Positions 1-64,000 of a stretch of DNA of 64,000 nt are shown in pieces. The stretch is from a virus, in the IMG/VR virus record IMGVR_UViG_3300045988_106448. The stretch is one strand, 5' to 3'. The notes under the pieces were generated by a model. It was not told the origin of the DNA. It did not search any database and worked only from the letters and a program-made list of their open reading frames with translations. Position 1 is the first letter of the stretch. Every line of letters begins with the position of its first letter. The position numbers and the translations under genes were made by a program.

Positions 1-28
1 TTTATATTCCATTAAAAAGGGAGCGTCT

Positions 29-403
29 TTGCTAACCCTTAGGACTTCTCAGTTTAACGTTGGAGTTAAAACCGGGTACGGGGTAACGAAGATTATAAAG
101 GCGATGCTCTCTAAGAGCGTGGGGTTAGGACAGGATGGTAAGCCGTTGAGGCTATATTTTTACAATATGGCACTCGGGGAAAGTTATTTGGTAGTAGTTC
201 CTCCTAGTGGTGCTCAATTTTCGCAGGATTTAAGTAAGAATATGATTTGGAATTATAATATTACCATGATTGCGATAGCACCTTTGGAACTTGTTGCCAA
301 CAAGAAAAATGCCAAGAGTTGGCTGATAAACAGTCTGGCGAATGCGGCTATTCAAACCGGAGTGAATGATTTAGCAACCAAAGTAACACGAGCGATACTA
401 TGA
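29..403 (+). CDS. hypothetical protein in baseplate module (possibly gpW/gp25-like, TTG start)
   Basis: 124-aa ORF. It is translationally coupled (ATGA overlap) to the next ORF, directly upstream of the baseplate J-like gene. I recognised no diagnostic motif. Confidence 0.3.
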   Translation: MLTLRTSQFNVGVKTGYGVTKIIKAMLSKSVGLGQDGKPLRLYFYNMALGESYLVVVPPSGAQFSQDLSKNMIWNYNITMIAIAPLELVANKKNAKSWLINSLANAAIQTGVNDLATKVTRAIL

Positions 404-1311
404 AAGCTGCAATGGAAATATTTAAGGACATCACGGGGTATGATATTAAATCGTACTTCGAAGATTTTGTGTTGCTTTGTAACACGTATTACCCGAATAT
501 AGTGGGTTATTACATGGGGCAAAATATTGATGTCAGGGATTCTTTTGGGCGGCTTGATGCCCTCCTAAAACAGTCAGAAGCGATTGAGCCTTTGTTTTAT
601 TTGAAAGCAAGCGGGTTCAGCACTCTTGATTCATGGGAATTGCTTGACGTGTTTACGGACTGCCAAACAAAACTGTGGACGATTAATAATTCCTCTCGTT
701 GGCTTCGCTCAGCCATTTTAGGGCGGTATGGGAATAATGTGGTTCTTGAAAGGGTTTTGAAGACCCGTGAGACCTTTGAAGACGTTGCTTCAGAGTTAGG
801 GTTGGATGACCCGCAAGATTCGTGGTTCAACATTGCCAAGAACAATTATGTTGAAGAGGAAGATTACACCGCTAATGACGGTGGAGGAATGTTTAAGATA
901 AACATTAGGCAGTCTGGAAACTTCGATATTCCAAATATTGTTGATAACTTGTCAACGGAAAAGATATTAGGAAAAGACATAAGCGTGGATTTTGGGTTTG
1001 TAAATAATGACCTTTTAACGGTGGAATTTAACGATGCCATACGGCAGACGTTTAACACGATTTTATCATCACTGAAGGGTTCAATTCCAGAGTTTCCAGA
1101 ATATGGTTTTCCTAATGATATGATAGGTTCTTCAATGAATGCTATTCAATATCCGACTATTTTCAAGCATTTGTTGAATATGTTCCAACGAGATGCGAGG
1201 TGGATAGAGGTGAATTTGATAGATTTGTACGCTAAAGATGATAACATATTTGTCAAATTGAGTGCCCGGACGGTAACGAATAATTATCTGGAAACAAATA
1301 TACAATTATGA
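400..1311 (+). CDS. hypothetical structural protein (baseplate module)
   Basis: 303-aa ORF overlapping its neighbours by 4 nt on each side. Position between a small gp25-sized ORF and baseplate J suggests a baseplate component. Confidence 0.35.
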   Translation: MKAAMEIFKDITGYDIKSYFEDFVLLCNTYYPNIVGYYMGQNIDVRDSFGRLDALLKQSEAIEPLFYLKASGFSTLDSWELLDVFTDCQTKLWTINNSSRWLRSAILGRYGNNVVLERVLKTRETFEDVASELGLDDPQDSWFNIAKNNYVEEEDYTANDGGGMFKINIRQSGNFDIPNIVDNLSTEKILGKDISVDFGFVNNDLLTVEFNDAIRQTFNTILSSLKGSIPEFPEYGFPNDMIGSSMNAIQYPTIFKHLLNMFQRDARWIEVNLIDLYAKDDNIFVKLSARTVTNNYLETNIQL

Positions 1312-2480
1312 TAACGAAATTAAACAATACAATCTCCTTCCTAAAGAATTTATGGGTGGAGACATTTCTAAACAAAACGGATAAAGTGTCAGATATCACT
1401 GACAATTCTGTTTTGAATGGAACGGCGTATGCTAACGCCAAGGTAGCGCAAAAGTGTTTGAAGGAGGTTGCCATTGTGGAGGCACAAATATTTCCGGAAG
1501 AGGCTTCGGGGGATTATTTGGATAGAGCGGCGAGTTTGTTTGGCGTACCGCCCCGGCGTGGAGCGTTAGGTTCCTCTACTTATATTAGAGTGTATGCTGA
1601 CCCCGGTACGACTTATACTGCCGGAACGAACGTGTTTGTTAGTTCAAGCGGCGTGCGTTTTCCTATTGAGGAATCTATGACTGTTGGCGATACCGGGTAT
1701 GGCTATGTGAAAGTAAGAAGCGAATCGTTAGGGGCGTTTACCAACGTGGACGCTAATAGTATCGTAACGTTGACCCCGGTACCAAGTGGTCACCATGAAT
1801 GCACTAACGAATATTATGCAATAGGTGGGCGTGATGAGGAAGATGATGAAACGTTCAGAATAAGAATATTGAATCATCAGAATATAAACGCCGAAGGCAC
1901 GTTGGAAAAACTGACGCAAGTGTTTTCCGCAGCTGATGATCGTGTGTTAAAGATTATGTTCGTCGGTGTGATGGAGGATTCTTTCTTGCACGTTCAAATC
2001 GCCACTCAAAACGGGCAGCAGCTTTCTTCACAAGAATTGCAGGTGTTGTTAGATGCAGCCACTCCCTATTTCGGTATCGGAGATATGATAGTGTCAGGGC
2101 GTTTAATGGGTATCAAATTGGAGAATGCCACGTGGTATGAAGTGGGTGGTAGTACCGGAGTAGATTTCCGATGTGAATTGGAAGCCGGGTATGACGTGGC
2201 TACTGTGCGCAAGAATATTCAGGTTGAGTTAACCAAGTATTTGGATTTTCGTTATTGGGAACCGGGTAAGAAAGTTGAATGGGATAACCTGTTAGGTATT
2301 GTTAAACGTACTGAAGGAGTGCGTTACGTGGCTGACGAGTATTTCTTACCACGTACAGATGAGTCCGTACCTGAATGGGAGTTACCCCGTATAAAGAAAT
2401 TTATCATGAGGAATTTAGATGGGGAAGTTCTTTTTGATGAGGAGGATGAGTTTTCTCCGGTGTTTTATCCCAGAAGTTAA
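1308..2480 (+). CDS. baseplate J-like protein (P2 gpJ / Mu gp47 family)
   Basis: 390 aa. Pattern FPEEASGDYLDRAASLFGV...AGTNVFV...GxxGNV....GG.DEEDDETFRIRIL is typical of baseplate_J family proteins. Confidence 0.6.
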   Translation: MITKLNNTISFLKNLWVETFLNKTDKVSDITDNSVLNGTAYANAKVAQKCLKEVAIVEAQIFPEEASGDYLDRAASLFGVPPRRGALGSSTYIRVYADPGTTYTAGTNVFVSSSGVRFPIEESMTVGDTGYGYVKVRSESLGAFTNVDANSIVTLTPVPSGHHECTNEYYAIGGRDEEDDETFRIRILNHQNINAEGTLEKLTQVFSAADDRVLKIMFVGVMEDSFLHVQIATQNGQQLSSQELQVLLDAATPYFGIGDMIVSGRLMGIKLENATWYEVGGSTGVDFRCELEAGYDVATVRKNIQVELTKYLDFRYWEPGKKVEWDNLLGIVKRTEGVRYVADEYFLPRTDESVPEWELPRIKKFIMRNLDGEVLFDEEDEFSPVFYPRS

Positions 2481-2559
2481 TGCCTAATTTTTAGACAAAA
2501 TGCCGTATATTTACAATGAAATAAGTTAAAATTGAGTTGCAAATATACGGTTTACGATT

Positions 2560-3033
2560 ATGATTATGGAGGTCAGGAATTTCAATATGCAGTGGTTAGC
2601 CGGGGCGGGAAGCACCTTATTAGGGGCATTCGCACCGATTCAGGATATGTTGATTGGGGTATTCATATTTATTGCCATTGATTTTGTCGTGGGGTGTATA
2701 GCCTCCTATAAACGGGCGAAACGCAGGAAGGTGAAATGGTACTTTGAAAGTGCTAAAGCGTGGAATACTATTTACAAACTAGCGTTTAGTTTAATAGCGG
2801 TTTCGTTGTCTTATTATTTGGATACTAAAATATTTGATTTCGTTGATTTGAAGTTGCCTAACATGGTAGCGGGCTTTGTATGTGGGACAGAATTTTGGTC
2901 GTTCTTGGAAAATGCAGGCGACATCAGCGAACATCCGGTGTTTTTGGCTATACGGAAGATAACAAAACGTAAGATTAACAGAGTAATAGAAGGGGATGAC
3001 CCAGAAATGAATCTTGATAACGATAAAAACTAA
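2560..3033 (+). CDS. holin (phage_holin_4_1 / TcdE-like family)
   Basis: 157 aa with 3 predicted TM segments. Has the AIDFVVG motif and the family-typical E..SFLENAGD segment, followed by a charged C-terminus. Confidence 0.55.
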   Translation: MIMEVRNFNMQWLAGAGSTLLGAFAPIQDMLIGVFIFIAIDFVVGCIASYKRAKRRKVKWYFESAKAWNTIYKLAFSLIAVSLSYYLDTKIFDFVDLKLPNMVAGFVCGTEFWSFLENAGDISEHPVFLAIRKITKRKINRVIEGDDPEMNLDNDKN

Positions 3034-3038
3034 GAGCC

Positions 3039-3497
3039 ATGGAAATATTAGTTAAAAGAACAGAATTTACCGACACCGCCACGATTGGCACTATGTATAT
3101 TGATTCTGCAAGAATCTGCGATACATTGGAAGACGCTCGTAGGGATTTACCCGCAGAGTGTCCTAATACCCCGAAAGGTGTTGTGTGTAAGTGTAAGGAA
3201 AAAGTTTACGGGAAGACTTGTATTCCGGCGGGGCGATACCGGGTTATTTGGAGGTATTCTCCTAAGTTTAAAAAGGAATACCCGGCTATTGAAAACGTAC
3301 CCCATTTTTTGGGGATATTGATTCACGCCGGGGCAAACGTTGATCATTCTGACGGGTGTATTTTGGTTGGAACCCGCACGCCTCGTCAAGAGAAACTCAG
3401 CCAACAATTCGTGGCTTCCACGAAAGTGAGTAGCATGGTGAAAGCTGCCATTGATGACGGTGAAGAAGTTTGGATTATTATAACAGAAGAAAGATGA
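3039..3497 (+). CDS. putative peptidoglycan hydrolase (L,D-peptidase-like HxxxxxxSDGCI motif), candidate endolysin
   Basis: 152 aa sitting between the holin and a spanin-like ORF. The HAGANVDHSDGCILVG segment resembles YkuD-type catalytic His/Cys motifs. The assignment is tentative. Confidence 0.3.
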   Translation: MEILVKRTEFTDTATIGTMYIDSARICDTLEDARRDLPAECPNTPKGVVCKCKEKVYGKTCIPAGRYRVIWRYSPKFKKEYPAIENVPHFLGILIHAGANVDHSDGCILVGTRTPRQEKLSQQFVASTKVSSMVKAAIDDGEEVWIIITEER

Positions 3498-4117
3498 AAG
3501 ATTTTGTATTAAAGCATTGGAAAATTATTCTTATCGTGTTATTAGCCGGGGCACTCTTTATAACGATAAGAACGGCTTCAAAGAATAAAAGCAAGTACCA
3601 GAGGGAACGCAATAATGTGGAAGCCTTGATGACGGAGTTGGAACATGAGAAAACGAAACGAGGCGAAGATGTTACCACAATACAGGAATTGCAATTGACG
3701 GTTTCAGAATTTAAGAAGTTACGTGCCGAAGATGTTAAACTGATAGAAGAATTAAAGATAAAACCACCTCAGATCAAAGAGGTGGTTAAAACTGTGGTAG
3801 AAACTAAGATTGTTTATAGAGATTCTTTAGTACAGGTTTCGCCCGGTAAATATGAATGGAATAAGGATACAAAATGGTGGACGGTAAATCAACAAATTGA
3901 TTTTAACGATAACCCTCCTATAAATAACTTTAAGATGACCACCCGTGACAGCCTCACGCACGTATTATACAAGGTGCCAAAATGTAAATTCCTTGGAATA
4001 CGTTTTGGAACAAAAGGCTACGAAATAAAGGTGATAAATCATAATCCTGACGGCACGATATTATACAATTCATGGATAAACGTGAGTAAGGATAAAACCC
4101 GTAGAAAAAGAGATTAA
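3470..4117 (+). CDS. spanin-like protein (N-terminal TM + coiled coil)
   Basis: 215 aa. N-terminal hydrophobic helix (ILIVLLAGALFITI), then a charged coiled-coil region (EALMTELEHEKTKR...). Sits immediately after the holin/hydrolase pair. Confidence 0.35.
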   Translation: MDYYNRRKMKDFVLKHWKIILIVLLAGALFITIRTASKNKSKYQRERNNVEALMTELEHEKTKRGEDVTTIQELQLTVSEFKKLRAEDVKLIEELKIKPPQIKEVVKTVVETKIVYRDSLVQVSPGKYEWNKDTKWWTVNQQIDFNDNPPINNFKMTTRDSLTHVLYKVPKCKFLGIRFGTKGYEIKVINHNPDGTILYNSWINVSKDKTRRKRD

Positions 4118-4118
4118 T

Positions 4119-6530
4119 ATGTCTACACTAGTATATAGAGATTATCCACGAATAGGTAAGGGATTTCGTATCTCTACCAACATCATTCCGGCGGCGGGCT
4201 TGATTCCGGTGTTACAAGCGGCTCGAGAAGGCAACCGGAATTTATATCGTTATTCGAAAGATGGCGGGCAGACTTTTACGGATTGGGAAATTTTAACAAC
4301 GACGACCCTTGCGGCGATGGGTGGCTTGCACGAGGCGTGCGAGTTGGTGGTGGATTACGTGACTGATCCCTATAAACGGGTGGAGTACCGTAGCCGCATG
4401 GCAACCCCGTTAGCCGATCCGTTATCTACCGTGATTTACGATAAGTCGGTTTTTAAACAGTTTTTTGAAAACAACGACCCTCAGGTGCTTGCGTGGGCTT
4501 TAAACGTGTTAGAGAAGTTATACGAGCCGGGTATCGTTCCGTTGTACATTAAACGGGATAACGAGGCAGACTACACGGCGTATTTCTTTGCTATAACTCA
4601 TTTCTTTGCGTTCATCGTGATTTATGCCCGCAAGTTTCGTTTTATTGAAAACGATGATTTTCTTATGCAGAAATTCATTGAAGGGTGGGGGTTAGTGTAT
4701 GAAAATATTGATACACCAGAGCAGCGCAGCTTCCTATTTAAGAACTGGATTAAGCAGTTTTCTGAAAGAGGAACGTTTCAAATCACTCAAAAACAAGCAG
4801 AAAATGAGGATGGTGAAATTATACGGCTTGACGGTGAGTTAAGAAGATTGGTAGGGTATTCCAAACCCAATGAATTCATATTTGGTGCGCTTGCGCCTCA
4901 GGATACAGGGTGGTGCATGGGATGGTCATCACCCACGTGGGATGGCACCGAAACGGTGAATGCGGTTTCAAAAGGGTATGATTTCGGACCAGATTATTCT
5001 GGGGATGCTTACAGTGATAAGATTACCTTCGGGGAAGAAACCATTACACTTCCTAAAGATGAAACTCCAGTTAATAACACCATTTTAACCGAAGAAGAAT
5101 GGTTACTTTATTTGGAGGGCAACGTGCCCCCCGGTTTGGAATTGTCTAACGTGGTGGGGGTTGGCAAACTTGAGGAATACCCTATCGTGGGTAGCGTGGA
5201 ACGTAAAATGATGGATAATCGTTACGTGCTAGTGCCAACAGGTTCGGGAAGATCGGGGGTTGATAGCCAAGCTGACACCACTAAAGTGATGGAAGTTTAC
5301 CGAGGATTGAATTATGAAATTACCGTTTGGGTGAAAGCGTTGAACGGTGATGAGTATGGAAATTCTTTACCGCAGAATATAGAATTTGGGGTTAACTGTT
5401 ATAACGGAAATATGCAGCTAAGGCAACAAGTTCGTTTGACAGATTTTCAAGCCACGAGTAGTTTCTTTTTAGGAGATCGGTACCAAAGTCCGTGTCTAGT
5501 GGCTAACAAGTGGTACAGGTTGAAGGGAATTATTTACAATATTGTGGAACTGAAAGATGAGGATTTGTATCTGAATTTCTTAAATGGTAGACCGTTGCGG
5601 TTTATAGAAGATATTCGGTACATGGCTCCCTATTTGGTTCAGAATAGAAGTGGAAACGTTTCCGATATCGCGATAGGGGGTATTGTTTTGAAGCCGTTGT
5701 CCTTACCATTCACGCAGGGGTATTTAGGACAAAAGAACGTTATAGCCATGTACGCTGAAATACGTTCAGCCCGTACTAAAGCCGATATAGAATCTTTTAT
5801 AAAAAGATATCTTGTAAGTTACAAGAACGTGGTTTCCGTAACGTGGTTGGATTGGGTGGTTCGGACGTCATGGTTCGCTACCTTCTACGTTTCTAACACG
5901 TATAACGGGGCTATGTTGGAAGGGGCGGAAGTAACTGTGACGGTTCGGGGAGGTGCGCAATTTGTAAACAGCACCGATGAGAATGGTTACGTGCGTTTTG
6001 AAGTGCCCGTTGATAGTATTATAGATTGGACGTGCGAGTACCGGGGTGTCACGAGTACCGGGTTTGAAACGATGAAATCTGATAAAGATGTTTACGTTAG
6101 AATGACGGTACCGTTGAACGTGTCTGTTGAGATCGTAGAGCCGGGCTTTGGTACGGTAGTAGTTACACCTGAGCCTCCACAGCGTTTGCCACGTACAGAG
6201 ATTAATTTGACGGCTACACCCGCACCGGGTTACGCTTTCTTACGTTGGGAAATTGCACCGGAAGGGGCTGTTGACACACGTAACCCCACGGTATATCAAT
6301 TAGGGGACGTTGATATTGACGTTAAAGCGATCTTTGAAGTTTCAGGATCATTATCATTCTCTCCGGCAGAAGTGGTTATACCGCAGGCGGGAGGAAGTAG
6401 CAGGTTGATTGCATCCTCTAATGTGAAATGGGCTATTGATCCGTTACCGGGTACATGGGTTTCCGTAACTCCGAGTAGTGGTGATGGTGGTGATACCCCG
6501 ATAGAAGTAGAAATTATTGAAGAAGGATAA
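4119..6530 (+). CDS. tail fibre / receptor-binding protein with Listeria-Bacteroides (InlB B) repeat and C-terminal BACON-like domain
   Basis: 803 aa. C-terminal region has TATPAPGYAFLRWEIAPEG (a Y.F.GW-type repeat) and a terminal segment (W.......WVSVTPSSGDGGDTPIEVEI) that resembles BACON. Confidence 0.55.
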   Translation: MSTLVYRDYPRIGKGFRISTNIIPAAGLIPVLQAAREGNRNLYRYSKDGGQTFTDWEILTTTTLAAMGGLHEACELVVDYVTDPYKRVEYRSRMATPLADPLSTVIYDKSVFKQFFENNDPQVLAWALNVLEKLYEPGIVPLYIKRDNEADYTAYFFAITHFFAFIVIYARKFRFIENDDFLMQKFIEGWGLVYENIDTPEQRSFLFKNWIKQFSERGTFQITQKQAENEDGEIIRLDGELRRLVGYSKPNEFIFGALAPQDTGWCMGWSSPTWDGTETVNAVSKGYDFGPDYSGDAYSDKITFGEETITLPKDETPVNNTILTEEEWLLYLEGNVPPGLELSNVVGVGKLEEYPIVGSVERKMMDNRYVLVPTGSGRSGVDSQADTTKVMEVYRGLNYEITVWVKALNGDEYGNSLPQNIEFGVNCYNGNMQLRQQVRLTDFQATSSFFLGDRYQSPCLVANKWYRLKGIIYNIVELKDEDLYLNFLNGRPLRFIEDIRYMAPYLVQNRSGNVSDIAIGGIVLKPLSLPFTQGYLGQKNVIAMYAEIRSARTKADIESFIKRYLVSYKNVVSVTWLDWVVRTSWFATFYVSNTYNGAMLEGAEVTVTVRGGAQFVNSTDENGYVRFEVPVDSIIDWTCEYRGVTSTGFETMKSDKDVYVRMTVPLNVSVEIVEPGFGTVVVTPEPPQRLPRTEINLTATPAPGYAFLRWEIAPEGAVDTRNPTVYQLGDVDIDVKAIFEVSGSLSFSPAEVVIPQAGGSSRLIASSNVKWAIDPLPGTWVSVTPSSGDGGDTPIEVEIIEEG

Positions 6531-6542
6531 TAAATAATTATT

Positions 6543-7937
6543 ATGAGTAAATTAAATATTTATCGGAACACATTCTTAGAGAAAGAGGAACTTGATCAGT
6601 TGGTCAAGTTCTCCACTCAGAATACGGCTTTAGAAGCCATTCTGTCGGCTTCTCTATCCTTTGGGCTTGTGTCTCCCGGTTCAAAACCGGGTGTGCCCTT
6701 TAGGGTTACGGTTTCCACTACATTTGGAACCGTGAACATTGCCGGGGGGTACGTGATCGGTCCGAATTACAAACCGTTTTACGTGCCGTCGCAGCAGAAT
6801 TTTGTCATTCCTAATGACAATCAGTACTATTGGATTAAGGTAGCGTATCGGTCAACCAACACGGAACCGGGGTACGCCGCTGTTGATGCCTCTGGTAACT
6901 TATCAGGAACCGTGAATTTTGCGGGCTTAGTTCGAGGTCAAAGTTCTGGTGTTGCCACGTGTATCAAATTTGTTAAATTTGATGAAGAGGGAAATCCAGT
7001 GGCAGTCTTGAATGACAAGGTTTATCAGGTAGTTGATATCGTGAATGACACGAATCTAGTGTTATCAAGCGGATACGCCTTCCAACCGGAACAACAATTG
7101 AAAGTCGTTATTTTGGGAAGTATGCCTATGGGTCGTAGGTTCACTGACGCTCAATTAGCGGGCGGCTTGTATCAATATGATTCTTACAAAATTAGTTTGG
7201 TACTGGAAACCACCACCGGAGTACAACCTCCTAAAGATGAAAACGAGTATTATATTGCTAGGGTACAAAATAACGGAGGATCGATAACGATTTTGGATGA
7301 GCGAGAGGAATTTTGGAATTTAGGTGGAGGAGGGACACCTTCGGAGTTGTTCACGTTAACGATTTTGCCAAACCCTACTGACGCCCGAGTAATCATTGAC
7401 GGAGTGGTTACTAACACCGTGACAGGTGTGAACGGGCGAACGGTTTCTTATTCCGTTTCAAAATCTGGTTATGTTACTAAAACGGGCACATACACGTTTC
7501 ACGGTACAGATGAAACTCTGACCGTGACGCTTGTGGAAGACCCAAATCCTCCCGTGGAGATTCAGGTGACTTGTCGTACTGAAACAGGTGACACCTCACA
7601 AGGTTCTATTCAGTTGAATAGTGGGAACAAGGTGGCTTCTGACACGCAATCAGCTATTGCGGGGATACCCCAGACGATAGAGGCATATCCGGCAGAAGGA
7701 TACGCTTTTGCCGCATGGTATCGTAACGGTGTGCAATGGAGTACAAACGTGCAGGAAAATCCAGTGTTAACGTCTGATACTACATTTGTAGCTTATTTTG
7801 TGCCTTCGGTTGGACATTATTGGGATTTTGAAGTGAAACTTCAGACACCCGTTGGAGGACAAACTCATGAATTATTAACTGTGCCTTCTGCTTCAGGAAC
7901 AGGAGAAGACGAAGGCGTGATGGTAAAAATAAACTAA
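6543..7937 (+). CDS. tail fibre-like protein with Listeria-Bacteroides repeat
   Basis: 464 aa. Contains EGYAFAAWYRNGVQWSTNVQENPVLTSDTTFVAYF (InlB B-repeat-like) and Thr/Val-rich beta-strand repeats. Confidence 0.5.
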   Translation: MSKLNIYRNTFLEKEELDQLVKFSTQNTALEAILSASLSFGLVSPGSKPGVPFRVTVSTTFGTVNIAGGYVIGPNYKPFYVPSQQNFVIPNDNQYYWIKVAYRSTNTEPGYAAVDASGNLSGTVNFAGLVRGQSSGVATCIKFVKFDEEGNPVAVLNDKVYQVVDIVNDTNLVLSSGYAFQPEQQLKVVILGSMPMGRRFTDAQLAGGLYQYDSYKISLVLETTTGVQPPKDENEYYIARVQNNGGSITILDEREEFWNLGGGGTPSELFTLTILPNPTDARVIIDGVVTNTVTGVNGRTVSYSVSKSGYVTKTGTYTFHGTDETLTVTLVEDPNPPVEIQVTCRTETGDTSQGSIQLNSGNKVASDTQSAIAGIPQTIEAYPAEGYAFAAWYRNGVQWSTNVQENPVLTSDTTFVAYFVPSVGHYWDFEVKLQTPVGGQTHELLTVPSASGTGEDEGVMVKIN

Positions 7938-7938
7938 G

Positions 7939-8508
7939 ATGCAATTATTCTACACAACGACAGCAGGTTACGATCAGCCCCAACCGAACCCCGGAGTTTC
8001 TTTGGGAGGTTATAAGTCTTCTACTCTAGTAGGAAATGATGACTTTGGAAATATTTTTGATGATATTTCTGTGATGGCGATTAAAAACGGCAGAGATGAA
8101 TACCGGGCTATTATCTTGCGTAACAGTTATAATCAAGAAGTAACAGATGTGACGATAAAGATGGTGGTTCCAGAGGATGCGATTTGCACCTTTAAAATGG
8201 CGACAACCGTATTAAATGGTAAGGACAAGTATAACAAACCGTTTATGGAGAATGTGATGTCTCCTACCAATAAACCATTTAACGCACAGTTTGTGGAAAT
8301 GGTAGACGGTGCGGAATTACTGATTCCTTCCATGCAACCCGGTGAGGAAGTAGGTATTTGGATTGGCAGGCATATTGATGTTGAAAAAGCCCGGTTACAA
8401 TATGAAACGGTGGCTGAAAAAGATCCAGATGACCCGACAGGTAGAAGATATCGACCTGTAACATTCCCTACCGTTGAAAGTGTTGACGTGGAAATAGGGT
8501 GGAACTAA
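7939..8508 (+). CDS. hypothetical structural protein
   Basis: 189-aa ORF directly following the fibre genes. No recognisable motif. Confidence 0.3.
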   Translation: MQLFYTTTAGYDQPQPNPGVSLGGYKSSTLVGNDDFGNIFDDISVMAIKNGRDEYRAIILRNSYNQEVTDVTIKMVVPEDAICTFKMATTVLNGKDKYNKPFMENVMSPTNKPFNAQFVEMVDGAELLIPSMQPGEEVGIWIGRHIDVEKARLQYETVAEKDPDDPTGRRYRPVTFPTVESVDVEIGWN

Positions 8509-8513
8509 AGGTA

Positions 8514-8540
8514 TGGCGGGGCGACCCGCCTTCCTTAAAA
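8514..8540 (+). terminator. hairpin ggcggg-gcga-cccgcc followed by a T-containing tract
   Basis: 6-bp GC stem directly after the stop of 7939..8508. It lies inside the 5' end of the tracked ORF 8499..9188, which argues for a later start for that ORF. Confidence 0.35.
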
Positions 8541-8546
8541 TTAAAA

Positions 8547-9188
8547 ATGATTATGTTATATGATGAAGAAACTACTATAAAGATTGTTCTTCGATGTTAT
8601 GAATATCTCCAGATTAGAATGCGGGTACAACCTCGTTCTATAAACATGAAGACTCAGCAGCATCAAAAGTGGGTGAAGAAGTTTATCGCTAAACTGCCAC
8701 CTTCTGCCGGGGCTGATTTTATTTGGGACTTTTTATTGTTTCAGTTTTATATGTACGCCCGGCAAACACATAAGCAACCCCCTCTATGCTCGTGGTTTTT
8801 AATGCAGGAAGCGTGGAGAAGATATGAAGAGTATGAAGAAGGAGCGTTTTATTATTCTCGACTGTGGGGGTCAGAACAGAAATTCAGTTGCCCCGTTAAG
8901 AGCCACACGTATACCCCGGTAAAGCAAGAAGTTTTAGATAAGGAAAGACTGAGAATGTCAAGAATTTCTGGACCGAATTTTTGTGTTGCCAAGTATGGGG
9001 AAAAGGCATACGTTGAAGGTAGTGAAATGTGTGATAAATGTCCTTTTGAAAAGACGTGTTACACGTTGTTTTGCAACGAGGGTAATTTGTATCACAAATT
9101 AGAACAACTTCCTAATGATGTTTCTGGGAACGTGAAGTTGAGACCCGTTAATTCAAGCATAGCAGATTATGGAGAAGAAGATTTGTAG
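8547..9188 (+). CDS. hypothetical Cys-rich protein (start revised to internal ATG)
   Basis: The tracked ORF 8499..9188 begins inside a terminator-like hairpin. The internal ATG at 8547 (MIMLYDEE) follows an A-rich leader. The protein has several Cys pairs (CDKCPFEKTC). Confidence 0.3.
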   Translation: MIMLYDEETTIKIVLRCYEYLQIRMRVQPRSINMKTQQHQKWVKKFIAKLPPSAGADFIWDFLLFQFYMYARQTHKQPPLCSWFLMQEAWRRYEEYEEGAFYYSRLWGSEQKFSCPVKSHTYTPVKQEVLDKERLRMSRISGPNFCVAKYGEKAYVEGSEMCDKCPFEKTCYTLFCNEGNLYHKLEQLPNDVSGNVKLRPVNSSIADYGEEDL

Positions 9189-9555
9189 CAAATGCGGACG
9201 TGAAAAGTACATCGTAAATAAAACGAAGTGCTTGTGCGATGAATGTAATTACAAGCGTTTGCACAATGGTTTGACACGATTTGAGATTGCCCGGCTACGG
9301 CAACAAGCCAAACCACCCAAGAAAAAGAAACCCACGGGTGAATTAGATCTCTTTAAAGAGATTTGGGCGGAACGCCCGCATATTTGTACCAAATGTGGGA
9401 AGCCTCTCGGTGCGACGTTAAAACCGATCTTTTTTAGTCACATAAAATCGAAAGGGGCTTACCCCGAATTGCGGTTAATGAAAACAAATATAGAACTCGT
9501 GTGTGCTGAATGTCATCAGATTTATGAATTTGGCTCACGGAAAAACTTACAATAA
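9169..9555 (+). CDS. HNH endonuclease (Zn-ribbon + HNH motif)
   Basis: 128 aa. CSKCG...CLCDEC zinc ribbon, plus HICTKCG....FSHIKSKGAYPELRLMKTNIELVCAECH, an HNH-type H-N-H arrangement. Lies upstream of TerL, as in HNH-assisted packaging systems. Confidence 0.6.
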   Translation: MEKKICSKCGREKYIVNKTKCLCDECNYKRLHNGLTRFEIARLRQQAKPPKKKKPTGELDLFKEIWAERPHICTKCGKPLGATLKPIFFSHIKSKGAYPELRLMKTNIELVCAECHQIYEFGSRKNLQ

Positions 9556-9567
9556 AAGATTACGTAT

Positions 9568-9963
9568 ATGGCATTATTAGATGATAATTTTAGCGCAGAC
9601 GTGTTAATGAGAATTTGTCGAATTTTAGGTGCACCTAAAGTGGCAGATTTAATAGACTTTCGGGAAGATGTACCTGAAGCACGTTTGAAGAAAGCGATTA
9701 ACGGGTTTACTGATAGACTGGAACAAAAGTTTAAATCTAAATTGTTCACGTTTAGGGATAGGGAAAAACAAAGCGTTATTCGCTATTTTATTGTTAGCTT
9801 TAAAGAAGGGGAATCAATAGAGGGGGAACCGATGATAATCATTAACGATTTCAAGGAGGGCATTAAGGCTGATAAGAATCCTGTGTTAGATTTACAGCTA
9901 GTTTATGACGATATAGAAGATCGTGATAAAGATATTGAGGATTTAAAATTTTTACTAAAATAA
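9568..9963 (+). CDS. hypothetical acidic protein
   Basis: 131-aa ORF. No motif recognised. Confidence 0.3.
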   Translation: MALLDDNFSADVLMRICRILGAPKVADLIDFREDVPEARLKKAINGFTDRLEQKFKSKLFTFRDREKQSVIRYFIVSFKEGESIEGEPMIIINDFKEGIKADKNPVLDLQLVYDDIEDRDKDIEDLKFLLK

Positions 9964-9970
9964 TTTTGTT

Positions 9971-10624
9971 ATGGACACAACAGTAAAGTACATTATTTGT
10001 GCCGATGTAGAGTCTGGTGGGCTCCCGAATAAGAACAAAAAGGCTTTTGACGATGTAGCACTCGCCGAGGTGGCTATGGTGGTAGTAGATTGTATTAATT
10101 TGGAAATTGTTACCGAATACAATGCGATTATCGCTCCTTATAAAGATGGGCTTGAATACTCTCCACAGGCTGAGGAAGTGCATGGATTGTCAGTTCAGCA
10201 CCTAACTGAAAATGGGGAAGACATCAAAACCGTGTACAAGGAAACGAAAGCCCTTCTCAAGAAATACGCCAATAAGAGAATAGGTGCTATTCTAGCCGGG
10301 CATAATTTTCAACTCTTTGATATTCCATTTTTTGAAGGTATGTTTGCCTTTAATAATGATGATTTGTGGGAATACGTGAAGTTTGTTGAAGATACCATGA
10401 AATTGAGTTGGTACCGGGGTTTGGAACAAGAGAATTACAAATTGGGAACGTGCTGTCGCAAAGAGGGTGTTGAATTGGTAAACGCTCACCGGGCGTTAGC
10501 CGATACCCGTGCGAATGCCGAATTACTTATCAAATATTTACAAATTTTCAGAGGGGACGGCGTGGCTAATACCGCCCCGGTTGAAGTGAAATCAAGGTTT
10601 AGAGAAACTTTTCAAATTGTGTAA
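9971..10624 (+). CDS. DnaQ-like 3'-5' exonuclease (DEDDh)
   Basis: Exo I: ICADVESGG. Exo II: AGHNFQLFDIPFF. Exo III: AHRALADTRANAELL. Confidence 0.7.
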   Translation: MDTTVKYIICADVESGGLPNKNKKAFDDVALAEVAMVVVDCINLEIVTEYNAIIAPYKDGLEYSPQAEEVHGLSVQHLTENGEDIKTVYKETKALLKKYANKRIGAILAGHNFQLFDIPFFEGMFAFNNDDLWEYVKFVEDTMKLSWYRGLEQENYKLGTCCRKEGVELVNAHRALADTRANAELLIKYLQIFRGDGVANTAPVEVKSRFRETFQIV

Positions 10625-10627
10625 GAG

Positions 10628-12727
10628 ATGATAAGATTTAATGAGGATGGGAAGCTGTCGCATAAGCAGCTTGACGCCGTTTTCAACACCACATTCAACG
10701 TCCTGGAGGCTCTCCCTACCAAGGCGTTGAATCAACTGTTGGACGGGTATGGCGGTGATGTCGATGAAATGATGAACGAGATATTTAAGCAAACGAATCA
10801 GGTGCTTAATTTAAACCATACCTTAGAAACCGAACGTCTTCAGTACGTTGATTGTCTTACGGAATCAATGGATGAAACGTTAAAGGTGAAATCTTACAAT
10901 TATTTCAAGACGACCATGCTGCCTTCCTTTAGACAAGGGTGGAGAAATTTAGAGTGGGGTAATATGGTGCAGTTATATCCTAGTAGTGCGTACCTTGCCG
11001 CTCGTTCACATGGAAAGTGTTTTATTGCGGGCACTCCAATTTTAATGGCAGATTTCACGGTTAAGAACGTGGAGGACATTTACCCCGGCATGGAAGTAAT
11101 GGGGATAGATTACACGCCTCGTAAAGTGCTTACCCGACATATAGGTGAGGGGCAAATGTTTAGGGTAGAACAAGAGAATGGCATCCCCTACGTGGTGAAT
11201 TTCTGGCACGTGATGTGTTTGTATGACACCAAGAAGAAAGCGTATGTGGAAATGCCGATGAACGAGTTTTATAAATACCCGGTAAAGAAGCAGCGTCGTT
11301 TTCAGGGGTATCGGGTATTTAGTCCGGACACACCAATCTTTGAAAAGAGTGATATTAGAGTGACTTGCATTGGTAGGGATTCTTATTACGGTTTCATGAC
11401 AGATGGTGATCATTTGTTCCAATTAGAAGATGGAACAGTGGTGCATAATTCTTACGAGTTTTGTTACGCCTTTCCATTGTGGAGGCTGTACACCTACAAA
11501 CGCCCCACGTTCATGAGGGCGGACACTCCCGATAATAAGAATCGTCAAGAAACTTGTATTATTACTAATACGGAAAAGTTGGGTAAGGAGCATATTGATA
11601 AAATTGCGGAGGAAATTAAAATTAATGATGCTCTAGGCTATCGTATTAACCCGAACGGAAAGGCGTCACTTGCTGCCACGGGTATAGAGGGGGAGAACGG
11701 TACGAAATTGCACTTGCGTGGAAAGGATGGGTTTATTCGTGGTTTGCACGTGGGGGCGGCGGTGAGCGATGACTTACCTGACGAATCCAGTATATACAGT
11801 TTGGAACAGCGTGAGAAATTGATTGATTTGTTCAACGGTACGATTTCACCTATTGTTGAGCCATACGGGTATAATCTTGTGGATGGAACCCCGTATCAAG
11901 AGAATGACCTTTACGCTAAGCTGAAAGAAGACCCCAAGTTTAAAGTATTCGAATACCCGGCAGTCTTTCCTGATGGACGTTTGCTCGCTCCCGACCGTTT
12001 CACGTTTAAGAAATTGATGGAGGAAAAACAATCATTGGGAACTATGGTGTTTAGCCGTGAGTATTTGGTTGTGCCAATCAGTGACGATAGTACGATATTC
12101 CCGTGGGAAATTCTTATGCGTAGCACGTATGGAATGGAAAAGTATATGTTAGTGAATAACATAGAATCTTTTCCTATTAAACTAGCCAAAGTAGTGATTG
12201 GGTGCGACTTTGCTGTTTCCGGTAACGTGGGGGCGGATTACACTTGTTATTCCGTTTGGGGTAAAGATTTGCTAGGGAATTATTATCTCCTATATATTTA
12301 TCGTGAAAAGGGGCTTTCTCATAACGAACAGTTGAATAAAATAATGCAGCTAGACCGTAGCTTTAAACCAAGCGAAATCGTAGTAGAAAATAACGGTTTC
12401 CAAAGCATACTTGCGGATATGGCACGTCAACAGGGTATTAGAAATATTACACCATTTACCACCACAGCCGGAAATAAGAAAGACTTACGTACTGGGTGGG
12501 TGTCGTTGGCAGCGTTGTTCGAGCGTGGGGCGATAAAATGCCCGTGGCATACCGATAGCCGTAAACAGGTCGAGCAAATGTTCGGGGAATTCAATAGTAT
12601 TGCATTTCGTCCGGACAAGGGAACGCTAGAAAGTATTAGCGGGCATGATGATACTGTGTCATCGGCGTTTATGGCTATTAACAAGTTGAGAGAGGGAACT
12701 ATTAGAGTAGTAGTAGATTCAATTTAA
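10628..12727 (+). CDS. terminase large subunit, interrupted by a mini-intein in Walker A
   Basis: Walker A is AARSHGK|S, split by the intein. The C-terminal RNaseH-like nuclease motifs are present (VIGCDFAVSGNVGADYTCYSV, GHDDTVSSAFMAI). Confidence 0.7.
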   Translation: MIRFNEDGKLSHKQLDAVFNTTFNVLEALPTKALNQLLDGYGGDVDEMMNEIFKQTNQVLNLNHTLETERLQYVDCLTESMDETLKVKSYNYFKTTMLPSFRQGWRNLEWGNMVQLYPSSAYLAARSHGKCFIAGTPILMADFTVKNVEDIYPGMEVMGIDYTPRKVLTRHIGEGQMFRVEQENGIPYVVNFWHVMCLYDTKKKAYVEMPMNEFYKYPVKKQRRFQGYRVFSPDTPIFEKSDIRVTCIGRDSYYGFMTDGDHLFQLEDGTVVHNSYEFCYAFPLWRLYTYKRPTFMRADTPDNKNRQETCIITNTEKLGKEHIDKIAEEIKINDALGYRINPNGKASLAATGIEGENGTKLHLRGKDGFIRGLHVGAAVSDDLPDESSIYSLEQREKLIDLFNGTISPIVEPYGYNLVDGTPYQENDLYAKLKEDPKFKVFEYPAVFPDGRLLAPDRFTFKKLMEEKQSLGTMVFSREYLVVPISDDSTIFPWEILMRSTYGMEKYMLVNNIESFPIKLAKVVIGCDFAVSGNVGADYTCYSVWGKDLLGNYYLLYIYREKGLSHNEQLNKIMQLDRSFKPSEIVVENNGFQSILADMARQQGIRNITPFTTTAGNKKDLRTGWVSLAALFERGAIKCPWHTDSRKQVEQMFGEFNSIAFRPDKGTLESISGHDDTVSSAFMAINKLREGTIRVVVDSI
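11018..11449 (+). mobile_element. mini-intein (Hint domain, 144 aa, no homing endonuclease domain) within the TerL P-loop
   Basis: Block A: CFIAGTPILMADF. Block B: VLTRH. Blocks F/G: GFMTDGDHLFQLEDGTVVHN, followed by the +1 Ser. Removing it restores Walker A as AARSHGKS. Confidence 0.65.
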
Positions 12728-12733
12728 AAGATT

Positions 12734-14314
12734 ATGAGTAAGAAAGTTGATGCCATTCTAAGCCCCACATTTGTCGAAGAAATGATGCGATTAGCATTCG
12801 CGAATAGAGAGTTCGCTAGGCTTGTCACGTCAAATATTGATTTAAGCAATTTCCCTAGGGAGTTAGGTGGCTGTAAAGCCATGTTAAAAGTATTGAATGA
12901 CAATATGAAGAACGGTCGCCATGCGACGTTCGGCATGGTTGAGATGGCTTATAGCAATAAAGAGGATGTCCTCAAAAAGATAAAGGATGTACAGGCGTTA
13001 CCCGTGCCAGAGGTAGAACCGATGGTGGATCAACTTGAAACCTTCCTAAAACGTCAGACGTTTGTTGCCACGCAACATGAAATTTCTGATATGTATAACG
13101 AAGGTAAACAAGAAGAAGCGATGGCGTTATTGGAGAAACGAATGATAGAAATCAATAGTTTCTCCCTAACTAAAGACAACGGGCAGTTTAGGCGTGTGTA
13201 CAGGGATTTTGATAAGAATATTAATACCATAGCCGCAAAAGCGGAAGACGAAACTCGTCGTTCGAAAATGCCTATCGGTATTACAACTATTGATGAGATT
13301 ACCGATGGGGGTATCCCCCGTCAGGACACGGTGTTAATGATCATGCGATCCGGTGTTGGTAAATCAACGGCGTTGAAATACATAGCGTGGTATAACACGG
13401 CGATAGCCCATAACCACGTTCTTCACGTGCAGTTAGAGGGTGGAGCGGATGAAGCGGTGGTAAAGTTTGACCAGATGATTGCCCATACCACCTATTCCAA
13501 AATTATGCGTGGTGATTTAACTGAGGAAACCCGGCTACGGGTGAAAGGGTTGATTAACCGGGCAAACCTTGTGAATAGTGATATTGACGTTTACGCCACG
13601 GAAGAGTTACTAGACCTCACGATTGGTGATCTAGTGCAGGTTATAGAGGATTACAAAAAGGAATACGGGTTTTACCCTGACCTCCTAACGTTGGATTCTA
13701 TAGACTTGTTATTGACGGGTGAAAGCCGCAAAATAGACTACGATCCCAACTTTATAAAATACCGCTTGCAAAAGTGTGCCCAACGGTTAAAAGATATTGC
13801 TAAGAAGTACGACATGGTTGTCGTGACAGCAACCCAAACCGGAGACGTGCCGTTTGAAGTATGGAACGATCCTAACCGGGTTATTACCCGTGCCAATACC
13901 GAAGGCGACCGTACATTGGTTAAGCCATTTTCATTCGTGTTAACGGGTAACGTTACGCTAGAGGAAGGAAAGAATAACATGATGCGGTTGTATTTTGATA
14001 AAATGCGTAATTACAAGAACAACGGTATTATAGTTAGAATTCCAACGAATTACGAGAATGGTTTCTTCTATGATATGGCACGTTCTTCTACATTGGAAAC
14101 CGTGTTGGACGTTTCAGCGTTAGAGAAACTAGAACGCCGGGGTAAAAATAAGGAAAGAGGGGTCAAAGAGGAGCGAGTAGAGATTCAACCGGGAGTGTAT
14201 GGCAGTAAGGTTGCCGACGGTGCGCCCGTGTCTAAAAGAGACTCTAGCGACGTTGTAGACGAACGTACCATGAAGGAATCATTTAAGGATTGGAATAAAC
14301 GCAATAGAAAATGA
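12734..14314 (+). CDS. DnaB-family replicative helicase
   Basis: RecA-like core LMIMRSGVGKSTALKYIAW....LHVQLEGGADE aligns with the DnaB Walker A and H2 region. N-terminal helical domain is present. Confidence 0.6.
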   Translation: MSKKVDAILSPTFVEEMMRLAFANREFARLVTSNIDLSNFPRELGGCKAMLKVLNDNMKNGRHATFGMVEMAYSNKEDVLKKIKDVQALPVPEVEPMVDQLETFLKRQTFVATQHEISDMYNEGKQEEAMALLEKRMIEINSFSLTKDNGQFRRVYRDFDKNINTIAAKAEDETRRSKMPIGITTIDEITDGGIPRQDTVLMIMRSGVGKSTALKYIAWYNTAIAHNHVLHVQLEGGADEAVVKFDQMIAHTTYSKIMRGDLTEETRLRVKGLINRANLVNSDIDVYATEELLDLTIGDLVQVIEDYKKEYGFYPDLLTLDSIDLLLTGESRKIDYDPNFIKYRLQKCAQRLKDIAKKYDMVVVTATQTGDVPFEVWNDPNRVITRANTEGDRTLVKPFSFVLTGNVTLEEGKNNMMRLYFDKMRNYKNNGIIVRIPTNYENGFFYDMARSSTLETVLDVSALEKLERRGKNKERGVKEERVEIQPGVYGSKVADGAPVSKRDSSDVVDERTMKESFKDWNKRNRK

Positions 14315-15357
14315 AATACGATAAGGATGCCATAATTGCTGAATTTAACCTTGTTAAGTTCGGAACCCAAGGTTGGTTGACCAACCGGAATATGGAATGT
14401 CCTTTTTGTGGAAGAACGGGTAAGTGGGGGATTATTTTTAACGAGAGCGGTATTGCAACGTTTCACTGTTGGAAATGCCCCCGCAAAACCTCCCTATACG
14501 AATTTCTAAAAAAGCTAAATAAAACCTCCCTAGCTAAAAAGACGTTTGTTCCAAACACGGCTAAGGACTTGGACAAGTGCCCTCGGCTTGATGCGGAAAT
14601 TCAAATGGATAAGGCAAATTGGATGGAAGAGGAAGAATCGGAAGAATTTAAAATTACCCCGGTTTCGTTGCCATTGAGGCTAAAACCTTTAGTTCACGAT
14701 GCTTATTTGGACGGTCGTGGTTTTAAGGAATGCCATTATAAAGAATTTGAACCCTCCTATACAGATTCACCGTTAAACCCCAAGTTGCAGAATTACATTA
14801 TCTTTAAGATAAAGATAGATGGCATTCCAGTGGCATGGTGGGCGAGAAGTAGAAATAGTAAGGAATGGCACAAGGCTAATCTGGAAGCGTATAAACGGGG
14901 AGAAGCTGATTTGGTTTTACGGTATAGAAACTCGGAAACGAATTTTCAGGACTTACTAGGCGGGTATGATGATATTATTGAAGGTAAAACGGAAACGGTT
15001 ATTATAGTGGAAGGTATCTTTGATAAGATAAATATTGATAACCTGTTAGGTCTTTCCGAGGTCGATGATATCAAATGTTGTTTCACGTTCGGTAATAATA
15101 TAGGGCGGGGGCAAATAGAGGCGATGCGCCGTAAGAAAGTTAAGACGGTTATTCTCTTATATGATTACGGCACGATAAACGAAAGTAAGGAAACGGCGTT
15201 TAGAATGAGAGATGTATTTGAGCAAGTGTACGTGACCGCTATACGGCAGGAGGGAGTTGATCCGGGTAATATTACGTTGGAATATTTAGAAGAAGTTTTA
15301 ACCCAAGCGACAGACCCTATAAACTTTTATGCGAATAAAGTGGAAGTAAAATTTTAA
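14311..15357 (+). CDS. DNA primase (Zn-finger + TOPRIM)
   Basis: N-terminal CPFCG....HCWKCPRK zinc ribbon. TOPRIM-like IIVEGIFDKI and LLYDYGTINE motifs. Confidence 0.55.
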   Translation: MKYDKDAIIAEFNLVKFGTQGWLTNRNMECPFCGRTGKWGIIFNESGIATFHCWKCPRKTSLYEFLKKLNKTSLAKKTFVPNTAKDLDKCPRLDAEIQMDKANWMEEEESEEFKITPVSLPLRLKPLVHDAYLDGRGFKECHYKEFEPSYTDSPLNPKLQNYIIFKIKIDGIPVAWWARSRNSKEWHKANLEAYKRGEADLVLRYRNSETNFQDLLGGYDDIIEGKTETVIIVEGIFDKINIDNLLGLSEVDDIKCCFTFGNNIGRGQIEAMRRKKVKTVILLYDYGTINESKETAFRMRDVFEQVYVTAIRQEGVDPGNITLEYLEEVLTQATDPINFYANKVEVKF

Positions 15358-15360
15358 GGT

Positions 15361-15831
15361 ATGGAAAACGAATATCGTATTAGTCACGAACAGTTCCTAA
15401 TTAATCTTCAGTTAGAGTACCTAACTCATAGATTAAGATCATTGATTTACCGAACAGCGTCTTACGCTCAGGTGGCGGCAGATATAGCATCTAAGAAAAG
15501 ATCGAAGATAGAGGATTTGGGAAAGAAATTTGGGATACGGACAATCTTTAGTCCGGGCTTTGACGTATTAGGGTTTGTAAACTTATATTTCTGGTCGGGG
15601 CGGGGTTTACCGCACTTCCAATATAAGGATGAGGAACAAAGAAGAGTACAAGGTAATTATGACAAATGGTATATTTTGTTTCGTGGAACACGAGTGAAAT
15701 ATAAAGGCAGGAGAACCGAAGTTGTTTCGAATAATCCTGTCCGGAAAGAGGTAATCGTCAAGACTCTTTCTGGCAATCAATTGGCGAAATATAGTGAATT
15801 AACAATTAAAAAAGATTTCGAATGGATTTGA
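15361..15831 (+). CDS. hypothetical protein
   Basis: 156-aa ORF. No motif recognised. Confidence 0.3.
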   Translation: MENEYRISHEQFLINLQLEYLTHRLRSLIYRTASYAQVAADIASKKRSKIEDLGKKFGIRTIFSPGFDVLGFVNLYFWSGRGLPHFQYKDEEQRRVQGNYDKWYILFRGTRVKYKGRRTEVVSNNPVRKEVIVKTLSGNQLAKYSELTIKKDFEWI

Positions 15832-16076
15832 AAATTGTAAACCACAGTACACATGAATTGCCCGTGTACAAGACAAAAGATTCGGCAGGAGCCGATTTAA
15901 GAGCGTTCTTACCTGAAGAGAAAGTTATTTACCTGCAACCGGGGGAACGTCGATTAATCCCTACTGGATTACACATGGCTATTCCGGAGGGGATGGTAGG
16001 ATTTATTTGCCCTCGTAGCGGTATGGCGGTAAAACAAGGTTTGACCGTTATTAACGCTCCGGGAGTAATAGACGCT
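15822..16076 (+). CDS. dut: dUTPase, exon 1 (N-terminal motifs I-III)
   Basis: SAGADLRA, IPTGL and CPRSGMAVKQGLTVINAPGVID match dUTPase motifs. The frame runs into a stop 7 codons after the conserved GVID. Exon boundary is approximate (+/- 3 nt). Confidence 0.7.
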
Positions 16077-16946
16077 AAACTTTTAATGACTGCCTAAGAT
16101 GTATCAAAGGTTCTTTATATTAATTTTGGTAACTTTGCATTCAAATAATAATGCTATGGGGAAATTTGATAGAGAACCAAATTGTCAATGTCCAATTTGT
16201 GGAATTAAAATGTGGGTTAAACCTTCTTCTTTAAGAAAGGCGAAACATGGGGTTTGTTGTTCTATGGAATGTTCTAGGAAATTACGTTCAAATTTTATGA
16301 CAGGTGTAGGGAATCATCAGTTTGGGTTGACAGGAAATTTGAATAGTTCCTTTAAACATAATGAGAAAATAAATTCGGCAGGTTATGTTATGGAAAATGT
16401 TCCTGGACACCCTAAAGGTGGAAAAATTCGAGAAAGGTCTAAAACAACTTATATTTTGAAACATAGATTAATTATTGAAAGAAATTGTGAAAAGTTTCCT
16501 CAAGAATTATTTGAAAATATAGGGGGTTGGATAGTTTTAAAAGATTGTTATGATGTTCACCATATAAATGAAGACAGAACTGACAATCGGTTAGAAAATC
16601 TTGAAATTTTAACTCGAGGTAAACATACTGCAATCCACAATTTAGAAAAGACAATTATAAGAGATGATACTACGGGTAGAATAATTGGTGTCTTTAAACG
16701 AGGTGAATTGCTGGGAAGTCCAGAGGTGGATAATCAGCAGCCAAGCATTAGTAGTAATACTTTTGAAGGTTCAACGACTAACAGCCGAATCCAAACAGAT
16801 AATGCTGAGGATAGTAATGCTGACACGAGTGCCTCGCCCCTATTTATAGGGTGAAGATATAGTCTGAACTTTGCAAATAACCTAAAAGTAAAGCAAAGAA
16901 ATAATAGGATAAAGAGCCTATTAGTGTAACAACTCCACATAAATTG
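16077..16946 (+). mobile_element. putative group I intron carrying an HNH homing endonuclease ORF, inserted in dUTPase
   Basis: The ~870-nt insertion sits exactly between dUTPase motif III (GVIDA) and motif IV (DYRGDVGV). Exon 1 ends in T and the last intron nucleotide is G, as in group I introns. The insert is AT-rich relative to its flanks. Confidence 0.55.
16099..16854 (+). CDS. HNH homing endonuclease (HNH_3-type), intron-encoded
   Basis: 251 aa. Cys-rich N-terminal part, then DVHHINEDRTDNRLENLEILTRGKHTAIHN (HNH motif). Confidence 0.65.
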   Translation: MYQRFFILILVTLHSNNNAMGKFDREPNCQCPICGIKMWVKPSSLRKAKHGVCCSMECSRKLRSNFMTGVGNHQFGLTGNLNSSFKHNEKINSAGYVMENVPGHPKGGKIRERSKTTYILKHRLIIERNCEKFPQELFENIGGWIVLKDCYDVHHINEDRTDNRLENLEILTRGKHTAIHNLEKTIIRDDTTGRIIGVFKRGELLGSPEVDNQQPSISSNTFEGSTTNSRIQTDNAEDSNADTSASPLFIG

Positions 16947-17141
16947 GATTACCGTGGAGACGTGGGTGTGCCTCTAATTAATTTGGGACAGGACGTTGAG
17001 AAAATTGAAGATGGCGACCGTGTGGCACAAATTGTTTTCGTGCCATTCGTGCAGGCGAATTTTCAGGTGGTAGCAACCGAAGCTGATCTTGGAGAAACTG
17101 AACGTGGTCAAGGAGGATTTGGACATACCGGGAAGAATTGA
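16947..17141 (+). CDS. dut: dUTPase, exon 2 (motifs IV-V)
   Basis: DYRGDVGVPLINLG, DRVAQIVFVP and the C-terminal RGQGGFGHTGKN arm motif. The tracked ORF starts at TTG 16944 only because the frame happens to be open there. Confidence 0.7.
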   Translation, partial: DYRGDVGVPLINLGQDVEKIEDGDRVAQIVFVPFVQANFQVVATEADLGETERGQGGFGHTGKN

Positions 17142-17185
17142 TAAAGATTTTGTCCAAGATATTAAACTTTTAAGACAAAAGTAAG

Positions 17186-17193
17186 TATATTTG
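17186..17193 (+). promoter_or_regulatory. Bacteroidetes-type -7 promoter element TAtaTTTG
   Basis: Matches TAnnTTTG 46 nt upstream of the 17239 start codon. Confidence 0.4.
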
Positions 17194-17238
17194 TATATCG
17201 AAACATGAATTACAGTTTTAAATAAATTAAAGAAGATT

Positions 17239-17943
17239 ATGGCAAACGCATTAGCAACTAGAGTAAAATTCCGTAAGTATTCGGCAGAGCAACTTCAGAA
17301 CGTTATCAACAATGAGGAATCAAACGAAGTAGAAATTCAGGTAGCGACAGAGTTATTGGAAAAGATGGGTGGAGCACCCGCACCCAAAGAAGCCCCGGTA
17401 GCCCCCGCAAAGAAAGAGGCTCCGAAGGTAAAGAAAGCCCCGGCTCCTAAAAAGGAAGAACCGAAAGCTGAGAAAGAAGACAAGGCTGAAAAGGAGTTAC
17501 CCGCTGACAAGTCACCGGAAGCGGCTGCAAAACGTCAGAACAAAAAGACAACGGAATACGTTTCGGATGAACAATTGACTCCGGCAGAACAAGCCCGCTT
17601 AGACAAGGCTGAAAAGGAGTTTGATGAACGCCAGAAAAACCGGAAAACCCCTTCCAAGTCTGACAAAACGATGAAGGAGAAGGCTCCTAAGACTGAAAGA
17701 GCAACCAAGCGTGAAAATCTTGAGGAATCAAACGAAGTACCGGGCTTGAAGGTTGGTAGCCAAGTAACCTTGAAAGAAGGTTCCGAGGTAGGTACGATTA
17801 CCCGTGTATATCTATCTTCGGATGGTAAAGAGAAATGTATGGTGAAGTTTGGTGATGCCAAACCAATCAAGAAGCGTGTGACGGCTGTGGAACTCGCAGA
17901 AGAAGCTAAACCGAAAGCCGCCCCGAAAAAAGCTAAGAAATAG
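17239..17943 (+). CDS. Lys/Ala/Pro-rich histone H1-like DNA-binding protein
   Basis: 234 aa. Long low-complexity AP/KK/E tracts (APKEAPVAPAKKEAPKVKKAPAPKKEEPKAEK) and a basic C-terminal tail (KPKAAPKKAKK). Confidence 0.4.
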   Translation: MANALATRVKFRKYSAEQLQNVINNEESNEVEIQVATELLEKMGGAPAPKEAPVAPAKKEAPKVKKAPAPKKEEPKAEKEDKAEKELPADKSPEAAAKRQNKKTTEYVSDEQLTPAEQARLDKAEKEFDERQKNRKTPSKSDKTMKEKAPKTERATKRENLEESNEVPGLKVGSQVTLKEGSEVGTITRVYLSSDGKEKCMVKFGDAKPIKKRVTAVELAEEAKPKAAPKKAKK

Positions 17944-18674
17944 TGAGCCCCACTATATATCTAGTCAAAGGTATTTCAGGAAGTGGCAAATCAACAAGGG
18001 TTTACCTATTCTTGGAATACCTTGAATCATTAGGGCTAGAATTGACACCCTTTAAATTTAAAACACTTGACGGAAAAGAAAAGGAAGTAGGAGTTTATTG
18101 TGAGGATTTGGATTTGATTTTCGTTGGGAAGTGGTACGAAAATGGCGGTGTACGCCGTTGGCAGGGGCACGACAGTATGACGGGGCGGTTATGTCATTCT
18201 GAAGGGCTTAGCTACTTCCTAAAGAGTGTTGCACAAAAGGGTCACAGTGTTGTTTTGGATGGTGCGGGTACGACGGCAACATGGCGGCTTAGACCCAAAT
18301 TCCTATTTGAGGACAACGGGTTTAAGAGTATTGTTCATATACGGTATGATTACAAGCCGGAGCAGTTGCAAGAATATTATGACCGGATCGAATACCGTTC
18401 TGGCGAGCCTCCCAAGGGGGATAGTATGTGGCGTAAAAGTAAAACCTTCCTACATGACTATCAAAAGGCTGTAGAAGAGGCTAAGATGGTTGTATCGGCA
18501 GGTTGCCACGTGTCTTTACATGATGAACCATACGATACCCCGGTTTACGATTTGGGTGTTAGAATTTTGGAGCACGTGGGTTTGGAAGACGTGCAAGATG
18601 AGTTCATCGCTTATTGTCAAAATTCAGATTATCTAATTAAAAACTCCTTTAATGAATTCCAGAAAATAAAATGA
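17943..18674 (+). CDS. P-loop kinase (AAA_33 / polynucleotide- or nucleotide-kinase-like)
   Basis: Walker A LVKGISGSGKST near the N-terminus, 243 aa. Candidate nucleotide or DNA kinase. Confidence 0.45.
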   Translation: MSPTIYLVKGISGSGKSTRVYLFLEYLESLGLELTPFKFKTLDGKEKEVGVYCEDLDLIFVGKWYENGGVRRWQGHDSMTGRLCHSEGLSYFLKSVAQKGHSVVLDGAGTTATWRLRPKFLFEDNGFKSIVHIRYDYKPEQLQEYYDRIEYRSGEPPKGDSMWRKSKTFLHDYQKAVEEAKMVVSAGCHVSLHDEPYDTPVYDLGVRILEHVGLEDVQDEFIAYCQNSDYLIKNSFNEFQKIK

Positions 18675-19459
18675 AATTTCGAGGGCGTATATATTGTATA
18701 GAATGTACTGTAAATCATAAGTGGTATATTGGTCAAACTTCTAGAAGTTTACAAGTTCGGATGAATGGGCATATCAAGTTAGCTCTGAGGGGAGGGGAAT
18801 TTGCTTTAAGTCGTGCTATACGAAAATACGGCGTTGAAAACTTTGTAATCGAGGAAATCATGTGGGTTGAGGCTCCTAATAAACATTCTCTAAAACAGAA
18901 ACTCGATTTTCTGGAACGCCATTTTATAGCCCGTTACGACACGAAACATACGGGCTATAATATGACGGAAGGAGGAGAAGGTGTATTAGGAATTCAATTT
19001 GATGAAGAGTCTAGAATAAAAATGTCTGAATCTGCTAAAAATAGATGCGATGAAAATTTTAGAAGAAGACAATCTATTGTTGCTAAACGTTTATGGCAAA
19101 AGGAATCTTTTCAAAAGTTAAGGTCAGAAGCCGCCCATTTGAATTTATTAAATAAAGAAGTTCAGAAAAAGATGGGTTTGGCTCGCCGAGGATTAAAGTT
19201 TACTGAAGAGCATAAGAAGAAAATAGGTTTAGCCGTAAGCGGGGAAAGGAATGGTATGTATGGGAAAAGCCACCCAAAAGAATTTATTGAAAAATTTACT
19301 AAGAAAGTTTATCAATATACTCCAGAGGGGGTTTTAGTGAAAGAATGGTTTTCTATTATTGATATTAAAAGAGAATTGAAAATAGGCAGAAAATGTTTAA
19401 AGAAAGCTATTGCAAATCAATTTATTTATCATGGTTATATTTGGAAATTTAAAAGATGA
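18671..19459 (+). CDS. GIY-YIG homing endonuclease with NUMOD3-like repeats (free-standing)
   Basis: GIYCIEC...KWYIGQTSRSL.R...H gives the GIY-YIG motif. Repeated EEHKKKIGLAVSG / RNGMYGKSH NUMOD-like DNA-binding modules. AT-rich relative to flanks. Confidence 0.7.
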   Translation: MKFRGRIYCIECTVNHKWYIGQTSRSLQVRMNGHIKLALRGGEFALSRAIRKYGVENFVIEEIMWVEAPNKHSLKQKLDFLERHFIARYDTKHTGYNMTEGGEGVLGIQFDEESRIKMSESAKNRCDENFRRRQSIVAKRLWQKESFQKLRSEAAHLNLLNKEVQKKMGLARRGLKFTEEHKKKIGLAVSGERNGMYGKSHPKEFIEKFTKKVYQYTPEGVLVKEWFSIIDIKRELKIGRKCLKKAIANQFIYHGYIWKFKR

Positions 19460-20454
19460 AAAAGAATAAAATTATTCCAGTCCCTAACGAAAATTTTCAA
19501 TATTATTTGTATTGGATTACTAAAAGAATGGAAATTTTTTGGAACAAATACGAGGGTAAACCCGCCCCATGGACGGACGATCCTATATTACAAAAATATA
19601 AATTTTGTAATACGTACAGGTGCCTCGACAGAGTTAGTCAGTACCTGTTGAGCCACGTGATTTACAACGGTAAGGATTACGAACCGGAAGATATGTTTTA
19701 CCGCATATTGTTGTTCAAACATTTTAACAAGATAGAAACATGGGAAGCGATTGAAAAAGAATTAGGGGATATTACCCTTAATGTGGAATTAGAAGACATT
19801 GCCAAATGTCTTGATGATATGGTAAAACGAGGCATTACCATTTATGGAAGTGCTTATATTATTAATTGTTGTTTCTACCAATTACCGGAGTATTCCTACA
19901 TGAAGGGGATGTCTAAACACCGGGCACACTTTAGCGTGTTTCAACGTGAAATTTTTGACAACGGGCATATTTATGACTTCCTAGACGCACAGTCATTAGA
20001 GGAGTTGTTTTGGGTATTCCGTAAGATGAAAATATACGGGGACTTTACGGCACAACAATACGCCATTGACATGAATTACAGCCCTCTGTTTGACTTTAAC
20101 GAAAATGATTTTGTTATAACCGGACCGGGTTCAATTCGAGGAATTGAGAGGACTTTTCAGAATGCCCGTGGGTGTGATTACGTGGGTGTGATGAAATGGG
20201 TTCTTGCCCATTTTACGGAGTTGATGTATGAACAAGAAAAGGAGAAAGGTTTCACATTTCGTCCACTTCCTAATCGTATGCCCACGTTGATAGACTTGCA
20301 AAATTGCTTCTGTGAAACGGATAAATATTTGCGGGGTGCCGGGGTTGAAACAGAAGGATTAAAAGTGAAAGGCGAGCGGATTAAACACACTTACGAGGCG
20401 AACCGTAATAAAATTAAATACACGTTGCCACCTAAGTGGAATGTGAAACTTTAA
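19456..20454 (+). CDS. hypothetical protein (332 aa) in the nucleotide-modification neighbourhood
   Basis: No motif I can assign by eye. Translationally coupled to the downstream ThyA-fold gene. Confidence 0.3.
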   Translation: MKKNKIIPVPNENFQYYLYWITKRMEIFWNKYEGKPAPWTDDPILQKYKFCNTYRCLDRVSQYLLSHVIYNGKDYEPEDMFYRILLFKHFNKIETWEAIEKELGDITLNVELEDIAKCLDDMVKRGITIYGSAYIINCCFYQLPEYSYMKGMSKHRAHFSVFQREIFDNGHIYDFLDAQSLEELFWVFRKMKIYGDFTAQQYAIDMNYSPLFDFNENDFVITGPGSIRGIERTFQNARGCDYVGVMKWVLAHFTELMYEQEKEKGFTFRPLPNRMPTLIDLQNCFCETDKYLRGAGVETEGLKVKGERIKHTYEANRNKIKYTLPPKWNVKL

Positions 20455-21521
20455 TTTCAAGAACCATGTTTTTACAAGCTGAAAATTTAAACGAGGCATT
20501 TATTTGCCTTTGTCAAGAACTATTTTATCACGGCGAAGACGTGACCCGGCGTGGCTTTAAATGCCGGGAAATTCCTCGAGCGGTGTTAGTGGAAATTACC
20601 AATCCAGTAGACCGTTATGTGCGTGTGCCAGAGCGCAAATGGAATAAGGTGTTGGGGTGGGTTGAATCCCTATGGATCGCTCGTGGGGATAATGCTTTAG
20701 AAATGCCTGCTGCCTATGTTAAGAACCTGAAGAATTTCAGTGATGACGGCATACACATGAGAGCCGGGTACGGTCCGAGATTCAGACATTATGGGGATAA
20801 CGGGGAATTTAAACCATTGTTTAATCTTCCTATTTCAACAGGATTTCCCGTTGACCAACTTAGATTTGTCATTGAAAAATTTAAGGAGGACATTGACACA
20901 CGGGAAGCGGTGGTTACTATTCATGACCCTGTAATGGACGATTTCGGTCCCGTAGATAACAGTGGGGTGGCTCCTGTTTTACGAACAAAGGACACTCCAT
21001 GCACCCGGTCAATTCATTTCATGATTGTGAACGGTGCGATGAATTGCTACGTTGACATTCGGAGTAATGATGTTGTATGGGGCTTTAGTGCCGTGAACGT
21101 GTTTAACTTTACGTTAATGCAGGAATACGTCGCCGCTCTGGTAGGCGTGCCCGTGGGTAAGTATTACCACAAGGCTGATAACTTGCACGTGTATGAAAAC
21201 TTCTTACCGTTGGTGGAGGAGATTGCCAAGAAGTACACGGGTAACGAATACCCTTCTGGAACCCGGTTCGCTTACAAACCCTCCTACAAAACTCTTCAAG
21301 AGTTTGATGCTTACATAGGTAAACTCAGCACCTTCGAAGAATTGTGTAGAGGGAAGAAAGTTCCGGCAGAAGAATTGGAAGTGATACTTAGAACCTTTAC
21401 CGATGACTTATTTAACGATTGGGCTAAAGTGTTCTTCACCTACTGGACTAAACACCCGGTAGAGTTTACCAATCCGTTGTTAAACGAAATATTTTGTTTT
21501 GATGAATTACGAGAAAATTGA
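20436..21521 (+). CDS. thymidylate synthase-fold enzyme (ThyA or dUMP hydroxymethylase-like)
   Basis: Aligns to the ThyA core: PCTRSIHFMIV..NCYVDIRSNDVVWGFSAVNVFNFTLM....ADNLHVYEN against PCHAFFQFYV...[25 protein letters not shown]...GDTHLYSNH. The catalytic Cys and the uracil-specifying Asn are conserved. The protein is about 100 aa longer than ThyA. Confidence 0.65.
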   Translation: MECETLISRTMFLQAENLNEAFICLCQELFYHGEDVTRRGFKCREIPRAVLVEITNPVDRYVRVPERKWNKVLGWVESLWIARGDNALEMPAAYVKNLKNFSDDGIHMRAGYGPRFRHYGDNGEFKPLFNLPISTGFPVDQLRFVIEKFKEDIDTREAVVTIHDPVMDDFGPVDNSGVAPVLRTKDTPCTRSIHFMIVNGAMNCYVDIRSNDVVWGFSAVNVFNFTLMQEYVAALVGVPVGKYYHKADNLHVYENFLPLVEEIAKKYTGNEYPSGTRFAYKPSYKTLQEFDAYIGKLSTFEELCRGKKVPAEELEVILRTFTDDLFNDWAKVFFTYWTKHPVEFTNPLLNEIFCFDELREN

Positions 21522-22041
21522 CATCCTATTAGGGATGAAGGATATCCAAAGGCTACCAAATACCCCCCACCACCGGGGGTATAACCTTTTGGAACATGGT
21601 TTGGTAGTTGGAATGTTATTCCGGTGGTTCGCTTCAGAAGAGAACGTGGCGTACGACATTAACGTGTTTGACAAGGTTCTCCTACATGATTTCGTTGAAA
21701 GCGTCACGGGGGATTTAAACGCTTGTGTTAAGAAGTTTAACGATAAGACAGCCAAGGCGTGGGACATTATTGAATTTGAAATATGCCACGGCAACCCGGT
21801 ACTCGCCCCCTATTCTGATCAGGAAATAAAGAAAGCCATGACGGATCAGCAATATCGTCTATTTAAAATGTGCGATTATCTTGATTTGTGGATTTTCTGC
21901 CGGAACGAAATGGCGTTGGGAAACCGAGCGCAAAAGTTGGTTAAATGTTTGTCTAACTGCGAAAAGCTATTGGCTCACTATTCTCATGAATGGGCTGAGT
22001 TTAAAAGCATCGCTAAATTCATGAAACAATATGAAGGGTAA
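21499..22041 (+). CDS. HD-domain 5'-deoxynucleotidase (YfbR-like)
   Basis: H..EH....LLHDFVESVTGDL....D arrangement, typical of YfbR-type HD phosphohydrolases. Confidence 0.55.
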   Translation: MMNYEKIDILLGMKDIQRLPNTPHHRGYNLLEHGLVVGMLFRWFASEENVAYDINVFDKVLLHDFVESVTGDLNACVKKFNDKTAKAWDIIEFEICHGNPVLAPYSDQEIKKAMTDQQYRLFKMCDYLDLWIFCRNEMALGNRAQKLVKCLSNCEKLLAHYSHEWAEFKSIAKFMKQYEG

Positions 22042-22711
22042 AGTTATTGGGTTGGTAGGTGTAATTGGTAGTGGAAAAAGCTATACTTTAAAACGTCTTA
22101 AAGAGGAGGCTTCCAACACCTCCAGATTATTTATAGAAGGTGACTTTAGTGAAGGTATTCGTCAATTTATCATGAACATTTACGTGGGTAATGACGTGCC
22201 GATAGATGTGAATGGTGGAGCGTATGCCAAATGGAAGGCACATCCTAATGAAATTGCGTTACCCGTGTTTAGAGATGATGCCGGGAATTTATCATGCGGT
22301 ACGATTACCGGGCGCAAACTACTTCAACGGGTTGGAGAGTACATGAAGGCGATGGCAGGTAATGACGTTTGGGCTAAGTGGACGAAGACAGACGTTATGC
22401 GGGCATATAACAAGGCTTGTCTGATTTACCCCACGGCTAAGATTGAAGAAATGACAATTACTTTCGGGTCGGTGCGTTTCTTATGTGAAGCCCAAGTGGT
22501 TTTTGACGTGGCAACCCTTACCGATAAAGAACCCGTGATTATCTTTTGCAACCACAAGTCAGATTCCTACGAGTTGAATGATCACGTTAGTGAAGCATTT
22601 GCTCGGCACTTTGTTGATTTGGGTTACAAGGACGGTCAAGACATTACCGCCGAGGTACGTAGATTATTATTAAATTCAGAAAAGGATGAAAGATTTTCTA
22701 GCATATCTTGA
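22031..22711 (+). CDS. P-loop nucleotide kinase-like protein
   Basis: N-terminal Walker A VIGLVGVIGSGKSYT, 226 aa. Size and context suggest a dNMP/nucleotide kinase. Confidence 0.45.
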   Translation: MKGKVIGLVGVIGSGKSYTLKRLKEEASNTSRLFIEGDFSEGIRQFIMNIYVGNDVPIDVNGGAYAKWKAHPNEIALPVFRDDAGNLSCGTITGRKLLQRVGEYMKAMAGNDVWAKWTKTDVMRAYNKACLIYPTAKIEEMTITFGSVRFLCEAQVVFDVATLTDKEPVIIFCNHKSDSYELNDHVSEAFARHFVDLGYKDGQDITAEVRRLLLNSEKDERFSSIS

Positions 22712-25700
22712 GAGAAATTTAATGGATTATACCCTGATATCAGATTACGTTGTTGATATCGGGGGTAAGACATTCGAGTTATACAAGCCCGCTCATGATG
22801 GAGCGTTATTCGATGACGACTTTAATTTCGTGGGGATTCCCGCTAATCCTGACCGGGCTTCGGTAGAGGAATCGTCTACGGAAACTGAATGTGATTTTTA
22901 CGCTTACCGTTTCGGTGGGGTGTGGTATATGCTACCACGAGGAAAAGAGAACGAGGTAAAATTGATTCGGTTAAAATACGTGGGTGCGGCACTTCAGGAA
23001 GTTCCTACACGGGTATTTCTGGGGGTGCATGGTCAGTACGAAATGATGTCCGGGTCAGGCACGTATAAAGAATGGTGCCAGAAGGCGAAGTTTTTAGGGG
23101 TTCACACGTTAGGTATCTGTGAGAAAAACAGTTTAGCCGGGGCGTTAAAATTCCAAACGGAATGTATCGCTGCCGGGTTAAAGAGCGTGATTGGAATGGA
23201 GTGCAGCGTGTATGATGAACCAAACGATTATGCTTTCACGGCTAAGGTGTACGCTCGCAATGAAAAGGGATGGAAGGACTTGTTGACAATAAACAAGTTT
23301 ATAAATTGTGACAATCCTAAATATATAGGAGTTGCCGACTTTCGGAATATTACTCGTGGCAATAATGATCTTGTGGTATTTTTAGACCCCAAGGCGTTGG
23401 ACTATGACAAGATTGGAATGTTGGGTATTGCGGGGATTACCAATTTATACCAATTAGACCCGGCTATATACACCGCCGAAAAGCGTGACGAGTGGTACTT
23501 GAAGAATCTTAAAAAGTTCTTTCATGACAAGTCGCTGACAGCCGTGGCGGCTATTGATGCGTGGTATTTGGATGAAGAATACAGTTGTATTCGACCTCGG
23601 TTACACAGCATGGGGAACACGATAGCCTATGCAAGTGAGAATCAGTATTTCAAATCAAACGATGAATACTTGTTAGAATTGTCAGAGTTATTCCCTAAAA
23701 CTGATGAAGGGTTCGAAATGGCGTATAACAAATTCATGGATGCGATAGACGTGTTGGAAAACGTTGCCGAGGCGATTACCTTTACCATAGACGTCAAGAA
23801 ACGCCACTTACCCCACTACAAAATGACAAAGGAGGAGGCGGCAGAGTTTGACAACAATGAGGATCTCTTTTGGTCTCTTATAGACAAGGGGCTTGAGGCT
23901 CATCCTGACTTAATTGAGGATTGGGGTGAAGAGGTTATTATGGAGCGTATTGAGAGGGAAGTGGGGGTTATAAAGCTAGGTGAAGCGATTGATTACTTTT
24001 TAATCACGTGGGACATTATCAATTGGTGCCACCGTAACGGTATCATGACGGGGATTAGTCGTGGGAGTGCCGGAGGTTGTTTGGTATCATATCTGTTGGG
24101 TATTACCAAACTTGATCCCATGCGGTATGACTTACTGTTCGAGCGTTTCTTGAATGCGGGTCGTGTGAAGGTTTCCCTACCTGATATTGACTGTGATTAC
24201 CCCGGTGAAGACCGTCCTCGTGTAAAGAAGTACATGGAGGAACGTTACGGGTGGAAACAGGTGTGTTCGGTAGGAACGTACAGTGCTCTACAATTACGTG
24301 CGGCTCTTAAAGCCTTGTCACGGGTGTACGGTTTGCAATTCAAGGACGTTAACGACATGATGAAGTTGTTTGACGTGAAAGACCGTAAGCCGGAAGACCT
24401 GTTTAAGATAGCGTGTGCCCACCCCGTTGTTAAACACTTTGTCAAGGAACACCCGGATTTGATTAACGAAGCGATGCTCGTGATGCCCGCACCGTTGGCG
24501 CAGTCTATTCATGCTTGCGCCATGATGGTATTCCCAGATGAAAACGATATGTTTAGATGGGTGCCTATTCGTAAACAGGGGGACGAGTACGTTACCGAAT
24601 GGGAAGGTGGTGAGATGGATGCAGCCGGGTTCTTGAAAGAAGACGTGCTAGGGGTGAAACAGTTTGACAAGTTTCAGGACATGGTACGTTTGATTAAAGA
24701 ACATGAAGGTGTAGACCTTGATATTTTTAGCGTGCCGTTGGATGACCCTGAAGTGTACGCCTATTTCCAAAATGGGTGGAATGAAGATAACTTCCACTTC
24801 GGCAGTAACGGGCTAACCGGGTATTGCAAGCAAATGAAGCCTGAAAATATAGAGGACTTGATTGCGGCTATATCCCTGTACCGCCCCGGTGCGATGGAGA
24901 ACAACTTCCATAATGAATACGTGTTGCGTAAGGAGGGCACTAACAAGGTAGAGTATTTCGTTGGTACGAAAGATATTCTTAAGAATACGTATGGAGTGTT
25001 CGCTTATCAGGAACAGATCATGCAGTTATGCCGAGAGTTAGGAGGGTTGTCATTGGTGGAAGCAGATGACGTGCGTAAAGCGATGGTGAAGAAGAAGTAC
25101 GAGGCGTTACAGCAATACAAGGAAAGATTTATTCCCTATTACCGGGATAACTACGGCGTTAGCCAAGAATACAGCGAGAAGGTGTGGGATGCCATTGACA
25201 AGGCTTCAACGTACTTGTTTAACCGTAGCCACGCCGCCGCCTATGCCATTACCGGATACATTTCCCAATGGATTAAGGTGCATTATCCGATAGAGTATTG
25301 GTCGGTAGCGTTTAAATACGCCCAAGACTTTGATTACCCCCGGTACATTGCGGAAATTAATAAGACGGGGGTCTGCACGGTGCGTCCTGTGGATATTAAC
25401 TTGTCGGCGTTGGATGTTACCATTAACTTTAAAGAAAAGGCTCTGTATTGGTCTATAACCGGAATAAAACAAGTAGCGGAAAAAGCCGCAACCCAAATTT
25501 TAAAAGAGCGTGAAGAGAATGGTGATTACTATTCGTTGGATGATTTCGTGGTTCGGCATAAATGGAAGGGTTCGGCGGTTAATAGCCGTATCATACGAAA
25601 CCTAATTTTAGCGGGGGCGTTTGACAAGTTGGAAAACGTGCAGGAACCTTCAGATCGTATTGATTTGTTGATTAATTTCTTAGGTTCTACTAATACCGAA

Positions 25701-26171
25701 ATTAAAGATGATGACCCGGTACTTGAAGGGGCTGACAAGCACATGGGAGATGCGTGGTGGTGGGCACTCATGCAAAAGAAAGTGTCCGGGTTGGCATTCT
25801 TTGATTATCGTGGCATTTACGAACGATACGGTGGGGGACAATTCCCGCCCGAGTACGTGTATTCTGAAATAGAGGAGTGTCAAGGTGAAACCCTTCCTAA
25901 CGGTAATCAGGTTATTGTAGCCGGGTTCGTTACGGAGTTTGAACTTAAGAAGACACGTAAGGGCGAAATGATGTGTAAAATACTGTTGGAAAATAATTAT
26001 GACTTCCTAGAAGTTATGGTATTCCAATCAGAGTTTGAAACATTAAGGGACTACCTGACCGGGCGTGGGGACATCATCATGCTGAATGGCTCGATAGCGT
26101 ATGATAAACGCAAGGAAGTAAACATTTTAAGGGCGAATTTCGAAACGAATATCGTCACTTTAACGTTATAA
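22686..26171 (+). CDS. dnaE: DNA polymerase III alpha subunit (DnaE-type, PHP domain)
   Basis: N-terminal PHP domain (FLGVHGQYEMMSGSGTY...HTLGICEKNSLAGALKFQ....LKSVIGMEC). Pol III alpha palm/fingers motif NRSHAAAYAITGYISQWIKVHYP. 1161 aa. Confidence 0.8.
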   Translation: MKDFLAYLERNLMDYTLISDYVVDIGGKTFELYKPAHDGALFDDDFNFVGIPANPDRASVEESSTETECDFYAYRFGGVWYMLPRGKENEVKLIRLKYVGAALQEVPTRVFLGVHGQYEMMSGSGTYKEWCQKAKFLGVHTLGICEKNSLAGALKFQTECIAAGLKSVIGMECSVYDEPNDYAFTAKVYARNEKGWKDLLTINKFINCDNPKYIGVADFRNITRGNNDLVVFLDPKALDYDKIGMLGIAGITNLYQLDPAIYTAEKRDEWYLKNLKKFFHDKSLTAVAAIDAWYLDEEYSCIRPRLHSMGNTIAYASENQYFKSNDEYLLELSELFPKTDEGFEMAYNKFMDAIDVLENVAEAITFTIDVKKRHLPHYKMTKEEAAEFDNNEDLFWSLIDKGLEAHPDLIEDWGEEVIMERIEREVGVIKLGEAIDYFLITWDIINWCHRNGIMTGISRGSAGGCLVSYLLGITKLDPMRYDLLFERFLNAGRVKVSLPDIDCDYPGEDRPRVKKYMEERYGWKQVCSVGTYSALQLRAALKALSRVYGLQFKDVNDMMKLFDVKDRKPEDLFKIACAHPVVKHFVKEHPDLINEAMLVMPAPLAQSIHACAMMVFPDENDMFRWVPIRKQGDEYVTEWEGGEMDAAGFLKEDVLGVKQFDKFQDMVRLIKEHEGVDLDIFSVPLDDPEVYAYFQNGWNEDNFHFGSNGLTGYCKQMKPENIEDLIAAISLYRPGAMENNFHNEYVLRKEGTNKVEYFVGTKDILKNTYGVFAYQEQIMQLCRELGGLSLVEADDVRKAMVKKKYEALQQYKERFIPYYRDNYGVSQEYSEKVWDAIDKASTYLFNRSHAAAYAITGYISQWIKVHYPIEYWSVAFKYAQDFDYPRYIAEINKTGVCTVRPVDINLSALDVTINFKEKALYWSITGIKQVAEKAATQILKEREENGDYYSLDDFVVRHKWKGSAVNSRIIRNLILAGAFDKLENVQEPSDRIDLLINFLGSTNTEIKDDDPVLEGADKHMGDAWWWALMQKKVSGLAFFDYRGIYERYGGGQFPPEYVYSEIEECQGETLPNGNQVIVAGFVTEFELKKTRKGEMMCKILLENNYDFLEVMVFQSEFETLRDYLTGRGDIIMLNGSIAYDKRKEVNILRANFETNIVTLTL

Positions 26172-26187
26172 ACGTAAATAAAAGATT

Positions 26188-26724
26188 ATGGAAATACTCG
26201 TGCATTTTAACGGAGTACCCGTTACGTTACAAACAAACGGTTTCGAAGACCGTATAGACATTGACCGTTTAACTTCAATTGATTATGGTAATCTTTACGG
26301 AGAAGCCGTGACAGTTAGTGCCCTCTTGAATAAAGTGGGTATGTTACGGGCAGAAGCCGAAAAGACCATGAACGAAAAGAAGTTGGAGAAGGAGATTTAC
26401 GAAGCTGACTTGCGCCGTATGTGGCGGCGTGAAGCCAACCGTAACCAAGGGCGGTTTACGATAGAAGGGGAGGAAATTAAATTGTCTGAGAAGGCGTTGG
26501 ACGAAGCGGTAATCCTCGATGAGGAATATCAGAAGATAGCCCTAGAGCATATTGAAGCCCAAAAGAATTTTAATATGCTTGATGCGTTATTGTGGGCGGT
26601 TCAGGACAAGTCTAGAAAATTGAATAATGTTTTAAAACCTGTAACTCCTACGGAATTTCTTAACGAGTTAGTGGAGGGAGCCGTAAATAGTTTTACAATA
26701 ACTAGGAAAGGTTTTAACCGTTAA
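26188..26724 (+). CDS. hypothetical protein
   Basis: 178-aa ORF with a charged, coiled-coil-like middle region. Confidence 0.3.
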   Translation: MEILVHFNGVPVTLQTNGFEDRIDIDRLTSIDYGNLYGEAVTVSALLNKVGMLRAEAEKTMNEKKLEKEIYEADLRRMWRREANRNQGRFTIEGEEIKLSEKALDEAVILDEEYQKIALEHIEAQKNFNMLDALLWAVQDKSRKLNNVLKPVTPTEFLNELVEGAVNSFTITRKGFNR

Positions 26725-26735
26725 CAAAAAGAATT

Positions 26736-27041
26736 ATGGCAACAGTACATGAAATTAATTTTGACGAATACATTCAGCTAGACGATGTCTATTTTGTGAA
26801 GCCTTGCGAAAATGCAAGAGAGAGATTTGATTTATTTGAATTGAAGGAGGCTTCTAATGCAAAGCGTTACCCGGATGGTAAGATGGATGATGTAGCCTAC
26901 GGCTTGACATTAGAAGGTTGTATTGAGCGGGTATGTCACATAAGAGCACAGGAAGACAATACGGAATTGGAAGGTTATTTAAACAAGTTGCGAGAAGTAA
27001 ATAAGGAAATTAGAGAAACATTGATTGATTATTGTAAATAG
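26736..27041 (+). CDS. hypothetical protein
   Basis: 101-aa ORF. Confidence 0.3.
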   Translation: MATVHEINFDEYIQLDDVYFVKPCENARERFDLFELKEASNAKRYPDGKMDDVAYGLTLEGCIERVCHIRAQEDNTELEGYLNKLREVNKEIRETLIDYCK

Positions 27042-28473
27042 AAAAATTATGGCATTTGACAGAAACCAATGGAAGGCAGCTTCACTTGATACGGTGAAGA
27101 AAACTGTAAAAGAAGGTAAACAACATGACACGTTCTTCGGGAACCGCAGTGGCAACCGTGCGAACTTTTACAAGAATGAAGATGGCGTGGTAGTGAAACG
27201 TGTACTCCCACCGCACAAACCGGGGGATTCCCCATACGTTCCCTCTATGACCGCTCAGTTGGAGTGTGAAGTGGAAAAGTATGACAAGGAAGGTAAAGTT
27301 ACCGGAAAGGAAGTCGCTAACAAGAAAATTTTCATCGCTACTCTTCATGGTGGTTACGAGAAAGACCCGATTGAAGAATACATTCGCCGAGTGTACATGA
27401 AGGCAGATGAGAACTACCAAGACAAGGAGGAAAAGGCAAAATTCTTAGCCCCTGTTACCGGGTACAGAATTAAAAGTTCTGGGAAGTGGGTATGGGGTAT
27501 TAAACCTCGGTTGGAGTACGTTTGTTATATGTACATCAACAAAGAGATATACCGGGATACTTTTGACCCGAAACTGATGGAAGCACTGAACCGTGAATCT
27601 GAGAAATTGTGCGCCCAAAACGAGGACGAAACGGCAATTGATATGTTCAGTGATCCGACCACGGGTTTCCCTATTCAATGGGATCAATTCAAGGATGACA
27701 AGGGTAAACGGCAGGTAGATATCAAACCGTTACCGTTGAAACGTAACGAAACGTGGGACGAGTATTTCGAGAAACATCAGGTGCCGGATGCAGTTCTTGA
27801 TAAGTTGATGGAAATGAAGAGCCTGAAAGAATTGTACGTGAATTGCTACCGCAAACGTGACTTTGAATTGGCTTTGGACGGTTTGAAACGTTTTGACGAC
27901 AAGAACGGGTACGGTATATTTGCAGACGATGAATTCCTTGATTTCATCGAGGACATGGCTGCACAGGTAGAGGCAAACGAAGGAACTCAACCTGAGGAGG
28001 GTGCTGCCGATGATCTACCGTTTGAGGAAGTGCCTGAAAAAGAGGAAAAGAAGAGTGCCCCGGTTGCTAAAGTCCCTGCAAAGAAAGCCCCGACGCCTGC
28101 CAAGAAGAAAGCAGAACCTACCGATGAGGAAAAGTTGGCTATCGTGAATGTGGAATTCGTGCGGCAGTACGGTGATGACTACGCTGAATTAGAATTAGAG
28201 GGTGAAGAACTTGAGGAGGCGTATCAATTGGCTATCAAACACGAAGACCTCGGTTATGACATTGACCATGTACCGGGTTGGGATCAACCGGAGGAAGAGC
28301 CAGAACCTGAAGAGGAGCCCGCTCCAGAACCTCCTAAAAAGACACCGGGTAAGAAAACCACGGCAGCAGCCGCCCCGGTTACACCCCCGGCAAACGCTAA
28401 CAGTAGCGATGGCAAACGGGCAGCAGATAAGATACGTGAGATGCGTGAAAGACGTAAACAACAACAGCAGTAA
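27025..28473 (+). CDS. putative ssDNA-binding protein (gp32-like) with acidic/PK-rich C-terminal tail
   Basis: N-terminal region has the FYKNEDGVVVKRVLPPHKPGDSPY...H pattern reminiscent of T4 gp32. Acidic block EEEPEPEEEP then a basic tail. Sits in the replication module. Confidence 0.35.
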   Translation: MIIVNRKIMAFDRNQWKAASLDTVKKTVKEGKQHDTFFGNRSGNRANFYKNEDGVVVKRVLPPHKPGDSPYVPSMTAQLECEVEKYDKEGKVTGKEVANKKIFIATLHGGYEKDPIEEYIRRVYMKADENYQDKEEKAKFLAPVTGYRIKSSGKWVWGIKPRLEYVCYMYINKEIYRDTFDPKLMEALNRESEKLCAQNEDETAIDMFSDPTTGFPIQWDQFKDDKGKRQVDIKPLPLKRNETWDEYFEKHQVPDAVLDKLMEMKSLKELYVNCYRKRDFELALDGLKRFDDKNGYGIFADDEFLDFIEDMAAQVEANEGTQPEEGAADDLPFEEVPEKEEKKSAPVAKVPAKKAPTPAKKKAEPTDEEKLAIVNVEFVRQYGDDYAELELEGEELEEAYQLAIKHEDLGYDIDHVPGWDQPEEEPEPEEEPAPEPPKKTPGKKTTAAAAPVTPPANANSSDGKRAADKIREMRERRKQQQQ

Positions 28474-28483
28474 GAACGCAGGG

Positions 28484-28512
28484 AGCCCGTCTAACAAACG
28501 GGCTTCTTTAAC
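28484..28512 (+). terminator. rho-independent terminator (agcccgt-ctaacaa-acgggct + TCTTTAAC)
   Basis: 7-bp stem plus U-rich tail directly after the 27025..28473 stop. Confidence 0.5.
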
Positions 28513-28521
28513 TTCCTTAAT

Positions 28522-29556
28522 ATGGGTAAACAAGCGATAGCGATAATAAGTACCGATAAACACCTGAACGAAAACAACGCATTAGAACTTCTTGATCTTG
28601 CGGATCAGGAAATAAATCTGGCGCATGAATTAGGTGTTAATACGGTGATATGGCTAGGGGATATCTTTGATTCCCGTATTAGCCAACGACAAGAATTGCT
28701 CACGTGCCTTGACCAGATGTTGGATATGTATGCGGATGCTGATCTTTCATTGATTTGCATACCCGGCAACCATGACAAAACGGATTACGAGGCGGATGAA
28801 AGTTTCCTAACTCCGTACCGTCACCACCCTAATTTTGATTTAATAGAAACCCCGCAGGCACGGGTAATTGAAGGTATTGATTTTGATTTCGTGCCCTTTT
28901 ACAGTCAGGACGTGTGGTTAAAGAAGTTTGCCACGTTGACACCCCCGGCGGGTAAGAAATCCGTACTGTGTAGTCACACGGCGGTTCAGGGTTCTATTAA
29001 TAATGACGGGCGTGAAGTGAGTAGTAAGATTAAATTGAAACTCCTGACCAAGTACGGCAAAGTGTTTTTAGGGCATTACCACAACGCACAACAACCGGGA
29101 GCCACGGTGTTTCACCTACCGAGTACTCGACAAAATAATTTCGGTGAAGATGACGAAAAGGGTTTTACCGTGCTGTACAGTGACCTCTCAACAACGTTGG
29201 TAAAGGGTCAATTTAAGCCGTACAAGACGATAGCGTTGGAAGCCTCTACCGTTACCCCCAAACAGTTAAAAGAACTGTCTGAGACCGATACAGAGGAGTG
29301 TAACGTGCGGGTAGTTTTAACGGGTACACGAGAGGATGTGAAATCTATCAACAAGAAAATGTTAGAGCAGAAAGGTATCGTTATAAAAACCAAGTATGAT
29401 GACATAGAAGTTGTGGAAACCGAAGAGGTTGAAGTGCTGCAAGAACTTTCTGGAAGCGATTTAAAGGAGAAATTTAAAACCTTTTGCGAAGAGAAAGGGT
29501 ACGAGTATGAAGAAGGCTTTAAACTATTAAAAGAAGTAATGAAATGGCAGGAATAG
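28522..29556 (+). CDS. sbcD: SbcD/Mre11-like nuclease
   Basis: Calcineurin-like phosphoesterase motifs: TDKH, WLGDIFDSR, GNHD, GHYH. Confidence 0.7.
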   Translation: MGKQAIAIISTDKHLNENNALELLDLADQEINLAHELGVNTVIWLGDIFDSRISQRQELLTCLDQMLDMYADADLSLICIPGNHDKTDYEADESFLTPYRHHPNFDLIETPQARVIEGIDFDFVPFYSQDVWLKKFATLTPPAGKKSVLCSHTAVQGSINNDGREVSSKIKLKLLTKYGKVFLGHYHNAQQPGATVFHLPSTRQNNFGEDDEKGFTVLYSDLSTTLVKGQFKPYKTIALEASTVTPKQLKELSETDTEECNVRVVLTGTREDVKSINKKMLEQKGIVIKTKYDDIEVVETEEVEVLQELSGSDLKEKFKTFCEEKGYEYEEGFKLLKEVMKWQE

Positions 29557-30503
29557 AAGATTTAGTAAATAATTTACAAAAGAAGTTCGGTAAAGAAACC
29601 GTGGTAACTGAACCCGCTGACGTGGACTTTTGTTCATCCGGTTCTATGGGATTGGATTTGGCGTTGGGCGGTGGCTACGCTTTCGGGCGTATTATAGAGT
29701 TACGTGGGTTTGAATCTTCCGGCAAAACTACTCTAGCGCTGCACGCCATACGAGAAGCACAAAAGGCAACCGGAAAGGCGGTTGTTTACGTTGACCGTGA
29801 GAACGCTTTGGATTTAAATTACGCTTCCTCTATCGGGGTAGACGTAGACCCGTCCAAATTCATCTTATGTCAACCCGACACGGCTGAGGAATGTCTCGAG
29901 GTGGTGCGGGAAGTAATTAAATCGAAAGACATTTGTGCGGTCGTGGTGGATAGCGTGGCAGCCATGTTTCCTAAATGCTATTTGGACGCTGACGTGGGTG
30001 ACGCCAAGATGGGGGTTCTCGCTCGTTTGATGTCCGCATGGTTACCGGGTTTCGTTGGGGATATGAAATCCAATAATATATTAGGGATATTCATTAACCA
30101 ATACCGTGAGAAGATTGGCGTCTTTTACGGTGATCCTACCACCACCCCCGGCGGTAAATCTTTGGGTTATTACGCCTCTCAGATTATTACCATAGCCAAG
30201 TCTGGAACGGTGGGTGATAAGGGTGAGGAAACTGCCATACACGTGAAATTGAAGGTGGCTAAGAACAAGGTTGCTCCTCCCCTACGGACGACTGAATTTG
30301 ATATTCGCTTTGGAGAGGGTATTGACAAGCTGTCGGAACTCATAACGTTGGGAACTGAAAAGGAAGTTATCACTCGTGCGGGGGCTTTCTACCGTTTTGG
30401 TAATACCACGTTGGGTCAAGGGGCTGAACGTGCCCGGCAGTATTTGAAAGAACACCCTGACACGGCAAAGAAAATAGAGGAAGCAATTCTTAAAACGATT
30501 TAG
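29544..30503 (+). CDS. recA: RecA-family recombinase
   Basis: GSMGLDLALGGGYAFGRIIELRGFESSGKTTLALHAI...AVVYVDRENALD....VDVDPSKFILCQPDTAEE....VVDSVAAMFPK is collinear with bacterial RecA. Confidence 0.8.
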   Translation: MAGIEDLVNNLQKKFGKETVVTEPADVDFCSSGSMGLDLALGGGYAFGRIIELRGFESSGKTTLALHAIREAQKATGKAVVYVDRENALDLNYASSIGVDVDPSKFILCQPDTAEECLEVVREVIKSKDICAVVVDSVAAMFPKCYLDADVGDAKMGVLARLMSAWLPGFVGDMKSNNILGIFINQYREKIGVFYGDPTTTPGGKSLGYYASQIITIAKSGTVGDKGEETAIHVKLKVAKNKVAPPLRTTEFDIRFGEGIDKLSELITLGTEKEVITRAGAFYRFGNTTLGQGAERARQYLKEHPDTAKKIEEAILKTI

Positions 30504-30504
30504 T

Positions 30505-32505
30505 ATGAATTTGGTTTATTTACGTTTAGAGAATTTCCTGTCATTTAAAGAACTGTACCATGAATTTATTTCTGGTGCGGTTCTGGTACAGGGTAAGAAT
30601 CTCACCGAAATAGAAAGCAAGGAAACGAACGGGGCGGGTAAGAGTAGCATGGGCGCAGCCATAGCCAAAGCCGTTCTTGATAACGCCTTGCGTAAACAAG
30701 TCGTCGATGCCGATCTCATAACGTGGGGCGAAGAGGAGGCGCACATTTGGCTCGCCATGTACTGCCCGATCCGTAAGCAGACGTTAGAGATACATAGAAC
30801 GCTCCGTGTCAAGGGTGGGGCATCGTTGGAGTTAAAAGTAAATGAAGCCCGTGTTCAGGTGGCGACCCTTAAAGACGGCAACAATTACATTCTAAATTGG
30901 ATAGGGATAACTTCTGAGGATTTACGGAATTATTACTTTATCAATAAGGAGAATTTCAAGTCATTTGTTTCTTCATCGAACACCGATAAACTTTCCCTAA
31001 TAAGTAGGTTTATCAAAGCAGATGCCCTTGACGAAGTTGATGATATCGTGAAAGCCAAGAACGCCCCCATTAATGAACAAATAGAGGCGGCGTTGGTAGA
31101 GGTCAACACGGTACAGGGTGAATTAAACGCTTACACCACCCAATTAGAGAATGAGAAAGGGCGTGATCTCGAGGCAGAGCGTGACCAACAAATGCAGTCT
31201 TACATAGATAGAGTGGAAGATATCGCTACCGAGTTGGAACGCCACCAGAAGGACATTGAAAATTGTAACTTAGCGATAGAGGAATCTAACAAAACGATTG
31301 CCAAAGCCCAAGAAACTATTGACGTTACAAACAAGAAATTATCCAAGTTAGAATCTATTTCTTTTGAAGAGAAATACAGTGCCATTGATAAAGAACGTGC
31401 CACGGCAGATAAGGCTCTTGCGGAAGCCCGGCAGGAAATCAACGAGGTTAAGAATTTAGGGTTGGAATGTGAAGCGGAGATTAAACAACTTGAAACCTTC
31501 CTAAAAGGTGCTATCACGTGTCCTAAATGCGGGCATCATTTCGTACCAGATTCGGACGTGGAACTTACGGTGGAAGAGGCACAAGCTAAGATACGTGAAA
31601 ACAGGGAAGCCCAAACCCTAGCCGAAGTTGACATGGAAGAACTCAACGATCAGTTCAAAAAGTTGGCTGATCGGGTGGCAGAATTTGATAAGAAGTTTGT
31701 CAAGGTGCGCTCCGAAGAGCAAGAGAATGTTTCGGCGATGCGTGAAGTTCAGAAGTTGATAAGCCAATTAAAAGGTGATGTTGACCGTAGCAACGCCCGC
31801 ATAAAGATGTATCGTGCGCAAATTGCTGATAATGAAAAGAAGATTAGCAGGTGCGCCGAGGAGGCAGATTACATTGAAGCGCAGGCTAACAAGTTGGAAA
31901 GCCAACCCCTAATCAATCCTCGTGTTGATGAACTGGAAGAACAAATTGCGCTCGCCAACGTAAAACTAAAGAAGCGTGAGAAAACGGTGGACGCTTACCG
32001 TGAACTCGTGGCTAAGAACACGCAGTGGGGGCTAAGATTGAAAGAGTTTAAGATGTCTTTGGCTGTGGAACAGTTAAAGATTATTCAGAACTTCGCGAAT
32101 CGTTCCCTACAACAGCAAAAGTCTGAACTACGGGTGGCAATAGAGGGATTCAAGAAGGATTCAAAGGGGAAGGTTAAAAGTGAAATCACGGTGTACGTGA
32201 TTAACGGGGACGGTGAATATAAATCTTTCTGGTCTTTTAGCGGTGGCGAGCGTGCCCGTATTGAGATATCGTTAATCATAGCGATGGCGGAAATGATAAA
32301 CAGCACGAACAAATGGGGAGGGTTACACTTCTTGCAAATTGATGAAGTGTTAGAAGGTACTGACCCGTTAGGGCTTTCCCTATTGGTAGAATCTTTATCA
32401 GATTTCACGTACCCGATTTACATCATAAGCCATGTTATGAATATAAAAACAGGAGTGAAAACATTAACAATTGTAAAGGAGAAAGGATACAGTTATGTTG
32501 AGTAA
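30505..32505 (+). CDS. sbcC: SbcC/Rad50-like ATPase
   Basis: Walker A NGAGKSS. Long coiled coil with a central CPKCGHHF zinc hook. Signature SGGERARIEISL. Walker B LHFLQIDEV. Confidence 0.75.
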   Translation: MNLVYLRLENFLSFKELYHEFISGAVLVQGKNLTEIESKETNGAGKSSMGAAIAKAVLDNALRKQVVDADLITWGEEEAHIWLAMYCPIRKQTLEIHRTLRVKGGASLELKVNEARVQVATLKDGNNYILNWIGITSEDLRNYYFINKENFKSFVSSSNTDKLSLISRFIKADALDEVDDIVKAKNAPINEQIEAALVEVNTVQGELNAYTTQLENEKGRDLEAERDQQMQSYIDRVEDIATELERHQKDIENCNLAIEESNKTIAKAQETIDVTNKKLSKLESISFEEKYSAIDKERATADKALAEARQEINEVKNLGLECEAEIKQLETFLKGAITCPKCGHHFVPDSDVELTVEEAQAKIRENREAQTLAEVDMEELNDQFKKLADRVAEFDKKFVKVRSEEQENVSAMREVQKLISQLKGDVDRSNARIKMYRAQIADNEKKISRCAEEADYIEAQANKLESQPLINPRVDELEEQIALANVKLKKREKTVDAYRELVAKNTQWGLRLKEFKMSLAVEQLKIIQNFANRSLQQQKSELRVAIEGFKKDSKGKVKSEITVYVINGDGEYKSFWSFSGGERARIEISLIIAMAEMINSTNKWGGLHFLQIDEVLEGTDPLGLSLLVESLSDFTYPIYIISHVMNIKTGVKTLTIVKEKGYSYVE

Positions 32506-32549
32506 TTACAATTATAAAGGATATGACGAACCCCTAACCAATTATAACT

Positions 32550-33056
32550 ATGAACCGCAATTCTGATAATTGGACTGTGATAGGGGTTGATCCCGGTAAG
32601 GAAGGGTATTTCACCGTGATGAAGAAATCGGGTATAACTCAATACCCGATGCCGAAGGTGGGTAAAGAGATTGACCCCCATGCTCTAGGCGAGTTAATTA
32701 CCAATCTTTCATGCGAGTGTGACCCTAATAATAGCATCGTGGTTATAGAGGACGTACACGCCATACACGGGTCAGCGGCACAAGCCACGTTCAATTTCGG
32801 ATTCGTGTGTGGTATGATTCGTTTGGGGTTCATCATTTGTGGTATGCCGATCGTTATGGTAGCCCCCAAGAAATGGCAGAAGGAAATGTACGAGGGAATA
32901 AAAGCGAACCCCGACAAGAAGGTAATGTCCGTGCTTGCGGCTAAACGCCTGTTCCCTCAGCAGAATCTTTTGAGAACGCCCAACTGCAAGAAACCCGATG
33001 ATAACCTTACGGATAGTTTGTTAATAGCTGAATACGGAAGGAGGCATTACCTATGA
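32550..33056 (+). CDS. ruvC: RuvC-like Holliday junction resolvase
   Basis: VIGVDPGKEG, VVIEDVHAI, FNFGFVCGMI and C-terminal DDNLTDSLLIAEYG match the RuvC catalytic motifs. Confidence 0.6.
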   Translation: MNRNSDNWTVIGVDPGKEGYFTVMKKSGITQYPMPKVGKEIDPHALGELITNLSCECDPNNSIVVIEDVHAIHGSAAQATFNFGFVCGMIRLGFIICGMPIVMVAPKKWQKEMYEGIKANPDKKVMSVLAAKRLFPQQNLLRTPNCKKPDDNLTDSLLIAEYGRRHYL

Positions 33057-33397
33057 AGTACGTGTTAATGTGTAGAAATCAAATGTGTGCAGTATGTGAC
33101 ATTCCGGTGGAAACGCCACCGTACAAGATGAAGTACGACAAACGTAAGGGTAAAATGGTTCCCTACCTTGACACGCTTGAGGTATGTTCTATTTGCGGTG
33201 AGCCCTTGCGTTTTATGGAGGAGGAAACAACTATTCCGGAGTTTGGTGTAAATGGCTTTAAGAGCCTACCAGACGACAAAAAACGTGAGATATTACGTAA
33301 ACGGTTTGACAAGGATATGCGGACGGGCGGTAGCGAAGAGAAAGAGATGCGTAAAAGAAGTGCAATGAATAAATTTTTAGGAAGAGATGGGAATTAA
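33053..33397 (+). CDS. hypothetical Zn-ribbon protein
   Basis: 114 aa. CxxC...CxxC arrangement (CAVCD...CSICG). Confidence 0.3.
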   Translation: MKYVLMCRNQMCAVCDIPVETPPYKMKYDKRKGKMVPYLDTLEVCSICGEPLRFMEEETTIPEFGVNGFKSLPDDKKREILRKRFDKDMRTGGSEEKEMRKRSAMNKFLGRDGN

Positions 33398-34106
33398 AGT
33401 TTTAAGCCTTTTTGATGGCATTTCATGTGGTATGCTCGCGCTTCAACGGGCAGGAATAGAAGTTGATACTTATTATGCTAGCGAAATAGATGAATATGCT
33501 TTAAAAATTAGCCAACATCATTTTCCAGAAATTATTCAATTGGGTAATGTTGAAGAGTGGCAGAATTGGAATATTCCATGGGGTGAAATAGATTTATTGT
33601 TAGGAGGAAGTCCATGTCAAGGGTTTTCTAAAGTGGGTTTAGAGTTAAATTTTAATGATCCTCGTAGTAAATTAGTATTTGAATTTGCTGATATATTGGA
33701 TCATATTAAGCAGTACAATCCTCATGTTTTATTTTTATTAGAAAACGTTAAAATGAGGGAAGAATGGGCTGATATTATTTCCCAATTAGTTGGGGAAACT
33801 TATGAAGTTTACAATTCGGCTTTAGTATCTGCCCAAAACAGAGTAAGATATTATTGGTTTAATTGGGAATCTGCCACAGTACAAGATAGAAAAATTTGCC
33901 TGAAAGATATAATTCCGGATGCAGCTAGAAATAAAGCCAGAACAGTTCGTGTGAAAGGGGATGGGGTGAAATGGGGTGATAAACATGAATGGGATAGAGC
34001 CAACCCCGATAGAAAATACACGATGGAAGAATTAGAAATGTTGCAAACACTTCCTATTAAATACACCGATGTAGGAGGGGGCATGGTAAACGTCGTAAGG
34101 CAATAG
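33387..34106 (+). CDS. DNA (cytosine-5)-methyltransferase, frameshifted near C-terminus
   Basis: Motif I LFDGISCG, motif IV GGSPCQGFS, motif VI LLENV, motif VIII QNRVRYYW. The conserved motif X (AIGNCWTVDMIVEIFKMI) is in a different frame (34088..34156) after an A3 homopolymer. AT-rich gene. Confidence 0.65.
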   Translation: MGIKVLSLFDGISCGMLALQRAGIEVDTYYASEIDEYALKISQHHFPEIIQLGNVEEWQNWNIPWGEIDLLLGGSPCQGFSKVGLELNFNDPRSKLVFEFADILDHIKQYNPHVLFLLENVKMREEWADIISQLVGETYEVYNSALVSAQNRVRYYWFNWESATVQDRKICLKDIIPDAARNKARTVRVKGDGVKWGDKHEWDRANPDRKYTMEELEMLQTLPIKYTDVGGGMVNVVRQ

Positions 34107-34157
34107 GCAATTGTTGGACGGTAGATATGATTGTTGAAATTTTTAAAATGATTTAAT

Positions 34158-34475
34158 ATGATAACTAAAGAAATTTTTGATACCTGTAAAGGGGTCGTTA
34201 AGAATGCTGGCGTGAACCTGTTACTTCTCGACGTGTTTGGGGAAGTAAAGATTTACGTTGTGAATTTCGTGGTGTTAAAAACCCGTGAGAATCGTTATCA
34301 CGAAGTACGTGATGCACAGGATGTAACATCCATTATTCATACCATTGACAGGTTTGCCACCGGGTTGACAAACATGAAATTCATGGATAAAATTCAGTCC
34401 ATTCCAATGGAAAGTTTCAAATTCGGCACCGATAATTATATCTGGATGACAAAGGTAACTGAGAGTACACGGTAG
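34158..34475 (+). CDS. hypothetical protein
   Basis: 105-aa ORF. Confidence 0.3.
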   Translation: MITKEIFDTCKGVVKNAGVNLLLLDVFGEVKIYVVNFVVLKTRENRYHEVRDAQDVTSIIHTIDRFATGLTNMKFMDKIQSIPMESFKFGTDNYIWMTKVTESTR

Positions 34476-34502
34476 GGAGATTTATCCCTACTTTCTTTGT
34501 TG
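34472..34502 (+). terminator. rho-independent terminator (gtaggga-gatttat-tccctac + TTTCTTTGTTG)
   Basis: 7-bp stem and T-run immediately after the stop of 34158..34475. Confidence 0.5.
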
Positions 34503-34507
34503 TCTGG

Positions 34508-34515
34508 TAAATTTG
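34508..34515 (+). promoter_or_regulatory. Bacteroidetes -7 element TAaaTTTG upstream of ligA
   Basis: TAnnTTTG match 37 nt upstream of the ATG at 34552. Confidence 0.4.
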
Positions 34516-34551
34516 TGGTAGCTTTACAGCGTTAAAACAAATAAGCAAAAG

Positions 34552-36528
34552 ATGAAAAAGTCAGAAATAAAAGAATTACGTGAAACTTTGATAGGGCTAA
34601 ACGAAGCCTATCGGGAAGGCGAACCATTGGTATCAGATTTAGAATATGATGCGCTCGTGGAGCAGTTGCGTGACGCATCTCCTAACGATGAGTTTTTCAC
34701 TAAAGGTATTGTCGAAGAGGCTACCGATCGCATGGAGAAGTTACCGTTACCCATGTACAGTCTTGAAAAGATAAAGACTATTAAAGACCTGTGCAAGTGG
34801 TTACAAAAGATGAAGGCTGCTGGGAGCGAAATGGTTGTGTTGATGCCCAAGTTTGACGGGATCAGTTTATTATGTAATGAAACTGATTCTGGAATGTTTC
34901 AAGCATGGACACGTGGCGACGGGGTAGAAGGGCAACGTAGCGACGCTCATTTTTCGCACATGGATAATGGAATATTGGAGGTTGAACACACATCCATGCA
35001 CACGTGGGGGGAAGCCATAATGCCCAAGATAACATTTTCGCATTTAAAAGAGAACGCTTCAGATTTTACTTATAAGAACGCCCGTAATATGGTAGCAGGA
35101 ATGTTTAATTCTCCTACCGGATGGCAGAACAGTTATATCATGGATGTTGATTACGTTCGTTACGGGTGTGATTTACCAGAAGACAAGAATCAACAGCTTG
35201 TAAAGTTGCGTTCTGAATTTGATAACGTGTCAGATTCAATAGAGGTGGAAATTGACAAGCTGTTGTTAGCCGCCACGAATAATTTATTAAGTGATTTCAT
35301 TGATAACACGGCTTATCCTAGATTCAATAAGAAATACAAGATTGACGGTATCGTGTTTGAAGTGAACGAGTATGCCGTTAAGGAAAAGCTAGGACGCCTT
35401 CCTAACGGCAACCCGGCATACTCCATAGCTTTCAAGCGTGAAGAATGGTGTGACGTGTATCAAACACGTGTTGATCACATAGAATACGGGGTTGGTAAAA
35501 CGGGCGTCATTAACCCAGTTATCATCATAGAGCCGGTAGAGATGGACGGGGCAACCGTTAGCCGGGCAACCGCCTACAACATGAATCAGCTTATGGAGCG
35601 GCACATTTGCCGAGGGGCGTTAATTGAAATTATCCGGTCAGGCGACGTTATTCCTAAGCACTTGCAAACGTTAGAGTACAACGATTGGCAGTACGAAAAG
35701 ATGATGGATGAAATAACCGAGTGTCCGTCATGCGGTAAGTTGTTGCATTGGGATGAGAATCATGTACACATGGTTTGTAAGAACCCCTATTGCAAGGAAA
35801 GACGCATCAGTGAAATAGTGTACTTCTTCCGCACGTTAGGGTGTGAAGAGTTTGCAGAACCTACCGTTCGTAAGATGTTTGATGCCGGGTGGATTACCGA
35901 GTTATCAATTCTGGAAGCGTCTAAAGAACAGATGCAAGAACTTTTAGGAGATGCCACGGGGGCAACCGTGTTCGACCAAATTGGAAAAGTGGTTAATGGA
36001 GGAATTCCATACGCCCGTGTGCTGACAGCCTCTAACGTGTTTGGAGGGGTAATCGCCGAAACGTTGTGTCAAAAAATCATTGACGGGTTGCCAGAGGATT
36101 ATCAACAGTGGTTAGAAACCGGGCTACCGTTAGAAGGGGTTAACGCTCGTCAGCAATTGATAGATGCCATTACTCAAATAAAGGGTATTGGAGAAGCGTA
36201 TGCCACGGCATTTGTTCACGGATTACACAAGTTCCTATTGAAACCGTACCGAAGTTTGTTCTTGATTTCCTATTTCTCAAGCACGGGTGTCGTTCCGGTG
36301 GCTGAAAATCAGATGCACGTGTGCATGACCGGGTTTAGAGATAAACAATTGGAGGAAGCGTTGAAAGCCCAAGGACACGTCGTGTTGAACGGTGTAACCA
36401 AGGAATGCGACGTGTTGGTAGTGAAAGACCTGAATAGCACGTCATCCAAAATGACAACCGCTAAACAACGAGGAATCCGAATCGTAACTAGGGAGGAGTT
36501 TGAACGTGAGATATTGGTACAAAAATAA
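34552..36528 (+). CDS. ligA: NAD-dependent DNA ligase (LigA)
   Basis: N-terminal Ia domain (LRETLIGLNEAYREGEPLVSDLEYDALVEQLR). Adenylation motif MPKFDG. CPSCG...C Zn finger. HhH region. C-terminal BRCT-like segment. Confidence 0.85.
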   Translation: MKKSEIKELRETLIGLNEAYREGEPLVSDLEYDALVEQLRDASPNDEFFTKGIVEEATDRMEKLPLPMYSLEKIKTIKDLCKWLQKMKAAGSEMVVLMPKFDGISLLCNETDSGMFQAWTRGDGVEGQRSDAHFSHMDNGILEVEHTSMHTWGEAIMPKITFSHLKENASDFTYKNARNMVAGMFNSPTGWQNSYIMDVDYVRYGCDLPEDKNQQLVKLRSEFDNVSDSIEVEIDKLLLAATNNLLSDFIDNTAYPRFNKKYKIDGIVFEVNEYAVKEKLGRLPNGNPAYSIAFKREEWCDVYQTRVDHIEYGVGKTGVINPVIIIEPVEMDGATVSRATAYNMNQLMERHICRGALIEIIRSGDVIPKHLQTLEYNDWQYEKMMDEITECPSCGKLLHWDENHVHMVCKNPYCKERRISEIVYFFRTLGCEEFAEPTVRKMFDAGWITELSILEASKEQMQELLGDATGATVFDQIGKVVNGGIPYARVLTASNVFGGVIAETLCQKIIDGLPEDYQQWLETGLPLEGVNARQQLIDAITQIKGIGEAYATAFVHGLHKFLLKPYRSLFLISYFSSTGVVPVAENQMHVCMTGFRDKQLEEALKAQGHVVLNGVTKECDVLVVKDLNSTSSKMTTAKQRGIRIVTREEFEREILVQK

Positions 36529-38167
36529 GAATTATTTTCACGTCGGTTTCGACTACGATGCCGCCCTCGTGCAACAGGTAAAAAAGTTCACGGGGGCGCA
36601 ATACAATCCGGCGAATAGAGAATGGTCAGTTCCATTCTCTTTATCCGTTTTAGCCCCGTTTAAAAAATGGCTAGAGGAAAACGGGTTTACCGAGGGCGTT
36701 GTTTACCGACCCTCACAGCGTGTTTTAGAGTACCAAGAGCCGGAGGCTGTAATTACCCCGGAGGATGTGTTGCAAGCCTGTAAAGAGATCGGTTTGACCC
36801 GTACACCACGGTATTACCAAGCCGAGGGCGTTGCCTACATGATTAATCACGGTAATTGTATTAACGGGGACGACTGTGGGTTGGGGAAGACGGCACAGCA
36901 AATAATCACCATTGAATTGTTGAACGCTTTTCCGGCTCTTATTATCGTTCCGGCTTCGGTGAAATACAACTGGAAGAAGGAATGGGCTAAGTGGAATCCA
37001 AATCGAACCGTGGGGGTAATAGATAGTAAGAAACGCAAGAACGCCCCCGATCCGTGGTCGAATGACGTGGTAGTTATCAATTATGACATATTGGGAGAAA
37101 GGGGTTTGGACACTCCTAAAGCCAAGCACCCCCAACTTCTCAAGAAATATTGGGGTGCCTGCGCTTTTGATGAGATTCACTTTCTAAAGTCAGAGAAGGC
37201 GTTGAGAACTAAAATGGCTAAGAAGATAGCCGCCAAGATAGAGAACGTGTGGGGGCTTACCGGAACTCTTACCCAGAAACGCCCGGCTGATCTTATACAA
37301 CCGTTTAAGATAATACGGCGGTTTAAAGATATATTCGGGGATTCCATGGAATTCAAATTCAGATATTGCAACGCCAAGAAAACCATATACGGGTTTGATA
37401 TTAGCGGGTTCAGTAATCTTGAAGAACTCCACGAATTGTTACGCATGGGTGGGTATATACGGCGTAACAAACGAGATGTGCTTGACGAGTTACCACCGTT
37501 AGTCACGACAACGATAGATGCTCCTATTTCTAATTTGAAAGAATACAAGAAAGCCGAAGATGACCTCGTTGCTTATTTGGAGAAGATAGATATCAACAAG
37601 GCTAACAGTGCCATAAACGCCCCGCATCTGGTGATGATGCAAACGTTGAAACGGCTTAGTGTGGAAGGCAAAATGAAATTCGTGGAGGGGTACATTAAGG
37701 ATTGGCTCGAAGCCAACGAGGATAGCCCGTTGCTCGTGTTCGGGGTGCATAGGGAACCATTGCAACGTTTGGCAGCCATGTTTAAAGCCCCGGTAATACA
37801 AGGGGGAGTAGACGGTAAGAAGAAGCAGCAAATAGTAGATGAATTCAGTCAAGGGAAACATCGAGTTCTATTTGCCAACATCAAGTCGGCGGGCACGGGT
37901 ACGGATGGTCTTCAGGAAAATTGTAGCAACCTCCTATATATAGAACTTCCAGATTCCTATTCAGATATAGAACAGGTTAATTCCCGGTTGGAGCGTATGG
38001 GGCAAAAGGGCAGCATTAACGTTACCCGTCTTCTATGCCCGGACACCATAGACGTTCAGATGAATGAAATGATGACTGATAAGAGTTTAGTTATGGGAGT
38101 TATAAACCGAGGGGAGAGTGAAAACGTATTGTTATTGCACAAGATATTAAAAAGCAAACAGAAATGA
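36500..38167 (+). CDS. SNF2-family DNA-dependent ATPase/helicase
   Basis: YYQAEGVAYMI....GDDCGLGKTAQ (motif I), DEIHFLKS (motif II), and a C-terminal helicase domain (GTGTDGLQ..., QVNSRLERMGQ). Confidence 0.7.
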   Translation: MNVRYWYKNKNYFHVGFDYDAALVQQVKKFTGAQYNPANREWSVPFSLSVLAPFKKWLEENGFTEGVVYRPSQRVLEYQEPEAVITPEDVLQACKEIGLTRTPRYYQAEGVAYMINHGNCINGDDCGLGKTAQQIITIELLNAFPALIIVPASVKYNWKKEWAKWNPNRTVGVIDSKKRKNAPDPWSNDVVVINYDILGERGLDTPKAKHPQLLKKYWGACAFDEIHFLKSEKALRTKMAKKIAAKIENVWGLTGTLTQKRPADLIQPFKIIRRFKDIFGDSMEFKFRYCNAKKTIYGFDISGFSNLEELHELLRMGGYIRRNKRDVLDELPPLVTTTIDAPISNLKEYKKAEDDLVAYLEKIDINKANSAINAPHLVMMQTLKRLSVEGKMKFVEGYIKDWLEANEDSPLLVFGVHREPLQRLAAMFKAPVIQGGVDGKKKQQIVDEFSQGKHRVLFANIKSAGTGTDGLQENCSNLLYIELPDSYSDIEQVNSRLERMGQKGSINVTRLLCPDTIDVQMNEMMTDKSLVMGVINRGESENVLLLHKILKSKQK

Positions 38168-38192
38168 CACAACAAATAAAAACGATTTAGTT

Positions 38193-38402
38193 ATGGTGTA
38201 CGAAAAAGGAGAACTAATAAAACTTGTCATAGATGGTCGATCTATGATGGTAGAACTTAAATCTTGCTTGGTAGCGGAAATACACGCACAGCAAGTGCAT
38301 CCTATTGAAGAAACTACGGAACAGAAACAACCGGAGGCGATTGACCCCAACGCCAACAATGCGGATTTCAATCAATTCCTAAAACGTAATGGACTCGCCT
38401 AG
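38193..38402 (+). CDS. small hypothetical protein
   Basis: 69-aa ORF. Confidence 0.25.
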   Translation: MVYEKGELIKLVIDGRSMMVELKSCLVAEIHAQQVHPIEETTEQKQPEAIDPNANNADFNQFLKRNGLA

Positions 38403-39090
38403 TCGGGTAACGATATGGACGGACGGTAGTTGTACCACCAAGGGGGATCGCCGTGGGGGCTACGGGGTTTATTGCGTTTACGACGATACTGAAATTACCG
38501 TTCGACACGGGTTCTGGAATACCACCACTTCCCGTATGGAAATGATGGCGTTGTTAGAAGCGGTTAGTATGATCAATCCGATCGTTCCTACTGATGTTAC
38601 CGTGTACAGTGATAGCCAATTCGTGGTAAACGCTTTTAACGAGGGGTGGCTCAAGAAGTGGAAGTTGATTTGTTGGAGCGGGGTGAAGAATAGGGAATTG
38701 TGGCAGCAAATTGACGCCACTATAACGGCACGCCCCCACATGAAACTCACGATGGTATGGCTGCGGGGGCACGGTTCAAATCTTGAGGATGATATCGTGT
38801 TCGGTAACAACGTGGCGGATGCTCTTGCTAATTATAAGGATCAGGAGAAGTGGGAACAGGATTTGGATTTGGTGGGGTACAGTTGGTTTCATCATGCGAG
38901 TTCAGATTGCGTGTTCATAGAAAAGACCAACCGATACGAAGAGATGAACAAAATGGGGGATGTTGTTCCATTGGGCAAATGCAAGCGGGCAACGTTTGAA
39001 GAATTGTTTGACGTGGTAAATGGAACCTTTCTATTCGAATCGTTTTACAATGGCACGTTAACGATTGATTACACCGTTAAAAATATTTAG
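38389..39090 (+). CDS. rnhA: ribonuclease H (RNase HI-like)
   Basis: VTIWTDGSC, LLEAVS, VTVYSDSQFVVNAFNEGWLKKWK, GHGSNLEDD and NNVADALA match the RNase H catalytic motifs. Confidence 0.75.
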   Translation: MDSPSRVTIWTDGSCTTKGDRRGGYGVYCVYDDTEITVRHGFWNTTTSRMEMMALLEAVSMINPIVPTDVTVYSDSQFVVNAFNEGWLKKWKLICWSGVKNRELWQQIDATITARPHMKLTMVWLRGHGSNLEDDIVFGNNVADALANYKDQEKWEQDLDLVGYSWFHHASSDCVFIEKTNRYEEMNKMGDVVPLGKCKRATFEELFDVVNGTFLFESFYNGTLTIDYTVKNI

Positions 39091-40552
39091 TATGGCAGAA
39101 TTAGACAAGTATAAACAGGCGATAGTGGATTGCTATCGAAATACTAACAAGAATATATTTGTTAGTGCGACGGCGGGGTCAGGAAAGACGTTTACCTTGT
39201 GTCAGTTAGCGAAGATAACCCCTCCTATCAAGTCATTGATATTTCTGGCGTTTAACAAGTCAATAGCGGAAGAATTGGCTCAACGTTTACCACGTACCGT
39301 GAAATCTTCCACGTTGCATTCATGCGCTCTGTCTTCATTGCGTTCAGCGTTTAAAATGGATTTCGTGTTGAGTGAAGCCAAGAATTATAACATGGCGATG
39401 GAACAAATACGGTTTCCCGGTATTCATCGTAAGCGTTTGCCGGGCGTTATAATGAAGGTATGCAAGTTGTATGATTTGATGCGTTTCAACCTCTCTAGCG
39501 ATCTCGTAGAGGATAATATTGCGTTAGGTGAACGTTACGGTTTAGACGTTGACGAACTGATCGCACAGAAGGCGGTAGAGCTCCGTAACCTTAATAATAG
39601 GATAGCCGATCAATACTTTGACGGTGGGTGCCGGGGTAAACTCGTGATTGATTTCACCGATATGCTTGATTTGGCTGTGCGTTACATAGATGATAAGGAT
39701 TTCAAACAGTACAATATCGTAATGTGTGATGAGATTCAGGATATATCGCCGTTACAGTACGCACTGATAAGAAAGCTGAAAACACCACGGGGGCGTTTGA
39801 TAGGAGTGGGAGACCCGAAGCAAAGTATTTATAGTTTCATGGGTAGTAATCTAGATTCACTTCATGCCATACGTACCGCTCCTAACACGGTGGAACTTCC
39901 GTTATCAATGACTTACCGTTGCGCTCGAGCCATTGTGGATGAAGCTAACAAGGTATTTCCAGACAGTATAGAGGCGGCACCGGGGGCGAACAAGGGAGCT
40001 ATTATGGAAGGGAAGGTATCAGATGCGTTGGAAGGGGATTTCGTGTTATGCCGCAATAACGCCCCGCTCGTAGACGCTTTTATAACGTTGCTTCGACAAG
40101 GTAAGAAATGCAGTATTTTAGGGAAGGAATACGGCGATGAATTGGTCTCCCTAATAGACAGTGTTGACGATATTCTAGATTTTGAGGATATGCTGAATAA
40201 CCTCGAAGCCAAGTTAGCACGTAAAGGTATAAAGAACCCTACACGTTGCGAAGTGTACGATAAGTTGGAAGATAAAGTAAACGTGTTGATTAGCCTGTAC
40301 GAATACTTTGGTAGTCTTGAAATAGTACGTAGGAAAATTTACGATATTTTCGTGGAAAACAATACTAGTAAAGGAATCACTCTTTCAACTATTCATAAAT
40401 CGAAAGGTTTGGAGGCTAAACGTGTATTCTTCCTGAGACCCGATTTGCTTCCTAGCCCCTATGCGGTAACGGAGTTGGAACAATACGCTGAAAAATGTTT
40501 GCGTTTTGTAGCTGTAACGAGGGCAAAAGAGTCCCTCATTTATTGTGAATAA
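39065..40552 (+). CDS. UvrD/PcrA-like SF1 helicase
   Basis: Motif I FVSATAGSGKTFTL, motif II CDEIQDISPLQ, motif VI VAVTRAKESL. Confidence 0.75.
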   Translation: MITPLKIFSMAELDKYKQAIVDCYRNTNKNIFVSATAGSGKTFTLCQLAKITPPIKSLIFLAFNKSIAEELAQRLPRTVKSSTLHSCALSSLRSAFKMDFVLSEAKNYNMAMEQIRFPGIHRKRLPGVIMKVCKLYDLMRFNLSSDLVEDNIALGERYGLDVDELIAQKAVELRNLNNRIADQYFDGGCRGKLVIDFTDMLDLAVRYIDDKDFKQYNIVMCDEIQDISPLQYALIRKLKTPRGRLIGVGDPKQSIYSFMGSNLDSLHAIRTAPNTVELPLSMTYRCARAIVDEANKVFPDSIEAAPGANKGAIMEGKVSDALEGDFVLCRNNAPLVDAFITLLRQGKKCSILGKEYGDELVSLIDSVDDILDFEDMLNNLEAKLARKGIKNPTRCEVYDKLEDKVNVLISLYEYFGSLEIVRRKIYDIFVENNTSKGITLSTIHKSKGLEAKRVFFLRPDLLPSPYAVTELEQYAEKCLRFVAVTRAKESLIYCE

Positions 40553-40577
40553 GTTATAAAAGTTAGATATAATAATT

Positions 40578-41003
40578 ATGGAAAAAGTAGAAAAGCAAAC
40601 CCCGGCGGATTTATTCGTGATGATCCCAAGGGTGAAACAAATTACACGGGAGAAGAGTAAAACGACTTTCACACTGCTGAAATGTGCCAACATTCCACAA
40701 TTCGAAGGTGTCCTTCCTACTAAGGAAATTTTACAAACCCATTTTGCAACCCAACGGGTGAAAATGGAGATTGCCAAAAGGGATAAAACAGAATACATAC
40801 CTCAACCCTTGTATCTTGAAATAGAAAGTGGTATATTTGTAGAGTTAATGGAAGCCATTAACAAAAAACAACCACAATTTAAATCAGCAAGTGACGGGCA
40901 TAGTATTTGTTTAACTTTAGGAAATAATATGCCGTGTTGCATAATGCTTCCCCAACAGGAAGCAAAAGAAGTTTGTAATGAACCTTTAAAAGAAGAAGAA
41001 TGA
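40578..41003 (+). CDS. hypothetical protein
   Basis: 141-aa ORF. Confidence 0.3.
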   Translation: MEKVEKQTPADLFVMIPRVKQITREKSKTTFTLLKCANIPQFEGVLPTKEILQTHFATQRVKMEIAKRDKTEYIPQPLYLEIESGIFVELMEAINKKQPQFKSASDGHSICLTLGNNMPCCIMLPQQEAKEVCNEPLKEEE

Positions 41004-43345
41004 TTACAGTAGACAGTAGACCCACCGTGGGAGAGTATATCTTTTTAAGCAAGTATTCTCAGACCTTTGGTGGTAAAAAGGAAACATGGAACCAAGCGGT
41101 TAACCGGGTTATGAATATGCACGTCAAGCAATATCGTAACCGGATAAAGCCGCAAGATATGCCCGAATTTTTAAGCCTGTTCGAAAAGGCTTATAAACTG
41201 TACCACGATCAGCGCATTCTGGGGGCGCAACGTGCGTTGCAATACGGGGGTGAGTTAATGACCGAGAAGGTCGCTCGTTTTTACAATTGCACGATGTCCC
41301 ATTGTAACCGGGTAGAATTCTTTGAGGAAGCCATGTATCTCCTATTATGCGGTTGCGGGGTTGGGTATAGCGTGCAGAAGAAACACACCGAACAGCTACC
41401 CGTGCCGAAAGGATTTAACCATACCGTTCCAAACGAAAAAGTTGTATGTCCTGACACCATAGAAGGATGGGCGATGTGCGTGGGCACGTTGATGAAGGCG
41501 TATTACTACGGTGATGCCGAACCTGACTTTGACCTTTCCCTAATTAGGAAGAAAGGGGCTTACATACGTGGGGGATTTCGTGCTCCAGGACCGGAACCTC
41601 TTCGTCAGGCTTTGGATAAAATGAAAAGTATCTTAGTGAAGATCAAGGGGCGCAAGCTAACACCGTTTGAACTCCACTATTTGATTTGCATATTTGCCGA
41701 TAGTGTTGTGACCGGGGGCGTGCGTCGTAGTGCGATGATAGCCTTGTTTGACGCCGATGATAACGAGATGGCTACGTGCAAGACGGGCAGTTGGATGAAT
41801 GAAAAGAAAGAATTATGCCGTAGCAATAATTCGGCTGTGATTCTTCCTAACACGCCCAAAGAATTGTTTGATAAAATATTCAAATCCACCAAGGCATACG
41901 GGGAACCGGGCTTCGTGTTCTTGGATGATCCAGATTACGCCGTGAATCCCTGTGGGGAAGTTGCCACCCTACCCATGTTCTTCGATCAGGAAACCTGTGA
42001 ATGGAAGTCCGGTTGGGGATTCTGTAACCTTGCGGAAATCAACGGGGGTAAAGTTAAAACGGTGAAAGACTTCCATGAAGCCTGTGAAGCCGCCGCCGTG
42101 ATATGCACGTTGCAGGCAGGTTACACGAATTTCAAGGTATTGTCACGGTGGTCACAGAAGATTGCCGAGCGTGATGCCCTCATTGGAGTGGGAATCACGG
42201 GGTTATGTGAGAATCCAGACATTTTATTTGATCCGGACGTTCAGCGTGAAGGGGCTGAAATCGTGGTGGCGACTAACAAGAAAGTGGCAGAACTTATCGG
42301 CATTAACCCGGCGGCACGATGCACGGTAGTGAAGCCGTCCGGTAATAGTTCACAATTGTTAGGAACTCTATCTGGGATAACACCGGGGCACGCACGTCAT
42401 TACATTCGGCACGTGCAAGCCGCCGATACGGAACAGGCGTTGCAAGCGTGGGAAGAAACCAATCCAGAATGCGTTGAACCTAGCGCATGGGCACCCGACC
42501 GAGAGAAAGTATTGGCGTTCCCCGTTACCCTCCCTAAGAACGCTTTATTGAGAGAAAATCTTTCCGCCGTGGAGTTCTTGAAGTTGGTGTTATTAACCAA
42601 GAACAATTGGATAGAATACGGAACCAACTTCGATCACCCGCAAACTCAGTACAACCCCAAACTTAGAATGAACGTTTCCAACACGTGTACCGTTAAGGAA
42701 CACGAATGGGACGAGGTACGTGAATTCCTGTGGGCACATAAAAGTGAGTTCGGCGGGGTGAGTCTTCTTTCCTACTACGGTGATTTGGACTACCCGCAAG
42801 CCCCTTATACGGAAGTTCTTGATGAACATCAATTGGCTGAACGTTACGGTGCGGGTGCGATTCTTTCAAGTGGTTTAGTAGTGGATAGTAAAGACGTGTT
42901 CAAGGACGTGTGGGAAGCCTGTAACGCTGCGATGGGATTGGCTCCTAAATTGCTTGAACTGACAGACAAGGAGATTAGCGAGTTCATCGTTAAGCACATC
43001 AAGAACGGTAAGTTCCTAATGGAGATTGACGGCGTGTGCTTCTCTGATGTTAATTGCGTGGTGGATCACTTGCGTCACAAGGTGGAAGCACGTCTGGATT
43101 GGATTCGTAGGTTCAACAGTTTCGCAGAGAAATACATGGGTGGAGATCGGCAGTTAACCGCCTACTGTTTGAAACACGTGAACGCATACCACAAGTGGCA
43201 ACACATTTGTCGTTTCCAGAAGGTGGACTATTCTAACATAGTTTGGGAGCAACCGTTGAAGGAAGCGGGCAGTGAGATTGCAGCGGCGTGCAGTGGCGGC
43301 GTCTGCGAATTTCTCGCCCCCCCCAGAAGTGAAATAAATTGGTAA
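41000..43345 (+). CDS. ribonucleotide reductase large chain (likely class II, B12-dependent, monomeric type)
   Basis: Active-site NPCGEVATLP and CNLAEING motifs. C-terminal Cys pair (CSGGVCEF). No obvious ATP cone, and no NrdB-like partner in the window. Confidence 0.65.
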   Translation: MITVDSRPTVGEYIFLSKYSQTFGGKKETWNQAVNRVMNMHVKQYRNRIKPQDMPEFLSLFEKAYKLYHDQRILGAQRALQYGGELMTEKVARFYNCTMSHCNRVEFFEEAMYLLLCGCGVGYSVQKKHTEQLPVPKGFNHTVPNEKVVCPDTIEGWAMCVGTLMKAYYYGDAEPDFDLSLIRKKGAYIRGGFRAPGPEPLRQALDKMKSILVKIKGRKLTPFELHYLICIFADSVVTGGVRRSAMIALFDADDNEMATCKTGSWMNEKKELCRSNNSAVILPNTPKELFDKIFKSTKAYGEPGFVFLDDPDYAVNPCGEVATLPMFFDQETCEWKSGWGFCNLAEINGGKVKTVKDFHEACEAAAVICTLQAGYTNFKVLSRWSQKIAERDALIGVGITGLCENPDILFDPDVQREGAEIVVATNKKVAELIGINPAARCTVVKPSGNSSQLLGTLSGITPGHARHYIRHVQAADTEQALQAWEETNPECVEPSAWAPDREKVLAFPVTLPKNALLRENLSAVEFLKLVLLTKNNWIEYGTNFDHPQTQYNPKLRMNVSNTCTVKEHEWDEVREFLWAHKSEFGGVSLLSYYGDLDYPQAPYTEVLDEHQLAERYGAGAILSSGLVVDSKDVFKDVWEACNAAMGLAPKLLELTDKEISEFIVKHIKNGKFLMEIDGVCFSDVNCVVDHLRHKVEARLDWIRRFNSFAEKYMGGDRQLTAYCLKHVNAYHKWQHICRFQKVDYSNIVWEQPLKEAGSEIAAACSGGVCEFLAPPRSEINW

Positions 43346-43349
43346 TACA

Positions 43350-43371
43350 GGGAACCGGATATCCGGTTCCC
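43350..43371 (+). terminator. perfect 9-bp palindrome gggaaccgg-atat-ccggttccc after the RNR stop (weak U tract)
   Basis: Perfect inverted repeat 5 nt after the stop at 43345. The following sequence is only moderately T-rich. Confidence 0.35.
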
Positions 43372-43413
43372 ACGTTATAATAACACGCAAGACTAATTAA
43401 AACGATATAATAA

Positions 43414-45027
43414 ATGGACATTAAAGTATTATTTGACGATTCAGCCCGTGAAGGCTTGTATGAAGGGGTGAAACAAATTACCCGTGCCGTGGCTTCTACA
43501 CTCGGACCGAAAGGACACACGGTTATCATTGATAAAGGTTATGGCATTCCCCACGTGACCAAAGACGGGGTAACGGTGGCTCGTGCCTTTGATACGGATG
43601 ACACCGTGGCTCGCATGGGTGCAACCCTCGTTAAGATGGCAGCCGCTAAAACGTGTGACGAAGCCGGAGACGGTACCACTACCGCCACCATTCTTACGGA
43701 AGCTCTCATACGGTTAGGGATGGAAAAGATGCACCTCGTGAAAAATCCACAACAATTTAAACGAGGAATTGAACGTGCTTGTGAAGAGGCGGTAGCCTTC
43801 ATTGACAATTTGAAATATGAAATCGATCCTACGGATTTTACCCGGTTAGAACAAATTGCTACCATTTCAGCGAATGGAGACGTGGAGATAGGAAAGGTAA
43901 TTACCGGGGCTATTCAACAAGTGGGCAACGATGGGATCATCACCGTGGAAGAAGGTGATAACTCTTCTGAGATAACGGTTGATATCACGACAGGATTCCA
44001 ATGGTCAAAGGGGCTTGTCAATCCCTATTTCGTAACCGATCGAGAACGTATTGAATGCGTGTTAGACAATCCATACGTTCTAATACTAGGGCAGAAAGCC
44101 AATTACCCGCAAGAAATTCTTCCGGTGGTTCAAACCGTGTACACCGCTAAACGTAGTTTACTTATTGTCGCTCCAGACGCCTCTAACGACGTCATAAAGT
44201 TCCTCGTAACGAACATTGCCAAGGAAAACGGGTTAAAGGCTTGCTTCGTTAAAGCCCCCGGCTATGGACAGGTTCAGAAGGATATGTTGGAAGACCTAGC
44301 CGTGAAGATGGGCGGTAAGGTGGTTGGAGGGGAATCCGCTCAAACCATTGAACAACTAGGTACAGATTGGTTAGGTGAATGTGATAGAGCGGTTGTCACC
44401 TCTACTCAAACCACCCTAGTTGGAGGGGCGGGTACCGAAGAGGAAATTCAAACCCGTGTCAAGGCTATCAAGAACCAGATTGATGACACCTCTAACACCT
44501 TTGATAAAGAGAAGTACCGTGAACGCATTAGCAAGTTAACCGGGGGAGCCGCCGTGATACACGTTGGAGCCACTAGCGAGGTTGAGATGAAGGAACGCAA
44601 AGACCGAGTAGACGATGCCATAGCCGCCACACGTGCAGCCATTGACGAGGGCTACGTGCCGGGTGGAGGTATGATGCCATATCAGGCAGCACAATATCTA
44701 ACGGGTTGGACAACCAATACCACGGAGGATGAACGTGTGGGAATTGAAGTGGTAATCGGGGCTTTACGTGCACCTTTCCGTCAATTGTGCATGAATGCCG
44801 GGGTAAACCCTGATAAATACGAAGCGGTAATAGAAACCAAAATCGGAAGTGAGTGGCGCAAGGGGATTGACTTTTCTTCCATGTGCATCGTGAATTTGTT
44901 TGAGATTGGGGTAATTGACCCCGTTAAGGTTACACGCCTTGCGTTGCAGAACGCCGTGAGCGTTGCCATACAGTTCCTAAATACTTCGTGTGTTATGGCT
45001 GAGCCGCCTAAAGACAAGAAGTCATGA
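43414..45027 (+). CDS. groEL: GroEL-type chaperonin (Cpn60)
   Basis: 537 aa, collinear with GroEL: ASTLGPKGHTVIID, DGVTVARAF, AGDGTTTATILTEALI, the apical domain, then a C-terminal hydrophobic tail. Confidence 0.9.
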   Translation: MDIKVLFDDSAREGLYEGVKQITRAVASTLGPKGHTVIIDKGYGIPHVTKDGVTVARAFDTDDTVARMGATLVKMAAAKTCDEAGDGTTTATILTEALIRLGMEKMHLVKNPQQFKRGIERACEEAVAFIDNLKYEIDPTDFTRLEQIATISANGDVEIGKVITGAIQQVGNDGIITVEEGDNSSEITVDITTGFQWSKGLVNPYFVTDRERIECVLDNPYVLILGQKANYPQEILPVVQTVYTAKRSLLIVAPDASNDVIKFLVTNIAKENGLKACFVKAPGYGQVQKDMLEDLAVKMGGKVVGGESAQTIEQLGTDWLGECDRAVVTSTQTTLVGGAGTEEEIQTRVKAIKNQIDDTSNTFDKEKYRERISKLTGGAAVIHVGATSEVEMKERKDRVDDAIAATRAAIDEGYVPGGGMMPYQAAQYLTGWTTNTTEDERVGIEVVIGALRAPFRQLCMNAGVNPDKYEAVIETKIGSEWRKGIDFSSMCIVNLFEIGVIDPVKVTRLALQNAVSVAIQFLNTSCVMAEPPKDKKS

Positions 45028-45248
45028 GCCAAAAACAAATCGGACCGGGAGACATTTGTCGTATCCGCCACAATGAAAGCGGACACCACTTTCCTGAAAA
45101 CACGTTAGTGGTAGTGAAAGAATGCTACCCACGGTTTTCAGAGTTTCCCACCCGGTTCAAGGTGGCAACTCGTAAAGAATGGTGGTACGTGGTATTAGAA
45201 GATTTAACCCTATTTGCCAAAAACAAAGATGAAGATGGCGAATACTAA
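45024..45248 (+). CDS. hypothetical protein (not GroES-like)
   Basis: 74-aa ORF coupled to groEL. No resemblance to the GroES mobile-loop architecture. Confidence 0.3.
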   Translation: MSQKQIGPGDICRIRHNESGHHFPENTLVVVKECYPRFSEFPTRFKVATRKEWWYVVLEDLTLFAKNKDEDGEY

Positions 45249-45259
45249 ACAAAAAGATT

Positions 45260-45742
45260 ATGCTAAATTTTGAAGTAAGGACAAAAAGATTAATCGTTAC
45301 TGAGAGTAACAGATACAAGACAATCAAGGAAACCCGTTTGTTTCAGGGGGAAAACTATTCGGAAGTAGAAATGAAAGCCCTCGCCCACATGGCTGAGCAT
45401 TTTCCGGGTGAGGACATTAAAATAGTGAAGATTACCCAAAGTAAGATCACCGATATAAGTGTGGAAGGCACGGGTAACATTTTGTACAAATCCAAGGTTA
45501 CAACCATTGAAACCTCTGATAGTGGAAAAGACATCAAGACCTCCTATTACATTTTGGTGGATGCCAACACCATTGAAGAAGCTACGGAAAACGTTCAACA
45601 TTACATTGATGGATGGGCGTTCGGTGCTGACATTAACAAGATAGAGGAAACCAAACTCGTTGAAGTAATCGTGAATCCGGGCACTGAGGAACCTGAAGAA
45701 CAGCCAGAACCCACCCCTAAAAAGAAGGGTAAGAAGAAATAG
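45260..45742 (+). CDS. hypothetical protein with Lys-rich C-terminus
   Basis: 160-aa ORF ending in PKKKGKKK. Confidence 0.3.
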   Translation: MLNFEVRTKRLIVTESNRYKTIKETRLFQGENYSEVEMKALAHMAEHFPGEDIKIVKITQSKITDISVEGTGNILYKSKVTTIETSDSGKDIKTSYYILVDANTIEEATENVQHYIDGWAFGADINKIEETKLVEVIVNPGTEEPEEQPEPTPKKKGKKK

Positions 45743-45784
45743 TTTTCATTAGCCCCGTTCCGGCGGGGCACAATACAATACGCC

Positions 45785-46255
45785 ATGAATAATTTAATGT
45801 ACAATTTACTCGGATTCGGTCTGGTTGCACTTATCGGATATATAGTTATTTATTGTAAAAAGAATCGTAGACGGTGGCGGTGTAAACGTGTGAAACGGTA
45901 TCTGTTAAGACACCCTTCTAACGGGGTTCCTTCAGAATTCTTCATCAACGCTTTGGAACGTAAATTAAAGGATATACGAATAGACGAGTTCTCAGATAAA
46001 ATACGGTTAATGAAATATTCGCAGTATTCTTTTAATATCTGGTGTCAAAATGGCGTGTTACACACGTCGTTGGTGTACCCTTTCGGTAATATGAAGTATA
46101 GGAATACTCAACCGTTCCTTCGAACACCCGAAAGGGAAATAATGGCGACCCGTGAGGTTGATAAAGAGATACGGATGTTATATCAAATGGATGGGGAACC
46201 CGAATGGAAAGTGGTAACTCAATTAATGAATTGCGGAATATACTGTATGAAATAA
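45785..46255 (+). CDS. hypothetical membrane-anchored protein
   Basis: N-terminal TM helix (LLGFGLVALIGYIVIYC) followed by a basic stretch. Confidence 0.3.
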   Translation: MNNLMYNLLGFGLVALIGYIVIYCKKNRRRWRCKRVKRYLLRHPSNGVPSEFFINALERKLKDIRIDEFSDKIRLMKYSQYSFNIWCQNGVLHTSLVYPFGNMKYRNTQPFLRTPEREIMATREVDKEIRMLYQMDGEPEWKVVTQLMNCGIYCMK

Positions 46256-46256
46256 T

Positions 46257-47762
46257 ATGGCAGAAACAAAGGAAAAGAGGGTATGTACCCAAGAGGATAA
46301 AGACCGGATCATGCGGGATGCTCCAGATTACATTCTGGAGTCAACCGATATGATTAAAGACCTTTATTTGGCTAGCGAATGGGCGAAAGAGAAACGTGAT
46401 CTCAGTGAGGAGCGTTACTTTACCCTCCTAATCAATGAAGGTCTCGATGATGAACGTACCATTGAGATAGACTTCCAACAAACGGTAAACGTTAGTGCCT
46501 ACGTGAAAACGCACGGTGGAGATTTGGAAGCGGTACGCAAGGCGAATGGAAAACGTTTGGCATACCTGCGGTTAGACCGGGCGTATCAAAACGCCGTCTT
46601 GGAATTAAACAAGGCGTTAGGAAAGAAAACCCACCGAGCACGTAACATCGTGGATTACACGGGTACGATTCTGGAATTGTTTGGTAAGTTCTACACGGTG
46701 AATGACGTTGCCAAAGTGATGGGTAAGGAGTACCGCATCAAGATTCCAGAAGAAGAACTTAAGAAGTTTTACGTTGACAACCGTGATTTAATCAGTCGCC
46801 GTCGTGCTGAATACATCCTACAAAACAAAGATTTTCGTATAGCAACGGAAACCGGACGTTTGGAAGTGCTTAACAAGTTGCTAATAGATGCTGAATTGAA
46901 GAATAAGGCACAAGGGGGTGGAAACACCGAACTCGCTAACCTTATCATTCGTATCATCGAACAGGCACGTAAGGAAGTCAAGGGTAACGAAATCAAGATG
47001 ACCGTTGACGGTCGAATAGACATCAATGCCACTCTACACGCCGAAGGTAACATTAACTCCGCTATGGCACAACTATCCGTTAACGCCCTTGTGATAGGAT
47101 TAACAGCCGCAAAAGCCGGGCTTAACCCCGCCGTGCTTATAGGGCAGTTGGCTAACAGTTGGTACAAGCAATTTAACGGATTCAACGGTAACGTCATGGA
47201 TGGAACCACGGTTGAATTACCGAGTGCCCTTATACGCAGTTACGATTGGGGTAAGATAGAAACGGCTTCCCAAAAATTTATAGATGAATTCACTCCTATT
47301 ACTGACGTGACGGAGGAGAAGGAAGAAGCCAAAGCTATGACGGCTGAAGAACGCCGTAAACAGATGCTTCAACGGTTGAAAGCAATAAAGGAAGCCAAAC
47401 GGGTGGAGGACGAACGTGCCAACCCGGTAACACCCGACGACACGGGTTTAAACGTGCTCACCGAGGGCGTGGTATTGCAACCCACAGACCCAACCGTTGA
47501 GGAGCCGACAGGGGAGTTTCCTATCGACTACGACCTTAATAAAAAGTACCGCCAACAAAAAGGTATGTACATAAAAGGGGCGATAGGGGAGTCTATCGCT
47601 CGTCACAAGCAAGCAAAGGAAGAGGGTGAAGTAAACATACTGAAGGATGAAGCCCGTCGCAAAAAAGAGGCTGCACGACAGCGCAAAATGCGAAGGGAAA
47701 AGAAGAAGCGGGAACAGGAGGAAAAGAAGAAGGGTAAGAAACCAGAAGATAGCGAAGAATAA
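46257..47762 (+). CDS. hypothetical protein with coiled-coil and highly basic C-terminus
   Basis: 501-aa ORF. Internal hydrophobic segment. C-terminal K/R/E-rich low complexity. Confidence 0.35.
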   Translation: MAETKEKRVCTQEDKDRIMRDAPDYILESTDMIKDLYLASEWAKEKRDLSEERYFTLLINEGLDDERTIEIDFQQTVNVSAYVKTHGGDLEAVRKANGKRLAYLRLDRAYQNAVLELNKALGKKTHRARNIVDYTGTILELFGKFYTVNDVAKVMGKEYRIKIPEEELKKFYVDNRDLISRRRAEYILQNKDFRIATETGRLEVLNKLLIDAELKNKAQGGGNTELANLIIRIIEQARKEVKGNEIKMTVDGRIDINATLHAEGNINSAMAQLSVNALVIGLTAAKAGLNPAVLIGQLANSWYKQFNGFNGNVMDGTTVELPSALIRSYDWGKIETASQKFIDEFTPITDVTEEKEEAKAMTAEERRKQMLQRLKAIKEAKRVEDERANPVTPDDTGLNVLTEGVVLQPTDPTVEEPTGEFPIDYDLNKKYRQQKGMYIKGAIGESIARHKQAKEEGEVNILKDEARRKKEAARQRKMRREKKKREQEEKKKGKKPEDSEE

Positions 47763-47788
47763 AGGGGGCGAAAGCCCCCTCTTTTGTT
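47763..47788. terminator. bidirectional rho-independent terminator (agggggc-gaaa-gccccct flanked by T-runs on both strands)
   Basis: 7-bp GC-rich stem. CTTTTGTT follows on the + strand and TTTATTCTTC on the - strand. Sits between the convergent 46257..47762 (+) and dps (-) genes. Confidence 0.65.
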
Positions 47789-48275
47789 AGTTGCCCGCCG
47801 GGGTAACGTTGTAGGAACGATTCATCCACGCTTCTTTTTCCATGGATTCTATCATGTCTTCCAGAAAATTCAGGGTAGCCAAATCATTTTCAGGAATCTG
47901 AGCGTGAATATCACGAATAACACGCACCATTCTGTCCCAGTCATCCCTAATGTGTTTCCACATATCAATTTCCTGTGGAACGGCTTCCGTCATGGAAAAT
48001 TCTGGAATATGGTTATGGCTTAACATGGCTTCCATACTTCCTAACGGGCGGTGACCCAAAGCCCGTACACGTTCAGCCACGTCGTCAACTCGTTCGATTT
48101 CCGCCTCGTATAACTTTAACATGGCTTCATGATATGAACCAAATGATTCTCCTACCACGTTCCAATGGAACTGCCACGTCTTGAGCATCAAGGTAAAATG
48201 GTCAGCGAGTAAACCATTCAATAATTTAGCACTCCTTTCAAGTTCTTCAGGAGTTAATCCGGTATTAATACTCAT
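47787..48275 (-). CDS. dps: Dps-family ferritin-like DNA-binding protein
   Basis: LLADHFTLMLKTWQFHWNVVGESF...H....E.......D..AERVRALGHRPLGS...E matches the Dps four-helix ferroxidase pattern. Start revised to the MSINTGL ATG (161 aa). Confidence 0.7.
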   Translation of the reverse strand: MSINTGLTPEELERSAKLLNGLLADHFTLMLKTWQFHWNVVGESFGSYHEAMLKLYEAEIERVDDVAERVRALGHRPLGSMEAMLSHNHIPEFSMTEAVPQEIDMWKHIRDDWDRMVRVIRDIHAQIPENDLATLNFLEDMIESMEKEAWMNRSYNVTPAGN

Positions 48276-48418
48276 AATTAAAATGATTAGATTGTTTATA
48301 AACAAATAATATACGGTAATGACAAAATAAAGTTTGTAACCTTGTAACAAAATATTTTCACCCCACGTATTAGTATTGTGTTTATCACATAATAGTTTTA
48401 GGGTTTATTGTTTGTCAT

Positions 48419-48448
48419 GGATGAGCCAATCGGCTCATCCTCTTTTTG
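48419..48448 (+). terminator. hairpin ggatgagcc-aatc-ggctcatcc + TCTTTTTG in the dps upstream region
   Basis: 9-bp perfect stem plus a T-run. Its position upstream of dps means it could equally be an operator or insulator. Confidence 0.4.
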
Positions 48449-48494
48449 AATAATAAAATATCCGCAATATCTTGCACACCTAAAATATTTACCC

Positions 48495-48502
48495 TATATT
48501 TG
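48495..48502 (+). promoter_or_regulatory. -7 promoter element TAtaTTTG
   Basis: 28 nt upstream of the ATG at 48530. Confidence 0.4.
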
Positions 48503-48529
48503 CATTACAAACTAATAAACAATAAAACA

Positions 48530-49015
48530 ATGAAAACTCCAGAACAAATTATCGTAAATGTAACTGATAAAACACAGTGGACGTTAACACGTATTAATTC
48601 CATTCCTACAATGGAATGCTCGATTAAGGTACCGTATAATAACACTGAATATACTATATTCAGTACAAGTGAACAAATTCATGATTGCCAGATAGCCTAT
48701 ACGGGACGTTCTTTGATTGAGAGGGGTTGGGAAATTTCAGTCACCCTTTATCATCCCCATGCGGCGGGGCGTTACCGGGTTTTATTTATCGTACAGCGTC
48801 CAAACGGTAAAGAATGTTCTCAATATGGTTTACTTGTAGATTACGATGGGCGTTGTCCGCTTATACTCACGGGTGTAAATTTGGTTACAGGGAAGAAAGT
48901 GGGCGGACCTCAAGCGGTGAACATGGCCATTACTATGGAAGCGTTATTTAGCGAATTATTTTGTAAACCTAGGAGAAACGGACTAACTATCCTCCCTAAT
49001 CCACGTATGCTATAA
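48530..49015 (+). CDS. hypothetical protein (start revised to MKTPEQ)
   Basis: The tracked ORF 48446..49015 begins inside the promoter/terminator region. The internal ATG at 48530 follows the -7 element. Confidence 0.35.
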   Translation: MKTPEQIIVNVTDKTQWTLTRINSIPTMECSIKVPYNNTEYTIFSTSEQIHDCQIAYTGRSLIERGWEISVTLYHPHAAGRYRVLFIVQRPNGKECSQYGLLVDYDGRCPLILTGVNLVTGKKVGGPQAVNMAITMEALFSELFCKPRRNGLTILPNPRML

Positions 49016-49048
49016 CACAGTTAAACAATATATAAGAAATCCAGAATT

Positions 49049-49399
49049 ATGTTAGACTTAAAGATTTTTGCTCAAGAAGAGATTGAAGACCTAGTGAAAG
49101 GAGATATCGTTTGTTATCCGGAAGCGATGCAATTTATAATGACCCGGTTAGAGTGTACGGAAGAGGAGTTGAGGGTGGTTAAGCCTCAACACAAGCCCAC
49201 CACGCCAACAGACATCGAAGCGTGGTTCCCTAACGAACCCGATGAACCCCTAATGATTTGGGAAGTACCCGGTTATGACGCTGAATTAATAGAGATACAT
49301 TACCGGGGTGTGAGCCTGATTGGCTTGCGTGACGAGTGTCCCTACATGGTTTATATGAACGTAAAAGATTTGCAACATGAGAAACAAAATGTAGCGTGA
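49049..49399 (+). CDS. hypothetical protein
   Basis: 116-aa ORF. Confidence 0.3.
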   Translation: MLDLKIFAQEEIEDLVKGDIVCYPEAMQFIMTRLECTEEELRVVKPQHKPTTPTDIEAWFPNEPDEPLMIWEVPGYDAELIEIHYRGVSLIGLRDECPYMVYMNVKDLQHEKQNVA

Positions 49400-49435
49400 A
49401 GTTTGTAGTTTTCATATAGTTTATAGTTTAGTGAA

Positions 49436-49471
49436 GCGTGCCGGGTGAATAACATTCGGCACGCATTTTTA
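49436..49471 (+). terminator. rho-independent terminator (gcgtgccg-13 nt loop-cggcacgc + ATTTTTAC)
   Basis: 8-bp stem and T-run after the 49399 stop. Confidence 0.5.
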
Positions 49472-49504
49472 CGGATGTTTCCTTGTGGTTTTAAATATAA
49501 TGCT

Positions 49505-49512
49505 TACATTTG
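49505..49512 (+). promoter_or_regulatory. -7 promoter element TAcaTTTG
   Basis: 25 nt upstream of the ATG at 49537. Confidence 0.4.
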
Positions 49513-49536
49513 CATAAACAATAAAAACTAAACAAG

Positions 49537-49824
49537 ATGGAAACACAGAACGAACACTTACAAGAATTTAAATTTAGTACCGGGGTAAAACCCTACATTC
49601 ACACCCCGCAGGCTCCAATCTCCAATCCGTATGAATACGTGGATGGTAACGGCGTGAAAATAATTCTATTTTATTGTACTGACGTGCCGGAAGGCGCAAC
49701 CTTCTTATTCGCTAGTAGCAACCCCAATTGTCCAGAAGGCGAAGCTAACAACGTTATTGTTAGAAGAATTATAAAGGGTGGATTGGCGAGTGAATACGCC
49801 TATTTCAGAATAAACAAACAATGA
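49537..49824 (+). CDS. hypothetical protein
   Basis: 95-aa ORF. Confidence 0.3.
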   Translation: METQNEHLQEFKFSTGVKPYIHTPQAPISNPYEYVDGNGVKIILFYCTDVPEGATFLFASSNPNCPEGEANNVIVRRIIKGGLASEYAYFRINKQ

Positions 49825-49830
49825 ATTCCT

Positions 49831-50433
49831 ATGGCAACACAAGATAAAGCTATCTTATTGAAGATAAAGAAAGTGAAAGCCCTAGCGGAACAGGGCGTGA
49901 GCGGTGAAAAGGAAGCCGCCCAACAACTTTTAGAGAGGTTATGCGCCCGGTACGGCATCACCCTAGAAGAGTTAAACGAAGGTGAAGCCCGTCGGGTATA
50001 TCATTTCCACGTTCGTACTTCCGTTTACAAATTATTCTTACAAGTGTTCACTCACCTGTACGGGGTTGGTGACAGATTTCGTAACGAAGTAAAGGTGTAC
50101 CAAGCAAAGAACGGTCGTGACATTCAGGTGTCGTTCACTCCTACCGAATACATAGAATTTAATATCTTCTTCGAATGGCACAGGCAAAACTATCTGAAGG
50201 AACGCCGCCGAATGCGTGAAATATTTTACAGTGGGTATCTTGAAAAACATAAACTCTACCCGTGTAAAACTGATGAGGATTTCGATAAAATGTGGGAAGA
50301 AAAGAAGAGTAAGAAAGATTTATGGGAAGAAATGATGGCGGTGAGTGCCATGACTAAAATGATGACGGATGCCACGTTCCACAAGCAAATAGGAAGCGAA
50401 GAAAATTCTTACGGGGAAGATGACGAAGATTAA
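49831..50433 (+). CDS. hypothetical protein
   Basis: 200-aa ORF. Confidence 0.3.
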   Translation: MATQDKAILLKIKKVKALAEQGVSGEKEAAQQLLERLCARYGITLEELNEGEARRVYHFHVRTSVYKLFLQVFTHLYGVGDRFRNEVKVYQAKNGRDIQVSFTPTEYIEFNIFFEWHRQNYLKERRRMREIFYSGYLEKHKLYPCKTDEDFDKMWEEKKSKKDLWEEMMAVSAMTKMMTDATFHKQIGSEENSYGEDDED

Positions 50434-50467
50434 TCCCTATTTTCTTTGCCGTTTACAAAGTAAACAC

Positions 50468-50475
50468 TACATTTG
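50468..50475 (+). promoter_or_regulatory. -7 promoter element TAcaTTTG
   Basis: 33 nt upstream of the ATG at 50508. Confidence 0.4.
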
Positions 50476-50507
50476 TAGCAGTAATAAACACTAAAACAGT
50501 AAACATT

Positions 50508-50762
50508 ATGACAACAATTCAAGATTTATTAAGTATTTGGGATGATAATTCTGAAGCCATAGAACAAATACAAGAATGTTTATGGGAAGCCGAAGACATT
50601 ATTAATGAAAAATACGGTTCGGATGTGGAGGTTGAGGTTGAAGAAGTAGACGAAGGTGAATATGAAATCGTAATTGAGGGCTGTACAGCAGAAATCCAAG
50701 AAGAACTTCTTGAAGAAGCCACGAATTACGCTTCAGAAAATTATCCTGAATTATTCTTCTAA
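50508..50762 (+). CDS. small acidic protein
   Basis: 84 aa, Glu/Asp-rich (EVEVEEVDEGEYEIVIEG). Confidence 0.3.
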   Translation: MTTIQDLLSIWDDNSEAIEQIQECLWEAEDIINEKYGSDVEVEVEEVDEGEYEIVIEGCTAEIQEELLEEATNYASENYPELFF

Positions 50763-50764
50763 TT

Positions 50765-51370
50765 ATGGATGCTAAAGAGGTGGATGCTGCCCTAGTAAAA
50801 GAGGCACTCGATGGGAGCCAAAAGGCATACGAAAAACTATTCAATAAATACCGCTATTCCTTGCGGTATTCAATTTTACAAATTGTGAGGGATGAGGAAA
50901 CCGCCAACGATTTACTCATGGAATCTTTTAGTAGAGCCTTTCTAAACCTGAAACGTTACACTACGGATTTCGCCTTTAGTACATGGTTATTCCGCATAGG
51001 GGTAAACTGTGCGATAGATTATAAACGCAAGCACGGGCGGGTAGTGATGTGCCGTATAGAACAGGACGATCCCGATAGGGAAGACCGCCCGATGTTCGTT
51101 ATTCCTGACCCTGACCGTACCCCGGCGGATGCTGCCATACAAAGACAACGTGTCGATTTAGTGCGAGGCGTTATCGCACAATTGCCGGAACCTTTCTACA
51201 CTATGGTTCACCTACGGTACATAGACGGGTTTGCCTATGATGAGATAGCCGATGAGTTAGACGTGCCGTTAGGCACCGTTAAAGCCTCGCTACACAGGGC
51301 GAAACAATTGTTGTGGGAACGCCTCGCTGAAGACAAAAGGTATAAGGAGATACTAACCGAGGAGATATAA
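50765..51370 (+). CDS. sigma-70 family (ECF-like) RNA polymerase sigma factor
   Basis: Region 2 (YRYSLRYSILQIVRDEETANDLLMESFSRAFLNL....STWLFRIGVNCAIDYKRK) and region 4 HTH (YIDGFAYDEIADELDVPLGTVKASLHRAK). Confidence 0.7.
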   Translation: MDAKEVDAALVKEALDGSQKAYEKLFNKYRYSLRYSILQIVRDEETANDLLMESFSRAFLNLKRYTTDFAFSTWLFRIGVNCAIDYKRKHGRVVMCRIEQDDPDREDRPMFVIPDPDRTPADAAIQRQRVDLVRGVIAQLPEPFYTMVHLRYIDGFAYDEIADELDVPLGTVKASLHRAKQLLWERLAEDKRYKEILTEEI

Positions 51371-51418
51371 GTGCGTATATACATGGCATAGTAATTAACA
51401 ATTAAATATAATAGAATT

Positions 51419-51844
51419 ATGACAGAAACAATTTTATTGACCATTTTAGGCACGTTGCTCGTGTTATGGGTAACGTTACACGTGTACCAAAGGCGTAAAC
51501 GTTTAAACTTTAGGAAACGTTTTCTTGAAGCCATTACTGACATGATGGCGTTCCCTACCAAGGAAATAGCCGTGTGCGGGCAGAAATACCTCGTGTCATT
51601 CGTGTGCCCGCCCAATCCGGATGCTTATAATGTGTTTACTGATTCTTCTTTAAAAGAATATCAAGAAGAGATAGATGAAGATAAAAACGACTACACGTGG
51701 GGAGTGTTCTGCGGGGCTGACATGGCTGCAATAGAAACATTCATAAGTTACAATCCAGACGTTACCGTGTTAAACATACCGACGGAGCAAATGAAAGTGA
51801 ATTTCCCCAAGAGAGCGATGTACAAGGTAGTGAAAATTAAATAA
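51419..51844 (+). CDS. hypothetical membrane protein
   Basis: N-terminal TM helix (ILLTILGTLLVLWVTL). 141 aa. Confidence 0.3.
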   Translation: MTETILLTILGTLLVLWVTLHVYQRRKRLNFRKRFLEAITDMMAFPTKEIAVCGQKYLVSFVCPPNPDAYNVFTDSSLKEYQEEIDEDKNDYTWGVFCGADMAAIETFISYNPDVTVLNIPTEQMKVNFPKRAMYKVVKIK

Positions 51845-51851
51845 CGAGGGG

Positions 51852-52175
51852 ATGAATACCGTGGCGAAAGAACAAACCAAATTCGTGATGAGCAAAATGC
51901 AAATCCCAATACCTTCAGTGATAGAAGAATTAATTAGAAAACGTTACGCCGATTCCCCCGTGTTACACGTGGGTGTAACCATACAACGGGACGCCATTAG
52001 CCGGGATGGCGTGCCCGCATTGTACACCGTTAGTGACGTTGACCCGCTCCTATTGTTGGAGGAAATAAGGGACATTATTAACAATAAACGCCTCGATTTA
52101 GCCGACAAAATTATGGACGTGCACAAGGTATTACAGAAAATAGAAAAGACGCATGAAGCAAGTAAAGGTTATTAG
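51852..52175 (+). CDS. hypothetical protein
   Basis: 107-aa ORF. Confidence 0.3.
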   Translation: MNTVAKEQTKFVMSKMQIPIPSVIEELIRKRYADSPVLHVGVTIQRDAISRDGVPALYTVSDVDPLLLLEEIRDIINNKRLDLADKIMDVHKVLQKIEKTHEASKGY

Positions 52176-52527
52176 TATTGGTAGTTCTCCAAATTATGAA
52201 CAGGTGAACCACATACAAGAGTTGCTAAACACGGGATGGGAAATACAGGCTTGTACTAGCACGTATATTTTACTCATCTTAGAATCCACAGATCGAGTTC
52301 AAGAACTAGAACCTACCACTTTCAAAGAACGGTTGCAGATAGAGGAACAGGAGCTAAACATCAAGCTAACAAAACTCACACGGTTTCTAGACAAAACGTT
52401 CCTAACCGAGGACACGAAATTAGACCCTACACAGCTTGAATTAATGGTTGCTCAACAGCAACACATGGAACAATACCTAACAATATTGCACGAAAGAATG
52501 AAACTATTGGGCATCCCCACCGTATAA
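52153..52527 (+). CDS. hypothetical protein
   Basis: 124-aa ORF with a coiled-coil-like C-terminal half. Confidence 0.3.
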   Translation: MKQVKVISIGSSPNYEQVNHIQELLNTGWEIQACTSTYILLILESTDRVQELEPTTFKERLQIEEQELNIKLTKLTRFLDKTFLTEDTKLDPTQLELMVAQQQHMEQYLTILHERMKLLGIPTV

Positions 52528-52570
52528 TTCCGTACTGTTTTCATATTTATTAGATAATTAATATTTCTTG

Positions 52571-52599
52571 CCGCTCCCATGTCGGGGGCGGTTTTATTA
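52571..52599 (+). terminator. rho-independent terminator (ccgctccc-atgtc-gggggcgg + TTTTATTA)
   Basis: 8-bp stem (one G-U pair) and U-tract about 45 nt after the 52527 stop. Confidence 0.5.
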
Positions 52600-52783
52600 T
52601 GGTTGCCATTTTGGCGACCGGAAATAAGGCGTTTTAAGGGATTATTACGCCGTGGTAATACCCCAACATTACCACATATTACAGTACCTTAAACGGGCTA
52701 ACAATCGGTAAACAAAACGGGGATGTTATATTGGGGAAGGGAAATAGAGGTTGCGGCGGTTGCACCATACCACTACCAACAAC

Positions 52784-52810
52784 AAAAACACCGGGGTATA
52801 TACCCCGGTG
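52784..52810 (-). terminator. rho-independent terminator for the minus-strand gene (caccgggg-tatata-ccccggtg, T5 on minus strand)
   Basis: Perfect 8-bp palindrome. AAAAA to its left on the + strand becomes a U-tract on the minus strand. Lies downstream of the 52869..53171(-) stop. Confidence 0.5.
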
Positions 52811-52868
52811 CAAACACTATGTAAAACAAACCAAACAATAAATTCCTATTTTAGTGACCAGAAATAGA

Positions 52869-53171
52869 TTATTTAACCACTTCCATTTCTTTATTAAATT
52901 CAAAATTACTGATTACTTGCCATTTTAGCAAATTGTTTGAATGCACTTCAACCATTAACCAATCACCCACGAATATATCGTATTCATCTTTATTTATATC
53001 CGTTAAAACTAAATCGGGGTTGGGAAAATGGGGGTCACAGTCTATTTCTACCGTGGTAAAGTTGGGTTCAAAATTCTTTACCCATTCTTGCAGTTCTTCA
53101 AGGTTCTTTCCGTCGTACTGTATGGCGTACATTGTAACGGGGTTTTTCGGTTTTACTTGTAATAGTTTCAT
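52869..53171 (-). CDS. hypothetical protein
   Basis: 100-aa ORF with terminator and promoter-like signals at its two ends. Confidence 0.35.
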   Translation of the reverse strand: MKLLQVKPKNPVTMYAIQYDGKNLEELQEWVKNFEPNFTTVEIDCDPHFPNPDLVLTDINKDEYDIFVGDWLMVEVHSNNLLKWQVISNFEFNKEMEVVK

Positions 53172-53262
53172 GGTTTCGTATTTTAGGGATGGGAAATTGT
53201 AACTTTTAGCCCGTGCACAACGTTACACGGGTACAAATGTAGTAACTAAACAAGGTAACAAT

Positions 53263-53502
53263 ATGTTATGTAGAGCAATTTTAAGCGTGCCTAACAGCCC
53301 CGCAAACCGGATTAGGCTAAGTATGTTACAAAACACGGGAACGATTGAACCCCCCGTTTTACACGCCGACGGGAACACTTACACGGTAGTAACCACCACC
53401 GCCAACGTGCCGGACGGCGTGCGTGCCCGTGCCAAATGGTTACGGGAACTAAGCCTGTACGGGGCTAAAGTGGTAGACCACATGAGCCCTAAACACGGGT
53501 AA
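53263..53502 (+). CDS. hypothetical protein
   Basis: 79-aa ORF followed by a hairpin terminator. Confidence 0.3.
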   Translation: MLCRAILSVPNSPANRIRLSMLQNTGTIEPPVLHADGNTYTVVTTTANVPDGVRARAKWLRELSLYGAKVVDHMSPKHG

Positions 53503-53503
53503 A

Positions 53504-53535
53504 GGGTGCGTTATACAGCGCACCCGGTTTGTATC
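53504..53535 (+). terminator. hairpin gggtgcg-ttatacag-cgcaccc + GGTTTGTATC
   Basis: 7-bp stem directly after the 53502 stop. Confidence 0.4.
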
Positions 53536-53555
53536 ATGGAGAACCGAAATAGGGG

Positions 53556-53843
53556 TTATAACAGGTTTGTTGCGGCGTAATAATGTGGGTACCTTCCTAA
53601 TTGCGTGTTGCAATTGTAGCTCGTGAATGCGTTCACCATGCTATCAAACGGCACGTTATCGCATTCCTTTGCATTCGTCGTGTACAATAAACCCCACGGA
53701 GTATTTATGTTCATTCGGCACGGTAACAAGTGTATTTCATGCCCGGCGTTGTACAACCGTTTTGCAACGGTTTTGTTCACTTGCTTTACCTGTACTTTCT
53801 TGCCGTACACGGTAACGGTTAAGATTTGGTTCTTGTGTAACAT
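53556..53843 (-). CDS. hypothetical protein
   Basis: 95-aa ORF. Confidence 0.3.
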   Translation of the reverse strand: MLHKNQILTVTVYGKKVQVKQVNKTVAKRLYNAGHEIHLLPCRMNINTPWGLLYTTNAKECDNVPFDSMVNAFTSYNCNTQLGRYPHYYAATNLL

Positions 53844-53879
53844 GGCTTTTGTATTTTGGGTGTGGGAAATAGGGTTAAT

Positions 53880-54431
53880 TTACAGGTTACAACCGGGCAC
53901 GTAGGTACGCAAACGGTAACTATATCGTTTTCTAAAGTTGCTTATTTCGGCTTGCAATTTGGCGGCGGCTTGCCGTACTTCGTCATATTGGCGCATATCC
54001 CGCCGCACTTCGTCAACCTTGTCTAATAGTTGTAATTGCGTGGTGGTAATGTTTTCCACGGTTGCGGGGGCGTTTACACGTTGCGTGTCCTTATCTATGG
54101 CTATAATGGCTTTTGCCGTGTCGTCAGTAACGTACCCCGTTGTGTAGTAACCGTTGCGGTCGGGGCTGCTAGCACGGTAGGCACGGTTTTCGCCGTCATA
54201 AACTGTAAGCGCAACGCCGTTATAATTACCCCAATCTAATCGTACTATTATATTTTGGGTGGGATGCACACGCTTTATCTCGCCATCTATGGCTTTCAGC
54301 AAACGTGCGTTTAATACCTTGCCGTTAAAACTTGCTTTTATTTCCTGTTTGGCAACGTTTAATATTTCAACTTGTGTTTCGTAAACCTTTATTTGTGCGG
54401 CGCACATTGCGCAAAATACCGTGTAATTCAT
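53880..54431 (-). CDS. hypothetical protein
   Basis: 183-aa ORF. Confidence 0.3.
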   Translation of the reverse strand: MNYTVFCAMCAAQIKVYETQVEILNVAKQEIKASFNGKVLNARLLKAIDGEIKRVHPTQNIIVRLDWGNYNGVALTVYDGENRAYRASSPDRNGYYTTGYVTDDTAKAIIAIDKDTQRVNAPATVENITTTQLQLLDKVDEVRRDMRQYDEVRQAAAKLQAEISNFRKRYSYRLRTYVPGCNL

Positions 54432-54480
54432 AATTGCTTGTTTTTAGAGGTTAAACATTGGATTTGCCGTGTGCAGGCGG

Positions 54481-55119
54481 TTAAGCCTGCACGGGTACTA
54501 AAGCGGTTGTTTCAACGGTTTCCGGGGCGGTTTCCGCAACCACAACGCCGGGGTTATACGTTTGTAGTGCCGGGTGCATTTCGGCAACGGGTACCAACCC
54601 CAAAGCCTTGTTAGCACGTGCAATTTTGCGGTTTAGGCTCGCAATGCGCTTGCGTATTGCTTTAGCTTCGGGCTTGCTTAACGCCTTGTATTCCTCGGTT
54701 GCAACGAAAGCGGTTTTTTGTTCCAGTTCGGCGGTGTACATGGTCAGGCGGGTTTGTGCGTCGGGGCGTTTCGTGCCCGTGGCGGCTTTTTCCTTTTTGG
54801 CTTTCGGTGCCTTCTTTGGTTGCGGTTCTGCAACGCAACCGGGGTTGCTCTTAACAAATACCGTGTAGGCGGCGCACATTTCGGCGTACATGGTTCCTAA
54901 TTTGGCTTTACCTAGTTTAACGTTAGGTTTATTCTTGGGTAGTGCCTCGGCGGTTGGGTTAATGGCGGTTAAGGTGTTGTACACGGCTAACACTTCCTTT
55001 AGTAACAATTGCGCCGGGGTTTTCATTGGGTTTTCAAGTATTTCAGTGTTTACACTGTAAGCGTTTACAACTACGTTTTCAACTTGTTTTGCGGTGGTGT
55101 TTTCAACTTGTGTTTTCAT
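54481..55119 (-). CDS. Lys/Ala-rich histone-like protein
   Basis: 212 aa with low-complexity KKAPKAKKEKAATGTKRP and AKAIRKRIASLNRKIARANKA tracts. Confidence 0.35.
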   Translation of the reverse strand: MKTQVENTTAKQVENVVVNAYSVNTEILENPMKTPAQLLLKEVLAVYNTLTAINPTAEALPKNKPNVKLGKAKLGTMYAEMCAAYTVFVKSNPGCVAEPQPKKAPKAKKEKAATGTKRPDAQTRLTMYTAELEQKTAFVATEEYKALSKPEAKAIRKRIASLNRKIARANKALGLVPVAEMHPALQTYNPGVVVAETAPETVETTALVPVQA

Positions 55120-55248
55120 AATGTTTAGTTTTTAATTGTTTATTGTTTGTTTTGGGTGGGGGCTTTGTGCCCCCTGTTTGTTATTACAAATGTACAACTT
55201 TTATTTGTATCTGCAATGAAATTTAAGATATTTTCTTAATAATTTCGG

Positions 55249-55836
55249 TTATTCAAGCGTTATCCTGTAATAGGTTTCCAATACCCGTGCGAAAATGGCA
55301 TTAATAGCGGGTGAAAACGCTTTTACAAGAGTATTCTCGAGCAAGTACGTTTCCTCAAAGTACTCCCGCAATAATTGTACTCCCATGCGGAGATCGGCGG
55401 CATCCGTGCAACAAAAGTACGGGAAAATAAAGTTTACAATATAATTGGCAGCGGGCGAAAAATCACCATGCCCCGGGGCGAACACGGGGTTTGTACCTAA
55501 TTGCGCTTGTAAAGCCGTTGTAATGGTGTTTACCGCTTGTTTGGTGGCGTACAAATCTACCCGCCTGTTAAGCAAATAAGGCGTTAAGCGTTTACGCACG
55601 TAATTAGCCGGGGTAACGGGGTACCCGAGCGGGCACAGTACCACGCTATTCGGAGTTACCCGTATTAGGGTGTACGGCACGGGGCATTTACCGTGCACAA
55701 AATACACCGCCATACCGGGTTGAATTAAGGTTTGCAAAGCGTAGGCAAATGTAGGGAGTTCCCCCTTAACGGGTGCGGTTGCGTTGTTTATAACTTGTTG
55801 CGGGTTAAACGTGTTTAGGGTGTTGTATGTTGCCAT
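55249..55836 (-). CDS. hypothetical protein
   Basis: 195-aa ORF. It is the last convincing minus-strand gene before the ORF-free region. Confidence 0.35.
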   Translation of the reverse strand: MATYNTLNTFNPQQVINNATAPVKGELPTFAYALQTLIQPGMAVYFVHGKCPVPYTLIRVTPNSVVLCPLGYPVTPANYVRKRLTPYLLNRRVDLYATKQAVNTITTALQAQLGTNPVFAPGHGDFSPAANYIVNFIFPYFCCTDAADLRMGVQLLREYFEETYLLENTLVKAFSPAINAIFARVLETYYRITLE

Positions 55837-56545
55837 TTTATTTAAGTTTTAAAGGTTATTACTGTTTGTTACCGGGGCTAGCCCCGTTGTGTTATTTGCA
55901 TATACAAATATAATACAATTATTTGGTACTACAATAAGTTAGCACAATTAATTCAACTTTTAGGGCTTATTTATATCCATTATAAACAATTCCAGCGGGT
56001 AGCGGCTATTGTATAACCGGGGGTTATTGGTTATGCGGATTAGGTATAACAAAAAGTTATTCTTAATATTATTGCAGCCGTTAAGGCTGCATATACAGGC
56101 GTGCCACCTATACGGGCACACGGGGGTCGTATAGCCCGGTAGGGGCGTTATTGGGGTGTAAAGGGTGTAACAGGTAGGCGGGGTATATTGGGACGTGCCG
56201 TGGATACCAAAACGAGCGGGAATTAATTTTGCTCCTAGCCAACCGGGGTAAAAATATTTTGGGGCATAACTTTTGGTTATCGGGGTATAACTAAAAGTTA
56301 TAGGAGTAAGGGGTAACGGACGTGGAGGGGGCGTGGTAACTACACGTACCCACAGGGGAATAGGGTGGGAACGAATGCGGGGTTGCCCCTGACAGGGGGT
56401 TATATTAGGGAATGGAATTGGTTTTGGGCGGTACCCGATAAAAACATTTTGGGCAACCCACAGCCCGATAGGGCTACGCATACAGGGGCTAGTAATAGTA
56501 TAGGGTAATAGGGTACACGGGTATCGAGGGGAGGTGTACGGGGTG

Positions 56546-56680
56546 TTTTGAGGGGTGCGGTTTAGGGTAGTTTGAGAGGTTGATAGGGTGTTACGGGCGG
56601 GGTTGATAGGGTAATTTGAGCGGTTTGGTTTAACCGCTAGGAACGTTTTTACGAGTGGTTATTTGGGGTATTTTGAGCGG
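56546..56680 (+). repeat. iteron-like repeats TTTGAG(N)GG x4 and TTGATAGGGT x2
   Basis: ttttgagggg (56546), tttgagagg (56571), tttgagcgg (56615), ttttgagcgg (56671). ttgatagggtg (56580) and ttgatagggta (56603). Confidence 0.5.
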
Positions 56681-56928
56681 TTTTGTTGCGGGCGTGTTTC
56701 CCAATACTAGCGCCAAAGCACGCAACACCCTCCCAATCCTTCCCCACTCAACCGCCCTGTAACCCCGCCAACAAGTCTCCACAGTTTACCCCCGTCCATT
56801 ACCCCTCTACCCTATGCCCGTGCCATGCCCCACGGTTATACTGATAACGTGCGGGCTTGTGTGTAGTTGGTGGGTGCGCTGCGTGTCCACGGCGCACCCG
56901 TGGAATGCGTGTGCCCGGTTTACAGACT

Positions 56929-57022
56929 GTAAGCAAAACCACCGCAAAAAGTTACAAATTGTAATCATTGCTAGGTATTACAATATATAAGCAAAACGGG
57001 TCATTTTGATTACAAATTGTAA
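56929..57022 (+). repeat. direct repeat (~59-bp period) of gtaagcaaaac...N12...TTACAAATTGTAA, each copy with a 13-bp palindrome
   Basis: taagcaaaac at 56930 and 56988. The perfect palindrome ttacaa-a-ttgtaa sits at 56952 and 57010, in an AT-rich island inside the C-rich arm. Confidence 0.55.
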
Positions 57023-57868
57023 GTTTAGGGATAAAATACGGATGCGGTTTTACCCGCCAAACATAGCCCCTAACAGATCGGAGAGAGTGTCACGGAGGGG
57101 TACACCACCCCCTCCCCCGGAGATCATGAACGTCGTGTAAATCCGGAAGCTACAATAGACGGCGTAAAGGGCTCGTGGAGGCAAAGAAAGGAACCTCCCC
57201 GAATAAAACCCCCGAGAGCAACCTCCTAATCCTATACAGACATTATAGAGATCTCCAAGAAACCCCTGACTCCCATCCCTAATCCCATTGAAACACGTCA
57301 GTCATTTGCAGTAGAACCCCTGAGAATAATCCTCAACCTCCTCCCCCGAAAACCAACCCCAACAATATATCTGGAGAACCCCTTGTCGAAACCCTGATAC
57401 CTACCCCTGCCTCTATTACCCCATGTAGCCCTATACCCCTACCCCATGTCATCAGTATCCAAAACACATTTTCTTTTTGTGATAACCTACTCCACCCCCG
57501 GATGATTACACGTGGAGAATCCTAGCGTCGATAAATCCTAAAACCGAATTTTCAAATTTTTAGAAATTCCGCCTGATCCGAAATTGTCATTTACCGATTT
57601 CACGGATGGTGTTGGAAGTCGGCTCGGTAGATGACACGCTTCTCCTACACACCCCTCTCCACGCCTCTTTTCGTCTAGAAAGAGAATAACACGGGTGTCG
57701 ACACGTGGACATACTGTTTGTCCACGGTGAAATAACGGATTCACTCTGAAGTCACATCGGTAATTGGGAACGTGATAGGAACCCTCCTATCGAATTCCTA
57801 TACCCCTCCCCGCACCACTATCGTTCCCGTCAGAATATCATATCATCGACAGATTTTCCTATCCAAAA

Positions 57869-58570
57869 TTGCAACTCTCCACGTCGACACGGCGTATAGG
57901 GGTTGTATTTAATCGCCTGTTGGCACTAACACTTAAAACGAGAAAGATTATGACAGACAATCAAGCACTCAATCTTGGCATGGCAATGCACCTCCTATTC
58001 AACTCTCTAAGCTACGGTCGCGACATCGTAAACAAATCCATGGAATGCCACAGCCATGACCGTAACAACACGGTCACGATCAACTACTCCTTCATCGGTG
58101 GACACCTCACTATCAATTGGGTCACCGTGGGTGATAACAGAGATGACGACATGACCATTGCTCTGCGACGGATGGTTGCCACACTCGAGGATGGGGAGGA
58201 CTCTACCACGCCCCTGTTCAACATCGATCGATGCAACGGTCTTTACAATAGTCCATTCCACACCCTAGCGGATGACGAGAAGGAATGGGCACGTGAAACC
58301 ATAGCAAATCACAACACCACGTATCAGCAGTGTTCACTTTCTATCATCGGTCGTGGACTGCCTCCGAGCACGCCAAAACATTCCCCCACGTTGACACCTT
58401 CCTATTTACAGCATCAACGCATGAAACTTGCCACGAAACTCTATTCCCAATTCCTCAGTGAGTACACGGGTTCGATCGCTGACGTGGAGGATGACAGCAA
58501 GAAATTGGCATCCGTAGCCGTGGCATCGGCTGATATACTTATCAACCAACTTAAATCTCAGGAATCATGA
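57869..58570 (+). CDS. hypothetical protein (first gene after the noncoding region)
   Basis: 233-aa ORF preceded by an AAAGATTATG start context. Confidence 0.35.
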   Translation: MQLSTSTRRIGVVFNRLLALTLKTRKIMTDNQALNLGMAMHLLFNSLSYGRDIVNKSMECHSHDRNNTVTINYSFIGGHLTINWVTVGDNRDDDMTIALRRMVATLEDGEDSTTPLFNIDRCNGLYNSPFHTLADDEKEWARETIANHNTTYQQCSLSIIGRGLPPSTPKHSPTLTPSYLQHQRMKLATKLYSQFLSEYTGSIADVEDDSKKLASVAVASADILINQLKSQES

Positions 58571-58845
58571 CAAATCATCAAATTCAAGAAAATTTTACAT
58601 TTCCTCAGGAAACATATCAGGCGATTGGCGTGACGTACTATCGCAAGATACCCCCACGGGGCACTATAACCGGACCGATAATAGTATCAGCGTGGGTAAC
58701 GGTGAAAACGAAGTACCAACTGAACTCCCTATTCATCACTGAACTCGCACGAGAACAGATTCCAGACTTCGATAGATTATTTCATCCGGAAAGTTATAAC
58801 ACCCCGGCGGCAAACGAACGTTTAACTCGATTACATCTGTTGTGA
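58567..58845 (+). CDS. hypothetical protein
   Basis: 92-aa ORF, ATGA-coupled to the upstream gene. Confidence 0.3.
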   Translation: MTNHQIQENFTFPQETYQAIGVTYYRKIPPRGTITGPIIVSAWVTVKTKYQLNSLFITELAREQIPDFDRLFHPESYNTPAANERLTRLHLL

Positions 58846-58983
58846 TATGGACGCTAAAAATTTTCGCAAGCAATTGATAGAAGTGGTTCAGTTCCTAATC
58901 CTTGGATTAATCCTAGTTCTAGGCGGCATGGTGATAGGCTTCGTTTTCGTGAAGGGCATGGACATTTTAATAGGTTTTAGATA
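58846..58983 (+). CDS. small membrane protein (45 aa, not in the ORF track)
   Basis: Reads MDAKNFRKQLIEVVQFLILGLILVLGGMVIGFVFVKGMDILIGFR, a single TM helix. Coupled to the next ORF (TAATG overlap at 58981-58986). Confidence 0.3.
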
Positions 58984-59235
58984 ATGAGAAAGAGAAATAG
59001 ACGCCTTACCCCTGATGACATTCAGCAAATCATCGTGTTTGGCTGCATGATAATCGGCATAATTGTCACTCACCTATTCTACACGCCGTGGTCAGAAATA
59101 TTTAACGAACACCCGTTCTTCACGGCGTGTTGGGGCATCATCGTGTACACGTTCGCTGGATTGATATTCGGTGAAGTGGTAGGCATCATCCTATGGTTGT
59201 TTTATGACTGCATAACTGATGATAGTATTGATTAA
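58984..59235 (+). CDS. small two-TM protein, paralog family member 1
   Basis: 83 aa, two hydrophobic helices, PWSEIF motif, acidic C-terminal end (ITDDSID). Confidence 0.4.
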   Translation: MRKRNRRLTPDDIQQIIVFGCMIIGIIVTHLFYTPWSEIFNEHPFFTACWGIIVYTFAGLIFGEVVGIILWLFYDCITDDSID

Positions 59236-59256
59236 TAACAAGAAAAAGGAAAAATA

Positions 59257-59496
59257 ATGGAAAATGGATACAAAGACCTCGGTATAAAAACGTTCGCATG
59301 GTGCTGGATCATCTGTGCCATTATCGGTAACATGATAATGTTACCGTGGAGCGAAATATTCGCCGGACAGCACTCCCTACTCGACATCGTGTGGAATGTT
59401 TTCGTCATCAGCTTATGTAGCTTTTTCGTGGCGGTAGCCCTTGCGATATTTATCGACATACTGTGCGAAGATGATGATGGTACAAGCGGTTATTAA
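59257..59496 (+). CDS. small two-TM protein, paralog family member 2
   Basis: 79 aa. Shares the PWSEIF motif with the previous ORF. Acidic tail CEDDDGTSGY. Confidence 0.4.
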   Translation: MENGYKDLGIKTFAWCWIICAIIGNMIMLPWSEIFAGQHSLLDIVWNVFVISLCSFFVAVALAIFIDILCEDDDGTSGY

Positions 59497-59508
59497 TAAA
59501 TAAAGATT

Positions 59509-59715
59509 ATGAAAATAGATTGGGTTTTCGTTAGATACATTACTATCGGCATCGTGGCTGGAATACTCGTGTTTAACGGCATAGGAGAAAACGTATGGAG
59601 ACTAGAAGAGCCTCCCTATTTATTTCTAACCGGGCTGTCAGCGTTGGGCGGCTTCTTCGGGTGGATGTTTGGATATATTGCTTATGATTCTAAAGATGAT
59701 AATTATGACTACTGA
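59509..59715 (+). CDS. small two-TM protein, paralog family member 3
   Basis: 68 aa. Has GGFFGWMFGYIAYDSKDD, the Gly-rich GW motif plus acidic tail. Confidence 0.4.
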   Translation: MKIDWVFVRYITIGIVAGILVFNGIGENVWRLEEPPYLFLTGLSALGGFFGWMFGYIAYDSKDDNYDY

Positions 59716-59932
59716 AAAGAAATTTATATTTGTAGGAGCCGTGGTGGGCTTCATTCTAGTACTGTTAATCATACTGATCCCTATGTGGTATTGCGCTGAG
59801 GATTTGCATGATAGTGAACAGCTAATTAAACTATGCACGGGAACGGCGGTTTTCGTGGTGTTGGGAGCGTTCTTTGGCGGATTTGGAGGTTGGGGCTTGT
59901 ACGATATGATGACCGATGATTCTTTAAACTGA
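59706..59932 (+). CDS. small two-TM protein, paralog family member 4 (start taken at MTTEKK)
   Basis: Has GAFFGGFGGWGLYDMMTDDSLN. Its start overlaps the stop of the previous ORF (ATGACTACTGA). Confidence 0.35.
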
Positions 59933-59938
59933 TGAATT

Positions 59939-60145
59939 ATGAAGAAGAAAAATTACTCGTTAGCGGGGCTAATTATAGGGCTCGTATTCATTAACGCTCT
60001 GTTTATTCCTATATGGTTTATCACGGACGATTGGCAATATGACACCAACAAATTATTCAAATTGATTTATGGCATGATTATCATGAATCTAGGATTCGGA
60101 GCGTTAGGTTTGGTTGCCGGGTGGGGGTTGAGCCAGGATGATTAA
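59939..60145 (+). CDS. small two-TM protein, paralog family member 5
   Basis: 68 aa. Has GFGALGLVAGWGLSQDD. Confidence 0.4.
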   Translation: MKKKNYSLAGLIIGLVFINALFIPIWFITDDWQYDTNKLFKLIYGMIIMNLGFGALGLVAGWGLSQDD

Positions 60146-60203
60146 TTATTGAACCAGAATTTTAGGATGTTTCCTTGGGATTCCTATTTTTACCGCTAAC
60201 TTT

Positions 60204-60815
60204 GTGGCGTTAACTAATAAGACAAACATTATGAGAACAGTCAAAGACAATTTTTCAAAGGTACGTAGAATTTATCTATGCAGTAACTCACGGCTAAAGA
60301 TGCCTTTTGAAAAGGCGATACAACAAATCAGAGCGGTTGATTCTGATGCTGAAATCATTAATATTTCGGATTATCAACGTAAGGAAATAAAATCGCTTGT
60401 TGCTAATTACGATGAAGTTGTGTTAATATCAGACAATTTAAAAAGCATGAACACGGCGGGTGTAACCTTCCTATTATTGGAACAGAATTACTCTACTGGG
60501 TATTTCTTTGACATGATAGATAAAATTATGTATCTTTCCGAGGATGATGCTGTTTTCTTCGAAAAGTACTATTATTTACAAAATTCTATCCAGATGGAAA
60601 AGAATCATGTAAACGATGGCATTAATTCATTTTATCTATCATCTGGAAGTTTCCACACGTTATATGCTTGCGTGTATGACCTTGATAATATCAATGAAAA
60701 CACGAAAAACAATTTATTCAGTTTTATTGAAGACCCTCGTGAAGTTTATCTGATACCCTGCCGTGACGTTTCAGATTTAACAGTATTAGCAAATTTTGAA
60801 AATTACGATAAATAA
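60204..60815 (+). CDS. hypothetical protein (AT-rich island)
   Basis: 203-aa ORF, conspicuously AT-rich with Asn/Tyr/Ile-rich coding. Confidence 0.3.
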   Translation: MALTNKTNIMRTVKDNFSKVRRIYLCSNSRLKMPFEKAIQQIRAVDSDAEIINISDYQRKEIKSLVANYDEVVLISDNLKSMNTAGVTFLLLEQNYSTGYFFDMIDKIMYLSEDDAVFFEKYYYLQNSIQMEKNHVNDGINSFYLSSGSFHTLYACVYDLDNINENTKNNLFSFIEDPREVYLIPCRDVSDLTVLANFENYDK

Positions 60816-61107
60816 AATTATGTCAGGAGTACACATTTTATATCAGAAGAGTTGCCGTTGCGTTGAAGCGATACAGTATGACGGGAAAAACGGCAGGGAC
60901 ATTAACAAGTGGCTCAAGGAATCTACCAATGGAGCCGCCGTGGTGGCGTTCGACGAAGTCGACGTTGAGATTATCATTAATGACGGAGAAGACCGCCTCC
61001 TCCATGCTATACCGGGCGATTGGGTGGTATATGAAGAATGTCCCATTGGTAGCACTCCAGAAGTATGGGTGATGCCTAACGTGGATAGAGTAGAACATTT
61101 TAAATAA
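60796..61107 (+). CDS. hypothetical protein
   Basis: 103-aa ORF. Confidence 0.3.
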   Translation: MKITINKIMSGVHILYQKSCRCVEAIQYDGKNGRDINKWLKESTNGAAVVAFDEVDVEIIINDGEDRLLHAIPGDWVVYEECPIGSTPEVWVMPNVDRVEHFK

Positions 61108-61115
61108 CATGAATT

Positions 61116-61505
61116 ATGACAAAGCCTTATTACATGAGACCGAAACCCACGACAGTTCCTTCCAATATGAACGCATGGGTTGACCTGCAAAGTTTCTGTG
61201 TTCATCGTGTGTCACACACGGCAGAGAAGCAATCCCGTTTCCTATGTCGCCTCGGTACTGATGGCACCCCGTGTAAACACGTGAATTGTCCTCTGAAAGA
61301 CGTTCAGCTAGGCACGGACAACCTCGAGAAACTGTATCAAGAAATGCTAAGCATCGAGGAAGAGTTCGTGAGTTATGACCCCGCTACCGGAAAGCGTAAT
61401 AACGCCAGACCGATAGCACTGAAACACATGACGCATGATCCTATCATCATGAAGCAATTGAAAGCCTACATTAAGATACGGAAGGAGGATGTCGATGAAT
61501 CGTAA
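61116..61505 (+). CDS. hypothetical protein
   Basis: 129-aa ORF with several Cys/His residues (CVHRVSH...C..C.H.NC). Confidence 0.3.
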   Translation: MTKPYYMRPKPTTVPSNMNAWVDLQSFCVHRVSHTAEKQSRFLCRLGTDGTPCKHVNCPLKDVQLGTDNLEKLYQEMLSIEEEFVSYDPATGKRNNARPIALKHMTHDPIIMKQLKAYIKIRKEDVDES

Positions 61506-62046
61506 AGAACTCGTAGCCGCTCTTAAACAGTTGGTAATACAAAGACCAGATTATCGTATCGTTGCAACGCCCTTGGCGTCCACGTGGCTAAGCCCGGAAA
61601 TGAATCCGGTGTTAACTTATCCCTATCGTGCTCCTAACTTTAAAGAAATTTCCAAGTACATCATAGAAATATGTAATAAATTGGGTGTAGGATTTGGAAC
61701 GTCCAAAATTCCTTCCGGTGGTGAATTGCTTGCCAGATGGGAGTTCGACATGACGCCTTTCGACGTAATTGATAAGAAAGACTATATCGAAAACATGATA
61801 CGTTGCCTCCTACCAGAATGTCGCATTAAAATGCACTATCAGTATAGTTCCACGTTCACGGGCATCGTAGTTGGGGTACGTGATGATTGTTTGCAGTTAA
61901 ATGTCATTAAAGATAATGATCAGATGTTTTACGGTGAGGTTTCCATGAGGGATATTGAAGATATCGATTTGGAACATGGGAAGGTAGCGTTACTTCCAGA
62001 TGCCATTATTAGTTTGACGGCACTTGAACGATTAAGATATATGTGA
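61489..62046 (+). CDS. hypothetical protein
   Basis: 185-aa ORF. Confidence 0.3.
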   Translation: MSMNRKELVAALKQLVIQRPDYRIVATPLASTWLSPEMNPVLTYPYRAPNFKEISKYIIEICNKLGVGFGTSKIPSGGELLARWEFDMTPFDVIDKKDYIENMIRCLLPECRIKMHYQYSSTFTGIVVGVRDDCLQLNVIKDNDQMFYGEVSMRDIEDIDLEHGKVALLPDAIISLTALERLRYM

Positions 62047-62086
62047 GATTTTACGGATAAATCCTTGCACTCCTAATTTAAGGTGT

Positions 62087-62094
62087 TACATTTG
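62087..62094 (+). promoter_or_regulatory. -7 promoter element TAcaTTTG
   Basis: 22 nt upstream of the ATG at 62116. Confidence 0.4.
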
Positions 62095-62115
62095 TACTAT
62101 AAACACTGAAAAACT

Positions 62116-62586
62116 ATGAAGAAATTCAAATTGCAGACGATAACCATAGAGGGGGTAGACGGTACAACCCACACCCTACAAATGACCTCTCTTAGATACT
62201 CTCAAAGCGGTGAAGTTACAATAGTGGGGCAGTTAACCGACCAATCCAGTATTGATTACATAAACGAGCCGTTGGACATTCCAAAGGGCAAACTTCGCCC
62301 GACCATGTGGTGCAGCGCACTAGTACGGTTTAATCTAGACGGCGTTCGTAGGACTGCCGCCATAACGCATACCACGTGCCGGGCGTGGCGTATCATCAAT
62401 CTGGATTTAGGAGTGGCATGGGTTCCGGCGAACGCTTTCAGATGGTCAGAATCCTCTAAACAATTCATTCTTAACCCCGGTTACGAACCTGATTTCACTA
62501 CGGATGTTGCCGAAGGTATGATGCAATACCCGTATCGTATGGAAGTTGAATCCGAGGAATTACGTTACGATTATAAAATAGATTAA
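62116..62586 (+). CDS. hypothetical protein
   Basis: 156-aa ORF. Confidence 0.3.
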   Translation: MKKFKLQTITIEGVDGTTHTLQMTSLRYSQSGEVTIVGQLTDQSSIDYINEPLDIPKGKLRPTMWCSALVRFNLDGVRRTAAITHTTCRAWRIINLDLGVAWVPANAFRWSESSKQFILNPGYEPDFTTDVAEGMMQYPYRMEVESEELRYDYKID

Positions 62587-62587
62587 T

Positions 62588-63154
62588 ATGGTTAAAGCAA
62601 TACGTATTACAAGCCTGTACGGAGTTGACCCTCATGACCCTCCTATTACAGAAAGTAAATCTTTTGAAACCGCTTCTACAATTGAAGAATTAGGACAGAA
62701 GTTGACAGGGATTTACGCATCAATGTATCGCCAACATTTTCAATGGGATTTGATTCTTAGAGATGACTATCGTATCATTCATGTTATTGGTACAGAATCC
62801 ACTTTTATTAACCCCACAAGCAAAACAGGTTCGGGTTGCCATTTAAAAATTTCTGATTACTTCTTAATTATAGGAGAAGAAGATATCTATTCAGATACGA
62901 ATGCTTGTGCTGAAGAAATTGCTGAAAAAGAAGAAGAGGAATATACAAAAGCATATCAAAGAGAAGTAAAACGAATAGCAGAAGCCTGTAACGAAATTAA
63001 CCAGAACGAAGAGGCTCGTAGTTGGGCTGAATGGTGGATTGATAAGCATACACCATGGATAGGTGAATTAATGCTAAAAGGAAGTTTTCACGACCTCCTA
63101 ACAGAAGTTATTATGAACGTTTATAAAAGATTGAAAGATGTGGATCAAGATTAA
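62588..63154 (+). CDS. hypothetical protein
   Basis: 188-aa ORF. Confidence 0.3.
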   Translation: MVKAIRITSLYGVDPHDPPITESKSFETASTIEELGQKLTGIYASMYRQHFQWDLILRDDYRIIHVIGTESTFINPTSKTGSGCHLKISDYFLIIGEEDIYSDTNACAEEIAEKEEEEYTKAYQREVKRIAEACNEINQNEEARSWAEWWIDKHTPWIGELMLKGSFHDLLTEVIMNVYKRLKDVDQD

Positions 63155-63491
63155 TGGAACTCCGGTGCAAGCCATGGACATTGAAGAAGTTTGTGTTTTT
63201 AATTGGTGGGACACAAAGCGTGTGTTAAACATGGATGCCTTTACACTGGAGGAATTTGAAACCAAATATCCAAACCACATGACTTCTTATTTCGTGGTTG
63301 TTTACATGAAGCCACAATCTACTGGAGTTAATTCGTGGTCGAGAATGAAATATTTCTCAAAGCCTTTTCCAACACGTTGGGAAGCGGAACAAGTACGTGA
63401 TGAACTCCTAACCAAACTGAATACGATAGAAGTTCAAATAGAAAACTTTAGTATTAACCCAAGACCAAAACAAAATGACATCGAAAATTGA
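63138..63491 (+). CDS. hypothetical protein
   Basis: 117-aa ORF. Confidence 0.3.
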   Translation: MWIKINGTPVQAMDIEEVCVFNWWDTKRVLNMDAFTLEEFETKYPNHMTSYFVVVYMKPQSTGVNSWSRMKYFSKPFPTRWEAEQVRDELLTKLNTIEVQIENFSINPRPKQNDIEN

Positions 63492-64000
63492 ACCTATGAA
63501 CTCAGCCCGGCTTAAACCCTTCAAAGCGTGGATGCTCACCTTTGAATGGCTCACGATAGTGGTCGTGGTTATTATTCTTACGATGATCGCTCGATCGTGT
63601 GAGGAAGAACACATGGAATCATTATTTGCCGAATACGATGCCCCGGTAATAAATACTGATAGCCTGTCTTTGGCTGATAGCGTGTACACGTGTATTTTCT
63701 TGCTTAGGATAGAACACCCTGACATCGTGATGGCACAATGTATAGAAGAAAGCGGAGGATTTACTTCCCTACTGTTTAAAGAGGGAAACAACTGTACCGG
63801 AATGCGTGTACCCGCTCAACGCCCAACGTTAGCAACCGGAGCACTATACAATCATGCCCGTTTTGCCTCGTGGCGGGAATGCCTAGCCGATTACGCTATT
63901 TGGCAAAGCATTTATGCCCGTGGGCTAACAAGGGAGGATTATCTGGCTTATTTAGACCGTGTTTACGCCGAGAAGAAAGGGTATAGCGAAAGACTGAAGA
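63475..64000 (+). CDS. peptidoglycan hydrolase with glucosaminidase (FlgJ-like) domain and N-terminal signal-anchor, 3'-truncated by window edge
   Basis: Not in the ORF track because it runs off the end. N-terminal TM segment WLTIVVVVIILTMIA. The catalytic region has AQCIEESGGFTSLLFKEGNNCTGMRV, matching the Glucosaminidase motif Q.ALESGWG.S.L....NN.FGIK. Confidence 0.55.
   Translation, partial: MTSKIEPMNSARLKPFKAWMLTFEWLTIVVVVIILTMIARSCEEEHMESLFAEYDAPVINTDSLSLADSVYTCIFLLRIEHPDIVMAQCIEESGGFTSLLFKEGNNCTGMRVPAQRPTLATGALYNHARFASWRECLADYAIWQSIYARGLTREDYLAYLDRVYAEKKGYSERLK

Follow-up and report, generated by a model that had tools for sequence, protein, structure and literature searches.

Iteron-type (theta) origins with initiators of the Rep_3 family are known from the plasmids pPS10, R6K, and F. 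Transcript-primed (R-loop) origins include those of ColE1, oriF/oriG of T4, and the CSB region of mitochondria, and temperate phages possess multi-operator immunity regions of the lambdoid OL/OR type. In phage T5, the iss region is part of the terminal repeat, at 7.9% of the genome, with eight organized DnaA boxes; this region, with its pairs of DnaA boxes, is conserved among T5-like phages and the genes adjacent to it are not (10.1101/866236). For uncultivated gut phages of the Bacteroidota, the mapping of replication origins and early control regions has hardly begun.

Here, we describe a locus in the compact genome of one such phage from the human gut, of which a stretch of 64 kb (hereafter the window) was analyzed. 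The locus is a real, conserved, non-coding piece of DNA. We tentatively read it as a DNA-level control region that may combine a replication origin with the operators and leaders of divergent early genes.

A conserved non-coding gap between divergent genes

The region occupies 2113 nt between the start of a leftward 195-aa gene (55836) and the ATG of a rightward 206-aa gene (57950). It is about six times larger than the runner-up intergenic gap of the window (341 nt), and each of the 11 full-length close relatives examined has a gap of about 2–2.4 kb (table 1). An initial annotation had called the stretch ORF-free and a point at which gene orientation diverges, and both descriptions hold, a leftward gene block lying on one side and the rightward gene on the other. 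The stops TAA, TAG, and TGA are each present in all six frames of the gap, ruling out stop-codon reassignment as its cause. The same annotation had regarded a 173-aa minus-strand ORF as proline rich only by virtue of the C-rich strand. We agree that it is not a genuine gene, given that six 1-nt indels spread over different relatives fall inside it, that variable sites within it are not periodic by codon position (26/16/23, p = 0.30), and that it matched no family in Pfam or PHROG. Among the relatives compared, 88 indel events were counted in the region, 19 of them multiples of 3.

Conserved blocks of the region are 95–99% identical across the 11 relatives, equaling or exceeding the flanking genes. 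This argues for function, the conservation of the blocks being equal to that of coding DNA. No nucleotide similarity to the region was detected in deposited phages and plasmids. Within the window there is no other copy of any of its blocks, and the number of 12-mers that it shares with the remainder is about the level estimated for chance. A metagenome scan with a conserved 24-mer returned only further members of the same species-level group, all from human gut. The flanking proteins had no match in Pfam, PHROGs, or (by tblastn) phage records, and the 206-aa protein was modeled by AlphaFold2 at too low a confidence (mean pLDDT 52.5) for a fold search.

Table 1. Coordinates of features in and around the non-coding region (positions are those of the window).
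Feature	Position	Strand	Remarks
Whole non-coding region	55837–57949		Between starts of leftward 195-aa gene and rightward 206-aa gene
Host-type (Bacteroidota) promoter −7 box TATATTTG	55905–55912	−	For leftward genes; reads 55912 to 55905
173-aa Pro-rich ORF	55960–56481	−	Spurious; artefact of C-rich strand
Block A, conserved G-rich left arm	56011–56495		Oriented GGGGT(A/T) words, small hairpins
ATAAC-N5-GTTAT palindromes (four)	56013–56027, 56046–56060, 56266–56280, 56287–56301		In block A
Exact −7 box TAATTTTG	56224–56231	+	Without −33 element; weak candidate rightward promoter
Iteron zone	56496–56690	+	Four GGGTAnTTYGAGSGG, G-rich short repeats, one hairpin
Composition switch (near 56697) and conserved C-rich block B	56691–56835		Skew; identity 93–98%
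GC-rich segment	56848–56917		Two mutually exclusive hairpins, kept in relatives
Hairpin GGGTGCGC-N12-GCGCACCC	56872–56899		In GC-rich segment
Hairpin TCCACGG-CGCAC-CCGTGGA	56886–56904		In GC-rich segment
AT-rich palindrome module	56920–57035		116 bp, 30% GC, 58-bp tandem duplication
−7 box TATGTTTG, then hairpin GCGGGTAAAACCGC and T-rich tail	57044–57065	−	−7 box at 57065 to 57058
C-rich right arm	57100–57500		Indel-prone repeat zone 57190–57425, long and short forms
Blocks E and F	57425–57949		Conserved stretch 5′ of 206-aa gene
GTGTCGACAC	57695–57704		In blocks E/F
Inverted pair CGTGGAC...GTCCACG	57704–57726		In blocks E/F
CGTCGACACG	57882–57891		In blocks E/F

Opposed arms, iterons, and palindromes

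A G-rich arm followed by a C-rich one had been noted initially, and the GC skew bears this out. It lies between +0.32 and +0.68 at 56000–56700 (+0.32 to +0.37 in block A), falls to −0.35 at 56700–56900, is about 0 at 56800–57100, and reaches −0.28 to −0.58 at 57100–57600, the swing from +0.68 to −0.35 at the switch taking place within 200 nt. Cumulative GC skew within the window forms only a local bump at the region and no genome-scale inflection, an absence that the initial annotation had listed against its proposals; as evidence against an origin it is weak, because skew in this genome tracks gene orientation. The words GGGGTA and GGGGTT occur nine times on the plus strand of the left arm (56000–56700) and 12 times on the minus strand of the right arm. 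Block A is 95–99.8% identical per 50-nt bin among the 11 relatives, about as high as the adjacent coding DNA, and forms hairpins at 56074–56090, 56101–56119, and 56386–56398. Most relatives have an insertion of ~70 nt after 56828 in block B. In the repeat zone of the right arm, AACCCCYGA words recur ~55–60 nt apart by eye, and only 4 of the 11 relatives possess the long form.

Tracts of three or more Gs are indeed dense in the left arm (37 in 700 nt, ~four times the genome density), but their supposed recurrence every ~10 nt is not found: the median spacing is 15 nt, the tracts are aperiodic, and their number is near the 30.7 ± 2.6 predicted from dinucleotide composition. Likewise, the two arms are degenerate reverse complements only at the level of short words. 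They have 114 inverted 7-mers in common (vs. 68 ± 10 in shuffles), but the best local alignment between them is marginal (score 30, attained in 6 of 200 shuffles, vs. 23.9 ± 2.5) and the paired words do not nest, ruling out a single long arm-to-arm hairpin. A G-quadruplex element, as had been suggested, is also not supported. Each arm contains two to four G3+N1-7/12 ×4 motifs, a number indistinguishable from dinucleotide shuffles in the left arm (reached by 79 and 120 of 300) and marginal in the right arm (32 and 10 of 300), and the G-tracts are hit by substitutions in relatives.

The iteron-like TTTGAG(N)GG repeats of the initial annotation correspond to four GGGTAnTTYGAGSGG iterons (GGGTAnTTTGAGnGG) at 56541, 56565, 56609, and 56666. 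These are the sole copies in the window at up to one mismatch, a total reached by 0 of 100 shuffles. A tandem period of 23 nt was detected in the iteron zone, which also contains the hairpin GCGGTT-TGGTTT-AACCGC (56620–56637) and has the lowest conservation within the region (77–88% identity). Relatives have between two and five iteron copies spaced by 23/24, 35, 44/45, or 57/58 nt, all whole multiples of ~11.5 bp, with one spacing of 48 nt. Such phasing would put the iterons on one face of the helix, as expected of sites in duplex DNA rather than in RNA.

Two families of palindromes accompany the iterons. ATAAC-N5-GTTAT occurs four times in block A, at spacings of 33, 220, and 21 nt, and nowhere else in the window (0.16 expected; 0 of 100 shuffles reach four), and most relatives have a further copy inside the insertion at 56828. 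The second family, TTACAA-N-TTGTAA, has three or four members in the AT-rich module and hardly occurs in the rest of the window. This module had been described as a 59-bp direct repeat with 13-bp perfect palindromes; the palindromes are as stated, whereas the repeat is 58 bp long (56920–56977 and 56978–57035). TTACAA-A-TTGTAA is exact at 56952 and 57010, and degenerate versions are present at 56920 (TTACAG-A-CTGTAA) and 56978 (TTACAATATATAA). With a center of only 1 nt, these palindromes are unable to form a stable RNA hairpin. The module, a possible unwinding segment, is filled with them, is separated from the last iteron by 240 nt, and is embedded in flanks of ~50% GC. Its alleles in relatives comprise at least three unrelated intervening sequences, and every allele retains one to three exact (G)TTACAA-W-TTGTAA(C) sites together with degenerate copies. 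The GC-rich segment preceding the module is retained even in a divergent relative, L018, with a shortened stem.

A palindrome and a DnaA-like CGTGGAC/GTCCACG inverted repeat had also been noted. The former, GTGTCGACAC, is present in blocks E/F, as is the inverted pair, and related T(G/A)TCCACG words are concentrated in the region (four of the seven copies in the window; Poisson P about 1e-4), but each differs from the DnaA-box consensus at two positions and no consensus box (TTWTNCACA) occurs in the region.

In searches of distant relatives with nhmmer profiles of each conserved block, only the palindrome module was detectable. It is the sole part of the region with homology beyond the species group, at 76% over 103 nt (E = 1e-3) in the temperate phage L019 and 72% over 50 nt in the distant relatives L049 and L050. 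TTACAA-N-TTGTAA also recurs in other Bacteroidota-type phage contigs, including six further distant relatives (L059–L064) in which the 2-kb gap is absent. The two-palindrome pattern was found at 26 loci in bacterial and archaeal genomes, mostly of unrelated taxa, where similarity to the region is limited to the palindromes themselves.

L049 and L050 share with the window an order of ferritin gene (minus strand), small genes, ECF sigma gene, and non-coding region, partly rearranged in that a 212-aa gene lies inverted on the opposite side. At the matching place, a minus-strand gene encodes a 297-aa protein of the Rep_3 initiator type. The protein scores 25.7 bits against Pfam Rep3_C (cut-off 21.1) and 21.3 bits against Rep3_N, just below the cut-off of 22.4, with the domains in the right order. 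Adjoining the gene in L049 is an array in which a 22-bp iteron is repeated 10.5 times at 99% identity, and the stretch in both relatives has a milder G-to-C skew switch and a module of TTACA palindromes. The link to this locus rests on partial gene order and architecture, because no block other than the module has detectable homology to the L049/L050 origin region. The Rep protein had no relatives in IMG/VR, and the Rep-like proteins had no match in the PDB by sequence search. Three Rep_3-like proteins were used in tblastn and profile searches and found nothing in the 64-kb window, which was the part searched of a genome extending about 50 kb further.

The presence in L049/L050 of a minus-strand Rep gene where the window has C-rich non-coding DNA, together with the rearranged gene order, might suggest that the region is decayed coding sequence or a rearrangement scar, such as the functionless remains of a lost Rep gene. 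This is highly improbable, as no residual similarity to the Rep protein was found in the region even at E = 10, the blocks are conserved like coding DNA, and the site families are enriched and regularly spaced.

Transcription signals, candidate RNAs, and genome ends

Promoters were sought with the pattern TAnnTTTG, as a canonical sigma-70 scan is uninformative because the host belongs to the Bacteroidota. Such −7 boxes precede many genes of the window. The leftward box TATATTTG sits in a stretch of 30% GC (55880–55999) and is conserved in all relatives, including those without the adjacent 195-aa gene. The rightward box TAATTTTG is invariant in relatives and may serve as a promoter. The box and hairpin at 57044–57065 are conserved in all relatives, in which they served as an alignment anchor, and would constitute a further putative signal. 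No canonical host-type promoter was found upstream of 57950, and the phage has an ECF-type sigma factor gene of its own (50765–51370).

These signals raise the question of whether the region is purely a transcriptional switch with no role as an origin. In that case a phage repressor or activator would bind arrays of operators here, the ECF sigma factor would have its promoters here, and long leaders rich in C could serve the divergent early genes as zones of Rho loading or attenuation. The position between divergent gene blocks, the phage sigma factor, and the lack of a host-type promoter before the rightward gene are in keeping with such a switch. Rho-utilization sites are C-rich, G-poor, and unstructured in RNA, which is how a rightward RNA over 57100–57500 would appear. 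Multiple palindromes and replacement of module alleles also resemble immunity regions: in L019 the homologous module lies between integrase and repressor genes, beside CI-like and HTH genes, and in L021 an analogous pair of TTACAAATTGTAA-type sites adjoins a gene whose translation looks, by eye, like an HTH-type repressor. However, the conserved neighbors of our locus encode no detectable HTH or repressor-like protein, and two relatives (L006 and L007) differ in module allele while their 206-aa proteins are identical. A switch would also leave unexplained the phased iterons of variable copy number and the Rep_3/iteron locus of relatives, and 2 kb is very large for an operator region. We regard a switch without an origin as unlikely.

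It is also possible, and about equally unlikely, that the region specifies lineage-specific non-coding RNAs or structured leaders. The candidates would be a G/U-rich plus-strand RNA of ~480 nt from block A and a long 5′ leader from blocks E/F, the latter regulating transcription or translation of the early operon. Blocks A, E, and F extend over long, almost unvarying stretches, beyond the needs of discrete sites. Blocks E/F are 89–99% identical per 50-nt bin across relatives and are non-coding, because their indels measure 8, 11, 12, 24, and 138 nt. L018 keeps them at 79–85% overall, with 57430–57640 nearly identical, though its homologue of the downstream 206-aa protein is only 41% identical. 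The plus strand of block A exceeds both shuffles (z = −4.1) and its own minus strand (−172 vs. −126 kcal/mol) in folding stability, and in a 15-bp stem at 56266–56301 the mismatches, and one substitution seen in relatives, read as G-U wobbles on the plus strand. The exact −7 box at 56224 could direct its transcription.

Nevertheless, this box lacks a −33 element, and the minus strand of block A also beats shuffles (z = −3.2), as DNA palindromes predict. Excess stability is local, with ordinary z-scores in most 120-nt windows, and an RNA from the plus strand of the right arm would have almost no structure (−4.5 to −13 kcal/mol per 120 nt). RNAalifold found zero compensatory pairs and several broken ones in blocks A and E, among 13 sequences whose 90–99% identity gives little power. 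Helical phasing and palindromes with 1-nt centers likewise indicate recognition of duplex DNA. No family among the 4227 models of Rfam 15 matched the region, including GOLLD, ROOL, and HEARO, so the giant RNA of GOLLD/ROOL type that had been proposed receives no support. Even at E up to 10, the interval 55700–58100 returned ftsZ-DE alone, at a chance-level 15.6 bits against a threshold of 72.2. At gathering score, Rfam matched the window only at a group I intron (16647–16888), and a tRNA/tmRNA scan of the region found nothing.

Packaged genome ends or a terminal repeat had also been suggested, and our results speak against both. Eleven independent assemblies run unbroken across the region, and the ends of seven long contigs lie downstream of it, five at 19.7–21.8 kb and the sixth at 24.8 kb, the seventh being truncated at 10.9 kb; a second copy of any block is absent from the window. 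Some other DNA-handling signal, such as an injection-stop or two-step-entry site like T5 iss, a packaging (pac) site, or a partition site, would suit the anatomy of the region, which resembles iss in its repeats, palindromes, near-DnaA words, and variable accessory neighbors. This is very unlikely, since the region lies outside any recognizable terminal repeat and 20–25 kb from a shared contig end, the terminase gene is 45 kb away, consensus DnaA boxes are absent, and there is no similarity to any deposited phage or plasmid.

A candidate origin and its relation to known systems

Of the roles put forward by the initial annotation, that of replication origin gains support, and those of genome ends, G-quadruplex element, and GOLLD/ROOL-like RNA do not. 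The origin gains because of the phased iterons of variable copy number, the two palindrome families, the 30%-GC module, and the Rep_3 gene with 22-bp iterons in relatives. We propose that the region is a composite, non-coding, cis-acting element that would act mainly through proteins on double-stranded DNA. Its core, about 56010–57060, would most likely be the replication origin of the phage, in which the phased iterons and both palindrome families may assemble a complex of initiator or accessory proteins and the adjacent 116-bp, 30%-GC segment could open. The outer parts would govern a pair of early transcription units that diverge from the region. The host-type promoter at 55905–55912 would drive the leftward unit; on the right, a conserved leader or control block of 0.5 kb would precede the 206-aa gene and may be read from a promoter that is not of host type, given the phage's own ECF-type sigma factor. 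We infer from sequence that an initiator would bind at these sites, that replication would start here, and that proteins and sites would pair as proposed.

Several observations weigh against an origin. No initiator gene was found in the 64-kb window, and the iterons are few and degenerate, four as against the 10.5 near-perfect copies of L049. The module in the temperate L019, in its integrase/repressor context, is not obviously part of an origin, and L059–L064 possess the palindromes but no gap of 2 kb. The ~1 kb of near-invariant sequence in blocks A, E, and F exceeds the need of a set of binding sites, and this surplus leaves room for RNA functions.

The proposed origin and control region also does not account for why the G-tracts of the two arms have mirror-image polarity. 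The polarity itself would be functional if G-rich RNAs directed inward formed R-loops that prime an origin independent of Rep. The candidate −7 boxes at 56224 (+) and 57065 (−), or others, would start these RNAs, stable R-loops would form on the C-rich templates, and iterons and palindromes would be regulatory additions. In a variant, block A would be a new lineage-specific structured RNA of ~480 nt. We consider these possibilities quite improbable. A transcript-primed, initiator-independent origin would have no described counterpart among Bacteroidota phages, and the mirror-image arms together with the ~1 kb of surplus near-invariant sequence are where such an origin, or a new RNA, could emerge.

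As a cis-element the locus is concrete: its site families, one of iterons and two of palindromes, are defined, and allelic variants of it occur naturally. If it is an origin, it would provide an anchor for estimating the activity of this phage group in metagenomes from peak-to-trough read depth, and a possible source of parts for Bacteroides phage engineering.

Among known systems, GOLLD, ROOL, and HEARO are of a similar size class and also occupy gaps in phage genomes, but the region differs from them in matching no Rfam model, in having a folding signal on both strands, and in showing no covariation in its conserved blocks among closely similar relatives. Like the lambdoid OL/OR regions, it has a repeated short palindrome between divergent units and exchangeable module alleles; unlike them, it has no repressor gene detectable nearby, the allele does not covary with the adjacent protein, and the module makes up only 116 bp of 2.1 kb. 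By analogy only, the strong one-strand G excess 3′ of the candidate promoter at 56224 (+), mirrored on the opposite side, recalls R-loop origins, from which the region differs in its weak or putative promoters and in quadruplex motifs that are not enriched. With T5 iss it has in common 1.7–2.1 kb of ORF-free DNA in a large phage of lytic type, conservation above neighboring accessory genes, and DnaA-box-like words, but it lies away from contig ends, lacks consensus DnaA boxes, and is not similar in sequence.

The region departs from iteron origins in the lack of a Rep_3 or other recognizable initiator gene in the 64-kb window and of consensus DnaA boxes, and, at ~2 kb of conserved non-coding sequence bearing G-tract arms in mirror image, it greatly exceeds a classical origin in size. 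It resembles them in having direct repeats of ~15–23 bp in helical phase whose copy number varies between strains, with an AT-rich segment nearby and inverted repeats and near-DnaA-box words around them, and its position in the gene order matches the Rep_3 and 22-bp-iteron locus of L049/L050.

A conserved gene-free region in a compact phage genome

The absence of a credible ORF noted in the initial annotation held over the 2113 nt between a leftward 195-aa gene and a rightward 206-aa gene (ATG at 57950), the next largest gap in the window being 341 nt. A minus-strand ORF at 55960-56481 proved spurious, as had been suspected: it stays open because stop codons are scarce on the C-rich strand, and in relatives it carries six different 1-nt indels and variable sites without codon periodicity. 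Just 19 of the 88 distinct indel events in the alignment of the region are multiples of three. Stop-codon recoding was ruled out, each of the three stop codons being present in all six frames.

A homologue search with the 206-aa protein returned 37 proteins, mostly 80-96% identical, on contigs carrying 11 full-length and several partial copies of the region. A gap of ~2-2.4 kb without genes is retained in all full-length copies, and the alignment is a mosaic of conserved blocks alternating with indel-prone zones (see table), the blocks having 93-99% identity in most 50-nt bins, equal to or above that of the flanking genes. L018, a divergent and partial contig, keeps 56852-57975 at ~79-85% identity, with 57430-57640 almost identical, despite a homologue of the 206-aa protein that is just 41% identical. 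Because the region is conserved, its origin by decay of a former gene is very unlikely.

The genome is large, and between 1 and 52 kb almost every gene is on the + strand, among them those for a Pol III alpha-type DNA polymerase, a DnaB-like helicase, an NAD-dependent ligase, ribonucleotide reductase, a GroEL chaperonin (PHROG 5725, E=4e-141), an SbcC-like nuclease and the large terminase. The nearest cultured relatives are Cellulophaga, Tenacibaculum and Chryseobacterium phages (polymerase identity just 36-39%), exact DNA matches come from human-gut metagenomes, and related contigs are 111-118 kb. Bacteroidota host promoters (-7 box TAnnTTTG plus -33 element TTTG) are clear in intergenic regions. 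An ECF-type sigma-70 family protein (Pfam Sigma70_r2, Sigma70_r4_2, Sigma70_ECF), kept in the distantly related phage contigs L049 and L050, may read non-host-type promoters, which could be why the gene at 57950 has no canonical promoter. A ferritin-like (Dps-type) gene (Pfam Ferritin, E=1e-20) holds an equivalent relative position in the same two contigs.

Several neighboring features are accessory in appearance. The left-edge gene is missing from L001, L006, L007, L009, and L014; in other relatives within L001-L015, unrelated ORFans (90, 92, 133 or 257 aa) take its place or accompany it; no gene of this slot matched Pfam. Its absence or replacement in many relatives marks it, on sequence comparison, as the occupant of a variable cargo slot. 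In the group of small ORFan genes immediately to its left, one product matches PF21825 (Pfam name crAss001_48-related; Sequestin according to another tool), which suggests an accessory or anti-defence neighborhood. At the junction of the + strand run of genes with the minus-strand block is the second-largest intergenic gap, which contains a number of GC-rich hairpins as well as a G-tract box, GGGGATGTTATATTGGGG, similar to those in the left (G-rich) arm of the region. ORF 16099-16854 overlaps at its end with a group I catalytic intron (Rfam RF00028, 58.7 bits, E=2.6e-12), and 16690-16870 has ~85% identity to a locus of crAssphage (Carjivirus communis) whose annotation is dUTPase with an intron-encoded HNH endonuclease, which suggests exchange of the intron between unrelated gut phages.

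Features of the window and of two distantly related contigs (L049 and L050, in their own coordinates)
Feature	Position	Remark
Group I intron	16647-16888 (+)
GroEL gene	43414-45027 (+)
Ferritin-like gene	47787-48350 (-)
ECF-type sigma gene	50765-51370 (+)
PF21825 gene	52153-52527 (+)
Second-largest gap	52528-52868	341 nt
Left-edge gene	55249-55836 (-)	195 aa
Gene-free region	55837-57949
Block A	56011-56495	conserved
ATAAC-N5-GTTAT	56013, 56046, 56266, 56287	palindromes
Iteron zone	56496-56690	indel-prone
Iterons	56541, 56565, 56609, 56666	GGGTAnTTYGAGSGG
Block B	56691-56835	conserved
Insertion, ~70 nt	56828	in most relatives
Block C	56848-56917	conserved
GC-rich hairpins	56872-56904	mutually exclusive
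Palindrome module	56917-57045	indel-prone zone
TTACAA-N-TTGTAA, exact	56952, 57010
TTACAA-N-TTGTAA, degenerate	56920, 56978
Block D	~57147-57195	conserved
Repeat zone	57190-57425	indel-prone
Blocks E/F	57425-57949	conserved
GTGTCGACAC	57695	palindrome
CGTGGAC...GTCCACG	57704-57726	inverted pair
Rep_3 locus, L049	iterons 7043-7271; Rep gene 6050-6943 (-)
Rep_3 locus, L050	repeat array 6429-6718; Rep gene 5416-6309 (-)

Short sites and strand composition

The region has three families of short sites that are restricted to it. The predicted iterons were recovered in four copies, and no further copy with one mismatch or fewer occurs in the window; relatives have 2-5 copies, and the spacings of 23/24, 35, 44/45, and 57/58 nt, and in one case 48 nt, are whole multiples of ~11.5 bp. 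The ATAAC-N5-GTTAT palindromes, spaced by 33, 220, and 21 nt, are the only four copies in 64 kb, against an expectation of 0.16. The third family, TTACAA-N-TTGTAA, lies in a module of 116 bp and 30% GC, where the reported direct repeat with palindromes is present as a 58-bp tandem duplication rather than one of 59 bp. At least three module alleles, unrelated to one another, occur among relatives, each keeping one to three exact (G)TTACAA-W-TTGTAA(C) sites in addition to degenerate ones, and the allele varies independently of the 206-aa protein, which is identical in L006 and L007 beside different alleles. Since their centre is just 1 nt, these palindromes are, judged from their sequence, duplex-DNA sites and not RNA hairpins. 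The GTGTCGACAC palindrome and the CGTGGAC inverted pair are also present, and the suggested likeness to DnaA boxes stands to the extent that four T(G/A)TCCACG words are enriched (P ~1e-4); each is two mismatches off the DnaA box, and the region has no consensus DnaA box.

The passage from G-rich to C-rich composition was confirmed, with GC skew of +0.32 to +0.68 over 56000-56700, a sharp switch near 56697 to -0.35, neutrality over 56800-57100 and values of -0.28 to -0.58 over 57100-57600. G-tracts are dense, at a median spacing of 15 nt rather than the ~10 nt described, and their number is near that predicted by composition. The arms, thought to be degenerate reverse complements, share short G-rich words in inverted orientation (114 7-mers versus 68 +/- 10 in shuffles) and do not form a single degenerate hairpin; the left arm has nine copies of GGGGT(A/T) on the + strand, the right arm 12 on the - strand. 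Binding sites alone do not explain this mirror polarity.

RNA and genome ends

The proposed GOLLD/ROOL-like RNA found no support, as the region matched no Rfam family even at E up to 10, and a tRNA/tmRNA scan of the region found none. Fold z-scores in sliding windows are ordinary except at palindromes, where both strands score. Block A has a z-score of -4.1 (+ strand) and -3.2 (- strand). An RNAalifold scan of a 13-sequence alignment gave zero compensatory pairs in blocks A and E, with low power on such similar sequences, and some pairs in allelic or variable zones, which do not align reliably. At this low power the region may still encode an RNA or leader specific to the lineage, and the ~1 kb of blocks A, E, and F, which hardly varies, goes beyond what binding sites alone explain. 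Together with the mirror polarity of the arms, this keeps two readings alive, namely that the region acts as an RNA or leader, which we consider unlikely, and that it serves transcription only, to which we would give similarly low weight.

Packaged ends within the region were likewise not supported, since 11 independent assemblies run across it. By distances computed from contig ranges, five of the seven long contigs end 19.7-21.8 kb beyond the 206-aa gene on its downstream side and a sixth at 24.8 kb; the seventh is truncated at 10.9 kb. We infer from these assemblies, rather than from virion DNA, that fixed genome ends, if any, would be at the shared downstream contig end.

A candidate origin and its relatives

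Homologues of the 212-aa protein encoded left of the region, 34-50% identical, occur on contigs of 103-107 kb. Two of these gut-phage contigs, L049 and L050 (104-107 kb), partly share the window gene order: a ferritin-like gene (-), small genes, the ECF-type sigma, a non-coding stretch and then rightward genes including homologues of the 212-aa gene and of 62116-62586. An HU gene comes next in these contigs and close relatives, which would place HU past the right end of the window. Within their non-coding stretch (0.8 kb plus 0.8-1.2 kb) lies a gene on the minus strand whose 297-aa product matches, in the correct order, Pfam Rep3_N (21.3 bits, cut-off 22.4) and Rep3_C (25.7 bits, cut-off 21.1), a plasmid-type Rep_3 initiator. 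Adjoining it are 10.5 tandem copies of a 22-bp iteron (GGGTTTTATACCCCCATTTGGG) at 99% identity in L049, and a diverged 22-bp array with inverted copies in L050, together a textbook-like predicted iteron origin for that phage group. The stretch has a G-to-C skew switch, milder than that of the window, followed by a TTACA-palindrome module aligning with window 56920-56967 (72% over 50 nt), and short words, such as GTAATAGTATAGGG and GGGGTATAA / AAAACCCCC, are common to both. Profile searches of the window blocks against these loci found no homology past the module, and no Rep_3 homologue was found in the window. Other distant relatives (L059-L064) have the palindromes without the 2-kb gap, one with a diverged Rep elsewhere.

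The module also occurs in a temperate phage contig, L019 (IMGVR_UViG_2891785506_000001), with an integrase gene on one side of it and HTH and CI-like repressor genes on the other, where 2450-2551 is 76% identical to window 56924-57026 over 103 nt; no tblastx similarity was found elsewhere. This match in an otherwise unrelated phage implies either that the module travels from phage to phage or that a common factor, possibly of the host, binds it.

The helical phasing of the iterons, the variation in copy number and allele, the duplex-type palindromes and the positional equivalence to the Rep-plus-iteron locus point to a DNA-level element predicted to bind proteins. Our preferred reading, held tentatively and at a little under even chances, is that the region is a replication origin combined with the control region of divergent early genes; iterons and palindromes would bind proteins on duplex DNA at the origin, and the outer parts of the region would control the genes on either side. 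The mechanism is open to direct test by read-depth profiles, RNA-seq and binding assays.

The locus is real, conserved and unusual non-coding DNA, best filed as a candidate phage origin/control region rich in iterons and palindromes, with no adjacent initiator found and with mirror-polarised G-tract arms unexplained. Among described systems we compared it with the T5 iss region, 1662 bp of untranslated DNA rich in repeats and palindromes and conserved beside variable genes (10.1101/866236). The location and DnaA-box organisation that define iss in T5 are absent here, making an iss-type element very improbable; iss is nevertheless the closest described look-alike, being untranslated, with repeats and palindromes, and having variable genes alongside.
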